From positions 76,892-140,891 of the forward strand of contig CAWBVQ010000003.1 in NCBI GenBank assembly GCA_963792275.1: a stretch of DNA of 64,000 nt, read 5' to 3'. The number at the start of each line of letters is the position of its first letter. Position 1 is the first letter of the stretch. Positions 1 to 64,000 of the stretch are shown here, piece by piece. The position numbers and the translations under genes were made by a program. The notes below the pieces were generated by a model. The model worked only from the letters and a program-made list of their open reading frames with translations. It had not been told where the DNA came from and searched no databases. The DNA comes from an uncultured delta proteobacterium (lineage in GTDB: Bacteria; Myxococcota; Myxococcia; Myxococcales; 40CM-4-68-19).

Positions 1-38
1 CCAGAACGGCGCCGTCGCCGTCTACAGGGGGAACTGAT

Positions 39-1488
39 ATGCGCCGTCTCATCGCGCTCCTCGCCGCCGCAGCGGCGGCCTGCGGAGGAAGCCAGTCTCG
101 TTCGCTCCAGGTAGGACCTCCCGACGCAAGCGTTCCGGTGCCTGACGCCGGCACGGATGCGGGCACGCCGGACGCCGGACCGCCGGACGCGGGGCCGCCG
201 CCACCGCCGCACAAGGCCGAGTTGATCGAGGTTCACGACAGCACCGGCTGGAAGATGTATACCGGCGCGGACGGGGTGCCGGGCAATGTCATGGGCGCCA
301 GCGCCGACGAAGGCGGGCGCCTCTGGGTGGCAGGTGGCGGCGCGGGCGCGTTCGCGCTCATCGACGGCCGCTTCCACCAGTTCTCCACGCCGTACGAGGC
401 CATCAGCATCGCCGGCGGCCCGAAGGACATGGCCTTCGTCGGCTACAACGGCATCGGCGACTGCGAAGACGAATGGGATCACTTCGGCGATCAGCACCAG
501 CTCGCCGATCCCTCGATCTACAAGAGCGGCGACGCGGACAAGCTGACCCTGCACGGCACCAGCGTCAGCCGCGAGCATTACGACATCTCCTCGGGTCCTG
601 GCACCGTTCCCGCCGAGCCCGCGGGCCGCGAGAAGCTCTGCACCGTCTATCGAGTCCTCTACGACAGGAACGCGCAACGGGTCTGGTTCGGCGCCAACCA
701 CGGATTCGCCATGGGCTTCGTCGACTCCACCATGGTGTTCGAGCACGTGCACCCCGCCATCAACGACAGGAACGGCGCGTTCATGACCGGGTTCTATTAC
801 GGCCTGGCGCTCGACACGGTGCCACACTTCGACGCCAGGTCCGGGAACACCTTCTTCGACGTCTGGTTTGGCGGATATATCCGCACCACGCGTTTCCGCT
901 TCGGCGAGACCCACGGCGACTACTGGGCCGCGCAGCCCCTCACCGAGTTCTACTCGCACGCGGACGACGCCAGGGACATCTCCAACGATCCGCAGGCCCA
1001 GGCGGCGTTCTGGAACCGGATGGACATCTGGCCGGATCCGGTGGGCGAGCGCCGCGACGCTGCCCACGGCAACTGGCTCTCCAGCGAGCCGGACCGCAAG
1101 AACGACGCGGACTGGGACCTCGACAACACCACCGGTATCGCGGTGCTCGGCGACGGCTCGGCCTGGATCGGCTCGTGGAGCAACGGCATGCGCCACGTCG
1201 ACCACGACGGTCACTTCATCGAGGACGCGCCGAAGATTCTTGCCCGGCAAGTCCATCGGCGCCCTGGTCAGGGACCCCAGCGACGACAGCGTCTGGATCG
1301 GCTACCGGGATCAGGGCATGGGCGTTTCGCGGCTGATGCCCAACGGAGACGTGGTCCATTACGGCGGCGCCGCCATCGGGGGGCGCGTGAACAGCCAGGT
1401 CTGGGATCTGCAAATCTCGCAGGGGTCGCCGCGGCAGGTCATCGTCGCCTTCCGCTCCGGCGCGGTGGGCGTCTACAGCGGGCAGTGA
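39..1488 (+). pseudogene. Secreted lipoprotein with beta-propeller-like repeats; one frame break near 1236
   Basis: ATG at 39. The N-terminus MRRLIALLAAAAAAC has a signal peptide plus lipobox Cys, followed by a Pro/Asp/Ala linker. Propeller-like strands are present (GGRLWVAGGGAGAFALIDG, DDSVWIGYRDQGMGVSRL). Frame 0 turns to nonsense after ...HFIEDAPK, while frame 1 continues sensibly (FLPGKSIGALVRDPSDDSVWIGY...VGVYSGQ*) to TGA 1486-1488. Confidence 0.6.
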
Positions 1489-2512
1489 TCAGCGCAGCGG
1501 AAGCCGCAGCTCCACTTCCGCTGTGTTGCCCTGCGCCGGGTTGCCGGTCAGCGTGAGCGGACCGGCATTGCGCAGCAGCGGTCCGTAGATGAGGTGCGCC
1601 GCGTAGGCTGCCGGCGGCGTCGGCGCCCCGGAGCGCATCGATGGGCGTGAGGCGCGAGAGCGCGGCGTCCAGCTGCCCGAGGTCGAGAGCCGCCTGGAGC
1701 GCCGCACCCGTTCCCTGAGGCGCGTCGAAGCGCGGCGTGATGCGCAGCGCACGCGCCAGCGAGCCGGGCCTTGCCAGCTGCCGCGCCTCGAGGCCGTCGA
1801 GCCGTTCCACCACCCGCTGCGCCGAGCGGAGCTGTGGCTGCGGCGGCAGGCCCAACCTCTCGAAGGCGACCGCGAGCGCGCCGGCGCCCGCGGGACCAGG
1901 TCCTGCCGCGAGGCACCCGATGCCTCCCTCGCATCCTGGAGCAGGACCGGCGAGCACGGGGCTCGAGGCCGTCACCAGGCCGCGCGCCACGGCGCCCTTG
2001 GCTGACGCATCGATGGCGAGCACCGCCGCGCGCAGCGGCTCGCCAAGGCGCAGCCATACCCAGGCGGGGCCCTTCGCGCGCGCGGCGAGCTCGGCGGGCA
2101 ATGGCACAAGATGCGTCATGGCGGTCAGGAGCGCCGCCGCGCCGCGGCCGGAAGAGGTCAAGAGCCGCCCCGCCGACACCTTCCCCTGGCGCCGGGCGCT
2201 GCCTGCGAGCCACGCCGCGAGCGTCTTCCTTGCCGCCCTGACATTCCGCACCGGCGCCGACAATCCCAATGCTCCGCCGGAGAACACCAGCATCCGCGCG
2301 CCCCGCGGCGCGAGACCCCATTCGCGTCCCTCGGCAAGGAGGTCCACGCCGACGTCGGCTCGCAGCGACGCTCCGATCTCTGCCGGCGCCAGCGAGGGCG
2401 CGTGCACCGCCGCGGCGGAGAGCAGGGCGCGAAGTCCGGACGCGTTCTCCACCGAGAGCACGCCTTCCGCCGACGCGGGGATCAAGACCGCCGCGGCGAG
2501 CAGGGCCAGCAA
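1489..2512 (-). pseudogene. Hypothetical exported Ala/Leu-rich protein; frame break near 1615, start uncertain
   Basis: Its stop abuts the convergent gene's stop (TGATCA at 1486-1491). A candidate TTG at 2512, 3 nt after the upstream stop, gives a hydrophobic N-terminus (LALLAAAVLIPASA). The sensible C-terminus AAYAAHLIYGPLLRNAGPLTLTGNPAQGNTAEVELRLPLR* is reachable only by changing frame near 1615. No domain recognised. Confidence 0.4.
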
Positions 2513-2514
2513 AG

Positions 2515-2844
2515 CTAGTGCGGAAGCTGCGTTCCGGCGCGCTGTGCGGCGAGCGCGAGCATTTCCGCCTTCTCGCGCGCCCGCCGGGCCATCGCGCGCC
2601 GGGCATACCCATACCCGAGCACCAGCGCGGCGAAGAGCGGGCTCAGCGCCGCGCCCACCGTCCAGCCCGAGTGCTCGGCCAGGAACGACCACACCGCGCG
2701 CGCCGCCGGCGTGAAGAAGTCGCCGTACCAGAAGAGCGCCCAGATGCAGCCGCAGAGCGCGAACGCGAAGACGTTCGCGAGGAGGAAGAAGATGACGCCC
2801 CGACGCCTGGGCATCGGCAGCACGTATTGCTTGGCTTCAGCCAC
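2515..2844 (-). CDS. Small hypothetical membrane protein (109 aa)
   Basis: ATG-initiated ORF with hydrophobic spans VIFFLLANVFAFALCGCIWALFWYG and WTVGAALSPLFAALVLGYGY. Its composition differs from the Arg/Pro-rich shadow ORFs that overlap it. No family recognised. Confidence 0.5.
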   Translation of the reverse strand: MAEAKQYVLPMPRRRGVIFFLLANVFAFALCGCIWALFWYGDFFTPAARAVWSFLAEHSGWTVGAALSPLFAALVLGYGYARRAMARRAREKAEMLALAAQRAGTQLPH

Positions 2845-2875
2845 GGTTCCGGGAGCCTAGATGCCCGGCACCCGT

Positions 2876-3431
2876 TCAGTCAACGATGGCGACGCAGCGG
2901 CAGAGCTTGTCGTGCAGCGTCTGGCCGCGGGCGTCGAAGAGGGCGAGCACGAAGCCGAAGAGCGCGAGCCCGGCGGAGACCAGGGAGAGCAGCGCCCTGG
3001 CGAAGGCGCGTAGCGGCGTGGGAGCATCACCGCGCAGCGAGCGCAGGCGCTGGCCGGTGAGCGCCATGCCGGGCGTCCGCCCGCAGAGCGCGACGAAGCC
3101 CCAGGACCAGGCGAGCGCGACGCACGCGCCGAGCGAGGCCCAGAGGAGGGGGAACGCGAGCACGAGGTCGAGCCAATACGCGGTCTCGCCGCAGATGCTC
3201 CCGGCCAGCCAGACATGACCGGCGACGAGCGCCGGCGACGAGGGCGAAATCGATCGACCAACCGGCGGCCCGGCGCAGCGGCGAGGCGCGCGCGGCGACC
3301 GGTCGCAGCGGTTTCGCCACCTCCGCCGGAGGATCGGAAGCAAAGGAGACCGCCACCGGAGCCACCCCGGGCTCCTCGGAGATGGAGAGATCGAGGGGCC
3401 TGGGCGGTCCCGAGTCGAAGCTCTGCTGCAC
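2876..3431 (-). pseudogene. RDD-family membrane protein; frame break near 3232
   Basis: The C-terminal part reads LVAGHVWLAGSICGETAYWLDLVLAFPLLWASLGACVALAWSWGFVALCGRTPGMALTGQRLRSL...TLHDKLCRCVAIVD* (RDD-like). The N-terminal part (...PLRRAAGWSIDFALVAG) is in another frame. The junction lies in an 11-nt direct repeat (3218-3228 and 3231-3241). GTG 3431 is a tentative start. Confidence 0.55.
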
Positions 3432-3520
3432 GGGCCGGAAACTAAGGCCGTCGCGCGCGCGGTCAACAAAACGCCCGCGACCTTGTTTGCCGCCGTGCAG
3501 CGCGTTATGCACGCGGCGCC

Positions 3521-4930
3521 ATGACCACGCGCATCGAGAAGGACACCTTCGGCCCCATCGAAGTGCCCGCGGACCGCCTCTGGGGCGCGCAGACGCAGCG
3601 CTCGCTGCACCAACTTCAGGATCGCGACCGAGAAGATGCCGCCCGCGCTGATCAAGGCGCTCGCGCAGGTGAAGCGCGCCGCCGCCCAGGTGAACCTCGA
3701 GCTCAAGGTGCTCGATGCGAAGAAGGGCAAGGCCATCATCGAGGCGGCCGACGAGGTGATCGCGGGCACGCACGACGGCGAGTTCCCGCTGGCCGTCTGG
3801 CAGACCGGCTCGGGCACGCAGACGAACATGAACATGAACGAGGTGCTGGCGAACCGCGCCAGCGAGATCCTCGGCGGCGAGCGCGGCGAGGAGCGCCTCG
3901 TCCATCCCAACGACGACGTCAACAAGGGCCAGTCGTCCAACGACGTCTTCCCCACCGCCATGCACGTGGCCGCGGTCCGGCGATCGTGCGACCAGGTCAT
4001 GCTCCCGCGGTGAGGAAGCTGCGCGACACGCTTGCGCACAAGAGCCGAGGAGTTCGAGGACATCGTCAAGATCGGCCGCACCCACCTGCAGGACGCCACG
4101 CCGCTGACGCTCGGCCAGGAGATGTCGCGGCTGGGTGGCGCAGCTCGACCACGGCATCGCGCCACGTGCGAGAGCTCGCTGCCGCACCTGCGCGAGCTGG
4201 CGCTGGGCGGCACCGCGGTCGGCACCGGCCTGAACGCGCACCCGGAGTTCGCCGACCGCGTGGCCAGGCGAGATCGCGCGGCTCACCGGCCACCCCTTCG
4301 TCTCGGCGCCGAACAAGTTCGAGGCGCTCGCCGCGCACGACGCGCTGGTCTTCGCGCACGGCGCGCTCAAGACGCTGGCGGCGTCGCTGATGAAGATCGC
4401 CAACGACGTGCGCTGGCTGGCGTCGGGGCCGCGCTGCGGCATCGGCGAGATTGCGCATCCCCGAGAACGAGCCGGGCAGCTCGATCATGCCGGGCAAGGT
4501 GAACCCGACCCAGTGCGAGGCGCATGACCATGCTCTGCTGCCAGGTGTTCGGCAACGACGTGGCGGTCAACATCGGCGGCGCCATGGGCAACTTCGAGCT
4601 CAACGTCTTCAAGCCGCTCATCATCCACAACTTCCTGCAGATCGGCGCGGCTGCTCGCCGACGGCTGCGCAGAGCTTCAACGACAACTGCGCGGTGGGCA
4701 TCGAGCCGAACCGCGAGCGCATCGACGAAGCTCGCTGCGCGAGTCGCTGATGCTGGTGACGGCGCTGAACCCGCACATCGGCTACGACAAGGCGGCGAAG
4801 ATCGCCAAGACGGCGCACAAGGAAGGCACCACCCTCAAGCGAGGCCGCCGTCGAGCTGGGCTTCGTCACCGCCGAGCAGTTCGACCAGTGGGTCAGGCCC
4901 GAAGACATGGTCGGCCCGAAGGGGAAGTGA
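3521..4930 (+). pseudogene. fumC: Class II fumarate hydratase, broken by at least 12 frame changes
   Basis: The whole FumC sequence can be read only by hopping frames: [29 protein letters not shown] / [17 protein letters not shown]...[18 protein letters not shown]...[18 protein letters not shown] / [14 protein letters not shown] / [27 protein letters not shown] / ...[24 protein letters not shown] / [28 protein letters not shown]...[16 protein letters not shown] / [22 protein letters not shown] / [39 protein letters not shown] / [10 protein letters not shown] / [19 protein letters not shown] / [32 protein letters not shown] / [29 protein letters not shown]. Approximate breaks: 3610, 3975-3995, 4045, 4128, 4160, 4265, 4450, 4522, 4641, 4670, 4730, 4840. 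Confidence 0.9.
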
Positions 4931-4978
4931 CCTCGCACTCGACGTCGCAAATCGACAAGCTGGGCGATCGGCTACCGC

Positions 4979-5560
4979 CTACGGGTTGAGCCGCGTCAGG
5001 GTCCAGGGCGCGTCGGGGCGCGGGCGCGTGTAGAGCTCGCGGTCGTGGAGGCGGCCGGGCCGGTTCCACCAGAACTCCACCGAGAGCGGCGCGACGCGGA
5101 AGCCGCTCCAGTGCGGCGGCCGGGGAACGGCCTTCCCCTCGTACTTCTTCTCCAGCGCGGCGAAGCGCTCCTCCAGCTCCTGCCGCGAGCTCAAAGGCTG
5201 GCTCTGCTGCGAGGCCCAGGCGCCGAGCTGCGAGACGCGCGCGCGCGAGGCGAAGTAGGCGTCCGCCTCGGCGTCGGAGACCCGCGCGGCCCGGCCCTCG
5301 AAGCGCACCTGCGACTCGAGCTGCGGCCACCAGAAGGTCAGCGCCAGGTCGGGACGCGCCGCGAGCTCGCGGCCTTTGCGCGAGAGGGTGTTCGTATAGA
5401 AGACCAGCCCCTGCGCGTCGGCGCCCTTGAGCAGGACGATCCGGGCGGACGGCCGCCCGTCCGCTCCCACCGTCGAGAGCGTCATCCCGTTGGCGTCGAA
5501 GATGCCCGGCGTCTGCTTCGCGCGCTCGAGGAGCTCGATGAACTTCGCCAGCGGGTCCAT
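4979..5560 (-). CDS. pdxH: Pyridoxamine 5'-phosphate oxidase
   Basis: Intact 193-aa ORF. Motifs include [60 protein letters not shown] and [27 protein letters not shown]. Confidence 0.9.
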
Positions 5561-5622
5561 GGGTGTCGCCCTTCTACCATGTCGATGCTAACAAGGCGGC
5601 TGTGGAGAAATTGATCGCCCGC

Positions 5623-6397
5623 ATGGAACGCCGCCTCGGCCGCCACGCGCCGGAGGGCATCACCCTCTGGATCGTCGGCATCTCCGGCGCGCTGCACCTG
5701 CTCGTGTTCGCCCGGCCGCAGGCCGCCGCGCTGCTCTGGCTCGACACGCAGGCGGTGCTGCACGGGGAGGTGTGGCGCGTCTTCACCTTCCTCTTCGCGC
5801 CCACCGGGCCCTTGGATCTGCTGGGGCATGATCTGGGCCGGGTTCTGGCTGCTCTTCCTCTACACCATCGGCACCTCGCTCGAGGCGCAGTGGGGGAGCT
5901 TCCGCTTCGATCTCTTCTTCTTCGGCGGCGCCCTGGGCACGCTCGCGGTCGGCTTCTTGCTCGGGCCGGTGCCGGGAAGATACGTCGCCGAGGCGATGCT
6001 GCTCGCCTTCGCGGTGGAGTTCCCGGACTACGAGGTCCTGCTGCTCATCCTGCCGGTGAAGATGAAGTACCTCGGCATGCTCAGCGGCGGCCTGATGGCG
6101 TACCAGCTCGTGCGCGGAGATCTGGCCACCCAGGCTGCCATCGTGGTGGCGGTGGGCGATTTCTTGCTCTTCTGCGGACCCGCCCTCGCGGCCAGGCTCC
6201 GCGGGCGCCGCTCTTCCGCCCGCCGGACGATGGCCACCGCCGGATTCGCGCCGGTCCAGCGCAAGCCGCGCGTCTGCGCCAGGTGCGGCCGCAGCGACGC
6301 GGACGACCCCACCCTCGAATTCCGCGTCTGCGACTGCCAGGAGCGCTGCGGCGGCAAGCTCACCGAGTACTGCATCGAGCACGCGCGCGCGCACTGA
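5623..6397 (+). pseudogene. Rhomboid-like polytopic membrane protein with a Cys-rich C-terminal tail; frame break near 5815
   Basis: The N-terminal part MERRLGRHAPEGITLWIVGISGALHLLVFARP...EVWRVFTFLFAPTGP continues in another frame as MIWAGFWLLFLYTIGTSLEAQWGSFRFDLFFFGGALGTLAVGFLLG... The tail is VCARCGRSDADDPTLEFRVCDCQERCGGKLTEYCIEHARAH*. The position of the rhomboid GxSG motif reads GGALG, with no Ser. ATG 5623 is preferred over GTG 5563, which abuts the pdxH start. Confidence 0.5.
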
Positions 6398-6402
6398 GCC
6401 GA

Positions 6403-7138
6403 TCAGCCCAGCTCGCCATTGACGTGCAGCACGACCGCCAGCGCCGCGAGCCCCGCCGTCTCGGTGCGGAGCACCAGCGGACCTAGCGCGACAGGCAGGA
6501 TTCCCTCTGCGCGCGCGCGGTCCCGCTCCTCGGGGGAGAAGCCGCCTTCGGGCCCCACCGCGAGCAAGAGCCTGGGCGCGCCGCGCGCCGCCGCGCCCAG
6601 GCGCAGCTCGCGCTCCGAGGGATCGAGGAGCAGCCCGCGCCGCTCCGGCTCCTCCCGCAGCAGGGAGAACACGCCCTCCCACCCGCAGGGCGGGTCGATG
6701 CGCGGCACGTCCGCGCGCCCGCACTGCCGCGCCGCCTCCTCGGCGATGCGCCTCCAGCGCTCCGCGCGCGACTGGCCGCGCCCTTCGTCGAGCCGCACCA
6801 CGGCGCGCTCGGACGCGAGCGGGAGCAGGCGCGTCGCGCCCAGCTCCGTTGCTTTCTGCGCTATGAAATCCAGCTTCTCGCCCTTGGCCAGCGCCTGCAC
6901 CAGAACTACGTCCAGCGCGCGCGACGATGGCGCGAGCCGCTCTTCGATGCGCAGCCTGCCGGACGCGGCGAGGCGTGCGCGATACCGGCCTCCCTCTCCG
7001 TCGAAGACCTCGATCTCCGCCCCTGCTTCGAGCCGCAGGACCACCTTCACGTACTGGCCCTGCCCCGGCAGTGAGCGTCACTTCGGAAGCGCCGAGCTGC
7101 GGCGGCGGGACGAAGAGCCGGTGCCGGGCCGCTCTCAT
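6403..7138 (-). pseudogene. rsmE: 16S rRNA (uracil1498-N3)-methyltransferase; frame break near 7073
   Basis: MRAARHRLFVPPPQLGASEVTL is followed, after a frame change, by PGQGQYVKVVLRLEAGAEIEVFDGEGGRYRARL...VVLVQALAKGEKLDFIAQKATELGA...LLLAVGPEGGFSPEE...LGPLVLRTETAGLAALAV. The ATG at 7138 overlaps the prmA stop (ATGA). Confidence 0.85.
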
Positions 7139-7983
7139 GGCCGCGAGAGCTCCACCCGCGCCCAGCCATCCCGCTCCTTGCGCGCCTGCGGCCATAACCC
7201 CTGCTCCGCGTACGCGCGCTCGGCCGCGCCTGCCTGCGCCGCGAGCAGCCCCGAGAGCACCAGCCGCCCGCCCGGCGCCACCTTCGCTGCGAGCGCCGGC
7301 GCAAGCTCGACCAGCGGATTGAGCAGGATGTTGGCGATGACGATGCGAAACTCGCCGGGCACTCCCGAGGGATCGTCGCAGAGCATCCACTCCACGCCGG
7401 AGATGCCGTTGAGGGCCTCGCCGCTCCGGGCCGCGGCAAGCGCGACCGGATCGTTCTCGGTGCCCGCCACCCTGCGCGCGCCCAGCTTCTTCGCGAGCAG
7501 CGCGATCACGCCGCTGCCGGTGCCCACGTCGAGGACGTCCGCCCCGGGGAACTCCGCGAGCAGCTCGTCGCAGCGCTCCAGGCACAAGGCGGTGGTGGCA
7601 TGGCTGCCGGTCCCGAATGCCATCCCCGGGTCGATGGCCACGGCCGTGGCGCCGGCGGGAGGAGCTTCCCAGGGCGGGTGGACCCACGAGCGCGGCCCCA
7701 CGCGCATCGTCTTGTGGTGCGCGCGCCAGGCGACGCTCCAGTCCTGCGCGGCGATCTCCACCGGCGGCTCTGCGCCCATGGCCTGGGCCGCATCGAACGC
7801 GGCCTCTCGCTCTTCGAAGTGGGCGATGGCGCGCCCGCGCCCCTCCGGCAGCTCTGGCGTTCCCGGCATGGGCGGGATGCCGGGCTCCTGAAGCTCCACG
7901 CCGAGCGCGCCCAGGTCGAACAGCTCCGCCGCCGCGACCTCCAGCTCGTCGGGCGCAAGGACGAGGACGACGGCCCAGCTCAC
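7135..7983 (-). CDS. prmA: Ribosomal protein L11 methyltransferase
   Basis: The GTG start at 7983 overlaps the upstream stop (GTGA). Motifs: WAVVLVLAPDELEVAAAELFDLGALGVE, QDWSVAWRAHHKTMRVGPR, IDPGMAFGTGSHATTALCLE, VLDVGTGSGVIALLAKKLGA, ANILLNPLVELAP. Confidence 0.9.
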   Translation of the reverse strand: MSWAVVLVLAPDELEVAAAELFDLGALGVELQEPGIPPMPGTPELPEGRGRAIAHFEEREAAFDAAQAMGAEPPVEIAAQDWSVAWRAHHKTMRVGPRSWVHPPWEAPPAGATAVAIDPGMAFGTGSHATTALCLERCDELLAEFPGADVLDVGTGSGVIALLAKKLGARRVAGTENDPVALAAARSGEALNGISGVEWMLCDDPSGVPGEFRIVIANILLNPLVELAPALAAKVAPGGRLVLSGLLAAQAGAAERAYAEQGLWPQARKERDGWARVELSRP

Positions 7984-10591
7984 CGCGCCAGCTCTGCGGG
8001 CACCGAGCCTTCCGGCGCGACCAGCGCAATCACCTCGCGGGAGGGCGCGAGAATGCGCTGCGCCGCTGCCAGGACCTCGCCCGCGGTGACCGCCGCGATG
8101 CGCTCCGCGTACTTGCTCGAGGCGTCCGCTCCCAGCCCGTAGCATTCGTCGAAGGCGTACACCGCCGCGCGCGCGGAGTTGCGCTGCAGCGAGATGGCGT
8201 GGGTGCCGATCAGGTGCGTCCGCGCCCGCTCCAGCTCGGCGGCCGGTGACCGGTTCCTCGCGCACGCGGCGCAGCTCGGCGCGGATGCCGTCGAGCGCCT
8301 CCTGCGTCTTCCCGGGGCCGCAGCCGATGTAGACGGCGAAGTAGCCGGGGTCCACCCCTTCCATCGAGAAGCTGGTCACGCTGTAGGCGAGGCTCCGCTT
8401 GTCGCGCAGCTCGACGAAGAGCCGCCCGCCCTGCCCCGAGAGCACTGCCGAGAGCACCTCCAGCGGCCAGCGGGCATCGTCGGCGAGCCGCGCTCCGGGG
8501 AAGCCGAGGACGAGGTGCGCCTGCGCCTTGTCCAGCTTGCGCACCGCCGAACGCGGCGCCTCCAGCGGGTCCTCCTGCGGCGGCGAGGGCGTCCGCCGGC
8601 CCGAGGCAACCGACGCAAGCTTCTCGCGCACGAGCCGGCGGACCTGGTCGGGATCCACGTCGCCCACCACCGCCAGCGTCACTCCGCCCGCGGGATACTG
8701 CCGCGCCCTGTACGCCGCGAGCGCTCCGGGGTCGAGCCTGAGGACCGATTCCTCGGTGCCCAGCGAATCGAAGCGGTAGGGATGGCGTGCGGTAGAGCGT
8801 CTCGGAGAAGAGCAGGAAGGCGACGCCGGCGGGGTTGTCCTCCCGGGAACGCAGCTCGTCGATCTGCAGCGTCCGCTCCCGCTGCACCTCCTCCGCATCG
8901 AACGCCGGCGCGGCGATGGCTTCGGCGAAGACGTCGAACCCTTCCGAGAGGTGGCGCGAGAGGAGCTCCGCGCGCAGGCCGAAGCTGTTGCGGCCGGCGT
9001 TGCCGCCGATGGAGCCGCCCATCGCTTCCATCTCGCGCACGAGCTGGGTGGGCCCGCGGCTGCGCGTGCCCTTGGAGACGAGGCGCGCGAGCAGCATGTT
9101 GATGCCCGCGTTGTCCGCGCTCTCCGCGCGCAGTCCTCCCTCCCAGGCGGCGCGCAGGGCCACGAGCGGCACCGCCCGCTCTTCCTTGATCAGCAGCACT
9201 CCCCCGCCGGGAAGCTCCTCGCGGACGAGCGGTCCGGTCCTGGCCTGCGCCGCGAACCTCACCGGTGCGCGCTTTTCCGGCGCCGCTCCCGAGCTGGCGG
9301 CGGGCTGCGGCGCAACCCGGCCTCCCTGCCGGAGCAAGTCGCGCAGCTCCGCCTCGCCCGGCCCATCGCCCTCGGGCAGGAGCGCCGCCAGCACCGGCGC
9401 CGCCGGATCCAGCCAGCGCTCCGCAGCCTCGCGCAGCCGGCCCGGCGTGAGGTTTGCCACCTGCTCCAGGTAGCGCTCCTCGAACTCCAGACCGCCCGCG
9501 CTCGACTGGTAGAAGCCGAGCTTGCGCGCCTGTCCCTGCACGGTCTCGCGCTGGTAGACGGCGTCGGACTCCAGGAGCCTGCAGGCGTTGGAGAGCTCCT
9601 CCGCGCTCACCTCTTCCCAGCGCAGCCGGTACGTCTGCGCCAGCGCCTCCGTCACCGCCTCGCGCACCGTCGCGGGCTGCAGCGTCAGGCCCACGATGGT
9701 GAGGCCGGGATCGACCGGCGTGTAGCAGCTCGCCTGCACCTCGGTGCAGAGGAGCCGGTCGCGCTTGAGCGCCCGGTGGAGCCGCGACGCCTCGCCGTGG
9801 CCGAGGATGATGGACATGGCGTCGAGCGCCGCCACGTCGTCGTGCACCAGCGGCGGCGCCGGCCAGGCGATGGAGAGGTACCCTTCCTTGAGCGGCTCGC
9901 GCTTGAGGATCGCCGCGGGCTCTTCGCGCCGCGGCTCCGGCGGCCTGTCCGGCGCCGGCTCGAACGCGCTCTGCGGCCAGGCGAAGAGCTTTTGCGCGAG
10001 TTGCACCGCCTCCGCCTCGCGCACGTCGCCCACCACCACCACCACCGCATTCTCCGGCCGATACCAGCGCCGGTAGAAGCGAAGGATGCCCTCGCGGGTG
10101 AAGCTGCGGACGCTCTCCTCGGTGCCGATCACCGGCTTGCCGTAGGGGTGGCGCAGGAAGGCGCTGGCAAAGAGCTCGCGGGACAGCTTGCGGGTGGGCG
10201 AATCCTGGCTGCGCTTGATCTCCTCGCAGACCACCTCGATCTCCCGCTGCAGCTCCTCGGGATCGAAGGCCGCGCTGGTCACCGCGTCGGCGAGCACGTC
10301 CATGCCTTCGGCGAAGAAGCGGGAGGCCAGCACCACGTGGTAGACGGTCTGGTCGAAGCTGGTCCAGGCATTGATCTCGCCGCCGCAGGCCTCGATGGTG
10401 CGCGCGATCTCGCCCGGGCCGCGGCGCGCAGTGCCCTTGAAGAGCATGTGCTCGTGCAGGTGGGCGAGGCCGGCCTCGTCCTCCCGCTCGTCGGCGCTGC
10501 CCACGCGTACCCAGACCTGGATGGCCACCACCTGCGCGGCGTGGTTTTCCTCGACCAGCAGGGTCAGCCCATTTGCGAGCGCATGTCTCAC
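7980..10591 (-). pseudogene. Tandem M16 (pitrilysin/insulinase-family) zinc peptidase of about 870 aa; frame breaks near 8786 and 8246
   Basis: The N-terminal half carries the inverted zinc motif HLHEHMLFKG plus RHPYGKPVIGTEESV. The second half repeats the fold (GINMLLARLVSKGT..., then after a shift HPYRFDSLGTEESVLRLDP...). After a second shift the C-terminus reads AAELERARTHLIGTHAISLQRNSARAAVYAFDECYGLGADA...PEGSVPAELAR*. Confidence 0.85.
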
Positions 10592-10764
10592 CGGAGAGAG
10601 CCTAGCAGCGCGCGGACCGCCGCGCCGCCGCTTTCGGCACGACCGTCAGCCAGCAGACCGGCCAACCATGGCCGGCGCTTTCACGTGGACGTGAGCGTGC
10701 GACGTCGCCGTCGCCGTCGAACGTCAACCAGGCCCGGATGCGACGAACTGAAGCGCCACGGGCA

Positions 10765-10971
10765 CTACAAATCCGCGGGGCGCAGGGTGCTGCGGCCGTT
10801 TTCCTTCGCGCGCGACACTGCCTTCTCCACCGCGGCGCGCACGTGCTCGGAGAGGGCGCTGATGAACTCGTCCGAGGTGCGCATCTCCTTCTCGCGGATC
10901 AGATCGCGGACCTTGCTCTGCACGATCAGGAGACCGGTCGAATCCTTCTTGACCTCGGTGTTCTCGCTCAT
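10765..10971 (-). CDS. Bacterial histone-fold protein, alpha3-truncated singlet (68 aa)
   Basis: MSENTEVKKDSTGLLIVQSKVRDLIREKEMRTSDEFISALSEHVRAAVEKAVSRAKENGRSTLRPADL*. This aligns by eye to archaeal HMfB ([57 protein letters not shown]). It has a short alpha1, an (R)xSD loop, a long alpha2 and the GR(K/S)T..xD L2 motif. It then stops, so alpha3 is missing. Confidence 0.6.
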   Translation of the reverse strand: MSENTEVKKDSTGLLIVQSKVRDLIREKEMRTSDEFISALSEHVRAAVEKAVSRAKENGRSTLRPADL

Positions 10972-11004
10972 GGCGCGCTGCTCTAGCAGAGGAGCCGCTC
11001 GCTT

Positions 11005-11818
11005 TCAACGCCCGAGGAACTCCCGCGCCGCGCGGAAATCGGCGGGCACCGGCGCCTGGAGACGAAGGTCGCCCCCGTCGGGGTGCCGCAGCGAGAGCGA
11101 GAGGGCGTGCAGCAGCGGCCGCGACAGCTCGTGCCGCAGCCCGTCCTTGCGGGTGAGAAACGCGGGCCCGCCGTACGCCTTGTCGCCCAGGAGCGGGCAA
11201 CCCAACTCGCGCAGGTGGATGCGGATCTGGTGCGTGCGCCCGGTCTCCGGAAAGGCGGCGAGCTCGGCGCGCCACCGCGTAGCGCTCCACCAGGCGAAAG
11301 CGCGTGCGCGCGGGCCGCGAATCCACCGGCGACTCGACCACGCCTTCCGCCGCTGCCGGAGCGCCGAGCACGAGCGCGCGATACTCCTTGGCGGCGCGAT
11401 GCGCGCGGAACTCCTCCAGCAGCGCCGCCTGCGCCCGCCGCGTGCGCGCCAGCACGGTGACGCCGGTGGTGCCGCGGTCGAGGCGGTGGACCAGGAGCGC
11501 CTGCGCGTCCTTCTCGCCGAGGGAGCGCAAGAGCGCGCTGCAGAGATCGGGCAGCGCGGCGCCGCCCGCGAGATCCTCCTGCGCCGCCAGGCCGGCGGGC
11601 TTGTCCACCGCCAGCACCGACCGATCGAGATGGATCACGCAATCGCGGGTGAGCGGAGGCGCCTCGGCCTGGTGCAGCGCCACCTCCACGCGGTCTCCGG
11701 GCCGCAGCGGGCGGTCCGCCTCGCGCACGCGCTTGCCGCGGACGAACGCACCGCCCCCCGCGATGGCCCGCTGCGCCTGCTCTTCGGAGATGCCGCCGCG
11801 CCGCACCACGAAGGGCAA
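11005..11818 (-). pseudogene. RluA-family 23S rRNA/tRNA pseudouridine synthase; frame break near 11266
   Basis: An S4-like N-terminus is followed by VLAVDKPAGLAAQ and the catalytic motif LLVHRLDRGTTGVTVLART. After a shift it reads ELAAFPETGRTHQIRIHLRELGCPLLGDKAYGG...LLHALSLSLRHPDGG. The TTG start at 11818 is tentative. Confidence 0.85.
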
Positions 11819-11867
11819 GAGCGGCTCGTCCGCTCGGCGACCAGCCGCAAGCGCGAAGGCGTTCGCT

Positions 11868-12125
11868 TCAAGCCTCGGCTTTCTTGCACGCGCCGCCGCC
11901 GCAGCCTTCCCCCGGCCTGGCGGCGCACGCGGCGTCGGCTTTCTTCCCTCCCGAAGAGTAGCCGTCCGCGTACCAGCCGCCTCCGCGGAGGGCGAACGAA
12001 GACCGCGAGATGAGACGCCTCACCGGCCCGCCGCACTTGTCGCAGGTGGCGAGGGCGGGCTCGGTGATGCGCTGTTCCACGTCGAAGGTGCCGCAGCTCG
12101 TGCAGCTGTATTCGTACGTCGGCAT
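11868..12125 (-). CDS. FmdB-family zinc-ribbon protein (CxxC...CxxC)
   Basis: MPTYEYSCTSCGTFDVEQRITEPALATCDKCGGPVRRLISRSSFALRGGGWY is the classic FmdB/CxxC_CxxC_SSSS N-terminus. A Gly/Cys-rich tail follows. Confidence 0.8.
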   Translation of the reverse strand: MPTYEYSCTSCGTFDVEQRITEPALATCDKCGGPVRRLISRSSFALRGGGWYADGYSSGGKKADAACAARPGEGCGGGACKKAEA

Positions 12126-12176
12126 GCCCAGTAACACGCTTCCCGCGCGTCAGGGTCGGCACGGGGAGACGCAGCG

Positions 12177-12527
12177 CTAGCCCTTCTCCACCAGGCGGAC
12201 AGGGAACTTGCTCAGCGCCGAACAGACCATGCCCGAAGGTCCGCCGATCAGGTCGTGGAACACTCCGCGGGGAGCCAGCGCCACCGCCCCCGCCGAGAGC
12301 GCGATGCGCAGCTCGTTTCCGGCGGCGGCGGTCTCCAGGACCAGCTCTCCCGAGCCCTGCACGCAGACGTATGCCCGGTCGGCGTCCGGGTGCTTGCGCC
12401 AGCCCGTCTTCTGCGCCCCTTTCAGGTAGACGCCGTCCACCAGGAGCTGGTCGGTCTTCACCGCGTGGAGCACGGTGGGCTTGTCGTCCGTGTAGCGGGC
12501 ATCGCTGATCAAGTTCACGCTCTGCAC
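12177..12527 (-). CDS. Cupin-domain protein (116 aa)
   Basis: Intact ORF of single-barrel size. The pattern WRKHPDADRAYVCVQGSGELVLE...ALAPRGVFHDL matches a cupin-like G(x)5HxH...P.G..H layout, partly degenerate. Confidence 0.65.
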   Translation of the reverse strand: MQSVNLISDARYTDDKPTVLHAVKTDQLLVDGVYLKGAQKTGWRKHPDADRAYVCVQGSGELVLETAAAGNELRIALSAGAVALAPRGVFHDLIGGPSGMVCSALSKFPVRLVEKG

Positions 12528-12540
12528 TGCGGTCGTCTCC

Positions 12541-13302
12541 TCAGAACTGCGCCGGCGCCGGCGTCGCGGCCTTGTTGTAGAGGAACTTGGAGATCCCCCA
12601 GCCCACGATCACGAAGGCGATGGCCACCACCCAGGCGTAGTCGCTGCCGTACACGGTGGGGAAGTGGTTCGAGACCATGAAGAAGATGAGCGGGATCGAC
12701 ATGTACGTGTTGTGCTTGCTGCGCAGGCCGGCCACCGCGGGGATGGACGCCTCCGGCGCGGGGCCCGTGCCCTTGACGCCGGCGATGATCTTCCGCTGGT
12801 TGGGCCAGATCCGCATCCAGACGTTGGCCGCCATGATGGTGCCGAGGAGCGCGCCCAGGTAGATGAACACGGCGCGGCCGCCCATGAAGAGATGGAAGAT
12901 GAAGGCCACCACCGCGAAGAGCACCAGCGAGACGATCATCCCGGTGGTCTCGTTCTTCATGTTCTTCCAGAGCACGTCGTAGACGGCGAAGCAGACCACG
13001 ACGACGAGCACGCCGATGCCGCCGGACGCATAGCTGCTCATCCGGTCGTTGCCCATGGCGTTGCCTTCCCAGTACACGACCCAGAGCAGGAGGATGCCGG
13101 TGACCCAGGTGTAGGCGGCGCCCCAGCGGAACCAGTAGAGCGCGCGCGGCATGAGCTCGGGGATCACCTTCTTCTTGGAATCCGCGTCGTAGGTCTTGGC
13201 GACCTGGCCGTTGACGAAGTTGAAGAACCAGAGATGGCCGATCCACATCACGGCCGCGAGCACGTGGATCCAGCGGAAGATCAGGTTGAGCCATTCAGAC
13301 AC
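12541..13302 (-). CDS. Polytopic membrane protein resembling the membrane domain of urate hydroxylase PuuD, without a cytochrome c domain
   Basis: GTG 13302 (VSEWLNLIFRWIHVLAAVMWIGHLWFFNFVNGQVAKTY...). There are about 6 hydrophobic spans and conserved His/Trp residues. The family call rests on memory of the W..RW.H....WIG...FNFV signature. No CxxCH motif is present. Confidence 0.45.
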   Translation of the reverse strand: MSEWLNLIFRWIHVLAAVMWIGHLWFFNFVNGQVAKTYDADSKKKVIPELMPRALYWFRWGAAYTWVTGILLLWVVYWEGNAMGNDRMSSYASGGIGVLVVVVCFAVYDVLWKNMKNETTGMIVSLVLFAVVAFIFHLFMGGRAVFIYLGALLGTIMAANVWMRIWPNQRKIIAGVKGTGPAPEASIPAVAGLRSKHNTYMSIPLIFFMVSNHFPTVYGSDYAWVVAIAFVIVGWGISKFLYNKAATPAPAQF

Positions 13303-13445
13303 GTTACCCTCCCGAGGCGGTTTCTGCGGGCGCACACTAGCGTTCCGGGATCGCCCCGTCGAGTTTGAGTGCCTGCCGTGCAACCCGGGGGCTGCAGGCC
13401 AGCCTGCCCGCGGCGAATGCGCGCACGTCGCACCGGGAGGCGGCG

Positions 13446-14060
13446 ATGCGCATCTTCCGCGGCATGAAACGGTATGAGCCGAAGCAGTTTCCCCGCTTGA
13501 AGGGGCTGTCCGGAATTTCCGACGGGCTGCTCCAGGATCACCTCAAGCTCTACGAGGGGTACGTCAAGAACGTCAACGAGCTGAATACCCAACTCGAGGG
13601 CCTCCTCAAGGAAGGAAAGGGGAAGGGCACCAATCCCGCGTTCGCCGAGATGACGCGGCGGCTGGGATTCGAATATGGCGGCATGGTGCTGCACGAGCTG
13701 TATTTCGGGAACCTGATCGCCGAGCCGGACCCGCTGAACAAGTCGGGCCCCCTGGCGCAGGCGTTCTCGCGCGACTTCGGCGCATTCGAGCCCTGGCTGG
13801 AGGACTTCAAGGCCATCGCCGGCATGCGCGGGGTGGGATGGGCCATCGCCTACCAGAACCCCGAGACGCGGCAGATCTCCAACCACTGGATCGGCCTGCA
13901 CAACAACGGGAACCCGCCGGGCTTCCGCCCCATCGTGGTGATGGACTGCTGGGAGCACGCCTTCATCCCCGACTACAAGGCGACCGAGCGCGCGAAATAC
14001 ATCGACGCGTACCTCAAGAACGTCGACTGGCGGGTTTGCGAGGGCCGGCTGATCAAGTAA
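13446..14060 (+). CDS. Fe/Mn-family superoxide dismutase (divergent N-terminal motif)
   Basis: LQDHLKLYEGYVKNVN stands in place of HHxKHHxxYV. Other motifs: FEYGGMVLHELYFGNL, GVGWAIAYQN and the ligand motif VMDCWEHAFIPDY. ATG 13446; ATG 13464 is an alternative start. Confidence 0.75.
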   Translation: MRIFRGMKRYEPKQFPRLKGLSGISDGLLQDHLKLYEGYVKNVNELNTQLEGLLKEGKGKGTNPAFAEMTRRLGFEYGGMVLHELYFGNLIAEPDPLNKSGPLAQAFSRDFGAFEPWLEDFKAIAGMRGVGWAIAYQNPETRQISNHWIGLHNNGNPPGFRPIVVMDCWEHAFIPDYKATERAKYIDAYLKNVDWRVCEGRLIK

Positions 14061-14069
14061 ACAGCCCGC

Positions 14070-15542
14070 GTGCTGCGCGAGCTTTCGGATCTGCGGGAAG
14101 ACGCGGCGGGGCTCGCCGCGGGGCTCTCTCGTGCCCGTTACCTGCGCTTCGCCGGCCGCCAGCAGGAAGCGTCGCTGCGCGAGTTGATCCGCTCCCACAA
14201 GCTCGCGAGCAGCGTGGACGGTCTCGCCGAGGCGCGGGAGGCGTTGCAGAACGCCCTCGCGGAGGATCCGATCCGGCAGGCCAGGGTGGCGCGGCTCACT
14301 TCGCTGCGCCACTTCCTCGCGCAGGCGCATGCGCTCGCGCTCGAGCCGGGCGCCGCGCAGGAGCTCTTCGATCTGCCGCAGCGACCGCTGGTGCGGCCGC
14401 CCGGCGACGCCGGCTTGCACGGCGCGCTCCCCGCGGTGGCGGTCTTGCGCGACCTGCCGCGCTTGCGCTCGCGCGAGCGCCGCGGCGAGCTGGAGTCGGC
14501 GCTGGAAGCGGCAATGGCTCCCTACGAGGCCGCCTTGAGCGCGGCCTGGGACGCGGCGCAGTCGGCCCGGGCCCAGGCCGGCCTTGCTCCGCCTGCCGAT
14601 GCCGCCGGATGGGCGACCACGCTGCTCGAGCGCACCGACGCGCTGCAGGCAGACCTCGGGGCGTGGCTCCTCGAACGGCACACCGGCGTCAAGCCCGGCA
14701 TGGCCGCGCGGCACGACGTGCTGCATCTGGTGCACGCGCCGCGCTGCTCCAGCGCGTTCGTCAAAGGAGAGCTGGAGCGCACGGTGCGGCGCTGGGTGGA
14801 GATGCTGCGCCTCGACGTCTCCGAGGTGAAGCTGGACGACGACGACCGGCCGCTCAAGTGGCCCGGCGCCCACGCCGAGCCGCTGGACCCTCCCTACGAG
14901 GCCGGCATTTCGCTCTTGCCCGCGGAAGGGCCGCGGGCGCTCTCCTCGCTCCTTTCCGCGCTGGGCACGGCCCTCTTGCGGGTAGGACCTCCCGCAGACG
15001 CGCCGCCCGAGGATCTCTGGATGGGCGATCCTGCCGTGCGCCATGCCTGCGCCGCGGTGCTCGCGGGCTTGCTCCTCGAGCCCGGGTGGCTGCGTCGCTG
15101 CGCCAGGGTGGAGCTGCAGCGGGACGACGAGCGCGCCCTCGCCATCGCCGCGGTGCTCGACGCGCGCACCTGCGCGGCACGGACCCTGGCCATCCTCGAC
15201 GCGCAGGAGGCCGGCCTGGGCGCGCGGGCGGCGACGGCGCATCGGGAGCTCTACGCTCGCGCCACCGGCGCGGAGCTGCCGCGGGGGCTCGCCCTCCTGG
15301 ATCTCGATCCCTGGCTCGACGCGGAGGCGGAGTTGCGCGGCATGGCGCTCGCGGCCCGGGTGCGGGCGTTCCTGCGCGAGCGGTACGACGAAGACTGGTG
15401 GCGCAACCCGCGCAGCCTTCCTTCGCTGGCCGGCCTCTGGAATCGGGGCGGCAGGCCCACGTTGCCGGAGCTGTGGTCGGAGATGGGAGGCGAGCCCTCG
15501 CTGGACTTTCTGGTAGCCGGACTGACGTCTGCCTGCCGGTAA
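14070..15542 (+). CDS. Conserved hypothetical protein (490 aa), helical and Ala/Leu/Arg-rich
   Basis: Intact ORF with good codon bias, starting 10 nt after the SOD stop. The C-terminus ERYDEDWWRNPRSLPSLAGLWNRGGRPTLPELW is reminiscent of M3-type peptidase C-termini, but no HExxH motif is present. Confidence 0.55.
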   Translation: MLRELSDLREDAAGLAAGLSRARYLRFAGRQQEASLRELIRSHKLASSVDGLAEAREALQNALAEDPIRQARVARLTSLRHFLAQAHALALEPGAAQELFDLPQRPLVRPPGDAGLHGALPAVAVLRDLPRLRSRERRGELESALEAAMAPYEAALSAAWDAAQSARAQAGLAPPADAAGWATTLLERTDALQADLGAWLLERHTGVKPGMAARHDVLHLVHAPRCSSAFVKGELERTVRRWVEMLRLDVSEVKLDDDDRPLKWPGAHAEPLDPPYEAGISLLPAEGPRALSSLLSALGTALLRVGPPADAPPEDLWMGDPAVRHACAAVLAGLLLEPGWLRRCARVELQRDDERALAIAAVLDARTCAARTLAILDAQEAGLGARAATAHRELYARATGAELPRGLALLDLDPWLDAEAELRGMALAARVRAFLRERYDEDWWRNPRSLPSLAGLWNRGGRPTLPELWSEMGGEPSLDFLVAGLTSACR

Positions 15543-15582
15543 AAACCTCTGTTAAAACCTGCGCAATGCTTGCATTTTCTAC

Positions 15583-15597
15583 TGGCGCGGAGCGCCA
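15583..15597. promoter_or_regulatory. Palindrome TGGCGC-GGA-GCGCCA in an AT-rich spacer upstream of the PilZ gene
   Basis: The intergenic region 15543-15662 is visibly AT-richer than its surroundings. It contains a direct AAAACCT repeat (15543-15561) and this palindrome with 6-bp arms and a 3-nt spacer. Candidate operator only. Confidence 0.2.
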
Positions 15598-15668
15598 ATA
15601 CCCTGAAAAGAGGTGGGTGAACCGTTGGCGAGTGTCTTGCTCTAGCGTCGGCGGGTGTTTCTTTGGAG

Positions 15669-16350
15669 ATGGCCGTGATTCGGTGGGGTCTCAGCAGTCC
15701 GGTGCTCGACGAGAGCTGGCCGGTCCGGTACCGGTTCAACTCGATGTTCGATCTCCAGCGGCACCTTCGCCTGGGGGAAGGCTTCTTCCTGCCGGACGGG
15801 GCGCTCCCCGGCGATGCGGGGGCGCGGGTGATCGTGGAAGTCGGGCTTCCGGAGAATGCCGATCGGCCGCTCCTTCACGGCCGCGTGCGGGCGCGCGACC
15901 GCAGCGGAGTTTGGCTGGACCTGCCCATGGCGCGTCCCACCGCGAGATGGGCGCCGGATCCGGGCGCTCCACGCCGTCGCGTCCCCCGGGTGGCCTGCGA
16001 TCTGTTCGTCGAGATCCACCCTCCCGGCGCCGAGCCGTGGCTCTGCCGCGCGCTCGACGTGAGCGAGACCGGCCTTCGGGTCGGATTCGGCGCTGGAGAC
16101 CGGCGTCCGTGGAGACGAGCTTCAGGGCGTGCTGCTCCAGGCGGACGGCCATCTTCCGCCGGCTCCATTTCGCGGCCGCGTCGTCTGGGCGGGACAGCGC
16201 GAGACCGGGCTCGAGCTGGTGGGCGACTCCGCCGAGTTTCGCACCCTGCTCAGCTTCGCCGCGGGCCGCTGGCAACTGGTCCGCGAGATCGACCACGACG
16301 ACCGTTGCCCGTGCGTTCAGGGCGAGGCCAAGGGCCAGCGCCAGCCGTAA
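15669..16350 (+). pseudogene. PilZ-domain protein; frame break near 16086
   Basis: PRRRVPRVACDLFVEIHPPGAEPWLCRALDVSETGLRV matches the PilZ RxxxR...D.S.GG pattern. The sequence continues in another frame as SALETGVRGDELQGVLLQADGHLPPAPFRGRVVWAGQRETGLELVG...*. ATG 15669; TTG 15663 is also possible. Confidence 0.55.
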
Positions 16351-16922
16351 AGCCGGCTGTAGTGCCACCACTCCTTCGGGTTCACGCGAAAGCCGGCGGC
16401 GTACATGGCGCTCTTGAGCGCCTCGCGGTGCGCCTTGGCCGGTCCTTCGGGCAATGGGGCGTCGGCGAACGCCTTGGGACCGAAGTCGTCGAAGGGCGTG
16501 GGCAGCTCCACGCGCTCCCCTTCCGGGTCGGCAAGCTCCAGGTCCACCGCGACGCCCCTCTCGTGAAGGCTGCCGCGCGCCGGATCGGCCACGGCGCCGG
16601 GATGCGGGTGGGCCTTCCACAGCGCCGCCTGCACGCCCGGCGGCCGGGTGCAGTCGCGGGCAACGAGCCGGAAGCCTTGCTTGCGCAAGGTGGCGGCGGC
16701 GATGGCCAGCCGCTGCGCCACGCTGCGGCGCAACCGGCACTTCGCGTCGGCGGGGTAGAGCGCGTGCCCGGTGAAGTTGTGCGGGCCGGCGTAGGCGAGG
16801 CGGACGATGAGCCCGGGCACCACGCTGGAGGCGTCCACCAGCGGATCCTCGGCGTCCGAAACCCTTGGAAGGTGCTGCGGGCCGTAGGTGAGCGCTGCCA
16901 GAAGCGCCGCGGCCGCGATCAC
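16317..16922 (-). CDS. D-alanyl-D-alanine dipeptidase, M15D (VanX/DdpX-like)
   Basis: RLAYAGPHNFTGHALY, the zinc motif SLHERGVAVDLEL and NPKEWWHYS. The N-terminus is signal-like. GTG 16922 overlaps the stop of the upstream small gene (GTGA). The 3' end overlaps the convergent PilZ gene by 34 nt. Confidence 0.8.
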   Translation of the reverse strand: MIAAAALLAALTYGPQHLPRVSDAEDPLVDASSVVPGLIVRLAYAGPHNFTGHALYPADAKCRLRRSVAQRLAIAAATLRKQGFRLVARDCTRPPGVQAALWKAHPHPGAVADPARGSLHERGVAVDLELADPEGERVELPTPFDDFGPKAFADAPLPEGPAKAHREALKSAMYAAGFRVNPKEWWHYSRLYGWRWPLASP

Positions 16923-17230
16923 TTCAGGCGGCGCAGGGCTCTGATGATCTTGTTCTTTTCGGCCGTGCGCACCTGGGTGGCGGCATCCTTCGGGCGCGCC
17001 GTGCGCCCGGCCAGCTTCCGCTTCAGCTCGATCTCCAGCGCCATCAGCTCGGCGCGCGCTTCCGTGTTCTCCTGGCCGCGGCGCGGCAGCGCCTGCTCCT
17101 TGCCCAGCGACGTTCCCGACCGCATCCGGAGCGCCTTCTCCTCTCGCGCGCTGAGCTGCCTTGCGGCCGTGCGCAGCAGTTGCCGCACCTCGGTGCTGGT
17201 GATCGTGCTCGAGGAGGACTTGTTGGACAT
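16919..17230 (-). CDS. Stand-alone, degenerate sigma70 region-4-like protein (103 aa)
   Basis: MSNKSSSSTITSTEVRQLLRTAARQLSAREEKALRMRSGTSLGKEQALPRRGQENTEARAELMALEIELKRKLAGR... aligns without gaps to E. coli RpoD region 4.2 ([49 protein letters not shown]). LSAREEKALRMRSG matches 10 of 14 positions, and the spacing to ...EIELKRKL is the same. The recognition helix is changed (TRERIRQIE to ARAELMALE). No regions 1-3 are present. Confidence 0.55.
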   Translation of the reverse strand: MSNKSSSSTITSTEVRQLLRTAARQLSAREEKALRMRSGTSLGKEQALPRRGQENTEARAELMALEIELKRKLAGRTARPKDAATQVRTAEKNKIIRALRRLK

Positions 17231-17286
17231 TTCGGAGTCACCTCTCCCAGGTCGTCGCGGCGTCGCCATGAACCGTATGCTCCGTT

Positions 17287-17374
17287 CGCAGAAGATCAAT
17301 TTTTCTGCGGAGATTGCTCCGTCTGCGCCCTTCACAGGAACATGGGCGCCAGTTGAAATCAAACTTTTGGCGCC
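17287..17374. promoter_or_regulatory. AT-rich leader/promoter region of the sigma-R4-like gene with two inverted repeats
   Basis: IR-a: CGCAGAA (17287-17293), 9-nt spacer, TTCTGCG (17303-17309). IR-b: GGCGCCA (17345-17351), 16-nt AT-rich spacer GTTGAAATCAAACTTT, TGGCGCC (17368-17374). The region lies 57-144 nt upstream of ATG 17230 on the minus strand. Function not established. Confidence 0.3.
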
Positions 17375-17383
17375 GCGTTCCGC

Positions 17384-17517
17384 CTGCCTGCGCGCGGGGT
17401 CGCGCGCGGCGTGCCGGCGGTGCCGCGGGGGTCCGCGCACCGCGTCGGCGCTGCCTGCGCGCGGGGTCGCGCGCGGCGTGCCGGCGGTGCCGCGGGGGTC
17501 CGCGCACCGCGTCGGCC
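17384..17517. repeat. Near-perfect tandem duplication of a 67-bp unit; each unit carries two GC hairpins
   Basis: Unit 1 is 17384-17450 and unit 2 is 17451-17517. They are identical except for the last base. Each unit has hairpin A, GCGCGCG-GGGT-CGCGCGC (17390-17407), and hairpin B, GCGGTGC(c)GCGG-GGGT-CCGC-GCACCGC (17417-17443). The array lies just 3' of the lipoprotein gene that ends at 17571. It may act as a REP-like or terminator-like element. Confidence 0.9.
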
Positions 17518-17570
17518 CGCCGGGACAGTTGTGCGCGGACCTGCCGAAAGCGCCTGCTTTCCCCCCGCCC

Positions 17571-18596
17571 TCACTTGGGCGGCGCGGCCTCCTCCTCGTC
17601 GGGTTCGTCCGGCTCTTCGGCTGCCGGCGGCGCGGCGCCCGGCGACTTGCCGAGGAACCGGAGCGGGTCCTTCACCGCGTGCGGCACGGTGGTCTCCGGC
17701 TCGAACGCCGGCGCCTTCAGCCCGGGGTCCTTGCCGATGGCGCTGGTCACGAGCACCGTGTGCAGGTCCAACTCGGCCGCGGGGCCGTTGCTGTTGCCCG
17801 GCACCTTGAAATGGCCCTGCAGGTCGCAGGCGAGCGGCGCTGCGGTGGCGGCATCCACGATCACCGTCCCCGAGACGCGCGACGGCTCCTCCTTCTCCCA
17901 CAGCTCCAGCCTGCGCGCAGTGTCGGGATCCACCTTGTCGTCCGGGTATTGCACCGGCGGCAGATCCGTCCGCTCCTGCCGCGAGGGCCGCGCGCCGAAT
18001 CCCGTCACCTCGTAGCGCACCACCCGCCGTCCCTCGGAGGTGGTCGCGCCGGCGTTCTTGAGCTTGAGGCCGCGGGCAAGCCGGTCGAAGGTGGCGAGCC
18101 CGGACATGGCCTGCTCGCGCACGCGCGGCGGGTCGCTGCGGTCGGTGCGGCGCTTGTGGAAGGGACCATAGAGGCTCTTCACGAAGACCTCGCCCTTCAC
18201 CCAGACCAGCTCCAGCCCCTGGTTGTGATCGTTGGCGAGGCGCACCGAGAAGTCGTCTCCCGGGCCGTCCTGGAGCGTGGTCTCTTCCGAGAGCGAGACT
18301 TCCGATCCGCCGTCCGGCAACCCGGGGCCGCGGAACCAGGCGAACTGCACCCGCTGCTGCGCCTTGTGCGGCCCGAGCCGCTGCGCCACCTCCGACTGCG
18401 GCATCTGCAGCACCCGCTCCGCGACTTGCGGCTGGGTTTCGAGGCCCGCCGCGTCCAGCGCCTCCCGGGCCTGGGCCGAGCCTCCCGCCGACTCCTGCTG
18501 CTGCGAGAAGATGCGCTGCCGCGCAGCCTTGTCCTCCTCGCTGCGCTTGCAGGAGGCGAGCAGCAGGAGGGCCAGGAGCGACGCGGTTCTGCGCAT
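17571..18596 (-). CDS. Hypothetical lipoprotein (341 aa) with an acidic Pro/Glu-rich C-terminus
   Basis: MRRTASLLALLLLASCKRSEE has a signal peptide plus lipobox. The ORF is intact with sensible composition. No domain recognised. The tail is ...AAPPAAEEPDEPDEEEAAPPK*. Confidence 0.65.
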   Translation of the reverse strand: MRRTASLLALLLLASCKRSEEDKAARQRIFSQQQESAGGSAQAREALDAAGLETQPQVAERVLQMPQSEVAQRLGPHKAQQRVQFAWFRGPGLPDGGSEVSLSEETTLQDGPGDDFSVRLANDHNQGLELVWVKGEVFVKSLYGPFHKRRTDRSDPPRVREQAMSGLATFDRLARGLKLKNAGATTSEGRRVVRYEVTGFGARPSRQERTDLPPVQYPDDKVDPDTARRLELWEKEEPSRVSGTVIVDAATAAPLACDLQGHFKVPGNSNGPAAELDLHTVLVTSAIGKDPGLKAPAFEPETTVPHAVKDPLRFLGKSPGAAPPAAEEPDEPDEEEAAPPK

Positions 18597-18747
18597 GAGG
18601 GGCGGGAACTTACCGACCACGGCACTGTCCCGCAACGGATCAGGATCGCAAACCCGGCCGGTGACCCCAAGTCCCGCACGCTGACGCGCACGCGCACCCG
18701 CAGCCGCACCCGATCCCGCGAGCGCACCTCGCGAGTCCCCCGCCCTC

Positions 18748-19287
18748 TCATCCCCAAAGCGCGTGCGCGATGATCACCGATGCGGTCAGGCCGGTGAAGT
18801 CAGCCAGCAGCCCTGCCGCGAGCGCGTGGCGATAGCGGACGATGCCCACCGATCCGCAGTAGACGCTGAGCACGTAGAAGGTGGTCTCGGTGGAGCCCTG
18901 CAGCACCGACCCGAGCCTCCCCGCGTAGGAGTCCGGGCCGAGCCCCGGCGTCGCGAAGATGTTGCCGAGCAATCCCAGCGCTCCCGACCCGGAGAGCGGC
19001 CGCACCAGCGCCATCGGCAGCACTTCCGCGGGCAGCCCGAGCGGCCCGGTGACCGGCGCCAGCACCTTGGCCAGCGCGTCCATTGCGCCCGCGCCGCGGA
19101 ACGCCCCCACCGCCGCGAGGATGGCGACGAGAAAGGGGATGATGCGCACGGCGACGTTGAAGCCTTCCTTGGCTCCTTCCACGAACGCCTCGTACACCTT
19201 GACGCCCTTCACCCAGCCGTAGAGCGGAATGCCGACGAGCAGGAGGATGACCACCCAGCTCGAGGCGATTTCGAGCGCGTGCCTCAT
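18748..19287 (-). CDS. spmB: Spore maturation protein B-like (nucleoside-recognition/Gate domain membrane protein)
   Basis: 179-aa membrane protein (WVVILLLVGIPLYGWVKGVKVYEAFVEGAKEGF...VRPLSGSGALGLL...STETTFYVLSVY). Its ATG overlaps the spmA stop (ATGA). Confidence 0.75.
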   Translation of the reverse strand: MRHALEIASSWVVILLLVGIPLYGWVKGVKVYEAFVEGAKEGFNVAVRIIPFLVAILAAVGAFRGAGAMDALAKVLAPVTGPLGLPAEVLPMALVRPLSGSGALGLLGNIFATPGLGPDSYAGRLGSVLQGSTETTFYVLSVYCGSVGIVRYRHALAAGLLADFTGLTASVIIAHALWG

Positions 19288-19868
19288 TTCCACACCCGCT
19301 CGAGCAGCTTCGCGGAGACGATGGCGACGACCAGGGCGCAGAGCGTCGACATCAGCGTGGGCAGGAGGATGCCCGCGGGGTCGGAGGAATGCGCCGAGGC
19401 GCGCAGCGCGATGACGGTGGTGGGGACGAGCTGCAGCGAGGCGGTGTTGATGGCGAGGAAGAGCACCTGCGCGTTGGTGGCGGTGCCCGGGACGCGGTTG
19501 AACTTCTCCAGCTCCTCCATCGCCTTGATGCCGAAGGGCGTGGCGGCGTTTCCCAGCCCGAGCATGTTGGCGGCGATGTTGAGCAGCATCGCCGAGAGCG
19601 CGCGGTCTCCCGACGCATCCGCGGGGATGCCCGGGAAGAGCGGGCGGAAGATGGGCCGCACCGCGCGCGCGAGCTTCTCCACCAGCCCGGCCTTCTCCGC
19701 GATGCGCATCAGCCCGAGCCACAGCGCCATCACGCCGATGAGCCCGATGGCCAGCGTCACGCCCTGGGACGCGCCGTCGAAGGCGCCCTGGCCCACGGCC
19801 TTCACGTCGCCGCGCACGGCGCCCGCGAGCGCCGCGGCGACGAGGAGCAGCACGAACACGAGGTTCAT
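19284..19868 (-). CDS. spmA: Spore maturation protein A-like (nucleoside-recognition domain membrane protein)
   Basis: 194 aa: MNLVFVLLLV...GVTLAIGLIGVMALWLGLMRIAEKAGLVEKLARAVRPIFRPLFPGIP...NIAANMLGLGNAATPFGIKAME. Confidence 0.75.
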   Translation of the reverse strand: MNLVFVLLLVAAALAGAVRGDVKAVGQGAFDGASQGVTLAIGLIGVMALWLGLMRIAEKAGLVEKLARAVRPIFRPLFPGIPADASGDRALSAMLLNIAANMLGLGNAATPFGIKAMEELEKFNRVPGTATNAQVLFLAINTASLQLVPTTVIALRASAHSSDPAGILLPTLMSTLCALVVAIVSAKLLERVWK

Positions 19869-19982
19869 GGGCGCAATTGATACCGCGCGCGCGAGGTTTG
19901 GAAAGGTTTCCGCTCCTTGACCCCATGCGGCACGCGTGCTACTCGCGCGCCCTCTCTGTCGATTTTCCTGGAGCCCACAGGC

Positions 19983-22034
19983 ATGCTTCGCTCGCTCTGC
20001 CTCGCCGCTGCAATCAGCTTCTCCGCCGGCGCTCTAGCCCAGACCCCGCCCGCTCCGAAGCCGAAGACGAAGGCGAAGCGGCCGCCGCACAACCCGTCGG
20101 CGGACGAGGCGCAGGCTCCTGCGACTTCCACCAGCACCGGGCAGCAGGGCACGATTGCGGCTCCGCAAACTTCGCAGCCGGCCGCCGCCGGCGCCGCAGC
20201 GCAGACGCAGACGCCGGCGCCCGCGACTGCCCCTGCATCACCCGCTCCGGCGACCGCGACCAGCCCCACCGGGGCGGGAAAGTTCGATCAGGAAGAGTTC
20301 CGCCGCCAGGTGATGGAAGAGGTGCGCCGCGAGCTGCAGAAGACCAAGGACGAGGTGAAGCAGGAGACGGCGTGGGTGGAGCAGGATTCCCAGGCGCGCG
20401 TGCAGGACAGCGAGGCGGTGGAGTCGCTCAAGCAGCGGGTCAACCTCTTCCAGCCCCACGGCTACCTGCGCCTGCGCGGCGAGTTCTTCCACGGCATGGA
20501 CCTGGGCCGAGGGGCCGATCCGTCGGGCAACTTCCTCTTTCCCGGCCCCTTCATCGGCACCGGCGGCAACAACAGCCAGTCCGACGCGAACTTCCGCTTC
20601 CGCTTCGAGCCCACCCTGGAGGTGAGCGAGGACCTCTCCATCCACTTCCAGGCGGACATCCTCGACAACGTGCTGCTCGGCTCCTCGCCGGTGACCGACG
20701 CATACCTGGACCCGTTCACGCCGCTCTCCGTCCTCTCCACCCGTCGCGGCGAGGGCACCGTCAACGTCAAGCGGGTCTGGGGCCGCGTCAACACGCAGCT
20801 CGGCGAGTTCCTCTTCGGGCGCATGGGCGACCACTGGGGCCTCGGCATCCTCCACAACGACGGCAACTGCCTGGACTGCGACTACGGCGACACCTACGAC
20901 CGCATCGCCTTCGCGCCCCGCGAATTCAAGGGCCACCACTTCGCGCTCCTCTTCGACATCCTCGACAAGGGCGCCACCACCACCGGCGTGAAGGGGGAGC
21001 TGGGCCGCAGCGTGGACCTGGACACGCTCGACGACGGCTACCGCATCGCCCTCGAGATCACCAAGCTGGACACTCCCGAGGAGATCAAGCGCAAGCTCGA
21101 CAACAACCAGTGGGTCGTCAACTACGGGCTGCTCGGCGACTATCGCGTCCAGGCCTGGGACACGCCGGTGACGGTGCTCGACGCGGGAAATCCGCGCGCC
21201 AACGTGGTGCGACGCGCGGCGAAATTCTACCAGCCCGACGGCTTCCTCTCCCTCAAGCGGAAGAAGTGGCGCCTCGACGCGGAGCTCGCCTTCAACATCG
21301 GCAGCGTGGGCACGCACCAGCAGACCGACTTCGACCCCGCCGGCAGCGGCCTCGACGCCGGGACGCTCGCGCTGATCACCGCGCCGGTGAACTTCTTCCA
21401 GGTTGGCGGCGCGCTGCAGACCGACGTCGCGCTCCTCTCCAACGACGCGCTGCTCTTCGGCCTCGAGTACGGCGCGGCTTCGGGGGACAAGGGCGCCTTC
21501 GGATTCGGCGCGCGGCCCTGGCGCAGCGGCTCCGGCGCGCCCCAGCGCGTGGCGGCCGGCGAGCAGCCGTTCCGCGCCGCGGGCCTCGGCGACATCGACG
21601 GCACGCACCTCGACTTCTCCGACCCGGCGCACACCCACGGGCGCATCAACAACTTCATCTTCAACCGCTCCTTCAACGTGGACATGATCCTCTTCCGCAA
21701 CCTGATCACCTCGGTGACCTCGGCCTGGTACCTGAAGCCCTCGATGCGCTACCGGCCCACCGGCCGCAAGACGGGCGGCGGCGACGACACCGGGTTCGAG
21801 CTGCTCCTGGCGATGATCTACTCGCAGGCCTGGTACATCGAGAACACGCCGGGGCAGGCGCGCCCGCTCGGCCTCGAGTTCAACGCCGGCATCACCTACG
21901 ACACCTCCGACCGGTTCCACGCCGGGCTCGCCTATGGGCTGCTCGTCCCCTTCGACGGGTTGCGCAACCAGCTCACCGGCCAGAGCCCCTCGGTCGCGCA
22001 CGCGGTGCGGATGATCCTCGCGATTCCCTTCTAG
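19983..22034 (+). CDS. Outer-membrane beta-barrel protein (TIGR04551-like, Myxococcales type) with a long low-complexity/coiled N-terminal extension
   Basis: Signal peptide MLRSLCLAAAISFSAGALAQ. A P/A/T/Q-rich tract spans about 20040-20280. A charged helical stretch follows (KFDQEEFRRQVMEEVRRELQKTKDEVKQE). The rest has alternating beta-strand character and ends ...VRMILAIPF* with the terminal Phe typical of OM barrels. Confidence 0.6.
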   Translation: MLRSLCLAAAISFSAGALAQTPPAPKPKTKAKRPPHNPSADEAQAPATSTSTGQQGTIAAPQTSQPAAAGAAAQTQTPAPATAPASPAPATATSPTGAGKFDQEEFRRQVMEEVRRELQKTKDEVKQETAWVEQDSQARVQDSEAVESLKQRVNLFQPHGYLRLRGEFFHGMDLGRGADPSGNFLFPGPFIGTGGNNSQSDANFRFRFEPTLEVSEDLSIHFQADILDNVLLGSSPVTDAYLDPFTPLSVLSTRRGEGTVNVKRVWGRVNTQLGEFLFGRMGDHWGLGILHNDGNCLDCDYGDTYDRIAFAPREFKGHHFALLFDILDKGATTTGVKGELGRSVDLDTLDDGYRIALEITKLDTPEEIKRKLDNNQWVVNYGLLGDYRVQAWDTPVTVLDAGNPRANVVRRAAKFYQPDGFLSLKRKKWRLDAELAFNIGSVGTHQQTDFDPAGSGLDAGTLALITAPVNFFQVGGALQTDVALLSNDALLFGLEYGAASGDKGAFGFGARPWRSGSGAPQRVAAGEQPFRAAGLGDIDGTHLDFSDPAHTHGRINNFIFNRSFNVDMILFRNLITSVTSAWYLKPSMRYRPTGRKTGGGDDTGFELLLAMIYSQAWYIENTPGQARPLGLEFNAGITYDTSDRFHAGLAYGLLVPFDGLRNQLTGQSPSVAHAVRMILAIPF

Positions 22035-22075
22035 TGGGCGCCCCGCCCGGGTCCAGGCACCAGGGAGGCAGAAGG

Positions 22076-22210
22076 ATGATCCGGCGCCTCGTCCGCGCCC
22101 TGCTCGTGCTCGCCACCTCCACGCTGGTGGTCTGCGGCGTCAAGGGCCCGCCGCGGCCTCCTGCCCCCGAAGCAGCGGATGCCGGCGTCGCCGACGGGGG
22201 AGCGCGGTGA
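22076..22210 (+). CDS. lptM: Small lipoprotein, LptM (YifL)-like (44 aa)
   Basis: MIRRLVRALLVLATSTLVVCGVKGPPRPP has a lipobox followed by CG.KGP, as in E. coli YifL/LptM (LTGCGLKGPLYFPP). Its position directly upstream of lysA is typical. Its stop overlaps the lysA GTG (GTGA). Confidence 0.55.
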   Translation: MIRRLVRALLVLATSTLVVCGVKGPPRPPAPEAADAGVADGGAR

Positions 22211-23455
22211 ACCATTTCCAGCGCCGCAGGGGCCAGCTGTGCTGCGAGGAGGTGCCGCTCTCCGAGCTGGCCGAGGAGGTGGGCACCCCCGCTTACGTCT
22301 ACTCCACCGCCACGCTGCTGCGGCACGCGCGCGTCTTCCGGTCCGCCCTGCGCGGCCTCGATGCGCTGGCCTGCTTCGCGGTGAAGTCCGCCCCCAATCT
22401 GGCCATCCTCTCGCTGCTCGCGCGCGAAGGGTTCGGCTTCGACATCGTCTCGGGCGGCGAGCTGTTCCGGGCGCTGCAGGCCGGCGGAGATCCGCGGCGC
22501 ATCGTCTTCTCCGGCGTGGGCAAGCGGGCCGAGGAAATGGCCGCTGCGCTCGACGCGGGCATCCTCATGTTCAACTGCGAGAGCGAGGAAGAGCTGGAGC
22601 AGCTCTCGCGGGTGGCGGTGAGGAAGAAGGCCGTGGCCAGCGTGGCGCTGCGCGTGAACCCGGCGGTGGACGCGCGAACCCATCCCTACATCGCCACCGC
22701 GCTTTCGACCAGCAAGTTCGGCGTGCCGGCGGCGCGCGTGCGCAAGGCGTACCGGCTGGCGGCGTCGCTGCCAGGGGCTGCGCGTCGGCGGCGTTGCTTG
22801 TCACATCGGCTCGCAGATCCAGTCGGTGAAGCCCTTCGTCGCCGCGGCGGAGAAGATGCGGGCGCTGGTGCTGCAGCTTCGCGACGACGGCCACGACATC
22901 CAGCGCCTCGACATGGGCGGCGGACTGGGAGTGCCGTACGGAGACGGGCCTGAGCCCGCCTCGCCACGAGATTACGGCGAGGCGCTGGTGCGCGCGCTGC
23001 GGGGACTCGCCGTCCAGGTCCTGCTCGAGCCGGGGCGCCTTCTCGTGGCCAACGCGGGAGTGCTGCTCTCGCGCGTCCTCTTGCGCAAGCAGGGCCACGG
23101 CGCGCGCAAGTTCGTGGTCATCGACGCCGGCATGAACGACCTGATGCGTCCCGCGCTCTACGGCGCGCACCACGAGGTGGAGCCGGTGGGAAAGCCCCGC
23201 CGGGGCGCGGAGGTGGTGGACGTGGTCGGCCCGGTCTGCGAGAGCGCGGACGTGATGGCGAGACGGCGGAGGCTCGCGCCGCTGGCCGCGGGGGATCTGG
23301 TCGTGCTGCGCACCGCCGGCGCCTATGGCATGTCGATGGCCTCGCAGTACAACGCGCGCCCCCGCCCGGCGGAGGTCCTGGTCTCCGGCCGCTCCTGGCG
23401 GGTGATTCGCTCGCGCGAGAGTTATAAGGACCTGGTCCGCGGCGAGTCGCCGTAG
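22207..23455 (+). pseudogene. lysA: Diaminopimelate decarboxylase; frame break near 22776
   Basis: GTPAYVYSTATLLRHARVFRSAL...CFAVKSAPNLAILSLLAREGFGFDIVSGGEL...SKFGV. After the shift it reads LRVGGVACHIGSQIQSVKPF...LDMGGGLGVPY...LEPGRLLVANAGVLL...DAGMNDLMRPALYGAHHE...VVGPVCESADV...TAGAYGMSMASQYNARPRPAEVLV. Confidence 0.9.
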
Positions 23456-23537
23456 GAGGTTCCCGGGCCTGCCCGTAGGGGCTTTGCCCGGAGCAGGGCG
23501 GAGGGCGGAGCCCGTAGCATTGGAGAAGGAGGCACGG

Positions 23538-24422
23538 ATGGGCAAGCTGCGCGGCTCGATGGTGGCCCTGGTCACGCCGTTCCGGAACGGCGCCGTGGAC
23601 GAGGAGGCGCTGCGCGCGCTCGCCCGCTGGCAGATCGAGAAGGGCACCGATGCGCTGGTGCCCTGCGGCACCACGGGGGAGGGAGCCACGCTCTCCGCCG
23701 AGGAGCAGTTCAAGGTGGTGCGCGCCTGCGTCGAGGAGGCGCGCGGCCGCGTTCCGGTGATCGCGGGCTGCGGCACCAACGACACCCGCAAGACCATCGA
23801 GAACGCGCAGCGGGTGAAGGAGGCCGGCGCCGACTACGCGCTGGTGGTGACGCCCTACTACAACAAGCCGCCCCCCGAAGGCCTCTTCCGCCACTTCGAG
23901 GCGGTGGCGAAGCAGGGCGGGCTGCCGCTGGTGCTCTACAACGTGCCCTCCCGCACCTCGGTGGACATGCTCCCGGACACCATCGCCCGCTGCGCCCGGG
24001 TCCCCGGCATCGTCGCCGTCAAGGAGGCCAGCGGCAGCGTGGTGCGCGTGGCGGACATCCTCGCCCAGGGCGTGCCCAAGGACTTCTCCATCCTCGCGGG
24101 CGACGACATGTTCACGCTGCCCACGCTGGCCAGCGGCGGCGACGGCGTGATCAGCGTGGTCGGCAACGTCGCCCCGGGCGATCTGGCCGGCCTCGTCGAC
24201 GCGTTCTTCAAAGGCGACCTGGCGGCGGCGCAAGCGGCGCAGGTGAAGTTCAGCGCGCTCGTCAAGGCGATGTTCTGCGAGACCAATCCGCTGCCGGTGA
24301 AGCACGCGCTCTTCCGCATGGGCCGCATCGCTCCCGAGCTGCGGCTGCCGCTCGTGCCCATCTCGGAAGCGGGCGCCGCGAAGGTGGATGCGGCGCTGCG
24401 CGCGTACGGCGGGCTGCTTTGA
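23538..24422 (+). CDS. dapA: 4-hydroxy-tetrahydrodipicolinate synthase
   Basis: Intact. GSMVALVTPF, LVPCGTTGEGATLSAEEQ, VIAGCGTNDT, ALVVTPYYNKP, LYNVPSRT, VAVKEASG. An RBS-like GGAGAAGGAGG lies upstream. Confidence 0.92.
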   Translation: MGKLRGSMVALVTPFRNGAVDEEALRALARWQIEKGTDALVPCGTTGEGATLSAEEQFKVVRACVEEARGRVPVIAGCGTNDTRKTIENAQRVKEAGADYALVVTPYYNKPPPEGLFRHFEAVAKQGGLPLVLYNVPSRTSVDMLPDTIARCARVPGIVAVKEASGSVVRVADILAQGVPKDFSILAGDDMFTLPTLASGGDGVISVVGNVAPGDLAGLVDAFFKGDLAAAQAAQVKFSALVKAMFCETNPLPVKHALFRMGRIAPELRLPLVPISEAGAAKVDAALRAYGGLL

Positions 24423-25205
24423 TTCGCGCTGCCGTCGCCGGCGCCGCGGGCAGGATGGGCTCGCGCGTCCTCGCGGCGCTGCGCGCGGAGAAGGACTTCG
24501 CCATCGCCGGCGCGTTCGAGCGTCCCGACAGCGACCAGGTGGGCCGCACCATCGAGGGCGCCACCGTGTCGGCGGGCATCGAAGAGGCGCTGCAGGCCGG
24601 CGCGGACGTGGTCATCGACTTCACCGCCCCGGCCGCCTCGGTGCAGCACGCCCGCGCCTGCGCTGCCAGGGGCGTGGGCCTGGTCGTCGGCACCACCGGG
24701 CTGTCGCCCGAGCAGAAGGCGGAGCTGGCGGCGGCCGCGAAGCGCATTCCGCTCCTGCTCGCGCCGAACATGAGCGTCGGCGTCAACGTGCTCTTCCGGC
24801 TGGTGGGCGAAGCGGCGCGCGCGCTGGGCAGCGGCTACGAGGTGGAGATCGTGGAGATGCACCACCGCATGAAGCGCGACGCTCCCTCCGGCACCGCGTT
24901 GCGGCTCGCCGAGGTGGCCGCCAAGCGCGCTGGATCTCGACGCGCGCGCAGCCGCGGTCTACGAGCGGCACGGCGACACCGGCGCGCGCAAGGCCGGCAG
25001 CATCGGCCTGCAGGCGCTGCGCGGCGGCGACGTGGTGGGCGACCACACCGTCTATTTCCTCGCGGACGGCGAGCGCCTGGAGTTGACGCACCGGGCGACG
25101 AGTCGCGACAACTTCGCCCGCGGGGCCGTCAGGGCCGCGCGTTTCGTCGCCAGGAACAAGCCGGGGCTGTACGACATGCAGGACGCATTGGGGTTCCGCA
25201 CATGA
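24419..25205 (+). pseudogene. dapB: 4-hydroxy-tetrahydrodipicolinate reductase; frame break near 24925
   Basis: The TTG start overlaps the dapA stop. MIRAAVAGAAGRMGSRV...DVVIDFTAP...VVGTTGL...APNMSVGVNVLF...[19 protein letters not shown]. After the shift it reads [68 protein letters not shown]...*. Confidence 0.9.
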
Positions 25206-25979
25206 CGCAGATCGCGCGCTATCTGGGGCAGGACGGGGAAATCCTCGAAGGGGTGGTGGAGGGCGGCGAGATCCAGGAGATCTCCGGCCTCGACTCGATG
25301 CTCAAGGGAGGCCGCAGGGTCGGCCAGAAGAGGCCGCTCGCCCAGGTGCAGCTCATGCCCTGGGGCGTGGGCCGCAAGGTGGTGGGCGTGGGCAAGAACT
25401 ACGTCGACCACGCCAAGGAGCTGGCCAGCGAGGTGCCGAAGGAGCCGCTGCTCCTGATGAAGCCCACCAGCGCCCTGATCGGGCACGGGCAGCCCATCAT
25501 CCTGCCCCCGCAGTCGGTCTCGCGCGAGGTGCACCACGAGGCCGAGCTGGCGGTGGTGATCGGCCAGCGGCTGCGCCGCGCCTCGGAGGACGAGTGCAGC
25601 GAAGGGCGTCGCCGGCGTCACCTGCCTCAACGACGTCACCGCGCGCGACATGCAGCGGCGCGAGGTGCAGTGGACGCGCGCCAAGGGATTCGACAGCTTC
25701 TGCCCGGTGGGGCCCTGGGTCTCGGTGGGCCTGGACTGGTCCAACCTGCGCGTGCAGTGCCGCGTGAACGGCGCCGTCAAGCAGGACGGACGCACCAAGG
25801 ACCAGGTCTTCCCGGTGCCCGTGCTGCTGGCCTTCATCTCGGCGGGAATGACGCTGGAGCCGGGCGACGTGGTGACCACCGGCACCCCCGCCGGCGTGGG
25901 CCCCATCCGCGCCGGAGACACGGTGGAGATCGAGGTGGAAGGCGTGGGCGTCCTCCGGAACGAGGTCAGGGCCGAGTGA
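25202..25979 (+). pseudogene. Fumarylacetoacetate hydrolase (FAH)-family protein; frame break near 25600
   Basis: The ATG overlaps the dapB stop (ATGA). KVVGVGKNYVDHAKE...PLLLMKPTSALIGHGQPIILP...VHHEAELAVVIG. After the shift it reads GVAGVTCLNDVTARDMQ...WTRAKGFDSFCPVGPW...MTLEPGDVVTTGTPAGVGP. Confidence 0.8.
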
Positions 25980-27113
25980 AACCGCCGCTCAATCCACTCT
26001 TGCCGCGGCTCGCGGGCTACCTCCAGGAGAAGGCCAACGCGCAGCGCGAGGCCGCGGTGCGGTCCGGCCGCCCGGTCTACGACTTCGGCATCGGCGATCC
26101 GCGCGAGCCCACCCCGGAGCTGATCCGCAAGGCGCTGCGCGACGCCGTGCCGGAGGTGTCGCAATACCCCTCCATCGCCGGCACGCCTGCGCTGCGCAAG
26201 GCGGCCGCCGGCTATCTGCAGCGCCGTTTTGGCGTCTCCATCGACCCGGAGCGCGAGCTCTTGCCCTGCGCCGGGGCGAAGGAGGCGCTCTTCCACCTGC
26301 CGCTCTGCGCCGCGCATCCGGACCGGCCGCTCTGCTGGTATCCCGACCCGGCCTATCCGGTCTACCAGCGCGCCATCCTCTTCGCCGGAGCGACGCCGCG
26401 CACCTATCCGCTGCGCGCCGAGCGCAACTTCCTCCCCGACCTCGACGCCATCTCCGCGGCCGACTGGCGCAAGACCAGCCTCTGGTTCGACTGCTACCCG
26501 CACAATCCGACCGGCGCCGGCGCGCCGCGCTCGCACCACGAGAAGCTGGCCAGCCTGGCCAGGGAGCACGGCTTCCTCGTCGTCTGCGACGAGCCCTACG
26601 TCGACCTCTACGTGGGAACGCCGCCGCACTCGGCGCTGCAGGTCGCGCGCGAGAACCTGATCGTCGTCCACTCGCTCTCCAAGCGCAGCGGCATGACCGG
26701 GTACCGCAGCGGCTTCATCGCCGGAGACGCGGAGATCATGCGCTGGCTGCGCGATGCGCGCGCCAACTTCGGCGTGGCCTCGCAGTCGTTCATCCAGGAG
26801 GCCGCCATCGCCGCCTGGAACGACGACGCCCACGTGCGAGGCGCGCAGGAAGGTCTTCGCCGACAAGCGCGACGTGCTGCTCGCGCACCTGCGCAGGCTC
26901 GGGCTCCAGGTCGGAGGCGAGGGCGCCTTCTACCTCTGGGTGCGCGTGCCCGACGGCGAGACCAGCGAGAGCTACGCGGCGCGCCTGGCGGAACGGAACA
27001 TCCTGGTGGTGCCCGGCACGCAGTTCGGCGGCGAAGGCAAGGGCTTCATCCGCCTCGCCATGGTGCCCACCCTCGCCGACTGCCGCGCCGCCGTGGCGCT
27101 CTGGCCCGCCTGA
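25976..27113 (+). pseudogene. dapC: Class I aminotransferase, probable N-succinyl-L,L-diaminopimelate aminotransferase; frame break near 26836
   Basis: The GTG overlaps the FAH stop (GTGA). DFGIGDPREPTP, YPSIAGTPALRKAAAGYL, YPHNPTGA, CDEPYVDLY and the PLP-lysine motif HSLSKRSGMTGYRSGF. After the shift it reads RRKVFADKRDVLLAHLRRLGL...FYLWVRVP...GFIRLAMVP. The DapC role is inferred from its position between dapB and dapD/dapE. Confidence 0.7.
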
Positions 27114-27154
27114 GCGCGTTGGCCGCTGCGGCTTGTGCTAGCGTCTCGCGCCGC

Positions 27155-28003
27155 ATGCAGGATCCCGCGGCGGAACATCTCAGGTTGCCCCACGCGACGC
27201 TCGAAGCATTGCGCGCGGCGGTGGAGTCGGCGCAGGCCAACCCGGCCTCGCTGCCGCAGCACGCGAACGCCGTCCGCGAGGTGGTGTTCCGCCTCGACCG
27301 CGGCGAGCTTCGGGTGGCGGAAAAGGGGCCGCAGGGCTACGTCATCCACGCCTTCATCCAGGGCGCCATCAACCTCTTCTTCAGCTTGATGCAGAGCGAG
27401 CGCTACGACTGCGGCGATCTCCGCTTCTTCGACAAGGTGCCTCCCAAGCGCGACCTGGGCGACTTCCGCCTGGTGCCGCCCGGCGTGGTCCGCTACGGCG
27501 CGCACGTGGAAAAGGGCGCGGTGGTGATGCCCGGCTACGTCAACATCGGCGCGCGGGTGGGCACGGGCACCATGGTGGACACCTGGGCGACGGTGGGCTC
27601 GTGCGCGCAGGTGGGCCGCTTCGTCCACCTCTCCGGCGGCGTGGGTCTGGGCGGCGTGCTGGAGCCGCCCGGGGCGCGGCCGGTCATCGTCGAGGACGGG
27701 GCCTTCGTCGGCAGCCGCTGCATCGTCGTCGAAGGCGTGCTGGTCGAGCAGGAGGCGGTCCTGGGCGCCGGCGTCGTGCTCACGGCCACCACGCCCATCT
27801 ACGACGTGACCGGGCCAAGCGAACGGCTGATCAAGGGCGTGGTGCCCGCGCGCAGCGTGGTGATCCCCGGCATGCGGCCGCGCAAGTTCCCCGCCGGCGA
27901 GTACCTGACGCCCTGCGCGCTGATCATCGGCGTGCGCAAGCAGAGCACCGACCGCAAGACGTCCTTGAACGCGGCCTTGCGCGACTTCGGGGTGTCGGCC
28001 TGA
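27155..28003 (+). CDS. dapD: 2,3,4,5-tetrahydropyridine-2,6-dicarboxylate N-succinyltransferase
   Basis: Intact. VMPGYVNIGARVGTGTMVDTWATVGSCAQVGRFVHLSGGVGLGGVLEPPGARPVIVEDGAFVGSRCIVVEGV is nearly identical in pattern to E. coli DapD hexapeptide repeats. Confidence 0.9.
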   Translation: MQDPAAEHLRLPHATLEALRAAVESAQANPASLPQHANAVREVVFRLDRGELRVAEKGPQGYVIHAFIQGAINLFFSLMQSERYDCGDLRFFDKVPPKRDLGDFRLVPPGVVRYGAHVEKGAVVMPGYVNIGARVGTGTMVDTWATVGSCAQVGRFVHLSGGVGLGGVLEPPGARPVIVEDGAFVGSRCIVVEGVLVEQEAVLGAGVVLTATTPIYDVTGPSERLIKGVVPARSVVIPGMRPRKFPAGEYLTPCALIIGVRKQSTDRKTSLNAALRDFGVSA

Positions 28004-29049
28004 TGCAGCTCGCGGAGCGCACGCTGCGGCTGTGCGAGATCCGCAGCCCCATCGGCGAGGAAGCGGCGCTCGCCGGCTACGTGGCGGAGGAGACCTCCGG
28101 CGAGCGGGTGGGGAACGCGGTGGTCTGCGGCCGCGTCACCGGCCAGAAGCCCGCGGTCCTCCTCGCCGGCCACCTGGACACGGTTCCGCTACAAGAAGGC
28201 GACTTTCCCGCCCGGCGCGAGGGTGGGCGCGTCCACGGCCGCGGCGCCTCCGACATGAAGGGCGCGCTGGCGGTGATGATCGAGCTGTGGCGCGCGCTGC
28301 CTCGCGGGTCGCTGCCGGTCGACCTGGTGCTGCTCTTCTACGATCGCGAGGAGGGACCCATCGCCGGGAACGGCCTCTTGCCGGTCTTGCAGGCGCGCCC
28401 CGACCTGCGCCGCGCCTCGCTCGCGCTCTGTCTCGAGCCCACCGACCTTGCCCTGCAAGTGGGCTGCTGCGGCTCGTTGCACGCGACGCTCACCTTCGAA
28501 GGACGGAGCGCGCATTCCGCGCGGCCGTGGCAGGGCGACAACGCCATCCACAAGGCGGGCGCGCTGCTCGAGCACCTCCGCGGCCTTGGCCCGCGAGAGG
28601 CGCGCATCGGAGAGCTGTCGTTCCGCGAGGTGTTCACGGTCACGCGCATCGAGGGGTTCACCGGGCGCAACGTGGTGCCGGCGCGCTGCGACCTGAACCT
28701 CAACTTCCGTTTCGCGCCCGGGCGGCCGTTGGCCGAGGCGGAAGCGGAAGTGCTGGCGTTGGCGCGCCGATTCGGGGCCTCCGCCGCCATCACCGATCGC
28801 GCGCCCAGCGGGCCGGTCATCCTCGACAATCCGCTGCTGCAGGAATTCCGCGCGCTCACCGCGGCGCCCGTCGAGCCCAAGCAGGCGTGGACCGACGTCG
28901 CGCAGCTTGCGGCCGCGGGAATCGCAGCCGCCAACTTCGGGCCGGGAGAACAGGCGCAGGCGCACCAGAAGAACGAGAGCTGCGGGGAAGAGGCGCTGCA
29001 GCGCGCGTATTCCATGCTCGAGCGTTTCCTCCGCGGGGCGGCCACGTGA
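28003..29049 (+). CDS. dapE: Succinyl-diaminopimelate desuccinylase (M20 family)
   Basis: The ATG shares one base with the dapD stop (TGATG). LLAGHLDTVP, HGRGASDMKGALAVM, FYDREEG, GRSAHSARPWQGDNAIHKA, PGEQAQAHQKNE. Confidence 0.85.
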   Translation: MQLAERTLRLCEIRSPIGEEAALAGYVAEETSGERVGNAVVCGRVTGQKPAVLLAGHLDTVPLQEGDFPARREGGRVHGRGASDMKGALAVMIELWRALPRGSLPVDLVLLFYDREEGPIAGNGLLPVLQARPDLRRASLALCLEPTDLALQVGCCGSLHATLTFEGRSAHSARPWQGDNAIHKAGALLEHLRGLGPREARIGELSFREVFTVTRIEGFTGRNVVPARCDLNLNFRFAPGRPLAEAEAEVLALARRFGASAAITDRAPSGPVILDNPLLQEFRALTAAPVEPKQAWTDVAQLAAAGIAAANFGPGEQAQAHQKNESCGEEALQRAYSMLERFLRGAAT

Positions 29050-29588
29050 TCGAGGCCTTCGTCGGCCTCGGCTCGAACCTCGGCGACCGCCTGGGAAACC
29101 TGGGCACCGCCGTGGCACTGCTCGCGCGCGAGCCCGGCTTCGTCCTGCGCAGGGTTTCGCTGGCGTACGAGAGCGAGCCCGTGGGCCCGCCGCAGCCGCG
29201 CTACCTGAACGCGGTGGCGCAGATCGGCACGCTGCTCTCGCCGCGCGCCACCCTGCAGCGGCTGCAAGCGGTGGAAGACGCCATGGGCCGCGTCCGCCGC
29301 GAGCGCTGGGGGTCGCGCGAGATCGACCTCGACCTGGTGCTGTACGGCGACCGCGTCCTCCGGGAAACGGGGCTGCAAATCCCGCACCCGCTGCTCGCCG
29401 AGCGGGCGTTCGTGCTGGCTCCGCTCGCCGAGATCGCCCCGGACGCGGTGCATCCCATCCGGCTGCTCACCGCGAGAGCGCTGCTGGAGGCGTTGCCGCC
29501 GCAGGAGCGCGCAGGCGTCGCGGCCTTTCGTGCCATCCGCCCGCCGGTGCCGCAGGCGGAGGGCGAGGAGGAGCCGCAGCAGCCCTGA
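29046..29588 (+). CDS. folK: 2-amino-4-hydroxy-6-hydroxymethyldihydropteridine diphosphokinase
   Basis: The GTG overlaps the dapE stop (GTGA). AFVGLGSNLGDR, VSLAYESEPVGPPQPRYLNAV, WGSREIDLDLVLYGD, IPHPLLAERAFVLAPLAEI. Confidence 0.85.
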   Translation: MIEAFVGLGSNLGDRLGNLGTAVALLAREPGFVLRRVSLAYESEPVGPPQPRYLNAVAQIGTLLSPRATLQRLQAVEDAMGRVRRERWGSREIDLDLVLYGDRVLRETGLQIPHPLLAERAFVLAPLAEIAPDAVHPIRLLTARALLEALPPQERAGVAAFRAIRPPVPQAEGEEEPQQP

Positions 29589-29589
29589 C

Positions 29590-30804
29590 ATGGTAGATCC
29601 GCGCGCGATGAAGCGCCTCGCGCTCGCCGCCGTCCTTTCACTCGTCGCTTGCAAGCCGTCGCAGCGCACGCCGCCTCGCGCAGCCGCCGCGGACGCGGGG
29701 CCGGGCACGAGCGATCCCAGGGCGCTGATGGCCGAGGTGGACCGGCTGCGCGACCAGCTCGAGGACAAGCCGAAGAGCTTCGAGGTGCTCTCGGCGCTGG
29801 GCACCCTCTACTACCAGTACGGCCGCTACCTCGAGGCGGTGGACACGCTCCGCCAGGCCGAGGAGATGGCGGCGCCCGCCGAAGAGAGGGCGGACGCGCT
29901 CCGCAAGAGGGGAGTGAAGCCGGCCGCGGACCTGCCGCCGGAGTGCCGCCGCAGCGGCCCCGACCATGGGCTGGCGCAGATCGCCGCGGCGGCGAAGAAG
30001 CTCGACCCGCCCCGGGAATTGCGCTGCCTGGAGAGCGCGTTGGAGATGGCGCTCGCCGACCGCGCGCGGCGGGGAAACAGCTTCTACCTGATCGGCAACG
30101 CCGGGTCCGCGCTCGCCGAGCACCGCAAGGTCCTCGAGCGCGCGCCCGACTATCCCGAGTCGCTCTTCTTCGTCGGCGCCATCCAGATCGAGCAGTCCAA
30201 CGGCGACAAGAAGATGCTGGCGGAGGGCAAGAAGAAGTGGAAGCGCCTGCTCGAGGTGGCGCCAGACTCGCCTCGCGCGCCGCTCGTGCGCGACACCCTT
30301 CCCAAGGCCGACGAGCTCTTCAAGGCGCGGCCGGAGGGTCCCGCCGCACAGGCCAGGGCCGCGCCTCCTTCCGGCGAGCCCACGGCCGAGGAGATGAAGA
30401 ACGTCGCGGAGGCGGTGCAAAACACGGAGCGCACGCCGGAGCTGGAGAAGGGGCTCGATCAGCTCCTCTCGGAAGGCGAGCGCGACCTCGACCAGGGCAA
30501 GTACCAGGAGGCGCGCGACGCGGTGGTGCGGGTGATGCCGATGCGCCCCAACGACGCGCGCGCCGCGGCCGCCCTGGGCGGGGCCATGCGCGGGCTGGGA
30601 CGCATGGAGATGGCGCGGCGGACGCTGGCGCGCGCGCTGGAGCTCAACCCCACGCAGCCGCGCGCCGTCTACGAGATGGCCAGGCTGCAGGCGCAAGAGG
30701 GCGAAAAGGCGGCCGCGGCGCAGACCTTCGCGCAGCTCAAGAGCCTGGACCCGCAGTTCGCCAGCGCCCACAAGGTGGACGAGGAGCTGGCGAAGCTCCG
30801 CTGA
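29590..30804 (+). CDS. TPR-repeat lipoprotein
   Basis: MKRLALAAVLSLVACKPSQ has a signal peptide plus lipobox. Repeated TPR-like helices follow (ALGTLYYQYGRYLEAVDTLRQA; QGKYQEARDAVVRVMPMRPNDARAAAALGGAM; ARALELNPTQPRAVYEMARLQAQEG). ATG 29590; ATG 29608 is an alternative. Confidence 0.7.
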   Translation: MVDPRAMKRLALAAVLSLVACKPSQRTPPRAAAADAGPGTSDPRALMAEVDRLRDQLEDKPKSFEVLSALGTLYYQYGRYLEAVDTLRQAEEMAAPAEERADALRKRGVKPAADLPPECRRSGPDHGLAQIAAAAKKLDPPRELRCLESALEMALADRARRGNSFYLIGNAGSALAEHRKVLERAPDYPESLFFVGAIQIEQSNGDKKMLAEGKKKWKRLLEVAPDSPRAPLVRDTLPKADELFKARPEGPAAQARAAPPSGEPTAEEMKNVAEAVQNTERTPELEKGLDQLLSEGERDLDQGKYQEARDAVVRVMPMRPNDARAAAALGGAMRGLGRMEMARRTLARALELNPTQPRAVYEMARLQAQEGEKAAAAQTFAQLKSLDPQFASAHKVDEELAKLR

Positions 30805-30890
30805 AAGACGCTCGGCCCCTCCTGGCGGGCAGGCTGCCGGGCGCGACGACCGTTGGATGCGCAGTGTGCGTGCAGGAGGTGTGACGGACA

Positions 30891-31502
30891 ATGGATGCGA
30901 CCGCATTGCTGCAGCGCGATCACGAGGCCGTGGAGCAACTCTTCCGCCAGTTCGAGAAGCTGACCGACCGCGCGCACAAATCGAAGGAGAAGATCGTCCT
31001 GAAGGTCATCCGCGAGCTCGCGGTTCACTCCGCGGTGGAGGAGATGCTCTTCTATCCGGCCGTCCGCACCGCGGGCCTCAAGGCCGACACGCGCGCGGGA
31101 GGGCAGGCCTCGGAGACGGTGCTCGAGTCGCTGGAGGAGCACCACATCGTCAAGTGGACCCTGTCCGAGCTGGAGACGATGAAGCCCGACCACGAGCGCT
31201 ACGACGCCAAGATGAAGGTGCTGATGGAGAGCGTCAGGCACCACGTCAAGGAGGAGCAGGACGAGCTCTTCCCCAAGGCGCGCCGGCTGCTCGGCCAGAA
31301 GGTCTTGCAGGAGCTGGGCGCGCGGATGGAGAAGGCGAAGAAGCTGGCGCCGACCCGGCCGCACCCGCGTGCTCCCGACCAGCCGCCGGGAAACATGGTG
31401 GCGGGAACCATGGCGGCGATGATGGACCGGGCGAAGGACCTGGTGCGCGACGGCGCGGAGAAGATGCTGGCGCGCCGCCGCAGGCCGGAAGCGAACGCGT
31501 AA
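30891..31502 (+). CDS. Hemerythrin (HHE cation-binding) domain protein
   Basis: MDATALLQRDHEAVEQLFRQFE...VIRELAVHSAVEEMLFYPAV...LEEHHIVKWTLSELE...ESVRHHVKEEQDELFPKA shows the typical HHE pattern. Confidence 0.8.
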   Translation: MDATALLQRDHEAVEQLFRQFEKLTDRAHKSKEKIVLKVIRELAVHSAVEEMLFYPAVRTAGLKADTRAGGQASETVLESLEEHHIVKWTLSELETMKPDHERYDAKMKVLMESVRHHVKEEQDELFPKARRLLGQKVLQELGARMEKAKKLAPTRPHPRAPDQPPGNMVAGTMAAMMDRAKDLVRDGAEKMLARRRRPEANA

Positions 31503-31517
31503 GGGTCGGGGGCGCGT

Positions 31518-32243
31518 TCACCCAATCACCTCGTCGAGCGCGGCATTGAGCGCGGCCGGGTCGTCGAGCATCAGCCAATGGGAGACGCCGGGGATGGTGC
31601 GCCGCTGCACGCCTTCCAGGCGGTAGGCCATGAACGGGTTCTCCGTTCCCTCCGCGTCGATGGCGAACTTCGGCCCGGAAAAGCGCGCGAGCGAGGCCGC
31701 AGGGGCGGAGGCCGCAAACGAGCTGCGCAGCGCGGCGAAGGCGGGCACGTCCATCTTCGCCACCGACTCCAGCACCTGCCGGCGCGTGTCGGGCCTCGCC
31801 ACCGGGCCGACCATCTCGTCGAACCACTCCTGCAGCTTCTGCGGCGTGGCGCCCTGGTCGTGCTTGCGGAACCATTCCTTCATGTCCTCGGGAGCGCCGC
31901 TGTAGTCGCCCACCGCGTCCACGTAGACGAGGCCGAGGAGCTTGTAGGGGACGCGCCCGGCGAATTCGGAGAGCACCGCTCCGGCCAGGCTATGGCCGAC
32001 CAGCCAGAATTTCGGCAGCGCGAGCCGGGCGGCGAGGCCGTTCAGGTCCTCCGCCAGCGCCGCGACGGTGTACTCCGCCGCGTGGGGCGATCTTCCGTGG
32101 CCGCGCGCGTCGAAGGCGACCACGCGGTGCTTCTTGCGCAGGTGCTCAATCTGCGCGCTCCACACCGTCGCGTCGCAGCCGAGCCCGTGGTGCAGGACCA
32201 CCGGGACGCCGCTTCCGCCGGTGTCCTCGACGTGAAGGTTCAT
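31518..32243 (-). CDS. Alpha/beta-fold hydrolase
   Basis: PVVLHHGLGCDATVW...VVAFDARGHGRS, the nucleophile elbow LVGHSLAG, and ...IPGVSHWLMLDDP. The ATG overlaps the aldolase stop (ATGA). Confidence 0.8.
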   Translation of the reverse strand: MNLHVEDTGGSGVPVVLHHGLGCDATVWSAQIEHLRKKHRVVAFDARGHGRSPHAAEYTVAALAEDLNGLAARLALPKFWLVGHSLAGAVLSEFAGRVPYKLLGLVYVDAVGDYSGAPEDMKEWFRKHDQGATPQKLQEWFDEMVGPVARPDTRRQVLESVAKMDVPAFAALRSSFAASAPAASLARFSGPKFAIDAEGTENPFMAYRLEGVQRRTIPGVSHWLMLDDPAALNAALDEVIG

Positions 32244-32935
32244 CGGTCGTCCTCCCCAGGGCCCGGCTCTCCGAGCCGCTTCAGATTCGCTTCGCGCTGC
32301 GCCGCCAGCGCGTCCCGCTCCGCGCGCGGCAGCGCTGAAGGCGGCCGCCGCAACGACGCGAGAAGCTGCACGCGCGCAACGCCCTCCAGCATCTCCATCT
32401 TGTCGCAGGCGTCGTAGGGCGCCCGCTGCCCGAACCCCATCGCCAGGGCCCCGTGCCGCTCCAGGAGCACGCAGTGGGCCGCCGTTAGGAATGGCCTCAC
32501 CGCTTGCGCCACGCGCTCGGTTCCCGGGGTGGCATAGCGCGCCGTCGGCACCTCGCCGAGCGCCGTGACCGCCTCGGGCATGCAGGCCATCAGCTCCTCC
32601 TCCGCGAGCGTCAGCGCCACCGCGTGCGGCGGGTGCGCATGCACCACGGCCAGGCAATCCTCCCGCTCCTGGTAGCAGGCGAGGTGCAGCAGGATCTCGG
32701 AAGACGGGCGCCGCCGCGGGTCCAAGGACTTGCCCGAGATGTCGGTGACCACCAGCTGGTCCTCGGAGAGGAAGCCCTTGTTCACGCCGGCGGGCGTGCA
32801 GAGCAGCCGCTCCGGCCCCAGCCGGCAGGAGAGGTTCCCTTCGCCGCCGTTGATCAGCTGCCGCGCGTAGAGGCGCCGGCCAACCTCGACCAGAGCCAGC
32901 CGCGCGGGACCTTCGCCCGGGTACTCGATGGCCAC
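32240..32935 (-). CDS. Class II aldolase/adducin-family protein
   Basis: GGEGNLSCRL, LLCTPAGVNKGFL, RPSSEILLHLACY, AVVHAHPPHAVALT, LLERHGALAMG. The GTG start at 32935 is tentative because no ATG is in frame. Confidence 0.75.
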   Translation of the reverse strand: MAIEYPGEGPARLALVEVGRRLYARQLINGGEGNLSCRLGPERLLCTPAGVNKGFLSEDQLVVTDISGKSLDPRRRPSSEILLHLACYQEREDCLAVVHAHPPHAVALTLAEEELMACMPEAVTALGEVPTARYATPGTERVAQAVRPFLTAAHCVLLERHGALAMGFGQRAPYDACDKMEMLEGVARVQLLASLRRPPSALPRAERDALAAQREANLKRLGEPGPGEDDR

Positions 32936-32994
32936 GAGCGCCTGACTACAACAAGACCGCACGCCTTCATAGCTTCGCTTCCAGGAGCGAAAGG

Positions 32995-34012
32995 TCAGCC
33001 GAGGAGGCGGGCGGCGAGCAGGTCCTGCACGTCCAGGAGTCCCACCGGACGGCCATCGACGTCCACCACCGGAAGTTGGTCCACCTGGGTGTTGCGGAGG
33101 ATCTCCGCTGCCGTCTGCGCCAGGTCGTCTGCGGCCACGGTGCGCGGGCTCTTGCCCATGACCGAGGAGACGGCGCGGCTGAAATCCACCTCGCCCCGCT
33201 GCACCAGCCTGCGCAGAATCGCCGTCGGTGAAGATGCCCACCAGCCTGCCCTGCGCGTCCACCACGCTGGCGGCGCCCGGCCGCCCTTCGGTGCGCGTCA
33301 TCACCGCCGCCGTCTCGCGCAGGGAGGAACTGGAGGGCACGGTGGGGTTCCGCTCGCCGGTGCGCATCACGTCGCGCACGCGCAGCAGTTGCCGGCCCAG
33401 GCTGCCGCCGGGATGCAGCGAGGCGAACTGCTCCGGCGAGAACCCGCGGCGGTGCTGCACGGCCATGGCCAGGGCATCGCCCATGGCGAGGAGCGCCACC
33501 GTGGATGCAGTTGGCGCAAGGCCCAGCGGACACGCCTCGGGCACCGGCCCGATCTCCAGCACCACGTCCGCCTGGTCCGCGAGCGAGTTGCGCGGTCCGG
33601 AGGTCATCGCCACGATGGGCGCGCCGAGCCTGCGCAGCGACGGCATCAGGCGCAGGATCTCGTCCGTCTCGCCGCTGTTCGAGAGCGCCAACACGAGATC
33701 TCCGGGCACCAGGCGCCCGAGATCGCCGTGCAGCGCCTCGGCCGGATGGAGGTAGAGCGAAGGAGTGCCGGTGGAAGCGAAGGTGGCGGAGATCTTCTGC
33801 GCGATGAAGCCGGGCTTGCCCATGCCGGTCACCACCACGCGCCCCGGGCAGGCGAGTACCATCTCCACGGCACGCGCGAAGTGTCCGTTGAGGCGTCCGG
33901 CGAGTTGCGCCACCGCATCGGCTTCGGCGCGGATCACCTGCCGCGCATGCTCCAGGATGTCCTGCTTGGGGACATTGTCGGGCACCGGGCTGAGTCGTCT
34001 GCGGGTCGCCAT
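32995..34012 (-). pseudogene. kpsF: Arabinose-5-phosphate isomerase (SIS + CBS); frame break near 33220
   Basis: GRVVVTGMGKPGFIAQKISATFASTGTPSLYLHPAEALHGDLG...LALSNSGETDE...LGLAPTASTVALLAMGDALA...LHPGGSLGRQLL. The first CBS domain follows. After the shift it reads LRRLVQRGEVDFSRAVSSVMGKSPRTV...QLPVVDVDGRPVGLLDVQDLL*. Confidence 0.85.
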
Positions 34013-34085
34013 TGCGTTGTCGCGCGCGGTCAGTACCACGTTCCGGGGCGCCGCGTCATCCCGCCGCAACCGGCAAGAACATCTC

Positions 34086-34131
34086 TTGACGCGCCGCGCC
34101 CGAGGCCCTATCTGAATGAGCCCTCATTCAG
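34086..34131 (+). promoter_or_regulatory. Putative sigma70-type promoter plus palindromic TetR operator upstream of the TetR-etfBA unit
   Basis: TTGACG (34086-34091), 17 nt, TATCTG (34109-34114). It overlaps the inverted repeat CTGAATGAG-cc-CTCATTCAG (34112-34131), which has perfect 9-bp arms and ends 10 nt before ATG 34142. Confidence 0.4.
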
Positions 34132-34141
34132 CCGGACATCC

Positions 34142-34789
34142 ATGGGCAAGACCCGGCTGCTGCGGAGATCGGCCACGGTGCAGGCGCGCGACAACAAGAC
34201 CGCCGACAAGCGCGGGCGCATCCTCGACGCGGCGATCAAGACCTTCGCCGAGCGCGGGTTCCACACCTCGACGGTGGCGGAGATCGCGCGCGCGGCCGGC
34301 GTCGCCGACGGGACCATCTATCTGTACTTCAAGGGCAAGGAAGACCTCCTGCTCCGGCTCTTCGACGAGAAGATGACCGAGCTCACCGCGCAGGCCCGGG
34401 CGGAGGTCGAGGGTCAGCGCACCGCGCCGGAGAAGCTGCGCCGCTTCATCCAGCTCCACCTCTCGCTGGTGGAGCGCAACCCCGATCTCGCTTCCGTGCT
34501 GATCGTGGAGCTGAGGCAGAGCGCGCAGTTCCTCAGGGCGGCCGACCGCAACAAGCTGGCCGCCTACGCGGACGTCATCGCCGAAGTGGTGAGAGCCGGA
34601 CAGGAGAGCGGAGAGCTGGACTCTGCCATCTCGCCCGGCACGGTGAAGCGGGCCATCTTCGGCGCGCTCGACGAGCTGGCGCTGGCGTGGCTGGTGAGCG
34701 GCCGCAGGACACCCCTGAAGAAGACCGCGGCCGAGGTCGCGGAGTGGTTCGTGCGCGGGCTCTTGCCCGCAGATGGAGGCAGGTCTTGA
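34142..34789 (+). CDS. TetR/AcrR-family transcriptional regulator
   Basis: RILDAAIKTFAERGFHTSTVAEIARAAGVADGTIYLYFKGKEDLL is a canonical TetR HTH. Its stop overlaps the etfB TTG start. Confidence 0.85.
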   Translation: MGKTRLLRRSATVQARDNKTADKRGRILDAAIKTFAERGFHTSTVAEIARAAGVADGTIYLYFKGKEDLLLRLFDEKMTELTAQARAEVEGQRTAPEKLRRFIQLHLSLVERNPDLASVLIVELRQSAQFLRAADRNKLAAYADVIAEVVRAGQESGELDSAISPGTVKRAIFGALDELALAWLVSGRRTPLKKTAAEVAEWFVRGLLPADGGRS

Positions 34790-35588
34790 AGATCCTGGTC
34801 ACGGTCAAACGCGTGGAAGACTACGAGTCGAAGATCAAGGTGAAGCCGGACAACACCTGGATCGTCACCGAGGGCGTGAACTACCGCGCCAATCCCTTCG
34901 ACGAGATCGCCGTGGAGGAAGGCCTGCGCCTGCGCGACGCCAATGCTCCCTCCGAAGTGGTGGCGGTCAGCATCGGCAGCGGCGCGGCGCAGGCGGAGCT
35001 CCGCTCGGCCCTGGCGATGGGCGCCGACCGCGGGATCCTGGTCAAGCACGACGGCTTCCTCGATTCCGACGCGGTGGCGCGGCTCCTCGAGAAAGTGGTC
35101 GAGAAGGAGAAGCCCGACCTGGTGCTGATGGGCAAGCAGGCGGTGGACGTGGACGACAACGTCACCGGCCAGCTCCTCGCCGAATACCTCGGCTGGGGAC
35201 AGGCCACCTTCGCGTCCAAGAAGGAATCGCTGGAGAGCGCCGGAGGAGAAGGCGAAGAAGCCGGGTCTGCGGCTGGGCGCGGACAAGCGCTCCGTGCAGG
35301 TGGTGCGCGAGGTGGACGGCGGCGTGGAGACCCTGGAGCTGCAGCTGCCCGCGCTCGTCACCGTCGACCTGCGCCTGAACGTGCCCCGCTACGCGAGCCT
35401 GCCCAACATCATGAAGGCGAAGAAGAAGCCCATCGAGGAGCTGGCGCCCGCGGCGCTCGGCGTCGACGTGAGCCCCAAGGTGAAGGTGGTGCGCGTGGAG
35501 GCGCCGCCGGCGCGCGGCCGCGGGAGTGAAGGTTCCCGACGTGGCCACCCTGGTGAAGAAGCTCCACGAGGAAGCGAAGGTGATCTGA
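34786..35588 (+). pseudogene. etfB: Electron transfer flavoprotein beta subunit; frame breaks near 35240 and 35516
   Basis: KILVTVKRVEDYESKIKVKPD...NPFDEIAVEEGLRL...VVAVSIG...ALAMGADRGILV...[27 protein letters not shown]. After shift 1 it reads [66 protein letters not shown]. After shift 2 it reads [23 protein letters not shown]. Confidence 0.9.
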
Positions 35589-35589
35589 A

Positions 35590-36543
35590 ATGGCGACCAT
35601 TCTCGTCGTCGCGGAGCAGGCGCACGGGCACCTCAAGAAGGCCACGCTGAGCGCGCTGACGGCCGCGCAGCAGCTGGCGCAGAAGAACGGCGCCGACGCT
35701 GCAGGGCGTGGCCATCGGGCCCGGCTCGCAACAGGCCGCCCAGGAGCTGGCGGCGTACCTGGGCACCGTCTACGCCGTGGAAGGCGCGGGGTTCGAGCAC
35801 GCCCTCGCCGAGACGCACGCGGCGGCCGCGGCCGAGGCGGCGAAGAAGGCGGGCGCAACGCGACGTGGTCGTCGCCGCCACCGCCTACGGCAAGGACATC
35901 TGCCCCGCGCATCGCCGGCAAGCTCGGAGCGGGCGTCGCTTCCGACATCGTGGGCGTGGTGAGCGCCAACCAGTTCAAGCGCGCCATGTGGGCGGGCAAC
36001 GCCATCGCCACCGTGGAGGTGACCACGCCGGTGAAGGTGATCTCCGTGCGCGCCACCGAGTTCGCCGCCGCGCAGAAGGCCGCCTCGGCGGGCAGCGTGC
36101 AGGCGCTGAGCGTGCAGGCGCCGGCGGCGAAGACGAAGTTCCTCGAGTTCAACGAGGTGAAGAGCGCGCGGCCGGAGCTGACCGAGGCATCGGCGGTGGT
36201 CTCCGGCGGCCGCGGCACCAAGGGCGACTTCAAGGCCATCGAGGCCCTGGCGGACGTGCTCGGCGCCGCCGTGGGCGCCTCCCGCGCGGTGGTGGACGCC
36301 GGCTGGCAGCCCAACGACCTCCAGGTCGGCCAGACCGGCAAGGTGGTGGCGCCCAAGCTCTACATCGCCGCCGGCATCTCGGGCGCCATCCAGCACCTCG
36401 CCGGCATGAAGGGGTCGAAGACCATCGTCGCCGTGAACAAGGACGCGGAGGCGCCCATCTTCCAGGTGGCCGACTACGGCCTCGTCGCCGACCTCTTCAA
36501 GGCGCTGCCCGAGCTGACCGAAGAAGTGAAAAAGCTGAAGTGA
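35590..36543 (+). pseudogene. etfA: Electron transfer flavoprotein alpha subunit; three +1 frame breaks near 35695, 35860 and 35903 (net in-frame)
   Basis: [34 protein letters not shown] / [55 protein letters not shown] / [15 protein letters not shown] / [17 protein letters not shown]...[10 protein letters not shown]...[20 protein letters not shown]...[30 protein letters not shown]...IVAVNKD. Confidence 0.9.
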
Positions 36544-37529
36544 TGGCTGCCGGCCTTGCGCGCCTCGGGGTTTTCCGGATTCCCGTTCCGGTTCCTTTCC
36601 CCGAGGCGGGCGGGCCCGCCAACGTCTACGTGATCGAGGAGGAGGGCGGCGGCGTCGCTCTCTTCGACGCGGGCATCGGCACCAAGGACGGCAAGGCGGC
36701 GCTGCACGCGGGCTTCGAGCGGCTGGGGCTCTCGCTCGGCGACATCCGCCGCATCTTCGTGAGCCACGGGCACATCGATCACTACGGGTACGCGCGCGCC
36801 GCGCAGGAGGCCTCGGGCGCCCCGGTCTTCGCGCACCTGCGCGATCACGACAAGCTCACCGGCCGCGATCGCAGCGCCGCGCGGCTGGAGCTGTACGCGG
36901 CATACCTCGCGCGGCTGGGCGCGCCCGCGCACCTGCTCGAGCACGTGCGCGTCCACCGCCAGGACGCGCTGCGCATGGCACGGCCGCTGGAGCAGGTGGA
37001 GCCGTTGCCCGAAGGCACTCCGCTGCGCTTCAGGCGCTTCTCTGCGGAGGTGCTGCACCTGCCGGGACACACGCCGGGGCTCGTCTGCCTCTGGGCGCGC
37101 GAGAGCCGCGTGCTCTTCTCCGACGACCACCTGCTCGAGCGCGTCTCGCCCAATCCGCTGCTCGACCTCGAGGGCCAGCCGGAGCCCACCCACAAGGCGC
37201 TGGTCGCCTACCTCCAGTCGGCCCGGCGCGTGCGCGCGCTGCCCGTCGGGCTGGTGGCGCCCGGACACGCAGAGCCCTTTTCGGGCCACGTGGAGGTCAT
37301 CGACCGCCTGCTCGCGTTCTACGAGAAGCGGCAGGAGCGCATCCTCGAGCTGCTCAGGGAAGGCGCCGCCAGTCCCGCGCAGTTGGCCCCGCGCGTCTTT
37401 CCCCGCGCCCGCGAGCACCAGCTCTACCTGACGCTGTCGGAGGTGATGGGCAATCTGGAAGTGCTGGAAGAGCAGGGCCGGGTCGTGCGAAAGGAAGGGG
37501 GAGGAACCATCCGGTTCGAGGTCGCCTGA
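36543..37529 (+). CDS. MBL-fold metallo-hydrolase with a winged-helix-like C-terminus
   Basis: The ATG overlaps the etfA stop. VYVIEEEGGGVALFDAGIG, the motif SHGHIDHYG, LHLPGHTPG and APGHAEPF. Intact. Confidence 0.8.
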   Translation: MAAGLARLGVFRIPVPVPFPEAGGPANVYVIEEEGGGVALFDAGIGTKDGKAALHAGFERLGLSLGDIRRIFVSHGHIDHYGYARAAQEASGAPVFAHLRDHDKLTGRDRSAARLELYAAYLARLGAPAHLLEHVRVHRQDALRMARPLEQVEPLPEGTPLRFRRFSAEVLHLPGHTPGLVCLWARESRVLFSDDHLLERVSPNPLLDLEGQPEPTHKALVAYLQSARRVRALPVGLVAPGHAEPFSGHVEVIDRLLAFYEKRQERILELLREGAASPAQLAPRVFPRAREHQLYLTLSEVMGNLEVLEEQGRVVRKEGGGTIRFEVA

Positions 37530-37531
37530 CG

Positions 37532-38624
37532 ATGTCGCGATGGATTCTGGCGCGCCGCGTGGCTCCTGCTTCCCGCCGCCTGGCTCTCGCACCACTTCCT
37601 GCGCGGAGGCACCGTCACCTTCTTCGTCTCCTGCGCCTCGCTCATCCCGCTCGCGAAGAGCATGGGCGACGCAACCGAGGCGCTCGCGGAGCGGATGGGC
37701 CCGGCCGCCGGCAGCCTGCTCAACGCCACCTTCGGCAACGCCGCCGAGCTGATCCTGGGAATCTCCGCCCTGCGCCATGGCCACGTCGAGCTGGTCAAAG
37801 GCAGCATCACCGGATCCATCCTCGGCAACCTGCTCCTCGTCGCCGGCGGCAGCATCGTGGTGGGCGGCGCGCGCTTCAACCGCCTGCGCTTCAACCGTCT
37901 GGCCGCCTCCTCCAGCGTCTCCACGCTCTTCCTCGCGGTGGTGGCGATGGCGGTGCCCACGCTCCTCTCGATCGACCGCAGCCCGCGCTACGACCCGGCG
38001 ATGCTCTCCGAAGAGATCTCCGCGGTCCTGGTGGTCATGTACGGCCTCTCGCTCTGGTTCGGGCTGCGCACGCACCGCGAGCAACTGGCCTCCGCGCGGG
38101 AGCCCATGGCCGCGACGCCCGGGGAAGCCGCGGCAGCCAAGGCCGCGGAGCCGCCGCCGCACGAGCACGCCGTCGCCTTCGAGCTGGGCCGCCTTCTCCT
38201 CGCGGCGGCGGCCACCGCGGTGGCGAGCGAGCTGCTGGTCGCCTCGCTCGACGGCGCCGTCGCGGCGCTGCACCTGCCCGAGACCTTCGTGGGCGTGGTC
38301 ATCGTCGCCATCGTGGGCAACGCGGCAGAGCACTCCACGGCGCTGCTCTTCGCGAACAGGGGCGACATGGACGTGGCGCTGGGCATCGCCTGGGAGTCGT
38401 CCAAGCAGATCGCGCTCCTGGTGGCCCCGCTGCTGGTCTTCGCCGGCGTCCTCTTCGGCGCGCCCATGGACCTCGCCTTCACCCGCTTCGAGGTGGTGGC
38501 GCTGGGCATCGCGGTGGTGGCGCTGTCGCTCATCGCGCTCGACGGCGAGACGCACTGGCTGGAAGGCGCGTTCCTCCTCGCGGTCTACGCCGTCCTCGGC
38601 ATGGGGTTCTTCTTCGTTGGCTGA
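37532..38624 (+). CDS. Ca2+/H+ antiporter (CaCA/ChaA family); N-terminus uncertain, probable frame break near 37558
   Basis: MGDATEALAERMGPAAGSLLNATFGNAAELILGISAL and the second alpha-repeat VGVVIVAIVGNAAEHSTALLFA are CaCA signatures. The first TM segment (WLLLPAAWLSHHFLRGGTVTFFVSCASLIPLAKS) is in frame with ATG 37662 but has no start codon of its own. ATG 37532 (MSRWILARR) lies in another frame. The frameshift-free minimum is 37662..38624. Confidence 0.75.
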
Positions 38625-39513
38625 CCTCGCGCTCACGCTGATCATGGCGGTCTGGGGGAGCAGCTTCGCCATCCTCCGCACCCTGCTGCGGAACGATGCC
38701 GCTCGCCGCTGGCGCTGGTCGCGGTGCGCATGGCCCTCTCCTCCGCGCTGCTCTTCGGCTTCATGGCCGCCACGCCGCGGGGCCGCGCGGGGTTGCGCGC
38801 CATCCGCGGAGGCCTGCTGCGCGACGGCTTCCTTGCCGGTGCGCTCCTCGGCGTGGGCTTCGTCTTCCAGACCGAGGGCCTCTCGCGCACCACCGCCTCG
38901 CGCAGCGGATTTCTCACCGGCACGCTGGTCGTGCTCACGCCGCTGATCGAGTTCGCGCTCTTCCGCAAGCGGCCCGCCGCGCCGGCGCTTGCTCGGCGTG
39001 CTCCTCGCCTTCGCCGGAATGACCATGCTCTCGGCGCCGTGGTCCGACGCCTCGCAGGCCACCGCGCTGGGCGACGGCCTCACCCTGGCCTGCGCGCTGG
39101 TGTTCGCGGGGCAGATTGTGGCCCTGGGGCGAGTCGCCTCCCGGCACCCGGTCTTGCCCCTCTTGCTGGTGCAGCTTGCCACCACCTTTGTCGTGGCCGC
39201 CGCGGCGGGGCCGCTGGTGGAGGCGCAGCATTTCTCCGGCGGAGGCCGCCTCTGGCTGGCGATGTTCTACCTCTCGCTCTTCGCCACGCTCCTCGCCTTC
39301 GGCGTCCAGACCTGGGCGCAGAAGATCCTGCCACCGGTCCGCGTCGCGCTGATCAGCAGCCTGGAGCCGGTCTTCGCGGCGCTCTGGGCCGCGGTGCTGA
39401 TCGGCGAACGGCTGACCGGGCGTGAGCTTCTCGGCGGTGTGCTGATCGTCTTCGGAGTGGTCGTCGGAGAGGTGGGTGCAGCCTTCCGCGCGCTGAAGCG
39501 CGCGGTGCAGTGA
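38617..39513 (+). pseudogene. EamA/DMT-family transporter; frame breaks near 38700 and 38985
   Basis: LADLALTLIMAVWGSSFAILRTLL / PLALVAVRMALSSALLFGF...FVFQTEGLSRTTASRSGFLTGTLVVLTPLIEFALF / LLGVLLAFAGMTMLS...LFATLLAFGVQTWAQKILPPVRVALISSLEPVFAALWAAVLIGERLT. The start is TTG 38617 or ATG 38644. Confidence 0.8.
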
Positions 39514-39572
39514 AGCGCGCGTGCAGTGACGCGCGTGGCGCAATAACTTGCGCATGTACGCTCGCCTGCTAC

Positions 39573-40570
39573 ATGGCCCAGGTGACGCCGAAGTTCCACA
39601 GCCCGGAAGTGGAACGCGCCGCCCACGGCCTGCGCGTCCGGGGGCACGCGCCTCTACCTGGAGCCGCGAGGGCGTCCGCCGATGGGCTTTCTCGCGCATG
39701 CCAGGGGCGCGCCGGCCATCCTGCCGGAGAGGATGATCGCGAGCGGGCCAACCATCCAGCTCCTCACGGCGGCGTTGCCGCGGGCGTTGCGACGCACCGC
39801 GGCACTGCCGGCCGCCTACGGGCAGACGCTTCGCGCTCGGGTCGCTGCGGCTGACGCTGTACCCGGCCGGGCACGTGCTCGGCAGCGCGCAGATCCGCTG
39901 CGAGGCGGACGGCCTGGATCTCGTCTACGCCGGCGACATCGGCGGCAGCGGACCGCGCGCCTCGCTGACGGCGGAGGCGCTGGTGCCGGTGACCTGCGAG
40001 ACGTTGGCCTTGCGCGCGCTCTACGGCCACCCCCGCTATGTCTTCCCGCCGCGGGAGCAGTTGCTCGAGAAGGTGAGCGCGTTCGTGGAGAAGACGCTCG
40101 GGCAGGGCAAGACGCCCGTGCTGGTGGCGGCCGCACTCGGCGAGGCGCAGGACGTCGTCCGCTACCTCGGAGGACGCCATGTCCTGCGTTTGCACCCGAC
40201 CGCCTTTCGCGCCTGCGAGGTCTACGTCGCGCAGGGCGTTCCCTTGCAGGGCTTCGTCCCCCTGGGCGGGGAAGGGGATGTGGTGGTGGTTCCACCCACC
40301 GCGCGCCTGTCGCGCCTGGGCCTCGGCGAGCACCGCGTCTGCGCGCTTTCGGGCAGGGCGGTGGACGGCATCGCCTCCGCCGACGAGGCGCTGCCGCTCG
40401 CCGACCACGCCGGCTTCGAGGACCTCCTCGACTGCGCGGTGCGCTCGGGAGCGCGCAGGGTCTACACCATCGACGGGTACGCCGAAGAGCTCGCCCGGCA
40501 GCTCCGGAACCGCGGGATCGACGCAACCGCCATCCGCGAGCAGCACCAGCTTCCCCTGCCCGGAGTTTAA
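39573..40570 (+). pseudogene. MBL/beta-CASP-like protein with a degenerate metal motif; frame breaks near 39646 and 39836
   Basis: MAQVTPKFHSPEVERAAHGLRVRG / TRLYLEPRGRPPMGFLAHARGAPAILPERMIASGPT...AAYGQTLR / GSLRLTLYPAGHVLGSAQIRCEADGLDLVYAGDIGG...PVLVAAALGEAQDVVRYL...LPLADHAGFEDLLDCAVRSGARRVYTIDGYAEE. The layout resembles ligase-associated/RNA-metabolising beta-CASP nucleases. FLAHARGAP stands where HxHxDH is expected. Confidence 0.45.
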
Positions 40571-40661
40571 GCGCCGCCCGGATTTCGCGCCTGCCTCTTT
40601 GGAATCGGTTGACTCCACCCCGCGAGGTCTGGCTGCTTGAAAAGGCCTTCGGAGGAATCCC

Positions 40662-42686
40662 ATGCATCTTCGCACCGCCTGGTTCGCGCCCGCCGCACTG
40701 TTGCTCGCCTGCCAGCATGCCGCGCCCGTCCCCGTTTCCGCCGGCGCCGAGCCCACCGGCATCGCCGCGTTCGCCCTCGACCCGACCCTGCTCACCGCCA
40801 AGGTCTCGCCCAAGGGTACGTATCTCGCCACCTTGTCGGAGGAGAGCGGAAGGCGCTCGCTCACCTTCGTGAACCTCTCCACCCACAAGGTCACCTACGT
40901 GCTCAGGCCGGAGGGCGAGTCGACCATCGGGCCGTTCTATTGGGCAAACGACGAGCGGGTGGTGATCCAGATGGTCGAGCACGAGGGCTACCTGGCCGCG
41001 CCGGTCTCGCTGGGCGAGATCTACGCGGTGGACGCGACCGGCCGCAGCGGGCGCATCATCTTCGGGTATCGGGCGGGCGAACTGCAGGCCGGCTCGCACA
41101 TCCGCAAGGCCGCGGCGGAGCGCGCCTGGGGATTCGTCATCGACACCTTGCGCAACGACCCCAAGCACGTGCTCATCGAGGAGACCTCGATGGACGAAGC
41201 CAGGGGCGACCAGATCGCCGAGATCTCCAAGCTCGACGTCTACAGCGGCCTCAAGACGCGCGTCGCGGTGAGCCCCATCGCCGAGGCATCGTTTCTCACC
41301 GACGAGAACGGCGAGCTGCGCATCGCCGAGGGGCTCGACACGGACGCGAAGCCGCGCTTCTTCTTCTTCGAGGGGGCGCAGGGCTGGCGCGAGCTCCGCT
41401 CCATCCGCGGCTTCACCAGCCGCAGCAATCCGGTGGGGTTCGTCTCCCGGGACGCCGTCGTCTACGTGAGCGAGCCGGTCTCCGGCGGGTTTGCGCTGTA
41501 CGCCGTCTCCATCGAGACCGGAGAGCGCAAGCTCGTGGCGCAAAATGACGCCGTGCCCTTCTCCTCCCACGTGCAGGACAGCGCCACCGGGCGGATCGTG
41601 GCGCTGGAATACGAGCCCGACCTGCCCAACTACGAGTTCGTCGACCCCCGCCACCCGCTCAGCCGCGCCCTGCAGGGCCTGCTCGCGGCGCGGCCGAACG
41701 AGAACGTGGAGCTGGTGAACTCCACCGCCGACGACCGCCAGGCGCTGGTCCGCGTCTACAGCGACCGCGATCCCGGCGAGCTCTTGCTGGTGGACACGGC
41801 CACGCTCTCCGCGCAGTCGCTCGGCCAGGTGCGCCCGTGGGTGAAGCCGGACGCGATGGCGGAGATGTCCGCCTTCCACATCCCGGCGAGCGACGGCTTG
41901 CGCATCCACGGCTACGTCACCCTGCCCACGGACCGGCAGCCCGGAACGCTGCCGCCGATGGTGGTGCTGCCCCACGGCGGCCCGCACTTCGTCCGCGACC
42001 GCTGGGGGTTCGACTCCGAGGTGCAGATGCTCGCCCACGAAGGCTTCGCCGTCCTTCAGGTCAACTACCGCGGCTCCGGCGGCTACGGCCTCGCCTACCA
42101 GGAGGCCGGGTATCGCAAGTGGGGCAGCCGGATGGTCGAGGACATCATCGACGCGACGCGCTTCGCGGTGCGCAAGGGCTTCGCCGATCCGAAACGGATC
42201 TGCGTCTATGGCGCGAGCTTCGGCGGCTACGCGGCGATGCAGAGCGCCATCCTGGCTCCCGACCTCTTCCGCTGCGCCGTGGGCTACGCGGGCATCTACG
42301 ACCTCGGGCTGCTGGCGAAGACGGGCGACATCTCCTGGGGCAGGCTTGGCCGCGGCTACGTGCGGACCGCCGTGGGCGAGGACGACCGGGCGCTCGCGGA
42401 GGCCTCACCGGTCCGGCACGTCGACAAGCTCGCGGCGCGCGTCTTCCTCATCCACGGCAAGCAGGACGAGCGCGCGCCCATCGAGCACGCGGAGCGCCTG
42501 CGCGACGCGCTCACGGCGCGCGGCAGGCCGCCGGAGTGGCTGGTGGAGTCCAAGGAAGGTCACGGTTTCTTCGACGAGGGCGCCCGCGAACGGATGTATG
42601 CGCGGATGATCCGGTTCCTCAAGGAGAACACGCCGGCTCCGGCGCTCTCCCGCCCCACGGCTCCGGCGGGCAGCGCCGCGAAGTGA
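40662..42686 (+). CDS. S9-family serine peptidase (prolyl oligopeptidase/dipeptidyl peptidase type), lipoprotein
   Basis: Intact, 674 aa. N-terminus MHLRTAWFAPAALLLACQ, then a beta-propeller-like half. The catalytic domain has PMVVLPHGGPH, NYRGSGGYG, the nucleophile motif VYGASFGGYAA, and HGKQDERAP...EGHGF. Confidence 0.85.
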   Translation: MHLRTAWFAPAALLLACQHAAPVPVSAGAEPTGIAAFALDPTLLTAKVSPKGTYLATLSEESGRRSLTFVNLSTHKVTYVLRPEGESTIGPFYWANDERVVIQMVEHEGYLAAPVSLGEIYAVDATGRSGRIIFGYRAGELQAGSHIRKAAAERAWGFVIDTLRNDPKHVLIEETSMDEARGDQIAEISKLDVYSGLKTRVAVSPIAEASFLTDENGELRIAEGLDTDAKPRFFFFEGAQGWRELRSIRGFTSRSNPVGFVSRDAVVYVSEPVSGGFALYAVSIETGERKLVAQNDAVPFSSHVQDSATGRIVALEYEPDLPNYEFVDPRHPLSRALQGLLAARPNENVELVNSTADDRQALVRVYSDRDPGELLLVDTATLSAQSLGQVRPWVKPDAMAEMSAFHIPASDGLRIHGYVTLPTDRQPGTLPPMVVLPHGGPHFVRDRWGFDSEVQMLAHEGFAVLQVNYRGSGGYGLAYQEAGYRKWGSRMVEDIIDATRFAVRKGFADPKRICVYGASFGGYAAMQSAILAPDLFRCAVGYAGIYDLGLLAKTGDISWGRLGRGYVRTAVGEDDRALAEASPVRHVDKLAARVFLIHGKQDERAPIEHAERLRDALTARGRPPEWLVESKEGHGFFDEGARERMYARMIRFLKENTPAPALSRPTAPAGSAAK

Positions 42687-42702
42687 TGCGCTGCGCGCCG
42701 CC

Positions 42703-42731
42703 TTGACAGGGGCGCGAAACCCGGACGAAAT
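42703..42731 (+). promoter_or_regulatory. Possible sigma70-type promoter of the lipase-FadL unit
   Basis: TTGACA (42703-42708), 17 nt, CGAAAT (42726-42731). The ATG at 42740 would give a leaderless or very short 5' UTR. The -10 element is weak. Confidence 0.25.
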
Positions 42732-42739
42732 CGCCCGCA

Positions 42740-45704
42740 ATGTCGCTCCGCCGCGCAACCGGGCTCGCGCTCGCGCTGCTTGCGCTCTCCTGCGAGCCCT
42801 CGGTGCCCTTCGACACGAGCGGCAACCCGGATGCCGTCGACTATGCCGCCTTCGATCCCACCGGCAGCCCGCCTTCGCTGCCGCTGCCCAACGATCTGGC
42901 GCTCCAGGATGCCGCCATCAGCACGCAGAACCCGGCCCAGGCGGCGCTCCTCACGCAATGGCAGGCGGAAGGGTTTCCCAACGACCAGGAAGTGCCCATC
43001 ACCATCGACTTCGTGCGCGAGACGCTCGATCCCGCGACGGGCAAGCCCACGCGCAGCGCGCCGCAGCTGGACACCAGCTCGATCACGCCCGCGACGGTGC
43101 TCCTGCTCGCGACCGGCAGCTCCGGTTCCGGCCGGGTCGCGTACGATCCGCCGCTGCCTTCCGACTACGCCGTGACCCCTGACCACGGAACCCTGACGCT
43201 GCACAAGTCGAAGGACGCAACCGGGTCGAGGCGCTGGCCGGCGGGGACGCAGATGGTGGTGGCGGTGCGCGGCGGGCCAAGCGGCGTCCAGGTGAAGAAC
43301 GGCGCGGCCGGAGGGCTCCAGCCGCAGCCGGCGATGTTCCTCCTGCTGCAGGACGAGGATCTCACCCTGCCGGAGAACAGCGGCCTCCTTCCCGGCGACA
43401 GCCGCGGCGAGAAGGCCGCTGCCGCGGCGCAGCTCGAGTCCATCCGCAAGGGCTACCTCGCGCCGTTCGCCGCCATCGACGCCAATGGGGCGTTCAGCCA
43501 TCGCGAGATCGCCACCATGGCCACCTTCAAGGTGGCGAGCACCACGCGCAGGACGCACGTGGAGACCGATCCCAGCTCGGGAAGGATGCCGCTGCCCAGC
43601 GACTTCCTCCTCGGCCCCGACGGACATCTGCTCCCCGAGCTGGCGGCGGCGTCAGGGCCATTCGGGGCGCTCGGCGCGGGGCTCGCCACCCTGGACGGAT
43701 TCTCGACCACCGCGATGATCCTGATGCAGACCTCCGCGCCCATCGACGCCTCCACCGTGAACGCGAGCTCGGTCTTTCTCTACGAGATCGAGAAGGCGGG
43801 CCAGTCGCCGTCTCTGGCAACCCGGCTGGGCGAGCTGCAGGAGCAGGGGAAAGCCCATCGCTTCGTCGCCGAGCCCCCGCAGATCACCCAGCCAGTGAAC
43901 GGCGTGCCGGCATCCACGGCCATCGGCCTGCAACCCGCGGTGCCGGCGCAGCTGCCGGGCGCCGGCGCGGTGATCTCCGTGCCGCCGCTCAACGAAGGCA
44001 CCAGCTACGTGGTGCTGGTGACCGACCGCGTGAAAGACCTGAACGGCGACAAGCTGGTGCGCAGCACGCTGGGCAAGATCCTCCTCCTCGACCCCTCCAT
44101 CAGCGTGTTCGCCAACGGCAAGTCGGAGGTGTCGGGCGTGAGCGATGCGCAGGCCGTGGGCATCGATCAGATGCGACAGGCCGTCAACCTCGCCGCAGCG
44201 TCGCTGGTGGCGGAGAAGAGCGCCTCGGGGCTGGCGCGCGACGACATCGTGATGGCGTACACCTTCAGGACGCAGGGCATGAAGGAGATCGCCACCAACC
44301 TTGCCGCGCTGCCGTACCAGGACCCCACCGCCGCGCTCTCCGACAGCGGCAGGAAGACCTTCTGCAACCTGGGCGCGCCCGCGTGCGACGGGACCATCGC
44401 GGAGGCGCTCTCCGCCCATGGCCTCGCCGGCGTTCCCAGCGGCAACATCTTCGCCATCGTCGACACGAACATCGCCACCTTCGACAAGCTCATCTGCCCG
44501 ACAGGGGCGAGCGGATGCGCCGACACCGGCGCGTTCACGCCGCAAGCCGTGCCTCCAGCTCCGGAATCGATCCGGATGCTGGTCGCCCTCCCCGCGCCGG
44601 CCAGTACGGGATGTACGCCGGGAACCACCGCGCCGGTCTGCACGCTCCCGCTGGCCGTCTTCCGCCACGGGTTCGGGAGCTGGCGCGGATCGATGCTGGC
44701 GATCGCCGATGCCCTGAACGCGCAGGGAATCGCGGTCGCGGCCATCGACGCAGCCAAGCACGGCGACCGCAGCTTCTGCAGCGCGGACGCGCAGTGCGCG
44801 GGAGGAGCCTGCGTTCCGGTGGCGGGCCTCGGCGGCGAGGGCGACTCCGCGCCTCCCGGCAAGTGCGCGACGGACTTCCTGCGCGCAGGAGGAGCGCCGT
44901 CGGGAAACCCGGCGGCCTCCGGCAATTTCCTCATCAGCGGGAACCTCTTCCGCACCCGCGATACGCTCCGCCAGGACATCATCGACCAGTCGCAGCTCGT
45001 CCGGGTGCTCTCGCCCAACCCGCGGTGCCTGGCCGGGGCCCCGCCCACGGATGTCTCGAACACCTGCGCCAACCAGATCGTGACGCAAGCGTTCGGCGTG
45101 CAGTTCGATCCGGATCGGATCTGGTTCGTGGGCCAGTCGCTCGGCGCCATCTCCGGCACGGTCGACGTGGCCGCGAACCCGCGCATCCAGAAGGCGGCGC
45201 TGAACGTCGGCGGATTCGACCCTCGCCGACGTCTTCACGCAGTCGCCTTCCTTCCAGGGGCAGGTGGGAGCGCTGCTGGCGGGGCTGGGCATCGCGCCGG
45301 GGTCGCCCGCGTTCCTCCAGTTCGTCCAGGTGGCGAAATGGGTGCTGGACCCGGCCGACCCGGAGAACTTCGCCCGGAACCTCTCGCTGCAGACGCTGCC
45401 GAGCCCGCTCCTTGGCGGCGCTGCTCCCCTGCCGCGCTCCATCCTCGGGCAGATGGCGCTCTGCGACGACGTCGTCCCCAACGCCTTCAGCCTCAACCTC
45501 TACGGCGAGGCGGGCCTGCCCACCACGGGCGGCGCCAACTCGCAGACCGCGTCGTTCACCACCTTCGTCTCCGGCGCCGGAGCCCGGTGCCCCGACAACG
45601 CGGTCGACCATGGCTTCCTGCTCGCCACGCCGGACGCTCAGAAGGACATCGCCGACTTCTTCCTCACGCAGACGCCGCCGCCCTCGCAGCGCGCGGCGCC
45701 TTGA
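42740..45704 (+). pseudogene. Large secreted lipoprotein, lipase/esterase-like (bacterial lipase N-terminal domain plus alpha/beta-hydrolase); frame break near 45218
   Basis: MSLRRATGLALALLALSCEP has a lipobox. The sequence LPLPNDLALQD...PITIDF... and a second MPLPSDFLLGPDG resemble the bacterial virulence-factor lipase N-terminal domain. The hydrolase part has VFRHGFGSWRGSMLAIADALNAQGIAVAAIDAAKHGDRS and the nucleophile elbow FVGQSLGAISG. After the shift it reads TLADVFTQSPSFQGQVGALL...CDDVVPN...AVDHGFLL...*. Confidence 0.6.
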
Positions 45705-45715
45705 GCGGGACGAGC

Positions 45716-46948
45716 ATGCGCAACCTCACCGCGGCTCTCGCCCTGGTTCCCGCCGCGGCGCTGGCAGGCGGATACGTCGTGCCCAACGTCAACGCGCGCG
45801 ACCTTGCGCTGGCCGGCTCCGCAGTGGCGGCGCAGGATACCGCCGCCGCGACCTATGCCAACCCGGCGGCGCTCTCCAAGCTCGACGGCCTCAACCTCTC
45901 GCTCGACCTGAGCCTCGTCGACTTCCGCAGCACCTGGACCGACAGCCAGAACGTCTTCAGCGCGAGCCCGGTCACCATGATCCCCAAGGGCGCCTTTCCA
46001 CCCGCGCTCTATGCCGCCTACGGGTTCACGCTCCCCAACCGGATGAAGCTCGGCCTCGGGGCCGGCCTCACCGTCCCCGGCGGCGGCTACGTCTTCTGGC
46101 CCGGCGACTGGGCCGGCCGCAACGAGGCGATCACCGTGGACCGCAAGGTCTACGGCGCCTACCTGACCTCGGGCATCCAGCTCTTGCGGCAGCTCCGGGT
46201 GGGCGGCGGCCTCGTGTACTACCGGACCACCGAGCACCTCGTCCGCGGCGTCAACTTCCTCTCGCAAGAGGGCCAGATCGACCTCGGCACCTCGGGAGAC
46301 GCCTTCAGCTTCGACCTCTCCGCGGAAGCGACGCCGTTCGCCTCGCTGCCGCTGGCCCTCTCGGTGGACTACAAGCACCAGGGCGTGCAGCACCTCGCAG
46401 GGCACGCGCACGGCACCGGCGTTCCCCTGCCGCTGCGGCCGAGCCTCCTCGACCAGGAGGTCACGCACACGCTCACCTATCCGAACCAGCTCAACCTCGG
46501 CATGGCGTTCCAGTCGCCGGTGGTCCCGCTGCTGCTCACCGCGGGCTTCACCTGGGAGCGTTTCCACGTCTACCAGGAGGACGCCTTCGTCGGCGACCGC
46601 GGCGTCAGCGTGGTGGTGCCGCGCAATTACCGCAACGGCTACACCTTCCGCCTCGGCGGCGAGGTGCAGGCCCTGAGCGTGCTCAAGTTGCGCGCGGGAG
46701 CGCTGCGCGACATCTCTCCTTCGCGCACCGACACGCTCGATCCCTCCCTGCCGGACTCCAACGTGACCGCGCTCTCCTTCGGCGCTGGATACGCCGCCTT
46801 GCCGAATCTGGAGATCGACGCGGCCTGGTTCCACGCCTTCTACGACTCGATCACCACGACGGGGCTCGACGCGTTTCCGGGCACCTACCAGACGCGCGCC
46901 AACATCTACGCGCTGAACTTCACCTGGAAGCTGCCGCACCAGCGCTGA
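45716..46948 (+). CDS. FadL/OMPP1/TodX-family outer-membrane hydrophobic-compound (long-chain fatty acid) channel
   Basis: Signal peptide MRNLTAALALVPAAALAGG. NARDLALAGSAVAAQDTAAATYANPAALSKL is the FadL N-terminal hatch signature. Beta-strand periodicity runs throughout. The C-terminus is ...RANIYALNFTWKLPHQR*. Confidence 0.75.
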   Translation: MRNLTAALALVPAAALAGGYVVPNVNARDLALAGSAVAAQDTAAATYANPAALSKLDGLNLSLDLSLVDFRSTWTDSQNVFSASPVTMIPKGAFPPALYAAYGFTLPNRMKLGLGAGLTVPGGGYVFWPGDWAGRNEAITVDRKVYGAYLTSGIQLLRQLRVGGGLVYYRTTEHLVRGVNFLSQEGQIDLGTSGDAFSFDLSAEATPFASLPLALSVDYKHQGVQHLAGHAHGTGVPLPLRPSLLDQEVTHTLTYPNQLNLGMAFQSPVVPLLLTAGFTWERFHVYQEDAFVGDRGVSVVVPRNYRNGYTFRLGGEVQALSVLKLRAGALRDISPSRTDTLDPSLPDSNVTALSFGAGYAALPNLEIDAAWFHAFYDSITTTGLDAFPGTYQTRANIYALNFTWKLPHQR

Positions 46949-48434
46949 AGCGTCCGTCGCTCTGCGCCGCGCGACCTTCGCGGACGAGCTTGTGCAGGTG
47001 CGCGAGCAGGCTGCGCTCGGCGAGCGGGTAGAGGTCCGGGTTGACCTCGGGATAGGCCGAAGGCACGAGCTCGCCCGGCGTTCTCGGGCCGCGGGCCTGT
47101 TGCAGCGCGGCCAGCACCAGCGCCTCCCGTTCCAGGCGGTGCGCGCGATATTCCTGCAGCTTGGATACTCCGCCCGGCACCACCGGGCCGTGCGCGGGAT
47201 AGAGGCAACCGGGCTTCTCGCCGAGGAGCCGGTCGAGCGAGGCGAGATAGTCCTTCATGTCGCCCTCGGGCGGGTCGACGATCACCGTGCCCACTCCGGC
47301 CACCAGGTCGCCCGCGACCACCGCGCCGCTGCCCTCCTCGATCAGGCAGAGGTGCCCGCGGGTGTGGCCGGGCAGGTGCAGCGCGCGCCAGCCGCGGGGG
47401 CCCACCTCGAAGCGCGCGCCGTCCTCGACGAGGCGATCGACTGCGAAGTCCAACCGCTCGGCGGTCTCGCGCGTCGCCGCGATGGGAAGGCCGAGCACGG
47501 TTGCGCCGCCGGTGTGATCCAGGTGGTGGTGCGTGAGCAGGACGCCCACCGCCTTGCGGCCTTCCTCCGCCAGCTTGTCCAGCGTCTCGCGCAGCACCGC
47601 CTGCTCCTCCGGCCAGGGCGAGCCCGGGTCCACCACCCACAGCTCCTCGTCGCCGAGCAGGAGGCAGTTGGTGTGGGTCGCCGGCGGCAGCGTGGGCGCG
47701 CGCAGCGGCACCATGATCAGCCCGCGCTGGAACTCGATGCGCTCGACGACGTTCTCGCGGATGGGGAGCTTCCAGGGCGCCTTCTCCGGCGCGTTCAAGA
47801 GGGGCAGCGCGTCGCGCGGGTGGCCCTTCGCCCAGGCCAGCGACTTGAGCGTGTGCCACGCGGGCGGGTGCAGGAGCGCCGTCCCTGCTTCCCAGCGCCG
47901 CAGCGCCTCCTCCGGCTCTATCCATTCGCCGTCGGCCAGCTCGCCCGGCCAGATCTCGGCGACTTCTCCGGGCGGCAGGTCGAGCAGGTAGAAGCGCGCA
48001 TCGAAGCGGATGGGCAGCGCCGGAGGCGTGACCCAGCGCCCGGCCGGCGAGAACCAGCGCGCGTCCAGGCGGAGCCCGTGCCGCGCGAGGAAATCGCCGA
48101 ACGAGGCCGCCTTCTCTCCCGGCGCCGGCCGGCGCAGCAGCGCCTCGCGCATCTCCTTGCGCTCCGCCGGCGAGATCTTCTGCGCTCCGGGAACGGCGAG
48201 GACGCCGGCCTCCTCGAAGAGCTCGCGCGCCGCCGCCACCACGCAGGGCGCTTCCGCCGCCCCCAGCGACTCGCCGCCGTCGAGCGGCACGCCGGAGTCG
48301 GCCACGTCCACCCGGCCGCCGGGAAACGCGTAGAACCCGCCGGCGAACTTGAGCTGCTCGCCGCGGCGGACCCAGAGCACCTCTCCGCCTTCGCGGACGA
48401 GCACCACGGAAGCAGCCGGCCGTACGCTCGCCAA
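46920..48434 (-). CDS. NUDIX hydrolase - MBL-fold hydrolase fusion protein (504 aa)
   Basis: The N-terminus has SVVLVREGGEVLWVRR...FAGGFYAFPGGRVD...AAARELFEEAGV (Nudix box with an extended spacer). The C-terminus has NCLLLGDEELWVVDPG, LLTHHHLDHTGG, LHLPGHTRGH and YPAHGP (MBL). Intact. The last 29 nt overlap the convergent FadL gene. Confidence 0.8.
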   Translation of the reverse strand: MASVRPAASVVLVREGGEVLWVRRGEQLKFAGGFYAFPGGRVDVADSGVPLDGGESLGAAEAPCVVAAARELFEEAGVLAVPGAQKISPAERKEMREALLRRPAPGEKAASFGDFLARHGLRLDARWFSPAGRWVTPPALPIRFDARFYLLDLPPGEVAEIWPGELADGEWIEPEEALRRWEAGTALLHPPAWHTLKSLAWAKGHPRDALPLLNAPEKAPWKLPIRENVVERIEFQRGLIMVPLRAPTLPPATHTNCLLLGDEELWVVDPGSPWPEEQAVLRETLDKLAEEGRKAVGVLLTHHHLDHTGGATVLGLPIAATRETAERLDFAVDRLVEDGARFEVGPRGWRALHLPGHTRGHLCLIEEGSGAVVAGDLVAGVGTVIVDPPEGDMKDYLASLDRLLGEKPGCLYPAHGPVVPGGVSKLQEYRAHRLEREALVLAALQQARGPRTPGELVPSAYPEVNPDLYPLAERSLLAHLHKLVREGRAAQSDGRFSAGAAASR

Positions 48435-48484
48435 GTCGTCCCTCTCCCTTGCGCGAAACTGGATGATCCCTTACACCCGCCCCG

Positions 48485-49162
48485 ATGTTCTACCTCGCGC
48501 CGCATCCCAAGCTCGACCGCCCGCGCCGCGGCAGCCCGGTGATGTTCACCGTCCCCTGGGTGGACAAGTACTTCTCGCGCGTCCGGCCCTGGCACGTGGT
48601 GGGCATCTGGGGACCGTTCACGCTCTATATGCTCTGGCGCGCCGGGCAGTCGATGGGCCCCGCCGCCATCGCCGGCTGGGCCGCCCTGGGCGTGTTCTTC
48701 TGGACCCTGCTCGAGTACCTGCTCCACCGCTACGTCTTCCACTTCAAGCCCGACTCGCGCTCGGAACTGCAGCGCGACGCGTCCTGGCTCATCCACGGCA
48801 TCCACCACGACTATCCCTGGGACCGCGACCGGCTGGTGATGCCGCCCACGGTCACCGCCATCATCGCGGTGGTGGTCTGGTTCGGATTCCGTTGGCTCGG
48901 CGGCGCCGAGCACGCCTGGTTCGCCGGTCTCGTCGGCGGCTACGTCTGGTACGACCTGACGCACTACTACCTGCATCACGCGGCGCCGACCACGCAGATG
49001 GGCAAGTGGCTGCGGCGCTACCACCTCGTGCATCACTTCCAGACGCCCGACGTCCGCTACGGCATCACCACCCCGCTCTGGGATTTCGTCTTCCGCACCT
49101 ACCCGAAGGACCGCTACCAGGGGCTGCCGGACGACGAGTCGCGCCTCGAAGCGGGAACCTGA
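48485..49162 (+). CDS. Fatty acid hydroxylase/sterol desaturase-family membrane protein (FA 2-hydroxylase-like)
   Basis: The histidine boxes LEYLLHRYVFH, HGIHHDYPWD and HYYLHHAAP...YHLVHHF sit within 4 TM spans. Intact, 225 aa. Confidence 0.8.
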   Translation: MFYLAPHPKLDRPRRGSPVMFTVPWVDKYFSRVRPWHVVGIWGPFTLYMLWRAGQSMGPAAIAGWAALGVFFWTLLEYLLHRYVFHFKPDSRSELQRDASWLIHGIHHDYPWDRDRLVMPPTVTAIIAVVVWFGFRWLGGAEHAWFAGLVGGYVWYDLTHYYLHHAAPTTQMGKWLRRYHLVHHFQTPDVRYGITTPLWDFVFRTYPKDRYQGLPDDESRLEAGT

Positions 49163-49229
49163 GACCCCTGTTCCGGGTGCCTCGCCGGGCAGGACCCGCT
49201 CGCCTGCCGCTCTCGTCCAGGGTGTCCTC

Positions 49230-50481
49230 GTGACGATGCACATCCGCGATCCCATCCACGGCGCCATCGCCATCACGGCGGACGAGCGGGCGCTGGTGGA
49301 CAGCCCGCAGTACCAGAGGCTGCGCAACGTGAAGCAGCTGGGGTTCGCGGACCTGGCCTTTCCCGGCGCCACCCACACCCGCTACGCGCACGGCCTCGGC
49401 GCCATGTCCATGGCCACCCGGGTGTTCGACGCGCTCGCGCCGCAGCTCGAGCTGGATGCGGACGACCGCGACCGCTTCCGCCAGACGCTGCGCCTCGCCG
49501 TCCTCTTCCACGACCTCGGGCACGCGCCGCTCTCGCACGCGACCGAAGGCATCATGCCGCGCTTCGCGGACCTGGGCGTTCCTTCCTGGGTGCGCGAGCC
49601 CGCGGAACGCCGCGCCGACCATGAGGACTACACGCTCAAGCTGGTGCTCGACTCCGGTCTGTCCGCGGAGATTCGCCGCCGCTTCTCCGGCCGCGGCATC
49701 GAGCCCGCGCACGTGGCGGGGCTGATCAGCGGCAAGGCGCCGCCGGGGCCGGATCCGTACCGGAGCCGCGGCCGCGACCTCTTGCCGGTGCTGCGCCAGG
49801 TGGTGTCGGGCGAGCTGGACGCGGACCGGATGGACTACCTGCAGCGCGACTCGTTCTTCACCGGCGTGAACTACGGGAAGTTCGATGCCGACTGGATCGT
49901 GCAGAACCTGGTGCCGGTGGAGCGCGAGGGCCGGGTCTGGCTGGGCCTGCTCCACCGCGCGGTGTTCGCGTTCGAGGACTTCCTGCTCTCGCGCTACCAC
50001 ATGTTCCTCTCCGTCTACTTCCACTCCACCTCGGTGGGCTACGAGGTCCTGCTCCAGCGCTGGGCGGAGAGCGGCGAGTACGCGCTGCCCGCCGACGTGG
50101 ACGCCTACCTGCTGCACGACGACGTGTCGCTCCTCTGCGCGCTGCGCGCCTCGCGGGATCCGTGGGCGCGCAGGGTGGTGCGCCGGCAGGGCTATCGCGT
50201 GCTGATGGAGAACGCGCCGGGAGAGGGCGCGCAGGAGCTGGAAGCGATGCACGCGCAAGCTGGAGGCGGCAGGGGTGGATTCCTTCGTCACCGTCAGCCG
50301 CGGCGTGCTCTCGCGCTACGGGAAGGACGCCACCCTCTGGGTGAGGACGCCGCGAGGCGAGGTGCCCATCGGCGCGTACACGCCGCTCTACGAGCGCTAC
50401 GCGCAGGCCGCCACGCTGGCCCGCCTCTACGTCGAGCCGGAGAGGTGGGACGAGGCCCGCCGCTTCCTCACAGGAACGTGA
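49230..50481 (+). pseudogene. HD-domain phosphohydrolase, dNTP triphosphohydrolase/SAMHD1-like (COG1078 type); frame break near 50255
   Basis: IRDPIHGAIAIT..., FQRLRNVKQLGFADLAFPGATHTRYAHGLG, LAVLFHDLGHAPLSHATE, GELDADRMDYLQRDSFFTGVNYGKFD. After the shift it reads KLEAAGVDSFVTVSRGVLSRYGKD...LYVEPERWDEARRFLTGT*. The start is GTG 49230 or ATG 49236. Confidence 0.8.
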
Positions 50482-50529
50482 CCTGCGTACATGCGGGGCT
50501 GGCGCGCTGCGTGCTAGTCTCGACGGCCC

Positions 50530-52023
50530 GTGGCGAAGCTGCAGCAGAGAGTCGAGAAGCTCGGCGGCATTCTCGACGTGGCCAAGGCGCTCGTCGCGGA
50601 GCGCGATCTCGATCGGCTGCTCAAGCTCATCGTCGACGCCGCGCAGAGGGTGGTGGAAGCCGACCGCTGCTCGCTCTTCCTCGTCGACCACGAGCGCGGC
50701 GAGCTCTGGACCAAGGTGGCGCAGGGCCTGGGGGTGAAGGAGATCCGCATCCCCATGAACCGCGGCATCGCCGGCGCGGTGGCGAGCACCGACAAGGTCA
50801 TCAACATCCCCGACGCGTACAAGGACCCGCGCTTCAACAAGAACGTCGACAAGCAGACCGGCTACCGCACCCGGACCATTCTCTGCGTGCCCATGCGCTC
50901 GGTGGAGGGCGAGGTGGTGGGCGTGCTGCAGGCGCTCAACAAGCTCGACGACAACCCCTTCACCGCCGAGGACGAGGAGCTGCTCTCCGCGCTCGGCGGC
51001 CAGGCGGCGGCGGCGGTCAACAACGCGCTCCTGCACAACGAGATCGAGCAGCTCTTCGAAGGCTTCGTGCGCGCCAGCGTGGTGGCCATCGAGTCGCGCG
51101 ATCCCACCACCGCCGGCCACTCCGGCCGCGTGGCCAGCCTCTCGGTGGGCCTCGGCGACATGCTCCCGCGCGCCGGCTCGGTCGCGGGCCGCTGGAAGGG
51201 CGCGGCGCTCTCCACGCAGGAGCGGCAGGAGCTTCGCTACGCCGCGCTCCTCCACGACTTCGGCAAGGTGGGCGTGCGCGAGAACGTGCTGGTCAAGGCC
51301 AACAAGCTGGAGCCGCTGGAGCTGGAGAACCTGCGCGGCCGCTTCGAGACCATCTTCGTGCAGGAGGAGCTGCAGGCCGAGCGGCAGAAGGTGGAGCTGC
51401 TCCTGCGCCGCCCCGACGTGGCCCGCCAGCGCATCGGCGAGATCGACCGCAAGCTGGAGGCGCGCAGGCGCGAGCTCTCCGGCATGTTCGAGTTCGTCGT
51501 CTCCTGCAACCGCCCCACCATCCTGCCGGAAGGGACCTTCGACCGGCTGCACGAGATCGCCAAGGCCAGCTACGTGGGCCCCTTCAGCGCGGAGAAGCGG
51601 CCCTACCTGGTCGAGCACGAGGTGACCAAGCTCTCCATCCGCAAGGGCTCGCTCACCGAGGACGAGCGGCGCGAGATCGAATCGCACGTCACGCACACCT
51701 ACCGCTTCCTCTCGCAGATCCCCTGGACGCGGACGCTGAAGCGGGTGCCGGACATCGCCTACGGCCACCACGAGAAGCTCACCGGAACCGGTTACCCGCG
51801 GTCCCTGCGGGAGACGCAGATCGCGCTCCCCACGCGGATGATGACCATCAGCGACATCTACGATGCGCTCACCGCCAGCGACCGGCCCTACAAGCGGGCG
51901 GTGCCGAAGGAAAAGGCCTACGACATCCTGCTCGACGAGGCCCGCCGCGGCGAGGTGGACCGGGACCTGCTGCGCGTCTTCATCGAGGCCGACGTCCCCG
52001 CCAAGGCCCCGCAGGAACCGTAG
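50530..52023 (+). CDS. GAF domain - HD-GYP phosphohydrolase with a ~110-aa insertion splitting the HD-GYP domain
   Basis: GAF: DRCSLFLVDHERGELWTKVAQG...GIAGAVASTDKVINIPDAYKDPRFN...ILCVPM. HD-GYP: AGHSGRVASLS...ALLHDFGKVGVRENVLVKANKL, then [insertion EPLELENLRGRFE...KLSIRKGS], then LTEDERREIESHVTHTYRFL...IAYGHHEKLTGTGYPRSL...ISDIYDALTASDRPYK. Intact. Confidence 0.8.
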   Translation: MAKLQQRVEKLGGILDVAKALVAERDLDRLLKLIVDAAQRVVEADRCSLFLVDHERGELWTKVAQGLGVKEIRIPMNRGIAGAVASTDKVINIPDAYKDPRFNKNVDKQTGYRTRTILCVPMRSVEGEVVGVLQALNKLDDNPFTAEDEELLSALGGQAAAAVNNALLHNEIEQLFEGFVRASVVAIESRDPTTAGHSGRVASLSVGLGDMLPRAGSVAGRWKGAALSTQERQELRYAALLHDFGKVGVRENVLVKANKLEPLELENLRGRFETIFVQEELQAERQKVELLLRRPDVARQRIGEIDRKLEARRRELSGMFEFVVSCNRPTILPEGTFDRLHEIAKASYVGPFSAEKRPYLVEHEVTKLSIRKGSLTEDERREIESHVTHTYRFLSQIPWTRTLKRVPDIAYGHHEKLTGTGYPRSLRETQIALPTRMMTISDIYDALTASDRPYKRAVPKEKAYDILLDEARRGEVDRDLLRVFIEADVPAKAPQEP

Positions 52024-52032
52024 CCCGCGAAG

Positions 52033-53652
52033 TCAGCGCGAGGCTTGCTTGCGCGCGGCCTCGAATTCGTCGCCCGGGGTCCAGGTGGGGAGGCGCGGAG
52101 CGTTGGCGATGCGCAGCCCGACCGCGAGCTGAAGCTGGGCGTCCTGCACGTCGCCCGAGAGATCCCAGTCGCCGTGGTACTCGTCGGAGGGCTGGTGGTA
52201 GTGGTGGCGCTCGTAGTCCAGCGCCTGCTCGTCGCCCCAGCCCTTCGGCCTGCCCGCGTAGTCGGGCCCGCCCTTGACCGCCACCGGCGGAACGCCCACG
52301 TGCGCCATCGAGAACATGTCCGAGCGGTAGAAGGAGCCGCGGTCGGGATGCGGGTCGCCGTGCACCGCGCGTCCCTGCTCGGCGGCCACCTTGCGAATCA
52401 CCTCGTCGGCGGTGGACTTGCCCAGCCCGGTCACCCCCAGGTCGGTGGTCTTTCCCCACTTGTTGACGCTGTCCAGGTTGATGTCCGCGGCAATCCGATT
52501 GGCCGGAACGGGCGGGTGCTGCGCGAGCCACTTGGAGCCGAGCAACCCCTGCTCCTCGGCGGTGACGAAGGCGACGATGATCGATCGCCTGGGCGGCGCG
52601 AAGGTGGCCGCGTGCGCGATCGCCAGCACGGTGGCGCAGCCGGAGGCGTTGTCGAGCGCGCCGTTGTAGATGCCGTCGGTGGTGCCGGGCGCCGGAGGGG
52701 CCTTGCCCAGGTGATCGTGGTGCGCGGTGTAGAGCACCGCTTCCTGCGCGAGCGTCTTGTCGGTGCCGGGCAGGATGCCGATGACGTTGGCGCTGCGGAT
52801 GGTGCGCTGTTCGATGGGCATGTCGAGCGCGAGGGTCGCGCCCATGGGTCGGGGCTTGAAATCCTTCGACTCCGCCGCCTTGCGCAGCGCCTCCAGATCG
52901 CCTCCGCCGAGCTGCGCGAGCTTCACCGCGGCGTCGTTGGTGATCCACCCCTGGAACTGCATGGTGCGCGGCTCGGCGTCGCTGGGCGGCAGGTCCTGGT
53001 GCGTGCCGGTGGCGGAGTTGGCGAGCACCTGCCAGGGATAGCCGGCGCTGGGAGTGGTGTGGATGACCAGGGCGCCCGCAGCGCCGTGCCTGGCGGCGTT
53101 GATGTACTTGTAGTCCCAGCGGCCGTACCAGAGCCGCACGCCCTCGCCCTTGAAGGGCGGGTTGAAGTTCATCAGCACCACCACCTTGCCCTTCACGTCC
53201 ACGTCCTTGTAGTCGTCCCAGCCGTACTCCGGCGCGGTGATGCCGTAGCCGACGAAGACCACCTCCGCGTCCTTGACCACGGCGTGGTCGAGGTGCGCGT
53301 TGGGCTCGAAGATCAAATCGGCGTTGGAGCCGCCGCCGGTGTGCAGCGTCAGCGTCTTGCCCGAAGCGCTGAACGTCACGTCCCTGGGGACCTGGGCGTG
53401 CAACTCCACCAGCGGGACCGCCTGGAGGAAGGTGCCGTTGTCCCCTCCGGGCTTGTACCCGTACGCCTCCAGCTGCGAGGCCAGGTACTTGATGGCCAGC
53501 TCGTCGCCGGGCTGCCCCGGCTTGCGGCCTTCCAGCTGATCGTCGGAGAGGAAGCGGATGTGGGCGGAGATCTCCGCCGCGGTGATGTGGCTCTGGGCGA
53601 TGCGCTCTGGAGACGCCGCGGCCGCGGCGAGGAGGGCGAGGGTCAGGATCAT
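52033..53652 (-). CDS. M28-family aminopeptidase with a PA domain, secreted
   Basis: Signal peptide MILTLALLAAAAA. PA insert: VVFVGYGITAPEYGWDDYKDVDVKGKVVVLM. M28 motifs: VLYTAHHDHLG, GALDNASGCATVLAIA, FVTAEEQGLLGS, DPHPDRGSFYRSDMFSMAHVGVP. Intact. Confidence 0.85.
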   Translation of the reverse strand: MILTLALLAAAAASPERIAQSHITAAEISAHIRFLSDDQLEGRKPGQPGDELAIKYLASQLEAYGYKPGGDNGTFLQAVPLVELHAQVPRDVTFSASGKTLTLHTGGGSNADLIFEPNAHLDHAVVKDAEVVFVGYGITAPEYGWDDYKDVDVKGKVVVLMNFNPPFKGEGVRLWYGRWDYKYINAARHGAAGALVIHTTPSAGYPWQVLANSATGTHQDLPPSDAEPRTMQFQGWITNDAAVKLAQLGGGDLEALRKAAESKDFKPRPMGATLALDMPIEQRTIRSANVIGILPGTDKTLAQEAVLYTAHHDHLGKAPPAPGTTDGIYNGALDNASGCATVLAIAHAATFAPPRRSIIVAFVTAEEQGLLGSKWLAQHPPVPANRIAADINLDSVNKWGKTTDLGVTGLGKSTADEVIRKVAAEQGRAVHGDPHPDRGSFYRSDMFSMAHVGVPPVAVKGGPDYAGRPKGWGDEQALDYERHHYHQPSDEYHGDWDLSGDVQDAQLQLAVGLRIANAPRLPTWTPGDEFEAARKQASR

Positions 53653-53664
53653 GGGTCAGGTCTG

Positions 53665-54528
53665 CTACCCCGGCTCGGGCCCGGTTGCAACGGGCCGCGC
53701 ATCGTCCTCGATCCAGCCGCTGAAGGATCCGACGTAGAGCCGGGCCGGCTTGCCGCCCGCAAGCTCGATGGCAAGCGCGTCGTGGCAGGCGGTGACGCCG
53801 CTTCCACAAGACACGATCACGCCGGGGCCGAAGCGCTGGTAGATCCGCGCCAGCTCGGCGGGGGGCCGGAAGCGCTGTTCGCTGGTCAGGTTCGAGGAGA
53901 AGGGCACGTTGACCGCGCCGGGAATGTGCCCGGCCTTGCGGTCGAGCGGCTCGACCTCTCCGCGATACCGCTCGGGGGCGCGGGCGTCGAGGACCACGCT
54001 CTTGCGCGACTGCACCTCCTCGACCTCCGCCAGCCGCGAGCGGTCGAGGCGGAGCTCGCGCAAGGGCGCCGGCGGGATCTCCGGCGTCTCTTTGCTCAGG
54101 GGAAGGCCCGCCTCGGTCCAGGCGCGCATCCCGCCGTCGAGCACCGAGGCGCGCTGGTGCCCGAACGCGCGGAGCATGAACCAGAGCCGCGCCGCCACCG
54201 AGGAATGGCCCTCGTCGTAGACCACCACGTGCGTCTGCGGGCCGATGCCCAGCCGCGAGAGCACCTGTGCGAACCGGGCCGCGCTCGGGAAGGGATGGCG
54301 GCCGGGGCCGCCCGGCGAGGAGAGGTCGCGGTCCAGGTCCACGAAGACCGCCCCGGGCAGATGGCCCTCTTCGTACTTGCGCAGCGCCGCGGGCGGACCG
54401 GCATTGGCGAGGGCGCCGGTGGCGGGGGCCTTGGAGGGCGACCAGCGCAGATCGACGAGGCGTACGTCGGGGTGGGCCTGCACCCACCCCGGATCCACGA
54501 TGAGGGGGAAGTCCGACATGCGGATCAT
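53665..54528 (-). CDS. sseA: Two-domain rhodanese, 3-mercaptopyruvate/thiosulfate sulfurtransferase
   Basis: GHLPGAVFVDLD, VVVYDEG, GHIPGAVNVPF and the active-site loop SCGSGVTACH (the CG[ST]GVTA type of 3-MST). ATG 54528; ATG 54519 is an alternative. Confidence 0.85.
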   Translation of the reverse strand: MIRMSDFPLIVDPGWVQAHPDVRLVDLRWSPSKAPATGALANAGPPAALRKYEEGHLPGAVFVDLDRDLSSPGGPGRHPFPSAARFAQVLSRLGIGPQTHVVVYDEGHSSVAARLWFMLRAFGHQRASVLDGGMRAWTEAGLPLSKETPEIPPAPLRELRLDRSRLAEVEEVQSRKSVVLDARAPERYRGEVEPLDRKAGHIPGAVNVPFSSNLTSEQRFRPPAELARIYQRFGPGVIVSCGSGVTACHDALAIELAGGKPARLYVGSFSGWIEDDARPVATGPEPG

Positions 54529-54606
54529 CTTGCACTGTCCCGGTCCGGCAGGCGATGACTGGATGGGGACCAGCGGGGTAAAAATCCAGGCGGGGAACGG
54601 AGCGGA

Positions 54607-55800
54607 GTGGAAATGTCGGAAGTCGAACGCCTGCTCGTCGTCGACGACGAGGCGCCCATCCTGCACGCGCTTCAGCGCACCTTCGAGGCCGCGGGCTACG
54701 AGGTCTGCGCCTGCGCGGACCCGGCCGAGGCCTTGGACCGCCTGCGCGAGAAGCCGTACCAGGTGCTCTCCGCCGACTACATGATGCCGGGCATGACCGG
54801 CGCCGAGTTCCTGGCGCAGGCCCGCCTGCTGCAGCCGGAGACCGTCCGCATCCTCCTCACCGCGGCGCACGATTTCTCCGCCGCGGTGGACGCCATCAAC
54901 AACGGCGAGATCTTCCGCATCCTGGCCAAGCCGTGGAACCGCGTCGAGCTGCTCGGCACCGTGCGGCAGGCGTTCGACACCTACGCGCTGCGCGAGAAGA
55001 ACCGCCAGCTCACCGCCATCGTCCAGTCGCAGAACGCCGAGCTCGCCTCGCTCAACAAGGGCCTCGAGCGGCTGGTGGAGCAGCGCACCACCAACCTGCT
55101 CGACGGCATGGTGGCGGTGCTCGACTACCGCGACACCGAGACGCAGTGGCATTCGCGGCGCGTCTCCCGCTTCACCCGCCGCATCGCCGAACAGCTCGGC
55201 ATCCGCGACGCGCACGAGCTGCGCACCATCGAGATGGGCGCGCTCCTGCACGACATCGGCAAGATCGGCGTTCGCGACGCGGTGCTGCTCAAGCCCGGGC
55301 CCCTGGACCAGGACGAATGGGTGGAGATGCGGGAGCACCCGCGGCTGGGCTGGGCGCTGCTCCAGCGCATCGAGTTCCTCCGCGACGCCAGCGTGATCGT
55401 GCTGCAGCACCAGGAGCGCTACGACGGCCGCGGCTATCCTGCCGGCTTGCGGGGCGAGCAGATCGTCATCGGCGCGCGGCTCTTCGCGGTGGCGGACACC
55501 TACGACGCCATCACCTCCGACCGCCCCTATCGCAAGGCGCAGTCGCACGACGCCGCCATCGCCGAGATGCGGCGCGTCTCCGGCACGCAGCTCGATCCGT
55601 CGGCGGTGACCGCCTTCTGCGCCTTGCCCGAAGACGAGTGGGTGGCCATCCGCAGGGACGTGGAGAAGATCTCGCTCCTGGAACAGGAGTGGGGCTGGAC
55701 CCCGCCCAAGCGCGTCTTCGAGCAGATCTTCGAGGCGGCCTCGCGGCAGAAGCAGTCCACCTCGCAGCCGCCCGCCGCCCTGGCCTCAGGGAGCAAGTAG
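54607..55800 (+). CDS. Response regulator (REC) - HD-GYP phosphohydrolase (RpfG-like)
   Basis: REC: RLLVVDDEAPIL...VLSADYMMPGMTGAEFL...ILLTA...AKPW. HD-GYP: HSRRVSRFTRRIA...GALLHDIGKIGVRDAVLLKPGPL...MREHP...VLQHQERYDGRGYPAGL...VADTYDAITSDRPYR. Start at GTG 54607 or ATG 54613. Confidence 0.85.
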   Translation: MEMSEVERLLVVDDEAPILHALQRTFEAAGYEVCACADPAEALDRLREKPYQVLSADYMMPGMTGAEFLAQARLLQPETVRILLTAAHDFSAAVDAINNGEIFRILAKPWNRVELLGTVRQAFDTYALREKNRQLTAIVQSQNAELASLNKGLERLVEQRTTNLLDGMVAVLDYRDTETQWHSRRVSRFTRRIAEQLGIRDAHELRTIEMGALLHDIGKIGVRDAVLLKPGPLDQDEWVEMREHPRLGWALLQRIEFLRDASVIVLQHQERYDGRGYPAGLRGEQIVIGARLFAVADTYDAITSDRPYRKAQSHDAAIAEMRRVSGTQLDPSAVTAFCALPEDEWVAIRRDVEKISLLEQEWGWTPPKRVFEQIFEAASRQKQSTSQPPAALASGSK

Positions 55801-56952
55801 GAAGAAGGCCTTGAGGTACTCGGTCTCGGGCACCCCCACGAGCGGCGGGTGATCCCGCGCGGCTCCGCGGCGTTCGAGCAGCTGCAGCGGCCGCTTCGCC
55901 TCCTGCGCGGCCCACGCCACCACCTCGCCGAAGAGCTCCGGGGTCACGCGGCCCGAGCAGGAGCAGGTCACGAGCAGGCCGCCCGGCGCCAGGAGCCGCA
56001 CCGCCCGGTAGTTGATCTCGCGATAGGCGCGGAGCGCGCCGTCGACCCCTTCCTTGCGCTTGGCGAACGCCGGCGGGTCGAGCACGATGGTGTCGAACTT
56101 CCGCCCTTCCTGATCGAGCGCGCGCAGGGCTTCCACCGCGTTCTGGGCACGCACCTCGAGATTGGAGAGGCCGTTCTTCTCCGCGTTCTTGCGCGTGCGC
56201 TGCACCGCCGCTGCGTCCTGGTCGATGGCGAGGACGTGCGCCGCCTTGCGCGCGAGCTGCAGCGCGAACCCGCCGTGGTAGCAGAACGCGTCCAGCGCAA
56301 GCCCGCGGGCCAGTTCCCCGGCGCGAAGGTGGTTCTCCCGCTGGTCGAGGTAGCCGCCGGTCTTGTGATCGGCCAGCAGATCCACCTCCAGCGCCACCTC
56401 GCCTTCGTGGTACTCCGCGCGGAAATCGGCGCCGAAGAGCGGTTCCGCCCGCCGCGGGAGCTGCTCGAAGTCGCGCGCGCTCCCGTCGTCGCGGGCCACC
56501 ACCGCGCGGGCGGAGGTGACCTCCACCAGCAGCCGCGCCAGCTGCTCGCGCCGCGCCTCCGCCCACTCCGAAAGGTGCTGCACGGCCGCGATTCCGCCGT
56601 ACAGATCGGCGAAGTAGCCGGGCAGCAGATCGGCCTCGCCGTGGACCACCCGGAACGCGTCGGCCTTCGGGAACAGCGCCCTGCGCCGCTCGAAGGCGCG
56701 GCGGATCCGCGTCGAGAGCAGCTCCTCGTCGAGCGCCGAGTCGGTGCGCGAGAGCACGCGCAGCGCGATGGGGCTCTTCGCCGCCCAGAACCCGCGGGCG
56801 ATGAAGTTGGTCCGGGCGTCGGCGATGCGGACCTCGGCGCCGGAGATCAGCCCGGGCGGGGCCTGCGTCACGTCCCCGCGGAAGATCCAGGGATGCCCCG
56901 CCCGCGCCCGCGCCGCGCCCTTCTGCGAGACGGTGACGGTAGGCGCATGCAT
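55786..56952 (-). CDS. rlmI: 23S rRNA (cytosine1962-C5)-methyltransferase (PUA + class I SAM MTase)
   Basis: KGAARARAGHPWIFRGDV...KTGGYLDQRENH...ALDAFCYHGGFAL...IVLDPPAFAK...AYREINYRAVRLLAPGGLLVTCSCS. The 3' end overlaps the convergent HD-GYP gene by 15 nt. Confidence 0.85.
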   Translation of the reverse strand: MHAPTVTVSQKGAARARAGHPWIFRGDVTQAPPGLISGAEVRIADARTNFIARGFWAAKSPIALRVLSRTDSALDEELLSTRIRRAFERRRALFPKADAFRVVHGEADLLPGYFADLYGGIAAVQHLSEWAEARREQLARLLVEVTSARAVVARDDGSARDFEQLPRRAEPLFGADFRAEYHEGEVALEVDLLADHKTGGYLDQRENHLRAGELARGLALDAFCYHGGFALQLARKAAHVLAIDQDAAAVQRTRKNAEKNGLSNLEVRAQNAVEALRALDQEGRKFDTIVLDPPAFAKRKEGVDGALRAYREINYRAVRLLAPGGLLVTCSCSGRVTPELFGEVVAWAAQEAKRPLQLLERRGAARDHPPLVGVPETEYLKAFFLLAP

Positions 56953-57009
56953 GGAAGGGTGCGCAGTGTCGCATGGGCGCCGCCCCCGCGCATGGGTTAA
57001 TCTGGCGCC

Positions 57010-58014
57010 ATGACGCCAGACGAGGGCGCCCCGGCAACAGTCACTCCCATCGGCGCTCCGCTCACCGCGCAGGAGGCGCGCCGCGTCGCCGCCGCGCTGG
57101 AGGCGAACATCGGCCGCGCCCTCAAGGGCAAGCGCGACATCGTCGAGCTTTCGCTCGCGGCGCTGGCCGCCGGCGGGCACCTCTTGCTCGAGGACGTGCC
57201 CGGCGTGGGCAAGACCACGCTCGCCCAGGCGCTCGCGCGCTCCCTCGACCTTTCCTTCGCGCGGGTGCAGTTCACCAGCGACCTGCTGCCGGGCGACATC
57301 ACCGGCGTCTCCATCTACGATCAGGCGCGCAACGCCTTCGTCTTCAAGCCCGGGCCGCTCTTCGCGAACCTGGTCCTCGCCGACGAGATCAACCGCACCA
57401 CGCCCCGCACGCAGAGCTGCCTCCTGGAGGCGATGGCGGAAGGGCAGGTCTCGGTCGACGGCAGCGCGCGGCCCCTGCCCGGCCCATTCATGGTGCTCGC
57501 CACGCAGAACCCGCACGAGCACGCCGGCACCTATCCGCTGCCGGAGTCGCAGCTCGACCGGTTCCTGCTCAGGCTCTCCGTCGGCTATCCGGCGCCGGAG
57601 GTCGAGCGCGAGCTGCTCCTCGGCGGCGGAACGCAGGCGGCGCTCGCGCACCTGCATCCGGTGGCCTCCGCGCTGGACGTCCGGCGACTGCAGGCGGCGG
57701 TGGGACAGGTCACGGTCGCGCCGGAGATCGCCGACTACGTGCTCGCCATCGTGGCCGCCACCCGCAGCACCAAGCTGGTCTCGCTGGGGGCGTCTCCCCG
57801 CGGCGCCATCGCGCTGCTCGGCGTGGCCCGCGCCCGGGCGCTCTTGCGCGGGCGCACCTGGGTGGAGCCCGAAGACGTGAAGGAGCTGTGCGTGCCCGTG
57901 CTCGCCCACCGCATCACGCTGCAAGGGCGCGGGTCCGGAGCCGGAGAGCTGGAGCGGCTGGCGGCGGAGCGGGTGGTGCGCGACCTGGTGGAGCAGGTCC
58001 CGGTTCCGGAATGA
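57010..58014 (+). CDS. MoxR-family AAA+ ATPase
   Basis: Walker A: LLLEDVPGVGKTTLAQALA. RVQFTSDLLPGDITG. Walker B: VLADEINRTTPRTQSCLLEAMAE. MVLATQNPHEHAGTYPLPESQLDRF, ASPRGAIAL. Confidence 0.9.
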   Translation: MTPDEGAPATVTPIGAPLTAQEARRVAAALEANIGRALKGKRDIVELSLAALAAGGHLLLEDVPGVGKTTLAQALARSLDLSFARVQFTSDLLPGDITGVSIYDQARNAFVFKPGPLFANLVLADEINRTTPRTQSCLLEAMAEGQVSVDGSARPLPGPFMVLATQNPHEHAGTYPLPESQLDRFLLRLSVGYPAPEVERELLLGGGTQAALAHLHPVASALDVRRLQAAVGQVTVAPEIADYVLAIVAATRSTKLVSLGASPRGAIALLGVARARALLRGRTWVEPEDVKELCVPVLAHRITLQGRGSGAGELERLAAERVVRDLVEQVPVPE

Positions 58015-58976
58015 CTCCGGCCTGGAAGCGCAGGCTCACCTTCACGCGGCTGGGGCGCTGGTACATGGCGCTGACCGTCGGCATCGGGCTTGCGGCCGTG
58101 AACACCGGCAACAACCTGCTCTTCCTCGTCCTCGGCCTCTTGCTCGCGTCCATCATCGTCTCCGGCATCCTCTCCGAGCAGAGCCTGCGCGGCGTGCGCC
58201 TGGAGCGGCGGCTTCCCTCCGTGGCTACTGCTGGCCAGCCGGCGCTGATCGGCCTTCTCGCCCACAACGACAAGACGAGGGTGCCCTCGTTCTCGCTCAC
58301 GCTGCGCGAGCGGGGCGGGCAGGTTTCCGGACAAGGCTTTCTCGTGCTCTTGCCCGCGGGGCAGGCGGCGGAGGTGGCCTATCCGTTCGTTCCGGCGCGC
58401 CGGGGAGCGCACCGCTTCGAGCAGCTGGAGGTGGCCACCCGGGCGCCCTTCGGGCTGTTCGAGAAGTCGCGGCCGCTCGACGCGCAGGAGGAGCTGGTGG
58501 TGTTCCCGCGAGAGGTCCCGGCGCCGCCGCAACGGGCGCAGGCGCTCGCGCGCGAGGGTGAGCGGCCGGAGGACCGCGCCGGCCTCGGCCTGGAAGTGCA
58601 CTCGCTCCGCGACCACCGCGCCGGAGAGGACGCGCGCACCATCCACTGGCGCTCGAGCGCGCGGGCGGGAAGGCTGATCGGCGTGGACCGCGAGCAGGAG
58701 CGCCGCAAGCGCGTCTGCGTGGTCCTCGACCAGCGCGCGCTCCATGGAGAGCCGCTCGAGCACGCGGTGGAGAACGCCGCGGCGCTGGTCACCCGCGAGC
58801 TCGACGGGGGAGCCGAGGTCTCGCTCGCCGTGGCGGGAGGGCGTCTCGGCGCGGGCAGCGGTCCTGCCCACCTGCGCGAGGCGCTGACGATGCTGGCGCT
58901 GCTGCAGCCGTCGGAGGCGCCGCTGGCCCCGCCGGAGCCGGACTTCGATGCCGCGCTGGTCGAGGCGCGGCCGTGA
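58011..58976 (+). CDS. DUF58-family protein (MoxR-associated, two N-terminal TM helices)
   Basis: The ATG overlaps the moxR stop (ATGA). MALTVGIGLAAVNTGNNLLFLVLGLLLASIIVSGILS; later FGLFEK...VFP...LRDHRAGEDARTIHWRSSAR. This is the typical DUF58 layout. Confidence 0.8.
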   Translation: MTPAWKRRLTFTRLGRWYMALTVGIGLAAVNTGNNLLFLVLGLLLASIIVSGILSEQSLRGVRLERRLPSVATAGQPALIGLLAHNDKTRVPSFSLTLRERGGQVSGQGFLVLLPAGQAAEVAYPFVPARRGAHRFEQLEVATRAPFGLFEKSRPLDAQEELVVFPREVPAPPQRAQALAREGERPEDRAGLGLEVHSLRDHRAGEDARTIHWRSSARAGRLIGVDREQERRKRVCVVLDQRALHGEPLEHAVENAAALVTRELDGGAEVSLAVAGGRLGAGSGPAHLREALTMLALLQPSEAPLAPPEPDFDAALVEARP

Positions 58977-61076
58977 AGCTGTTTGCCGGCCGCGGCCTCA
59001 CGCTCCTGATGGCGCAGCAGTGGGCCGGCACGCTCGCCGCCATCTTCGCCTTCCTGGCCTGCGCGGTGTCCGGCGAGATGGGCCAGGCGCTGGTGGCCCT
59101 CTTTCCTTTGGCGCTGCTCGGGGCCCAGCTCGCCCGGGGACGGCTCTACCGGCGCGCCGAATGGCTCTGGACCGCCATCCTCGCCGGCGGCCTGGTGCTG
59201 CTCGGCTCGGAGGTGATGAGCGGCGAAATCGACATCGTCCTCGCCGCCGCGCGCTTCGCGGAGCTGCTGCTCGTCCACCGGCTCTGGCATCGCCGGACCG
59301 AGCGCGACGAGCTGCTCCTGCTCCTGCTCTCGCTGCTTCTGGTCTGCGCAGGAGCGGCGCTGGCCGCCGAGCTCACGTTTGGCATCGCCTTCATCGGCTA
59401 CGCCGTCACCGGTACCTGGGCGCTCGCGCTCACGCACCTGCGCTTCCAGATCGAGGCGGGACACGGGCCGCCAGGCGCCGGAGCGCTGCTCGAGTCTCGC
59501 CGCATCGCCACTCCCGCGCTCCTCGGCGGCCTCGCCGGGCTGGCGGTCCTGGCGCTGGCCGGGTCGGCGGTGGTGTTCTTCGCCTTGCCTCGCGTGACCC
59601 TGGGCGGCCTGCGCCGCGCCACCAAGCCGTCTCCTGTGGCGGGGCTCGGAGACCAGGTCGATCTGGCGCGGCACGGGACGGTGGAGGACGACCCCCGGGT
59701 GGTGCTCCGGGTGCAGCTCAACCCTCCGCCCCGCGGCGACCCTTCGGACCTGGCCATGCACTGGCGCGCCCGCGCGCTGCCGCGATGGACCGGGCGCGGG
59801 TGGCGCTCCGCGGACGTCGGCGTCATTCCCGGCACGCGGCTGCCCTCGCGGCCGCGCTCCCGGGGGAAGTCGTCGATCCTGGTCGCCGACATCGAGGCGG
59901 TGGCGGGATTCAGCGACGGCGTCGTCTTGACGCCGGAGGGGTGGCCGCTCGCGGTGGAGTTCCGCCGGCCCGTCTCCGCGCGGGGGAGCCCACAGCGGCT
60001 CTACCGCAACGCGGAGGGCGATCTCTTCTACCAGCCGGTGGACGCCGACGACCTGCATTACGTGGTCACCGTCGATGCGGCGGTGCCCGGCATCGCCGGG
60101 CTGCGCGGCCACGGGCAGGCAGTATCCGCGCTGGGTGATGCCCGACCTCGACGTTCCCGCCGGTTTCAATCCGCGCATCCGCGCCCTGGCCGAGCGGTTG
60201 GGCGGGGGAAAGGACCCGGCCGACGCGGCCGCCGCCATCGAGCACTGGCTCTCCAGCTCGATGCGCTACACGCGCGAGCTCCCCGGAAGCGTGCGCGACC
60301 CCATCAGCGATTTCCTCTTCCGCAGGCATGCGGGGCACTGCGAGCTGTTCTCCAGCACCATGGTGTTGATGCTCCGCGCGCTGGGCATTCCCGCGCGCAA
60401 CGTGACCGGCTATTTCGGCGGCAAGCGCACCGACGCGGGCTATTACGCGGTGCGCGCGGGCGACGCGCACAGCTGGGTGGAGGCGTACTTTCCCGAGGTG
60501 GGCTTCGTCGCCTTCGACCCCACGCCGCCCGGCGACCGCGGCAGCGTGCAGGAAGGCGCATGGGCGCGGATGCTGCTGCTCTGGGACGCCGCGCAGCAGC
60601 GCTGGCGCGCGTTCGTCGTCGACTACGACCTGTTCACACAGGCCCGCGCCATGCAGAAGACCCTGGACGCGATCGGCAGCGCCGGCCAGCGGCTCGCGGG
60701 CAAGGCCGGCCCGGCGCGGACCCTGCGCGGCGTTCTCCTCGGCCTGGGCGCGGCGCTTCTGGCGTTCGCGCTGGTCGTCCGTTCGCGGCGGCGGCGCTTC
60801 GGATCGTCGCGCGGCGCGGGTGCGCGGCCGCCGGCATTGAGCTCCGCGCAACGGCGGGCACTGCGCGCCTGGCGGCGCGGGCGTGCGGCGCTGCGGCGCG
60901 CGGGAGTCGAGGTCGGCCCGGGGACCACGCCCCAGGAAGCGGCGCGTAGCGCCGGAGTGCCCGCGGCGGTGGAGCTTGCCGCCGCCTGCAACGCGGCCCG
61001 CTGGGGCGGCGCGCAGCTCTCGTCCGCCCAGGCCCGCGGGCTGCTGCGCGAACTCTCGCGCGCGCTGCGCTCCTGA
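58973..61076 (+). pseudogene. Transglutaminase-like membrane protein (DUF3488 + TGase core, TgpA-like); frame break near 60115
   Basis: The GTG overlaps the DUF58 stop. The N-terminus has multiple TM helices. After the shift it reads YPRWVMPDLDVPAGFNPRIRALAE...FLFRRHAGHCELFSSTMVLMLRALGIPARNVTGY...AHSWVEAYFPEVGFVAFDPTP (Cys-His-Asp transglutaminase core). A C-terminal TM helix and a DUF4129-like tail follow. Confidence 0.8.
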
Positions 61077-61116
61077 GGGATTTGCTTTTCCGCTTCCCGC
61101 CCGGCAGATCTCCGCC

Positions 61117-62068
61117 ATGCCCGAGCTGCCCGAAGTGGAGATCGCCTCGCGCCAGCTCCGCGCCTGGCTGGACGGCCACCGCATCGTCGCGGCGCGCGCG
61201 GCCCGATCGCGCGTCATCCGCGGGCAGGCGCCGCAGCGCTTTGCCTCGCTGGCCGGGCGGCGGCTCGTGCGCATCCAGAGGCTGGGCAAGTGGATGCTGC
61301 TCGAGTTCGACCGCGGCGAAGGGCTGATCTCGCACCTGGGGATGACGGGCAAGTGGATTCGCCGCGCGCAGGAGGAGCCCGCCCCGCCGCACGTGCGCGC
61401 CTCCATCGCCCTCGACGACGGGCACGTGCTCGACTACCGCGACCCGCGCCTCTTCGGCCGGCTGATCCGCGGGAGGGCTGCGGAGCTGCGAGAGCTGCCC
61501 GCGCTGCGCGCGCTGGGTCCCGATCCGCTGGAGGGCATCGACCTGGACCGGCTGCACGCCGTCTTGCAAGGAACCCGGCGGTCGATGAAGGAGGCGCTGA
61601 TGGATCAGCGCACGCTCGCGGGGCTGGGGAACATCCACGTCTCGGAGTCGCTCTTTCGCGCGCGCATCGACCCGCAGCGGCCCGGCGTCTCCATGACCCG
61701 CGAAGAGGTGGAGCGGCTCGCGGACTGCATCGTCGATTCGCTGCGCTCCACGCTGCTCGGAGGAGGACGGCCCCGAGCCCATCACCTACGTGGAGGAGGG
61801 CGGCGAGAACGTCTTTCTCGTCTACGATCGCGAAGGGCAGCCCTGTCCGAACTGCCGCACCCCCATCCGCCGCATCGTGCAAGGCGGCCGCAGCACCTTC
61901 TACTGTCCGTCGTGCCAGCCGCCCTGGCGCAAGCGTTCGGTGCGGCGGACGGGTCCCGCGCGGAGCATTGCCCGCGCCGACCTGGCCCGCCAGCCGCCGC
62001 GCAAGGGTGCGCCCGTCCGCAGGCTCCACGCCGTGGGCAGCGGCCGCTCGCCTGCGCGCCCGCGCTAG
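61117..62068 (+). pseudogene. mutM: Formamidopyrimidine-DNA glycosylase with an Arg-rich C-terminal extension; frame break near 61758
   Basis: MPELPEVE..., GKWMLLEF...ISHLGMTGKW, DPRLFG, LMDQRTLAGLGNIHVSESLFRARI. After the shift it reads [46 protein letters not shown] (zinc finger). About 47 further residues follow ([16 protein letters not shown]...RPR*). No earlier stop exists in any forward frame. Confidence 0.85.
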
Positions 62069-62089
62069 GGCTGGCCGCGAGCGCGCTTT

Positions 62090-62975
62090 GTGTTTGCCCT
62101 CCTTCCGGGCCGTCCCCAACTTGACGGGGTGCTGACCGCGACGGAGCGCGCCGTTTCCGGGGAAGAGGAAGAGGAAGAGCGCGACGCCCACCGGCGGGCG
62201 CTGCGGGTCCTGCAGGACCGGGGCTTCGAGCCCATGGTCGGCGGGGCGTACGCGCTCAAGACCCATACCGGCATCTGGCGGGACACCAAGGATCTCGATC
62301 TCTTCCTGCGCAAGGACCGCATGCTGCGGAGCGCTGGCCGCGCTGAAGGATGCCGGCTTCCGCACCGAGTACACCGACCCGCTCTGGATCGCCAAGGCGT
62401 TCCACGGACCGTACTTCATCGACCTCATCTTCTCGTCCGGGAACGGCATCGCCACCGTCGACGAGCACTGGCGCAAGCGCGCTCTCACCTGCGAGGTGCT
62501 GGGCGTGCCGGCGCTGGTGGTGCCGGCGGAGGAGATGATCTGGTCGAAGGCCTTCATCCAGGAGCGCGAGCGCTTCGACGGCGCGGACATCCACCACCTG
62601 CTCCGCTGCAAGGGCGCCCGGCTCGACTGGGAGCACCTGCTCATGCGCTTCGGCGAGAACCACTGGGAGGTGCTGCTCGTGCACCTGATCACCTTCCGGT
62701 ACTCCTTTCCCAGCGACAAGGAGCAGGTGCCGGCCTGGGTCATGCGCGAGCTGATCGGACGGATGCAGGGCCGCGAGGCGGAGCCGGCGCAATCCGAGCG
62801 GGTCTGCCGCGGAACGCTGCTCTCGCGGCAGCAGTACCTGCACGAGACCAACCGGGAAGGCTATCGCGACGCCCGCGAGCTGGAGACGCCGGACTGGACC
62901 GGCGACGACGCCTACCCGGTCAAGTACCCGGACGGGTCCGGAGGCGAGGACGATGCGCATCGCCGCGGTCGGTGA
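62090..62975 (+). pseudogene. Pol-beta-superfamily nucleotidyltransferase-fold protein, function unknown; frame break near 62328
   Basis: RALRVLQDRGFEPMVGGAYALKTHTGIWRDTKDLDLFL fits the minimal NTase motif hG[GS]-x9-13-DhDh. After the shift it reads ALAALKDAGFRTEYTDPLWIAKAFHGPYFIDLIFSSGNG...ERERFDGADIHHLL...*. Start at GTG 62090 or GTG 62129. Confidence 0.5.
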
Positions 62976-63660
62976 CCTGCACTGCCGCGCGGACACGCGC
63001 CGCAACATCGCGGTCGCGCTGCGCGGCGTGGATCAGGAGGCGGAGCTCTTGCTGCTCGGCCGGCGATCTGACCGACCACGGCACCACCGAGGAGGCCAAC
63101 TGGCTCGCCGAGGAGCTGGCGCAGATCAAGGTGGAGAAGTGCGCGGTGCTCGGGAACCACGACTACGAGTCCGGGCAGGAGGCCGCGGTCCGCAAGATCC
63201 TCTGCGACTCCGGCGTGCACGTCCTCGACGGCGAGCCGTGGTCGCTCAACGACCTGGGCGTCGCCGGCGTGAAGGGGTTTGCCGGAGGGTTCGACCAGTC
63301 GCAGCTGCAGCGCTTCGGCGAGGAGCCGATCAAGGCGTTCGTCGACGTCTGCATCGCCGAGGAGCTGAAGCTGGAAAAGGCGCTCTTCCAGCTCCGCACC
63401 CGCCATCGCATCGCGCTGTTGCACTATTCGCCCTGCCGGCAGACGCTGGAAGGCGAGCCGCTGGAGATCTTCCCCTTCCTCGGCGCCACCCGGCTCTCGG
63501 GGCCGCTCGACCAGCTCCGGCCCGCCGTCGCCTTCCACGGCCATGCGCACCGCGGCACGCTGCGCGGCGCCACCCGCGGCGGCGTGCCCGTCTGCAACGT
63601 GGCGCTGCCCGTCTGCGCCGGCTGGAGAAGCCGCTCGGCTACCTGACCGTCGACGTCTGA
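62953..63660 (+). pseudogene. Calcineurin-like metallophosphoesterase; frame breaks near 63058 and 63615 (net in-frame)
   Basis: MRIAAVGDLHCR / LLLLAGDLTDHG...AVLGNHDYE...LLHYSP...AFHGHAHRG / LRRLEKPLGYLTVDV*. ATG 62953 lies 23 nt inside the preceding NTase gene. Confidence 0.75.
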
Positions 63661-63663
63661 CCG

Positions 63664-64000
63664 TCAGGGCGGCTGCGGCTCCGCCGCGATGGTCCTGTAC
63701 AGGTAGGTGAGCCGCAGCTCGCCGGATCGGGCCCGCGCCAGCGCGTCCGGCCCGATGCGGATCATCTTCGCCGACGACGGCTGGAGCTGGGACGCCGCCC
63801 ACTTCAGCGTCTGGCTGGCCCAGATGGAGAACATGGGCCGCTTTCGCGCCTTGTCGGCCGCGCGCCAGTAGGTGACGTGCGCGTAGAGCCGCGCCGGCTC
63901 CAGCTCGCCGGGCGGGGGTCCTTGCGGAGCAGCACCATGCAGTCCGTCCGCTCCTCGTCGATCTGCGCCCATCCCGCGAAGGGTCCTTCCGGCTGCAGGT
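63664..64000 (-). pseudogene. Hypothetical protein, 3' part only (continues beyond the window); probable frame break near 63925
   Basis: ...PGELEPARLYAHVTYWRAADKARKRPMFSIWASQTLKWAASQLQPSSAKMIRIGPDALARARSGELRLTYLYRTIAAEPQPP* reads as real protein. Upstream, the sensible sequence (LQPEGPFAGWAQIDEERTDCMVLLRKDP) is in another frame. No family recognised. Confidence 0.35.

Follow-up and report, generated by a model that had tools for sequence, protein, structure and literature searches.

The window, by which we mean the whole stretch of 64 000 nucleotides that was analysed, contains a small gene at positions 10765..10971 on the (-) strand, with an ATG start, 68 codons and a TAG stop. Its product, MSENTEVKKDSTGLLIVQSKVRDLIREKEMRTSDEFISALSEHVRAAVEKAVSRAKENGRSTLRPADL, is a protein of 68 aa with a predicted mass of 7.6 kDa and a pI of about 8.1, rising to 9.5 for the core of residues 14-68. 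The ORF and the sequence quoted for it in a preliminary description of this DNA agree exactly with the ORF listing and its translation. An in-frame TGA lies 11 codons 5' of the ATG with no ATG, GTG or TTG between them, so the start codon is unambiguous. The 5' neighbour is a PseudoU_synth_2 (RluA-type) gene and the 3' neighbour encodes a double M16 peptidase. Both were identified by nucleotide-level synteny with annotated contigs and by tblastn with intact orthologues, which bears out the earlier naming of an rRNA pseudouridine synthase and an M16 peptidase at these positions. Both flanking genes are frameshifted in the window relative to the intact orthologues, and the assembly behind the window seems to be prone to indels and is probably a long-read one. 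The small ORF itself is intact despite its frameshifted neighbours, and is identical to short-read versions.

This 68-codon ORF is a real gene. Homologues of the protein number 94 at E<=1e-3, nearly all of them 64-71 aa long and nearly all labelled as Myxococcales or Deltaproteobacteria MAGs, and the identical 68-aa protein is present on 10 independent contigs. Comparison of a 53-codon core with the closer orthologues (L002-L015) gives dN/dS values of mostly 0.03-0.06 (dS 0.4-1.1, dN 0.017-0.056), this range holding at dS 0.4-0.8, and the ORF is thus under strong purifying selection. The GC3 of 91 % is the same as in the neighbouring genes (GC content of the window, 71 %), which indicates that the gene is native and not recently transferred. 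An origin by horizontal transfer or from a mobile element is ruled out by this native GC3 together with housekeeping synteny across 27 species-level genomes. The NCBI label for the protein is 'hypothetical protein', and some JGI records carry 'predicted lactoylglutathione lyase'.

The gene order Zn_ribbon_8 / PseudoU_synth_2 / histone / M16 / PrmA / RsmE is conserved in at least 27 Myxococcales-labelled species-level MAGs; the scan that yielded these 27 orthologous loci gave identities of 60-100 %. All close relatives are MAGs labelled Myxococcales or Deltaproteobacteria, in line with the Myxococcota-like genome proposed at the outset. As far as a scan of a genome collection shows (one genome per species, with two peptide patterns as queries), the close clade is confined to uncultured Myxococcales-labelled soil MAGs. 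Outside it, the cultured actinomycete Salsipaludibacter albus AS10 also encodes a relative. Many relatives have an extra alpha/beta-hydrolase gene between the histone and M16 genes, and the neighbourhood is therefore not a tight functional unit.

Comparison of the 80 nt upstream of the gene in the window and in 27 orthologous loci reveals TTGAAA without variation, then a stretch that is always 17 nt long but differs in sequence, and then TC-TG(C/T)-TA, in the window and 19 of the 27 loci. In the window the putative -35-like hexamer TTGAAA lies at 11003..11008 on the (-) strand; the TGA within it (11005-11007) also terminates the pseudouridine synthase reading frame upstream. A conserved, putative extended -10-like element, TGC-TAGAGC, follows at 10980..10988 (-). 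The arrangement TTGAAA-N17-TGnTAGAGC is promoter-like, and would be the expected pattern of a sigma-70-type promoter with an extended -10. A sigma-70 consensus scanner called no promoter in the region upstream of the gene, because the -10-like TAGAGC departs from the usual final T, ending in C where the scanner demands a T.

The distance from the -10-like element to the ATG is only 8 nt (AGCGCGCC, 10972-10979), and there is no Shine-Dalgarno sequence within it. This layout (consensus RSCGCGCC) is common to the window and the 11 closest loci. Eight remoter loci have the same promoter-like motif but leaders of 22-48 nt with Shine-Dalgarno sequences of the GGAGG/GGAG type. The short gap and the lack of a Shine-Dalgarno sequence in the window place the predicted transcript start 0-3 nt from the ATG, and the gene may thus be translated from a leaderless mRNA or one with a leader of <=3 nt. 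The layout TGnTAnnnn-N7-start recurs at the M16 gene start at 10591 and at the gene start at 5602, both of which are N-termini confirmed by orthologues. Across the window there are nine such sites, against three in a reversed-sequence control.

Downstream, 173 nt (10592-10764) separate the gene from the GTG at 10591. This gap and a GC hairpin within it had both been described previously, and both are present, although the hairpin coordinates had been given one base off: a 7-bp stem with a 4-nt loop (CCGGCCA/TGGCCGG) occupies 10658-10664/10669-10675 (-). A terminator scan of the hairpin found no U-tract and called no terminator, and the predicted fold of the 3' region is no better than that of shuffled sequences (z = -1.05). 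The hairpin is not conserved in orthologous loci and gave no Rfam match. A role as a terminator or RNA element is rejected on these four results, and the hairpin is probably not a functional part of the locus.

Searches of Pfam and NCBIfam, with the single sequence and with 37 family members, gave no match at the curated cut-off. Matches below it include DUF5805 in 25 of the 37 members (best 4e-4) and weak similarities to CBFD_NFYB_HMF, CENP-S/X, DUF1931, Arc and Arg_repressor. A check against the CBFD_NFYB_HMF and DUF1931 profiles had been suggested, and yielded sub-threshold matches only; taken by itself, it would have seemed to speak against a histone. These libraries therefore neither confirm nor refute a histone assignment, which rests instead on direct comparison with solved structures. 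With the single sequence as query, phmmer found the alpha3-truncated histones HTkC of Thermococcus kodakarensis (2.5e-8, score 37.1), HLp of Leptospira perolatii (6e-7, 32.8) and HBb (Bd0055) of Bdellovibrio bacteriovorus (8e-6, 29.3); all four entries known for alpha3-truncated histones were recovered, and no other match was significant. Use of a profile built from the 37 family members improved these matches to 3.1e-14 (56.1 bits), 1.8e-13 (53.6 bits) and 2.2e-9 (40.5 bits), respectively. The archaeal histone HMfA was matched marginally (E 0.16).

The AF2 single-chain model (pLDDT 82.6) contains a helix at residues 6-27, confident from about residue 14, a second at 34-57 and a stub at 65-67. 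A Foldseek search of the PDB with this model placed HLp first (TM 0.84, rmsd 1.8), followed by HTkC and HBb; the remaining matches were archaeal and eukaryotic histones only. Identity in these structural alignments is 44 % for HBb, 43 % for HTkC and 38 % for HLp, and does not separate the HTkC/HLp class from the HBb class. The PDB entry for HLp bears the label 'DUF1931 domain-containing protein', which is only a name. For P0095, a natural 122-aa doublet relative, the AF2 model is of low confidence (pLDDT only 60), and its best Foldseek matches are histone dimers of the pseudodimeric or single-chain kind (1F1E, H2A-H2B chimeras, AQ328), a tentative hint at the handshake dimer for which this doublet served as a proxy.

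Alignment of the family profile to HMfB with hhalign runs from L1 (RTSD/RVSD) through L2 (GRST/GRKT) to the clamp Asp. It opens one gap, of 4 residues, in alpha2 and breaks off at residue 60 of the 69 in HMfB, where the query ends. A by-eye alignment to HMfB, with alpha2 one turn shorter, had been proposed before and is reproduced here. The accompanying statement that there is no alpha3 holds in so far as the helix is truncated, but one turn, P65-L68, remains (DSSP helix 65-67), and the chain ends one residue past the clamp residue D67. HMfB and HMfA (PDB 1A7W, 1B67) thus share the L1 RxSD and L2 GR(K/S)T...D motifs with this protein, at a TM of about 0.5, but have an alpha2 that is 4 residues longer and an alpha3 of about 10 residues rather than one turn. 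With alpha3 cut to one turn, the protein cannot make the four-helix-bundle interface on which hypernucleosomes depend.

The alpha3-truncated superfamily is defined by the histone fold alpha1 - L1 - long alpha2 - L2 (Schwab 2024, PMC11390915), an alpha3 of 3-4 residues compared with about 10 in nucleosomal histones, an alpha2 shortened by 4-5 residues relative to the nucleosomal type, and an R-x-T-x4-D motif in L2 with an RD clamp (PMC11390915). All four features are found in the 68-aa protein, and the L2 motif, R60-S61-T62-...-D67, is invariant in the 37 homologues. By comparison, a nucleosomal histone does not fit, as alpha3 is truncated and PF00808 matched 4 of the 37 members below the cut-off (best E 0.024). 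Nor does a DUF1931 pseudodimer, as the protein is a single 68-aa fold and PF09123 matched two of the 37 members, also sub-threshold (best E 0.0017). Assignment as an alpha3-truncated singlet histone-fold protein is therefore supported. The preliminary description had reached the same fold and had put the protein forward as a candidate chromatin protein, a proposal upheld by the matches to HTkC, HLp and HBb and by an AF2 model that matches histones only.

Within the gene, read on the (-) strand, the N-terminal tail (residues 1-13, MSENTEVKKDSTG) is encoded at 10933..10971. It has a pLDDT of 50-71 in the model and is probably disordered; the equivalent residues of HLp are unresolved in crystals (PMC12701072). 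Conservation of the tail pattern M-x-E...KK does not extend beyond the Myxococcales clade. Helix alpha1 (residues about 14-27; 10891..10932) is delimited by the alignment and the AF2 model and contains the invariant Q18-S19-K20 together with R22 and R26, a set that aligns to the HLp DNA contacts S14, K15, K17 and K21. Loop L1 (residues 28-33, KEMRTS; 10873..10890), placed by the alignment, the model and hhalign, includes the invariant R31, and T32, which aligns to the beta-bridge DNA contact T27 of HLp. In the model and the hhalign result, helix alpha2 (residues 34-57; 10801..10872) is 4 residues shorter than in HMfB; near its end is the invariant R54, aligned to the tetramer determinant R45 of HTkC and R49 of HLp. 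Loop L2 and the alpha3 stub (residues 58-68, NGRSTLRPADL; 10768..10800), from the alignment and the model, contain the invariant residues N58, G59, R60, S61, T62, L63, R64 and D67. R60 and D67 form the RD clamp, and N58 and R60 align to the HLp tetramer residues N53 and R55.

Two main groups of alpha3 histones are distinguished, the face-to-face (FtF) histones, which form toroidal tetramers, and the 'bacterial dimers' such as HBb/Bd0055; the latter are recognized by their lack of R48 and N52, residues of the dimer-dimer contact in FtF histones (PMC11390915). In the crystal tetramer of HLp, R49, S52 and N53 contact F63, T61 and R55 (PMC12701072). R45 of HTkC forms a bridge to the C-terminal carboxylate of the dimer opposite, and an R45A variant elutes as a dimer (bioRxiv 10.64898/2025.12.06.692711). 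In the gap-free alignment to HLp, its residues R49, N53 and R55 and the clamp residue D62 correspond to R54, N58, R60 and D67, none of which varies among the 37 aligned homologues, and HTkC R45 aligns to R54 in the single-sequence alignment. On this alignment the Myxococcota 68-aa histone carries the FtF signature residues. The pair R(-6) and N(-2), the Arg at the end of alpha2 and the Asn two positions ahead of the loop Arg, is present in 154 of 182 domains of the nearest 148 representatives in a library of 1.8 billion proteins. Three residues of the secondary HLp interface are changed here (S52->E57, T61->A66 and F63->L68).

HLp (PDB 9QT0/9QT1/9QT2; PMC12701072) is one of the closest known systems. 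The alignment to it is gap-free over 55-59 residues, with about 38 % identity; it is the best structural match, and the two share the short alpha2, the one-turn alpha3, the core charge, the tetramer triad, the clamp (R55-D62 in HLp, R60-D67 here) and an end one residue past the clamp Asp. HLp differs in having about 7 disordered N-terminal residues rather than a 13-residue acidic/basic tail, and belongs to another phylum; its gene adjoins smc, map and a DUF350 gene, and the host Leptospira is without HU. HTkC (PDB 9F2C; PMC11390915) is the best sequence match (43 % identity, rmsd 1.3) and has the critical Arg in common, but it has a 2-residue insertion in L1, E at the N58 position and a longer C-terminus past the clamp region, and is an archaeal protein that coexists with the nucleosomal histones HTkA/B. 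HBb/Bd0055 (PDB 8CMP, 8FVX, 9EZZ; PMC10627809, PMC11317129) is a bacterial singlet of similar size with a short alpha2, an S-K motif on alpha1 and the GR(K/S)T...D loop; it is a dimer that bends DNA.

Of the nine HLp residues that contact DNA, seven have an identical or conservatively substituted counterpart in the 68-aa protein. S14, K15, T27 and T57 correspond to the identical S19, K20, T32 and T62, and K17, K21 and T56 to the conservative replacements R22, R26 and S61, while A13 and G29 are altered to Q18 and D34. The core has 11 basic and 9 acidic residues (+2, pI 9.5), the same charge as in HLp, HTkC and HBb. The full-length protein is near neutral, with a net charge of +1, because the N-terminal tail is acidic.

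These observations point to a nucleoid-associated alpha3-truncated histone of the FtF subclass that forms tetramers and wraps DNA, a reading to which we give a probability of roughly 70 %. Two chains would form the classic head-to-tail histone-fold (handshake) dimer via crossed alpha2 helices, and two dimers would then associate through two equivalent interfaces into a toroidal closed homotetramer. Each interface would be made up of the C-terminal end of alpha2 (R54), L2 (N58 and R60) and the C-terminal stub (D67-L68-COOH). As the tetramer determinants are invariant, the protein is likely to close into a homotetramer with about 60 bp of DNA wound round it, rather than to coat DNA end-on or bend it; the case for this tetramer comes only from conservation of the interface residues. 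A ring of basic and polar residues, with S19/K20 at the paired helix ends, R22 and R26 on alpha1, and T32 and S61/T62 at the L1-L2 beta-bridge, could bind the DNA backbone with no sequence specificity. About 60 bp of DNA would wrap once round the tetramer, resulting in chromosome compaction. Expression would be from the gene's own conserved sigma-70-like promoter with an extended -10, and translation in this lineage would probably be from a leaderless mRNA.

Dimeric behaviour of the HBb/Bd0055 type, in which a stable dimer bends DNA sharply or coats it end-on and neither forms tetramers nor wraps DNA, is the precedent that had been invoked originally, and we consider it unlikely, though it is the most plausible of the other explanations. 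Similarity to HBb is significant, both with the single sequence (8e-6) and with the profile (2.2e-9). Foldseek aligns the two at 44 % identity (rmsd 1.1-1.9), and both have a truncated alpha3 and, on alpha1, an S-K motif. Bacterial dimers have, moreover, been listed for 'Myxococcota_A' (Schwab 2024, PMC11390915). FtF histones too have been reported from Myxococcota (Schwab 2024, PMC11390915; Hu 2025, PMC12701072); a text search of the supplementary files of Schwab 2024 found no match for Myxococcota or Nitriliruptor. Against the dimer, the family profile scores 13-16 bits better to the two FtF structures, HTkC and HLp, than to HBb. The 37 aligned homologues all keep R54 and N58, the counterparts of R48 and N52 in the FtF logo, whereas HBb carries S and D there, so that the mark of a bacterial dimer is missing. 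Mutation of the equivalent Arg of HTkC turns the tetramer into a dimer, which argues that R54 is retained for tetramerization. The HBb precedent is accordingly replaced by the FtF tetramer signature of HLp and HTkC.

Less probable still is recruitment of the histone fold to another task, as a locus-specific regulator or a scaffold with the ribosome- and RNA-modification neighbours (RluA-like, PrmA, RsmE). The conserved position among translation-related housekeeping genes would accord with such a role, as would the near-neutral overall charge with its acidic tail and the weak sub-threshold Pfam similarity to the Arc and Arg_repressor DNA-binding domains; nor need every prokaryotic histone-fold protein organize genomes (Schwab 2024, PMC11390915). 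The Arc and ArgR matches are, however, far under the cut-offs, the residues that contact DNA in the HLp crystals are conserved, and the basic charge of the core is that of characterized alpha3 histones. The gene is also preceded by a promoter-like motif of its own instead of being translationally coupled to the genes beside it, and in many relatives the hydrolase gene stands between it and M16. That there is no gene at all, the ORF having arisen by chance in GC-rich DNA or through errors of the assembly, is scarcely credible. Spurious long ORFs are common in high-GC genomes, an 82-codon ORF overlaps this one on the opposite strand, several frameshifts occur in the neighbouring genes of the window, and no Pfam family is assigned. 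This explanation is nevertheless already refuted by the results on selection and homology: the low dN/dS with saturating synonymous change and high GC3 in frame, the identical copies on independent contigs, the 94 homologues, and the significant matches to solved histones.

If the protein is an FtF histone that wraps DNA, it may also be a major, constitutive and highly expressed chromatin protein of a widespread soil Myxococcota lineage with a large genome of 71 % GC, made from a leaderless mRNA under a near-consensus promoter with an extended -10, and forming 'tetrasomes' of about 60 bp on part of the chromosome, possibly alongside HU/IHF. We put this forward tentatively, as the less probable extension of the FtF reading; DNA wrapping and abundance are suggested by analogy with characterized histones, with indirect support from the seven conserved DNA-contact residues and the core pI of 9.5. 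A tblastn search for HU/IHF found none in the window and 46 loci, which amount to only about 0.5 Mb from many genomes.

Bacterial histones have been characterized only from 2023 on. To our knowledge, only two, HBb and HLp, have both a solved structure and biochemistry. The gene described here brings in a third phylum with a well-supported FtF-type member that escapes Pfam, and illustrates that routine annotation misses or mislabels this histone family. It also offers a residue-level hypothesis, in which R54, N58 and R60 would determine the tetramer, and a defined candidate promoter. The current picture is unchanged, as the family, the wrapping mechanism and the presence in Myxococcota have already been published (PMC11390915, PMC12701072); the expectation that the role of such a protein in Myxococcota would be new experimental territory holds, but the occurrence of FtF histones there was already on record. 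Specific to this clade are the Pfam-invisible and mis-annotated state of the protein, the conserved N-terminal tail, and a promoter-like motif with a dichotomy between leaderless and Shine-Dalgarno-led genes in sister lineages. The lineage is uncultured, which makes direct in vivo tests hard. If the protein is indeed a major chromatin protein, wrap-type histone chromatin would extend from Leptospira to free-living Myxococcota, and the sister lineages would provide a natural comparison of leaderless and Shine-Dalgarno-led versions of the same histone gene.

The motif TGnTAnnnn lies 6–9 nt before several gene starts in the window, without a Shine–Dalgarno sequence; this arrangement occurs at 9 sites, as against 3 in a reversed-sequence control. 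One copy (10599–10607, minus strand) precedes the GTG at 10591 of the M16 peptidase gene and another, TGCTAACAA, precedes the GTG at 5602 on the plus strand, where further candidates are found at gene starts 15566, 29608 and 50530. Two of the starts preceded by the motif match the N-termini of orthologues. From the pattern at these gene starts, extended −10 promoters with leaderless transcripts may be common in this lineage.

Comparison with intact orthologues in loci L049 and L050, both from short-read MAGs, reveals that genes near the histone gene in the window shift frame once or twice. The changes fall in the PseudoU_synth_2 gene (at about 11283), the M16 peptidase gene (about 8780 and 8243), a 264-aa gene (about 5824) and a fumarase-like gene (about 3616 and 4640). 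Gene calls are broken up in a similar way in L047 and L048, two ENA contigs that encode the histone identical to that of the window. The frame changes in the window look like indel errors of long-read assembly, rather than pseudogenes.

In most relatives there is an additional gene between the histone and M16 genes, directly 3′ of the histone gene (loci L003, L004, L006, L008, L010 and L013–L027); it is absent from the window (10592–10764) and from L001, L002, L005, L007, L009, L011 and L012. Translation of the downstream DNA reveals a conserved ...LLLLHGLGDSLAGWAQV... in this gene, which apparently encodes an alpha/beta hydrolase. In L002, the closest short-read relative, a GC-rich unit of about 57 nt (GGAGGAGCGGGCTTTGCCCGCGACGGGCGGAGGCCGCAGGCCGCAGCATTGGC...) stands in three tandem copies across the ~190 nt that follow the stop codon of the histone gene and fills the intergenic region; the window lacks these copies.

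With the protein encoded at 10768–10971 and its family as queries, 25 of the 37 family members gave weak matches to DUF5805 (Pfam PF19121), an uncharacterised family of 67 residues, all below its cut-off of 28.5 bits (best E-value 4e-4). DUF5805 itself may consist of alpha3 histones that have gone unrecognised. Many homologues (for example proteins P0001, P0012, P0031, P0032 and P0042, among others) carry database labels of several kinds: 'predicted lactoylglutathione lyase' for many and 'histone H3/H4' for others at JGI, and 'hypothetical protein' at NCBI. The lyase name evidently arose by misannotation and then spread through the homologue cluster.

Some relatives with the alpha3 histone fold (P0098, P0103, P0109, P0130, P0211 and P0241) have a hydrophobic, signal-peptide-like N-terminus, and P0130, P0211 and P0241 contain an additional RRM-like segment, K(L/I)F(V/I)G(G/N/E)L. 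Features of this kind would be unusual in a protein that packages DNA.

Among the 148 representatives nearest in the library, 36 are doublets of about 120 aa, each with two alpha3-truncated histone folds and the FtF signature (P0095, P0096, P0099, P0101, P0102 and P0107, among others; locus L051). They retain the S-K and R-x-T motifs. For bacteria, a review on double histone folds published in 2026 gives doublets of the DUF1931 type only. A low-confidence model of P0095 (single-sequence AF2, pLDDT 60), a protein known from a single contig of 972 bp, matched pseudodimeric histones.

The C-terminal half, KRAKENGRSTLRP(Y/A)DL, is near-identical in the Myxococcales clade, in Nitriliruptorales of the Actinomycetota (L031–L036 and L039–L045) and in Aenigmatarchaeota, Nanoarchaeota and Altiarchaeales MAGs (DPANN and other archaeal loci L028–L030, L037, L038 and L046). 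Actinomycetota are not named where published summaries, in the portions available, set out the main bacterial FtF lineages. One of the Nitriliruptorales loci, L040, belongs to the cultured Salsipaludibacter albus AS10, which would provide a culturable model.

Follow-up and report, generated by a model that had tools for sequence, protein, structure and literature searches.

A conserved small protein of Myxococcota that resembles a free-standing sigma region 4, and its coupling in one clade to an M15 dipeptidase gene

In the 64,000-nucleotide stretch of DNA analysed here (the window), a short open reading frame whose product resembles region 4 of the primary sigma factor runs into a gene for a VanX-like D-Ala-D-Ala dipeptidase. 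Two questions arise from this arrangement. What could a region 4 do when it stands free of the rest of a sigma factor, and does its coupling to a dipeptidase say anything about that role? A first-pass annotation, made from the letters alone, had called the frame an orphan, had proposed its product as a decoy or adaptor for partners of sigma region 4, and had suggested a link to cell-wall remodelling. The features of the locus are collected in Table 1.

Table 1. Features of the small-gene locus, in window coordinates
Feature	Position	Strand	Basis
Small gene, 103 aa, candidate free-standing sigma region-4 paralogue (MXAN_1419 family)	17230..16919	-	ATG start, ORF and translation
Sigma-like segment, residues 9-76, corresponding to sigma-70 region 4.1-4.2 (sigma-70 534-601)	17003..17206	-	Ungapped alignments
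Basic amphipathic C-terminal helix (predicted), residues 90-103, nearly invariant (K92, K94, I95, R97, A98, L99)	16922..16963	-	Conservation; AlphaFold2
M15D (VanX/DdpX-type) D-Ala-D-Ala dipeptidase gene, 201 aa	16922..16317	-	Pfam PF01427 1e-25; NCBIfam DdpX 8e-38; SLHERGVAVD and EWWH
Shine-Dalgarno site GGAGAGG	17241..17247	-	Read from sequence; 10 nt upstream of small-gene ATG
Predicted sigma-70-type promoter, GAAAAA-TTGATC, 16 nt spacer, TACGGT	17272..17305	-	Conservation in 38 aligned upstream regions
Perfect tandem repeat, 67 bp x2	17384..17516	.	Tandem Repeats Finder, 2.0 copies, 100% match; spacer upstream of promoter
Upstream lipoprotein gene (lipobox LLASC)	17571..18635	-	Translation; conserved family-wide
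Convergent zincin-like gene, 490 aa, HExxH lost (SALGT)	14070..15542	+	Conserved family-wide

The 103-aa frame is a real gene, with an ATG start and a ribosome-binding site; the orphan label given at first pass does not stand, since the protein has 323 close and 698 wider homologues, forming 128 clusters at 50% identity. Hundreds of these are full-length at 30-90% identity, with start, Shine-Dalgarno site and promoter conserved, and the median dN/dS is 0.26 (434 pairs; dS 0.85). On these comparisons the family is conserved across Myxococcota. That the frame might be no gene, its sigma likeness being chance in GC-rich DNA, could be argued from the single sequence, which is marginal against curated models (NCBIfam RpoD_Cterm, E 0.003, residues 5-74) and has no Pfam match, but the homologues with their conserved signals, the dN/dS at that divergence and the family profile against sigma (E 6e-10) leave this reading a negligible probability, and conservation of the family rules it out. 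Searched singly, the protein scored above no cut-off in Pfam, NCBIfam or PHROGs, and no Pfam model or NCBIfam family covers its family (51 members checked against Pfam). The single clear orthologue in M. xanthus is MXAN_1419; our literature searches found no paper mentioning any of MXAN_1417 to MXAN_1421 and no description of a cellular free region-4 decoy, in agreement with the earlier remark that no described function was known for such a gene pair.

The ungapped likeness to RpoD region 4 reported at first pass proved to be beyond chance. RpoD region 4 made up 26 of the 28 matches when a close-family profile was searched against the PDB, and the wider-family profile matched RpoD (7ye1_F) at E 5.8e-10 together with about 50 further sigma chains. 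Comparison with the E. coli sigma-70 C-terminus by hhalign gave 96.5% probability and E 7e-10, with 52 ungapped columns setting residues 25-76 on sigma-70 550-601, and group 1/2 sigma factors account for 14 of the 16 NCBIfam families to which some member of the family matched. In all, some 68 residues align without gaps to region 4 of group-1 factors (RpoD/SigA). Profile checks against sigma region 4, which the first-pass annotation had proposed, bore out the relationship with hhalign and the PDB profile and failed to do so with Pfam: neither Sigma70_r4 nor Sigma70_r4_2 was matched above its gathering score, and the window protein and 51 members gave no Sigma70_r4 match at E <= 1. Unlike group-1 factors, the family falls below every curated sigma model cut-off. 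Regions 1-3 are missing, as first stated, and the protein stands free; only residues 9-76 of its 103 aa are sigma-like, and region 2, responsible for core binding and -10 recognition, is absent. These sequence comparisons support the view of the small protein as a degenerate region 4 that comes from a primary-type sigma factor and now stands free.

Which parts of region 4 have been kept? The residues corresponding to E555, R560, M561, R562, G564, L573 and E591 of sigma-70 are present in 97-100% of the family, and the E-x-K-x-L-R-M-R-x-G motif, L573, the I587/I590/E591 core and the R596/K597 region are common to the family and group-1 factors. Judged by these residues, the protein keeps the region 4.1/4.2 scaffold, namely helix 1, helix 2 with its motif, and the hydrophobic core of helix 4. 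R562 of sigma-70 contacts the DNA backbone. In contrast to group-1 factors, the family has replaced the residues responsible for reading the -35 element. The window protein has R, E, M and A where sigma-70 has R584, R586, R588 and Q589, and across the family the positions of R584, E585, R586, R588 and Q589 hold A/E, D/A, E (80%), L (73%) and L/A, while the position of R554 is mostly E. The old DNA face has become very hydrophobic (L-x-D-E-L-L-L-I-E-M-Q-L-L). AlphaFold2 predicts helices at residues 12-22, 28-38 and 56-77, matching H1, H2 and H4 of sigma region 4, and in both runs coil at 39-55, where sigma has helix 3; a Pro/Gly loop takes the place of that helix, and by this prediction the helix-turn-helix has lost its first helix. 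The monomer model (pTM 0.37-0.40) does not show the compact four- to five-helix fold of sigma-4, and Foldseek searches with it against PDB and BFVD gave no sigma match. The replaced recognition helix that had been noted at first pass is a family-wide change to acidic and hydrophobic residues, and this supports the accompanying opinion that the protein is less likely to bind DNA itself; the present alignments make any reading of -35 DNA very unlikely.

Different from group-1 region 4, the small protein continues into a linker of 10-30 residues and a basic C-terminal helix. The helix is predicted at residues 90-102 (pLDDT ~89), its family motif is K-D/E-K-I-V/I-R-A-L-R, and the variable, long and flexible linker together with this amphipathic helix appears to be an addition to the sigma-4 part. 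The order of sigma-4, flexible linker and amphipathic helix is that of the engineered sigma-4/beta-flap-tip chimera (PDB 3t72, 7kuf), and the HMM alignment sets the family K-D-K-I-I-R-A on the flap-tip E-E-K-L-L-R-A. However, the gain over sigma-4 alone is negligible (42.3 bits versus 40.6), the family carries Arg or Lys at the key F906 position, and the helix is equally like H5 of sigma-70. When the linker was deleted, hhalign of the C-terminal helix with H5 did not significantly extend the local alignment, and a global alignment paired the family KIIRAL with EVLRSF of H5 at a lower score. Coupling between this helix and the sigma-4 helices was sought by mean-field DCA and MI-APC (276 sequences, Meff ~101), where indel columns and clade structure dominated the signal. 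The idea of a flap-tip mimic rests only on a seven-residue sequence resemblance.

Small proteins that act at the junction of sigma region 4 and the flap tip are known (PMC6755090; PMC3950348). Helix A6 of AsiA (PMC6755090) and the C-terminal helix of gp39 (PMC3950348) are mobile and take part in the flap-tip/sigma-4 hydrophobic core. On the sigma-4 side, the interface with the flap tip includes L540 and T544 of sigma-70 (PMC3950348), and V15 and L19 of the small protein fall at these positions. Like AsiA and gp39, the small protein belongs to a size class of about 90-140 aa and is predicted to be helical, and a C-terminal helix acting in that core is the mode of action proposed for it, but it is host-encoded, chromosomal and evidently sigma-derived rather than of an unrelated fold. 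Neither sequence nor structural similarity to AsiA, Rsd or gp39 was found: in the complexes of AsiA and Rsd, the PDB profile search matched the sigma chains alone (1tlh_B, 2p7v_B), and searches of BFVD and PHROGs for counterparts gave no match. To our knowledge, all well-studied small remodellers of the sigma-4/beta-flap junction are either phage-encoded (AsiA, gp39, gp33) or of an unrelated fold (Rsd). Myxococcota is a phylum with very large repertoires of sigma factors and regulators, and a chromosomal family that descends from sigma region 4, is kept throughout this phylum and has a predicted strong promoter would be a candidate for a new class of endogenous polymerase regulator.

The small gene appears to have a conserved sigma-70-type promoter of its own. 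An A-tract, TTGAYC or TTGCGC, and TAnnnT are kept in 38 upstream regions from the window's clade to Myxococcus, where the last element reads TACAAT; because a strict-consensus scan for promoters and terminators gave no match, the call rests on this cross-species conservation. The Shine-Dalgarno sequence, (G)AGAGGTG, is conserved within the window's clade.

The downstream gene encodes a protein that scores 91.2 bits against Pfam PF01427 (cut-off 27) and has intact zinc and catalytic motifs (SxHxxGxAxD, ExxH). Its best NCBIfam match is DdpX, and in these respects it is similar to VanX, DdpX and PcgL (MEROPS M15D). It differs from them in scoring below the equivalog cut-offs (DdpX 129.9 bits against 176, VanX 39.4 against 320), in its signal-like N-terminus and in its coupling to an unrelated small gene. 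This N-terminus is hydrophobic in the window, and full signal peptides are found in the loci L026 and L096; the dipeptidase is probably exported, as far as its sequence tells. PcgL of Salmonella is periplasmic, and export would be a parallel to it. The small protein has no signal peptide, and so the two products probably end in different compartments.

Do the two genes form a functional unit? The overlap of the small-gene TGA with the dipeptidase GTG (GTGA, 16922..16919) is as first described, and the sequence before this GTG holds no Shine-Dalgarno site. Within the window's clade, all 33 of 33 loci have the dipeptidase gene behind the small gene; in 30 of them, where small-protein identities go down to 60%, its start lies between 4 nt inside and 25 nt beyond the small-gene stop, and in three deeper clade members it lies 8 to ~160 nt downstream. 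Outside this clade the arrangement does not hold: 8/8 loci from Myxococcus, Archangium and related genomes lack a dipeptidase gene beside the small gene, and only 2 of the 45 metagenome loci with at least 700 nt downstream have one there. Conservation of the two-gene arrangement, which the first-pass annotation had wanted checked in relatives, is thus confined to the window's clade, and its cell-wall-remodelling link fails as a property of the family. These loci point to a clade-specific accretion to the operon, and the coupling should not be over-read as a functional clue. The constant company of the small gene is a different one. A lipoprotein homologue lies upstream in 43/49 metagenome loci and in all Myxococcus-type loci, and a zincin-like homologue of ~500 aa is present in 32/45 metagenome loci and 8/8 Myxococcus-type loci; the lipoprotein, the small gene and the convergent gene stay together across the phylum as the outer flanks change. 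The lipoprotein gene product has no match in Pfam, NCBIfam or PDB. The zincin-like protein has an HEMGH motif and a weak ACE match in its Myxococcus form, and HExxH has been lost in 26/26 loci of the window's clade.

Several readings of the small protein have to be weighed against this background. Its sigma ancestry might be mere history, the protein now being a small adaptor or scaffold, possibly dimeric through the hydrophobic helix 56-77, that works with the lipoprotein, the zincin-like protein or another non-polymerase partner. We regard this as rather unlikely. The lasting three-gene neighbourhood, the hydrophobic former DNA face and the want of a compact sigma-4 fold in the model speak for such an adaptor, but a promoter of its own serves the small gene, which runs convergent to one neighbour, the lipoprotein is extracytoplasmic, and the small protein is still highly conserved in the many lineages where its zincin-like neighbour lacks HExxH; moreover, the best-conserved residues are exactly those of the sigma-4 scaffold.

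It is improbable that the protein remains a DNA- or RNA-binding regulator acting through its C-terminal helix, with or without a remnant helix-turn-helix. The strongly basic, invariant K-D/E-K-I-V-R-A-L-R-K-K-K and the retained scaffold residues R560 and R562 would fit this, yet the recognition helix is acidic and hydrophobic with R584, R586, R588 and Q589 lost, the R554 position and the Pro/Gly loop tell against it as well, and DNA-binding families other than sigma were not matched. We see equally little promise, or even less, in a functional pair by which transcription would be tied to the turnover of peptidoglycan precursors or to remodelling of the cell wall. The unbroken adjacency and tight spacing within the clade argue for the pair; against it stand the Myxococcus-type and metagenome loci, by which family-wide pairing with M15 is rejected, the conservation of small protein and promoter where no dipeptidase gene is present, and the signal peptide carried by the dipeptidase and not by the small protein.

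The decoy or adaptor proposal of the first-pass annotation remains, on sequence grounds, the best reading. As the DNA-reading residues are lost, the protein may act on RNA polymerase. We propose, tentatively and with somewhat less than an even chance of being right, that it is a non-DNA-binding sigma-4 mimic that docks on the beta flap or on another partner of region 4, the dipeptidase merely sharing its promoter and ribosomes. It would be a cytoplasmic paralogue of primary sigma region 4 that no longer binds promoter DNA, and its retained sigma-4 surfaces would dock it onto a natural partner of region 4, a partner proposed from its ancestry, with the C-terminal helix giving a second contact. 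Once docked, it could compete with region 4 of bound sigma factors or change the position of that region, and in this way shift the use of -35-dependent promoters; the host would then encode its own counterpart of AsiA, gp39 and gp33, which are phage factors. The dipeptidase would be translated by termination-reinitiation behind the small gene; its want of a ribosome-binding site of its own and its adjacency in one clade suggest that it shares the small gene's promoter and ribosomes, not its function. Several points weigh against this docking proposal. The predicted monomer does not show a compact sigma-4 fold and found no sigma match in Foldseek, the hydrophobic former DNA face would suit a dimer interface or an unrelated partner equally well, the lipoprotein and zincin-like neighbours suggest no role in transcription, and the pairing kept throughout the clade leaves room for a functional tie there. 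An elaboration, which we consider doubtful, is that a housekeeping-expressed free sigma-4, its C-terminal helix a look-alike of the flap tip or H5 that either covers the protein's own pocket or takes hold of sigma-A region 4, uncouples sigma-4 from the flap and retunes -35-dependent promoters globally. If true, this would give the phage sigma-appropriation factors AsiA and gp39 their first counterpart that is cellular and derived from sigma. The role of the small protein can be tested directly, since M. xanthus has a single clear orthologue.

A search of positions 15400-18800 against Rfam gave no RNA family. The 67-bp repeat in the spacer is apparently single-copy in the near-identical contig L038.

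The 103-residue ORF, the M15 ORF and the GTGA overlap between them were placed and read correctly by the first-pass annotation. In Pfam, the M15 ORF hits Peptidase_M15 (PF01427) at E 1e-25, scoring 91 bits where the cut-off is 27; of the NCBIfam models, that of the D-Ala-D-Ala dipeptidase DdpX fits best (E 8e-38, under the equivalog cut-off). It retains intact SLHERGVAVD and EWWH, which in enzymes of the VanX type supply the zinc and catalytic residues.

Features of the small-gene region (window coordinates)
Feature	Position	Strand	Remarks
Small gene, 103 aa	17230..16919	-	ATG at 17230, TGA at 16921..16919
GGAGAGG ribosome-binding-type site	10 nt 5' of small-gene ATG	-	read from sequence
GTGA	16922..16919	-	small-gene TGA and M15 GTG in one tetranucleotide
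M15 ORF, 201 aa	16922..16317	-	GTG start, shared with small-gene stop
Trimmed M15 signal	16880-16922	-	M15 start overlaps small-gene stop
Conserved small-gene promoter	17305..17272	-	~40-70 nt 5' of start codon
Perfect tandem repeat, 67 bp x2	17384-17516		between lipoprotein gene and small-gene promoter
Lipoprotein gene	17571-18635	-	protein sequence MRRTASLLALLLLASC...
Two SpmA/SpmB-type genes	18748-19868	-	adjoining; Gate domain (PF07670)
PilZ-domain gene	~15720-16350	+	RRRVPR ... DVSETG; two frames, junction about 16085-16130
Zincin-like gene, ~500 aa	14070-15542	+	L030 (a Myxococcus-type locus): 6367-7887

The small protein had been called an orphan, which is wrong: it has 323 close homologues (60-100% identity, all of ~103 residues, every one annotated 'hypothetical'). 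An exhaustive profile search gave 128 clusters at 50% identity, nearly all of 95-120 residues, and a wider profile of the family collected 698 proteins. The single protein has no Pfam match, and RpoD models match it weakly (TIGR02393, E 0.003, residues 5-74), but the similarity to sigma region 4 held up with family profiles. Searched against the PDB, a profile of 51 diverse members hit region 4 of RpoD/SigA (7ye1_F, E 5.8e-10) and then ~50 more sigma chains, every one from group 1 or 2 and every alignment free of gaps. In hhalign, the E. coli sigma-70 C-terminus was matched with 96.5% probability (E 7e-10) over 52 ungapped columns, residues 25-76 of the window protein lying on sigma-70 550-601. 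When 101 members were scanned singly, 14 of the 16 NCBIfam families matched by any member were sigma factors (best E 1.7e-6). Together, these matches establish at the sequence level that the small protein is homologous to the region 4 found in primary-type sigma factors.

Residue conservation was counted over 101 family sequences of below 80% identity. E555, R560, M561, R562, G564, L573 and E591 (sigma-70 numbering) are retained at 97-100%, as is a leucine at the position of I587; L551, L559 and K557 (Lys 66%, Arg another 25%) are also conserved. The hydrophobic V15 and L19 of the small protein align with L540 and T544, both counted in the gp39 structure paper among the region-4 residues forming a hydrophobic core with the beta-flap tip (PMC3950348). 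The altered -35 recognition helix noticed earlier is a property of the whole family: R584 is replaced by A/E/G, R586 by E (80%), R588 by L (73%), Q589 by L/A, K593 by Q/E and R554 by E (61%). These changes leave the old recognition helix (L-x-D-E-L-L-L-I-E-M-Q-L-L-R-A) acidic and hydrophobic on every face. The helix-3 segment T-L-E-E-V-G-K-Q-F of sigma is P-L-P-R-A-A-G-G-N in the small protein and was modelled as coil in both of two AlphaFold2 runs, with helices at 12-22, 28-38, 56-77 and 90-102 (pLDDT 75 and 79, pTM 0.37 and 0.40); Foldseek with the model gave no significant match in PDB or BFVD, so these predictions do not confirm a compact sigma-4 fold. The protein thus shares region 4 with sigma factors but fails their curated models and lacks both the DNA-reading residues and region 2. 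These comparisons show a derived relative rather than a sigma factor, a region-4 paralogue predicted to be unable to read -35 DNA in the sigma manner.

Helix 4 is followed by an Ala/Pro-rich linker of 10-30 residues, variable across the family, and then by the family's most conserved element, S-R-x-K-(D/E)-K-I-(V/I)-R-A-L-R-K-K-K. This helix resembles both the sigma-70 C-terminal helix H5 (P-S-R-S-E-V-L-R-S-F-L) and the helix at the tip of the beta flap (E-E-K-L-L-R-A-I-F). Aligned by HMM to 3t72, an engineered chimera of sigma-4 and flap tip, it falls on the flap-tip sequence for a gain of only ~2 bits, and deleting the linker did not make the hhalign alignment extend into it, so neither resemblance is statistically resolvable. 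Covariation analysis of the family was uninformative.

Over 434 pairs from the window and the clade's 29 genome loci, dN/dS had a median of 0.26 at dS 0.85. An alignment of 38 upstream regions, from this clade to Myxococcus, revealed a conserved promoter: an A-tract immediately next to TTGATC (in Myxococcus, TTGCGC or TTGACC), a ~16-nt spacer and TACGGT/TAGGGT/TACAAT. The small gene therefore has its own sigma-A-type promoter and does not merely depend on read-through from the upstream gene. These alignments show a conserved gene, evidently under selection and independently transcribed. An Rfam scan of the region found no RNA family. Myxococcus-type loci (L030-L037) share a more extended conserved 5' leader at about 40-95 nt upstream of the small gene; behind the TACAAT -10 element it carries a hairpin-like TCCGACATGCTCGGA. 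The window's clade lacks this leader.

All 29 genome loci come from uncultured soil Myxococcales MAGs and have the same arrangement: spmA/B, the lipoprotein gene, the small gene, M15 and a convergent 490-residue gene. Cultured Myxococcus, Corallococcus, Archangium, Hyalangium and Pyxidicoccus carry orthologues of the small gene (MXAN_1419, Q1DCE7, in M. xanthus DK1622); eight Myxococcus-type loci have the lipoprotein (336-347 aa), the small gene and the convergent gene (500-506 aa). Among 80 metagenomic loci of the wider family, a lipoprotein homologue lies upstream in 43 of 49 with enough sequence, and a ~500-residue homologue lies convergently downstream in 32 of 45. The lipoprotein, which has no match in Pfam, NCBIfam or PDB, is the most consistently conserved neighbour across Myxococcota. 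The convergent zincin-like protein belongs to no Pfam or NCBIfam family. Its Myxococcus-type orthologues carry HE[MYLF]GH and give a weak match to ACE (M2; E 0.05). None of the 26 loci from the window's clade retains the motif (the window has SALGT), nor do many other lineages, making the protein a recurrent pseudo-peptidase. The SpmA/SpmB-type flank is conserved in the window's clade only; Myxococcus-type loci have DUF2058 and pseudouridine synthase genes.

Conservation of the two-gene arrangement held in 29/29 genome loci of the clade but not in the wider family. M15 is absent from all eight Myxococcus-type loci and present in only 2 of the 45 metagenomic loci with enough downstream sequence. 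Its three metagenomic carriers, L095, L096 and L112 (the last has too little downstream sequence to be one of the 45), all encode small proteins of the window's clade (C-terminus ...RALRRLK). The pairing is therefore a stable trait of a single clade and does not extend to the family as a whole. In the window and all 29 genome loci, the earliest M15 start that could be used is at most 4 nt inside and at most 25 nt past the small-gene stop; the M15 start lies ~8 nt past that stop in L112 and ~160 nt in L096. The window's GTG has no Shine-Dalgarno site before it, which together with the tight spacing makes translation by termination-reinitiation likely. The M15 products of L112 and L096 have a full Sec-type signal peptide (in L096, MKRIAPIAALALLFAHAAGAQA), and the M15 product is probably exported; the small protein has no signal sequence. 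The signal is complete in deep-branching clade members (L026, L096, L112) and is cut to ~13 hydrophobic residues with no charged N-region where the M15 start overlaps the small-gene stop, as in the window.

Binding to a natural partner of sigma region 4 would be the most economical function, because the region-4 scaffold and the helix-1 positions facing the flap tip are conserved. The beta-flap tip would be the likeliest partner, and binding there would put the protein in competition with the region 4 of bound sigma factors or shift that region's position. We favour this reading tentatively, at somewhat less than an even chance; the mechanism is drawn from sequence alone. The phage factors AsiA and gp39 act at the flap-tip/sigma-4 junction, where a mobile C-terminal helix of each joins the hydrophobic core (PMC6755090; PMC3950348). 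None of AsiA, Rsd and gp39 shows homology to the small protein, although it may work like them. It is rather unlikely, though the main rival, that the sigma ancestry is irrelevant and that the protein uses its hydrophobic helix and its basic tail in some unrelated interaction, which might involve the conserved neighbours. Leftover nucleic-acid binding through the basic tail is improbable given the loss of the DNA-reading residues, and a true functional pair with M15, for all the tight coupling within the clade, is about as improbable for a family whose other members mostly lack that gene. No function has been described for the small protein: no Pfam or NCBIfam family covers these proteins, no paper found mentions MXAN_1417 to MXAN_1421, and the literature search found no account of a free region-4 decoy in cells. 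A link to the polymerase, should it hold, would come as a surprise to a transcription specialist, and M. xanthus readily allows a test.

The GC-rich 67-bp repeat, which has internal palindromes, is apparently single-copy in the near-identical contig L038, reflecting either a copy-number variant or an assembly difference. The PilZ gene, whose 3' end overlaps that of the convergent M15 gene by ~34 nt, is called as a single 227-aa gene in L038, which differs from the window by several indels; its split in the window is either an assembly indel or a pseudogene.
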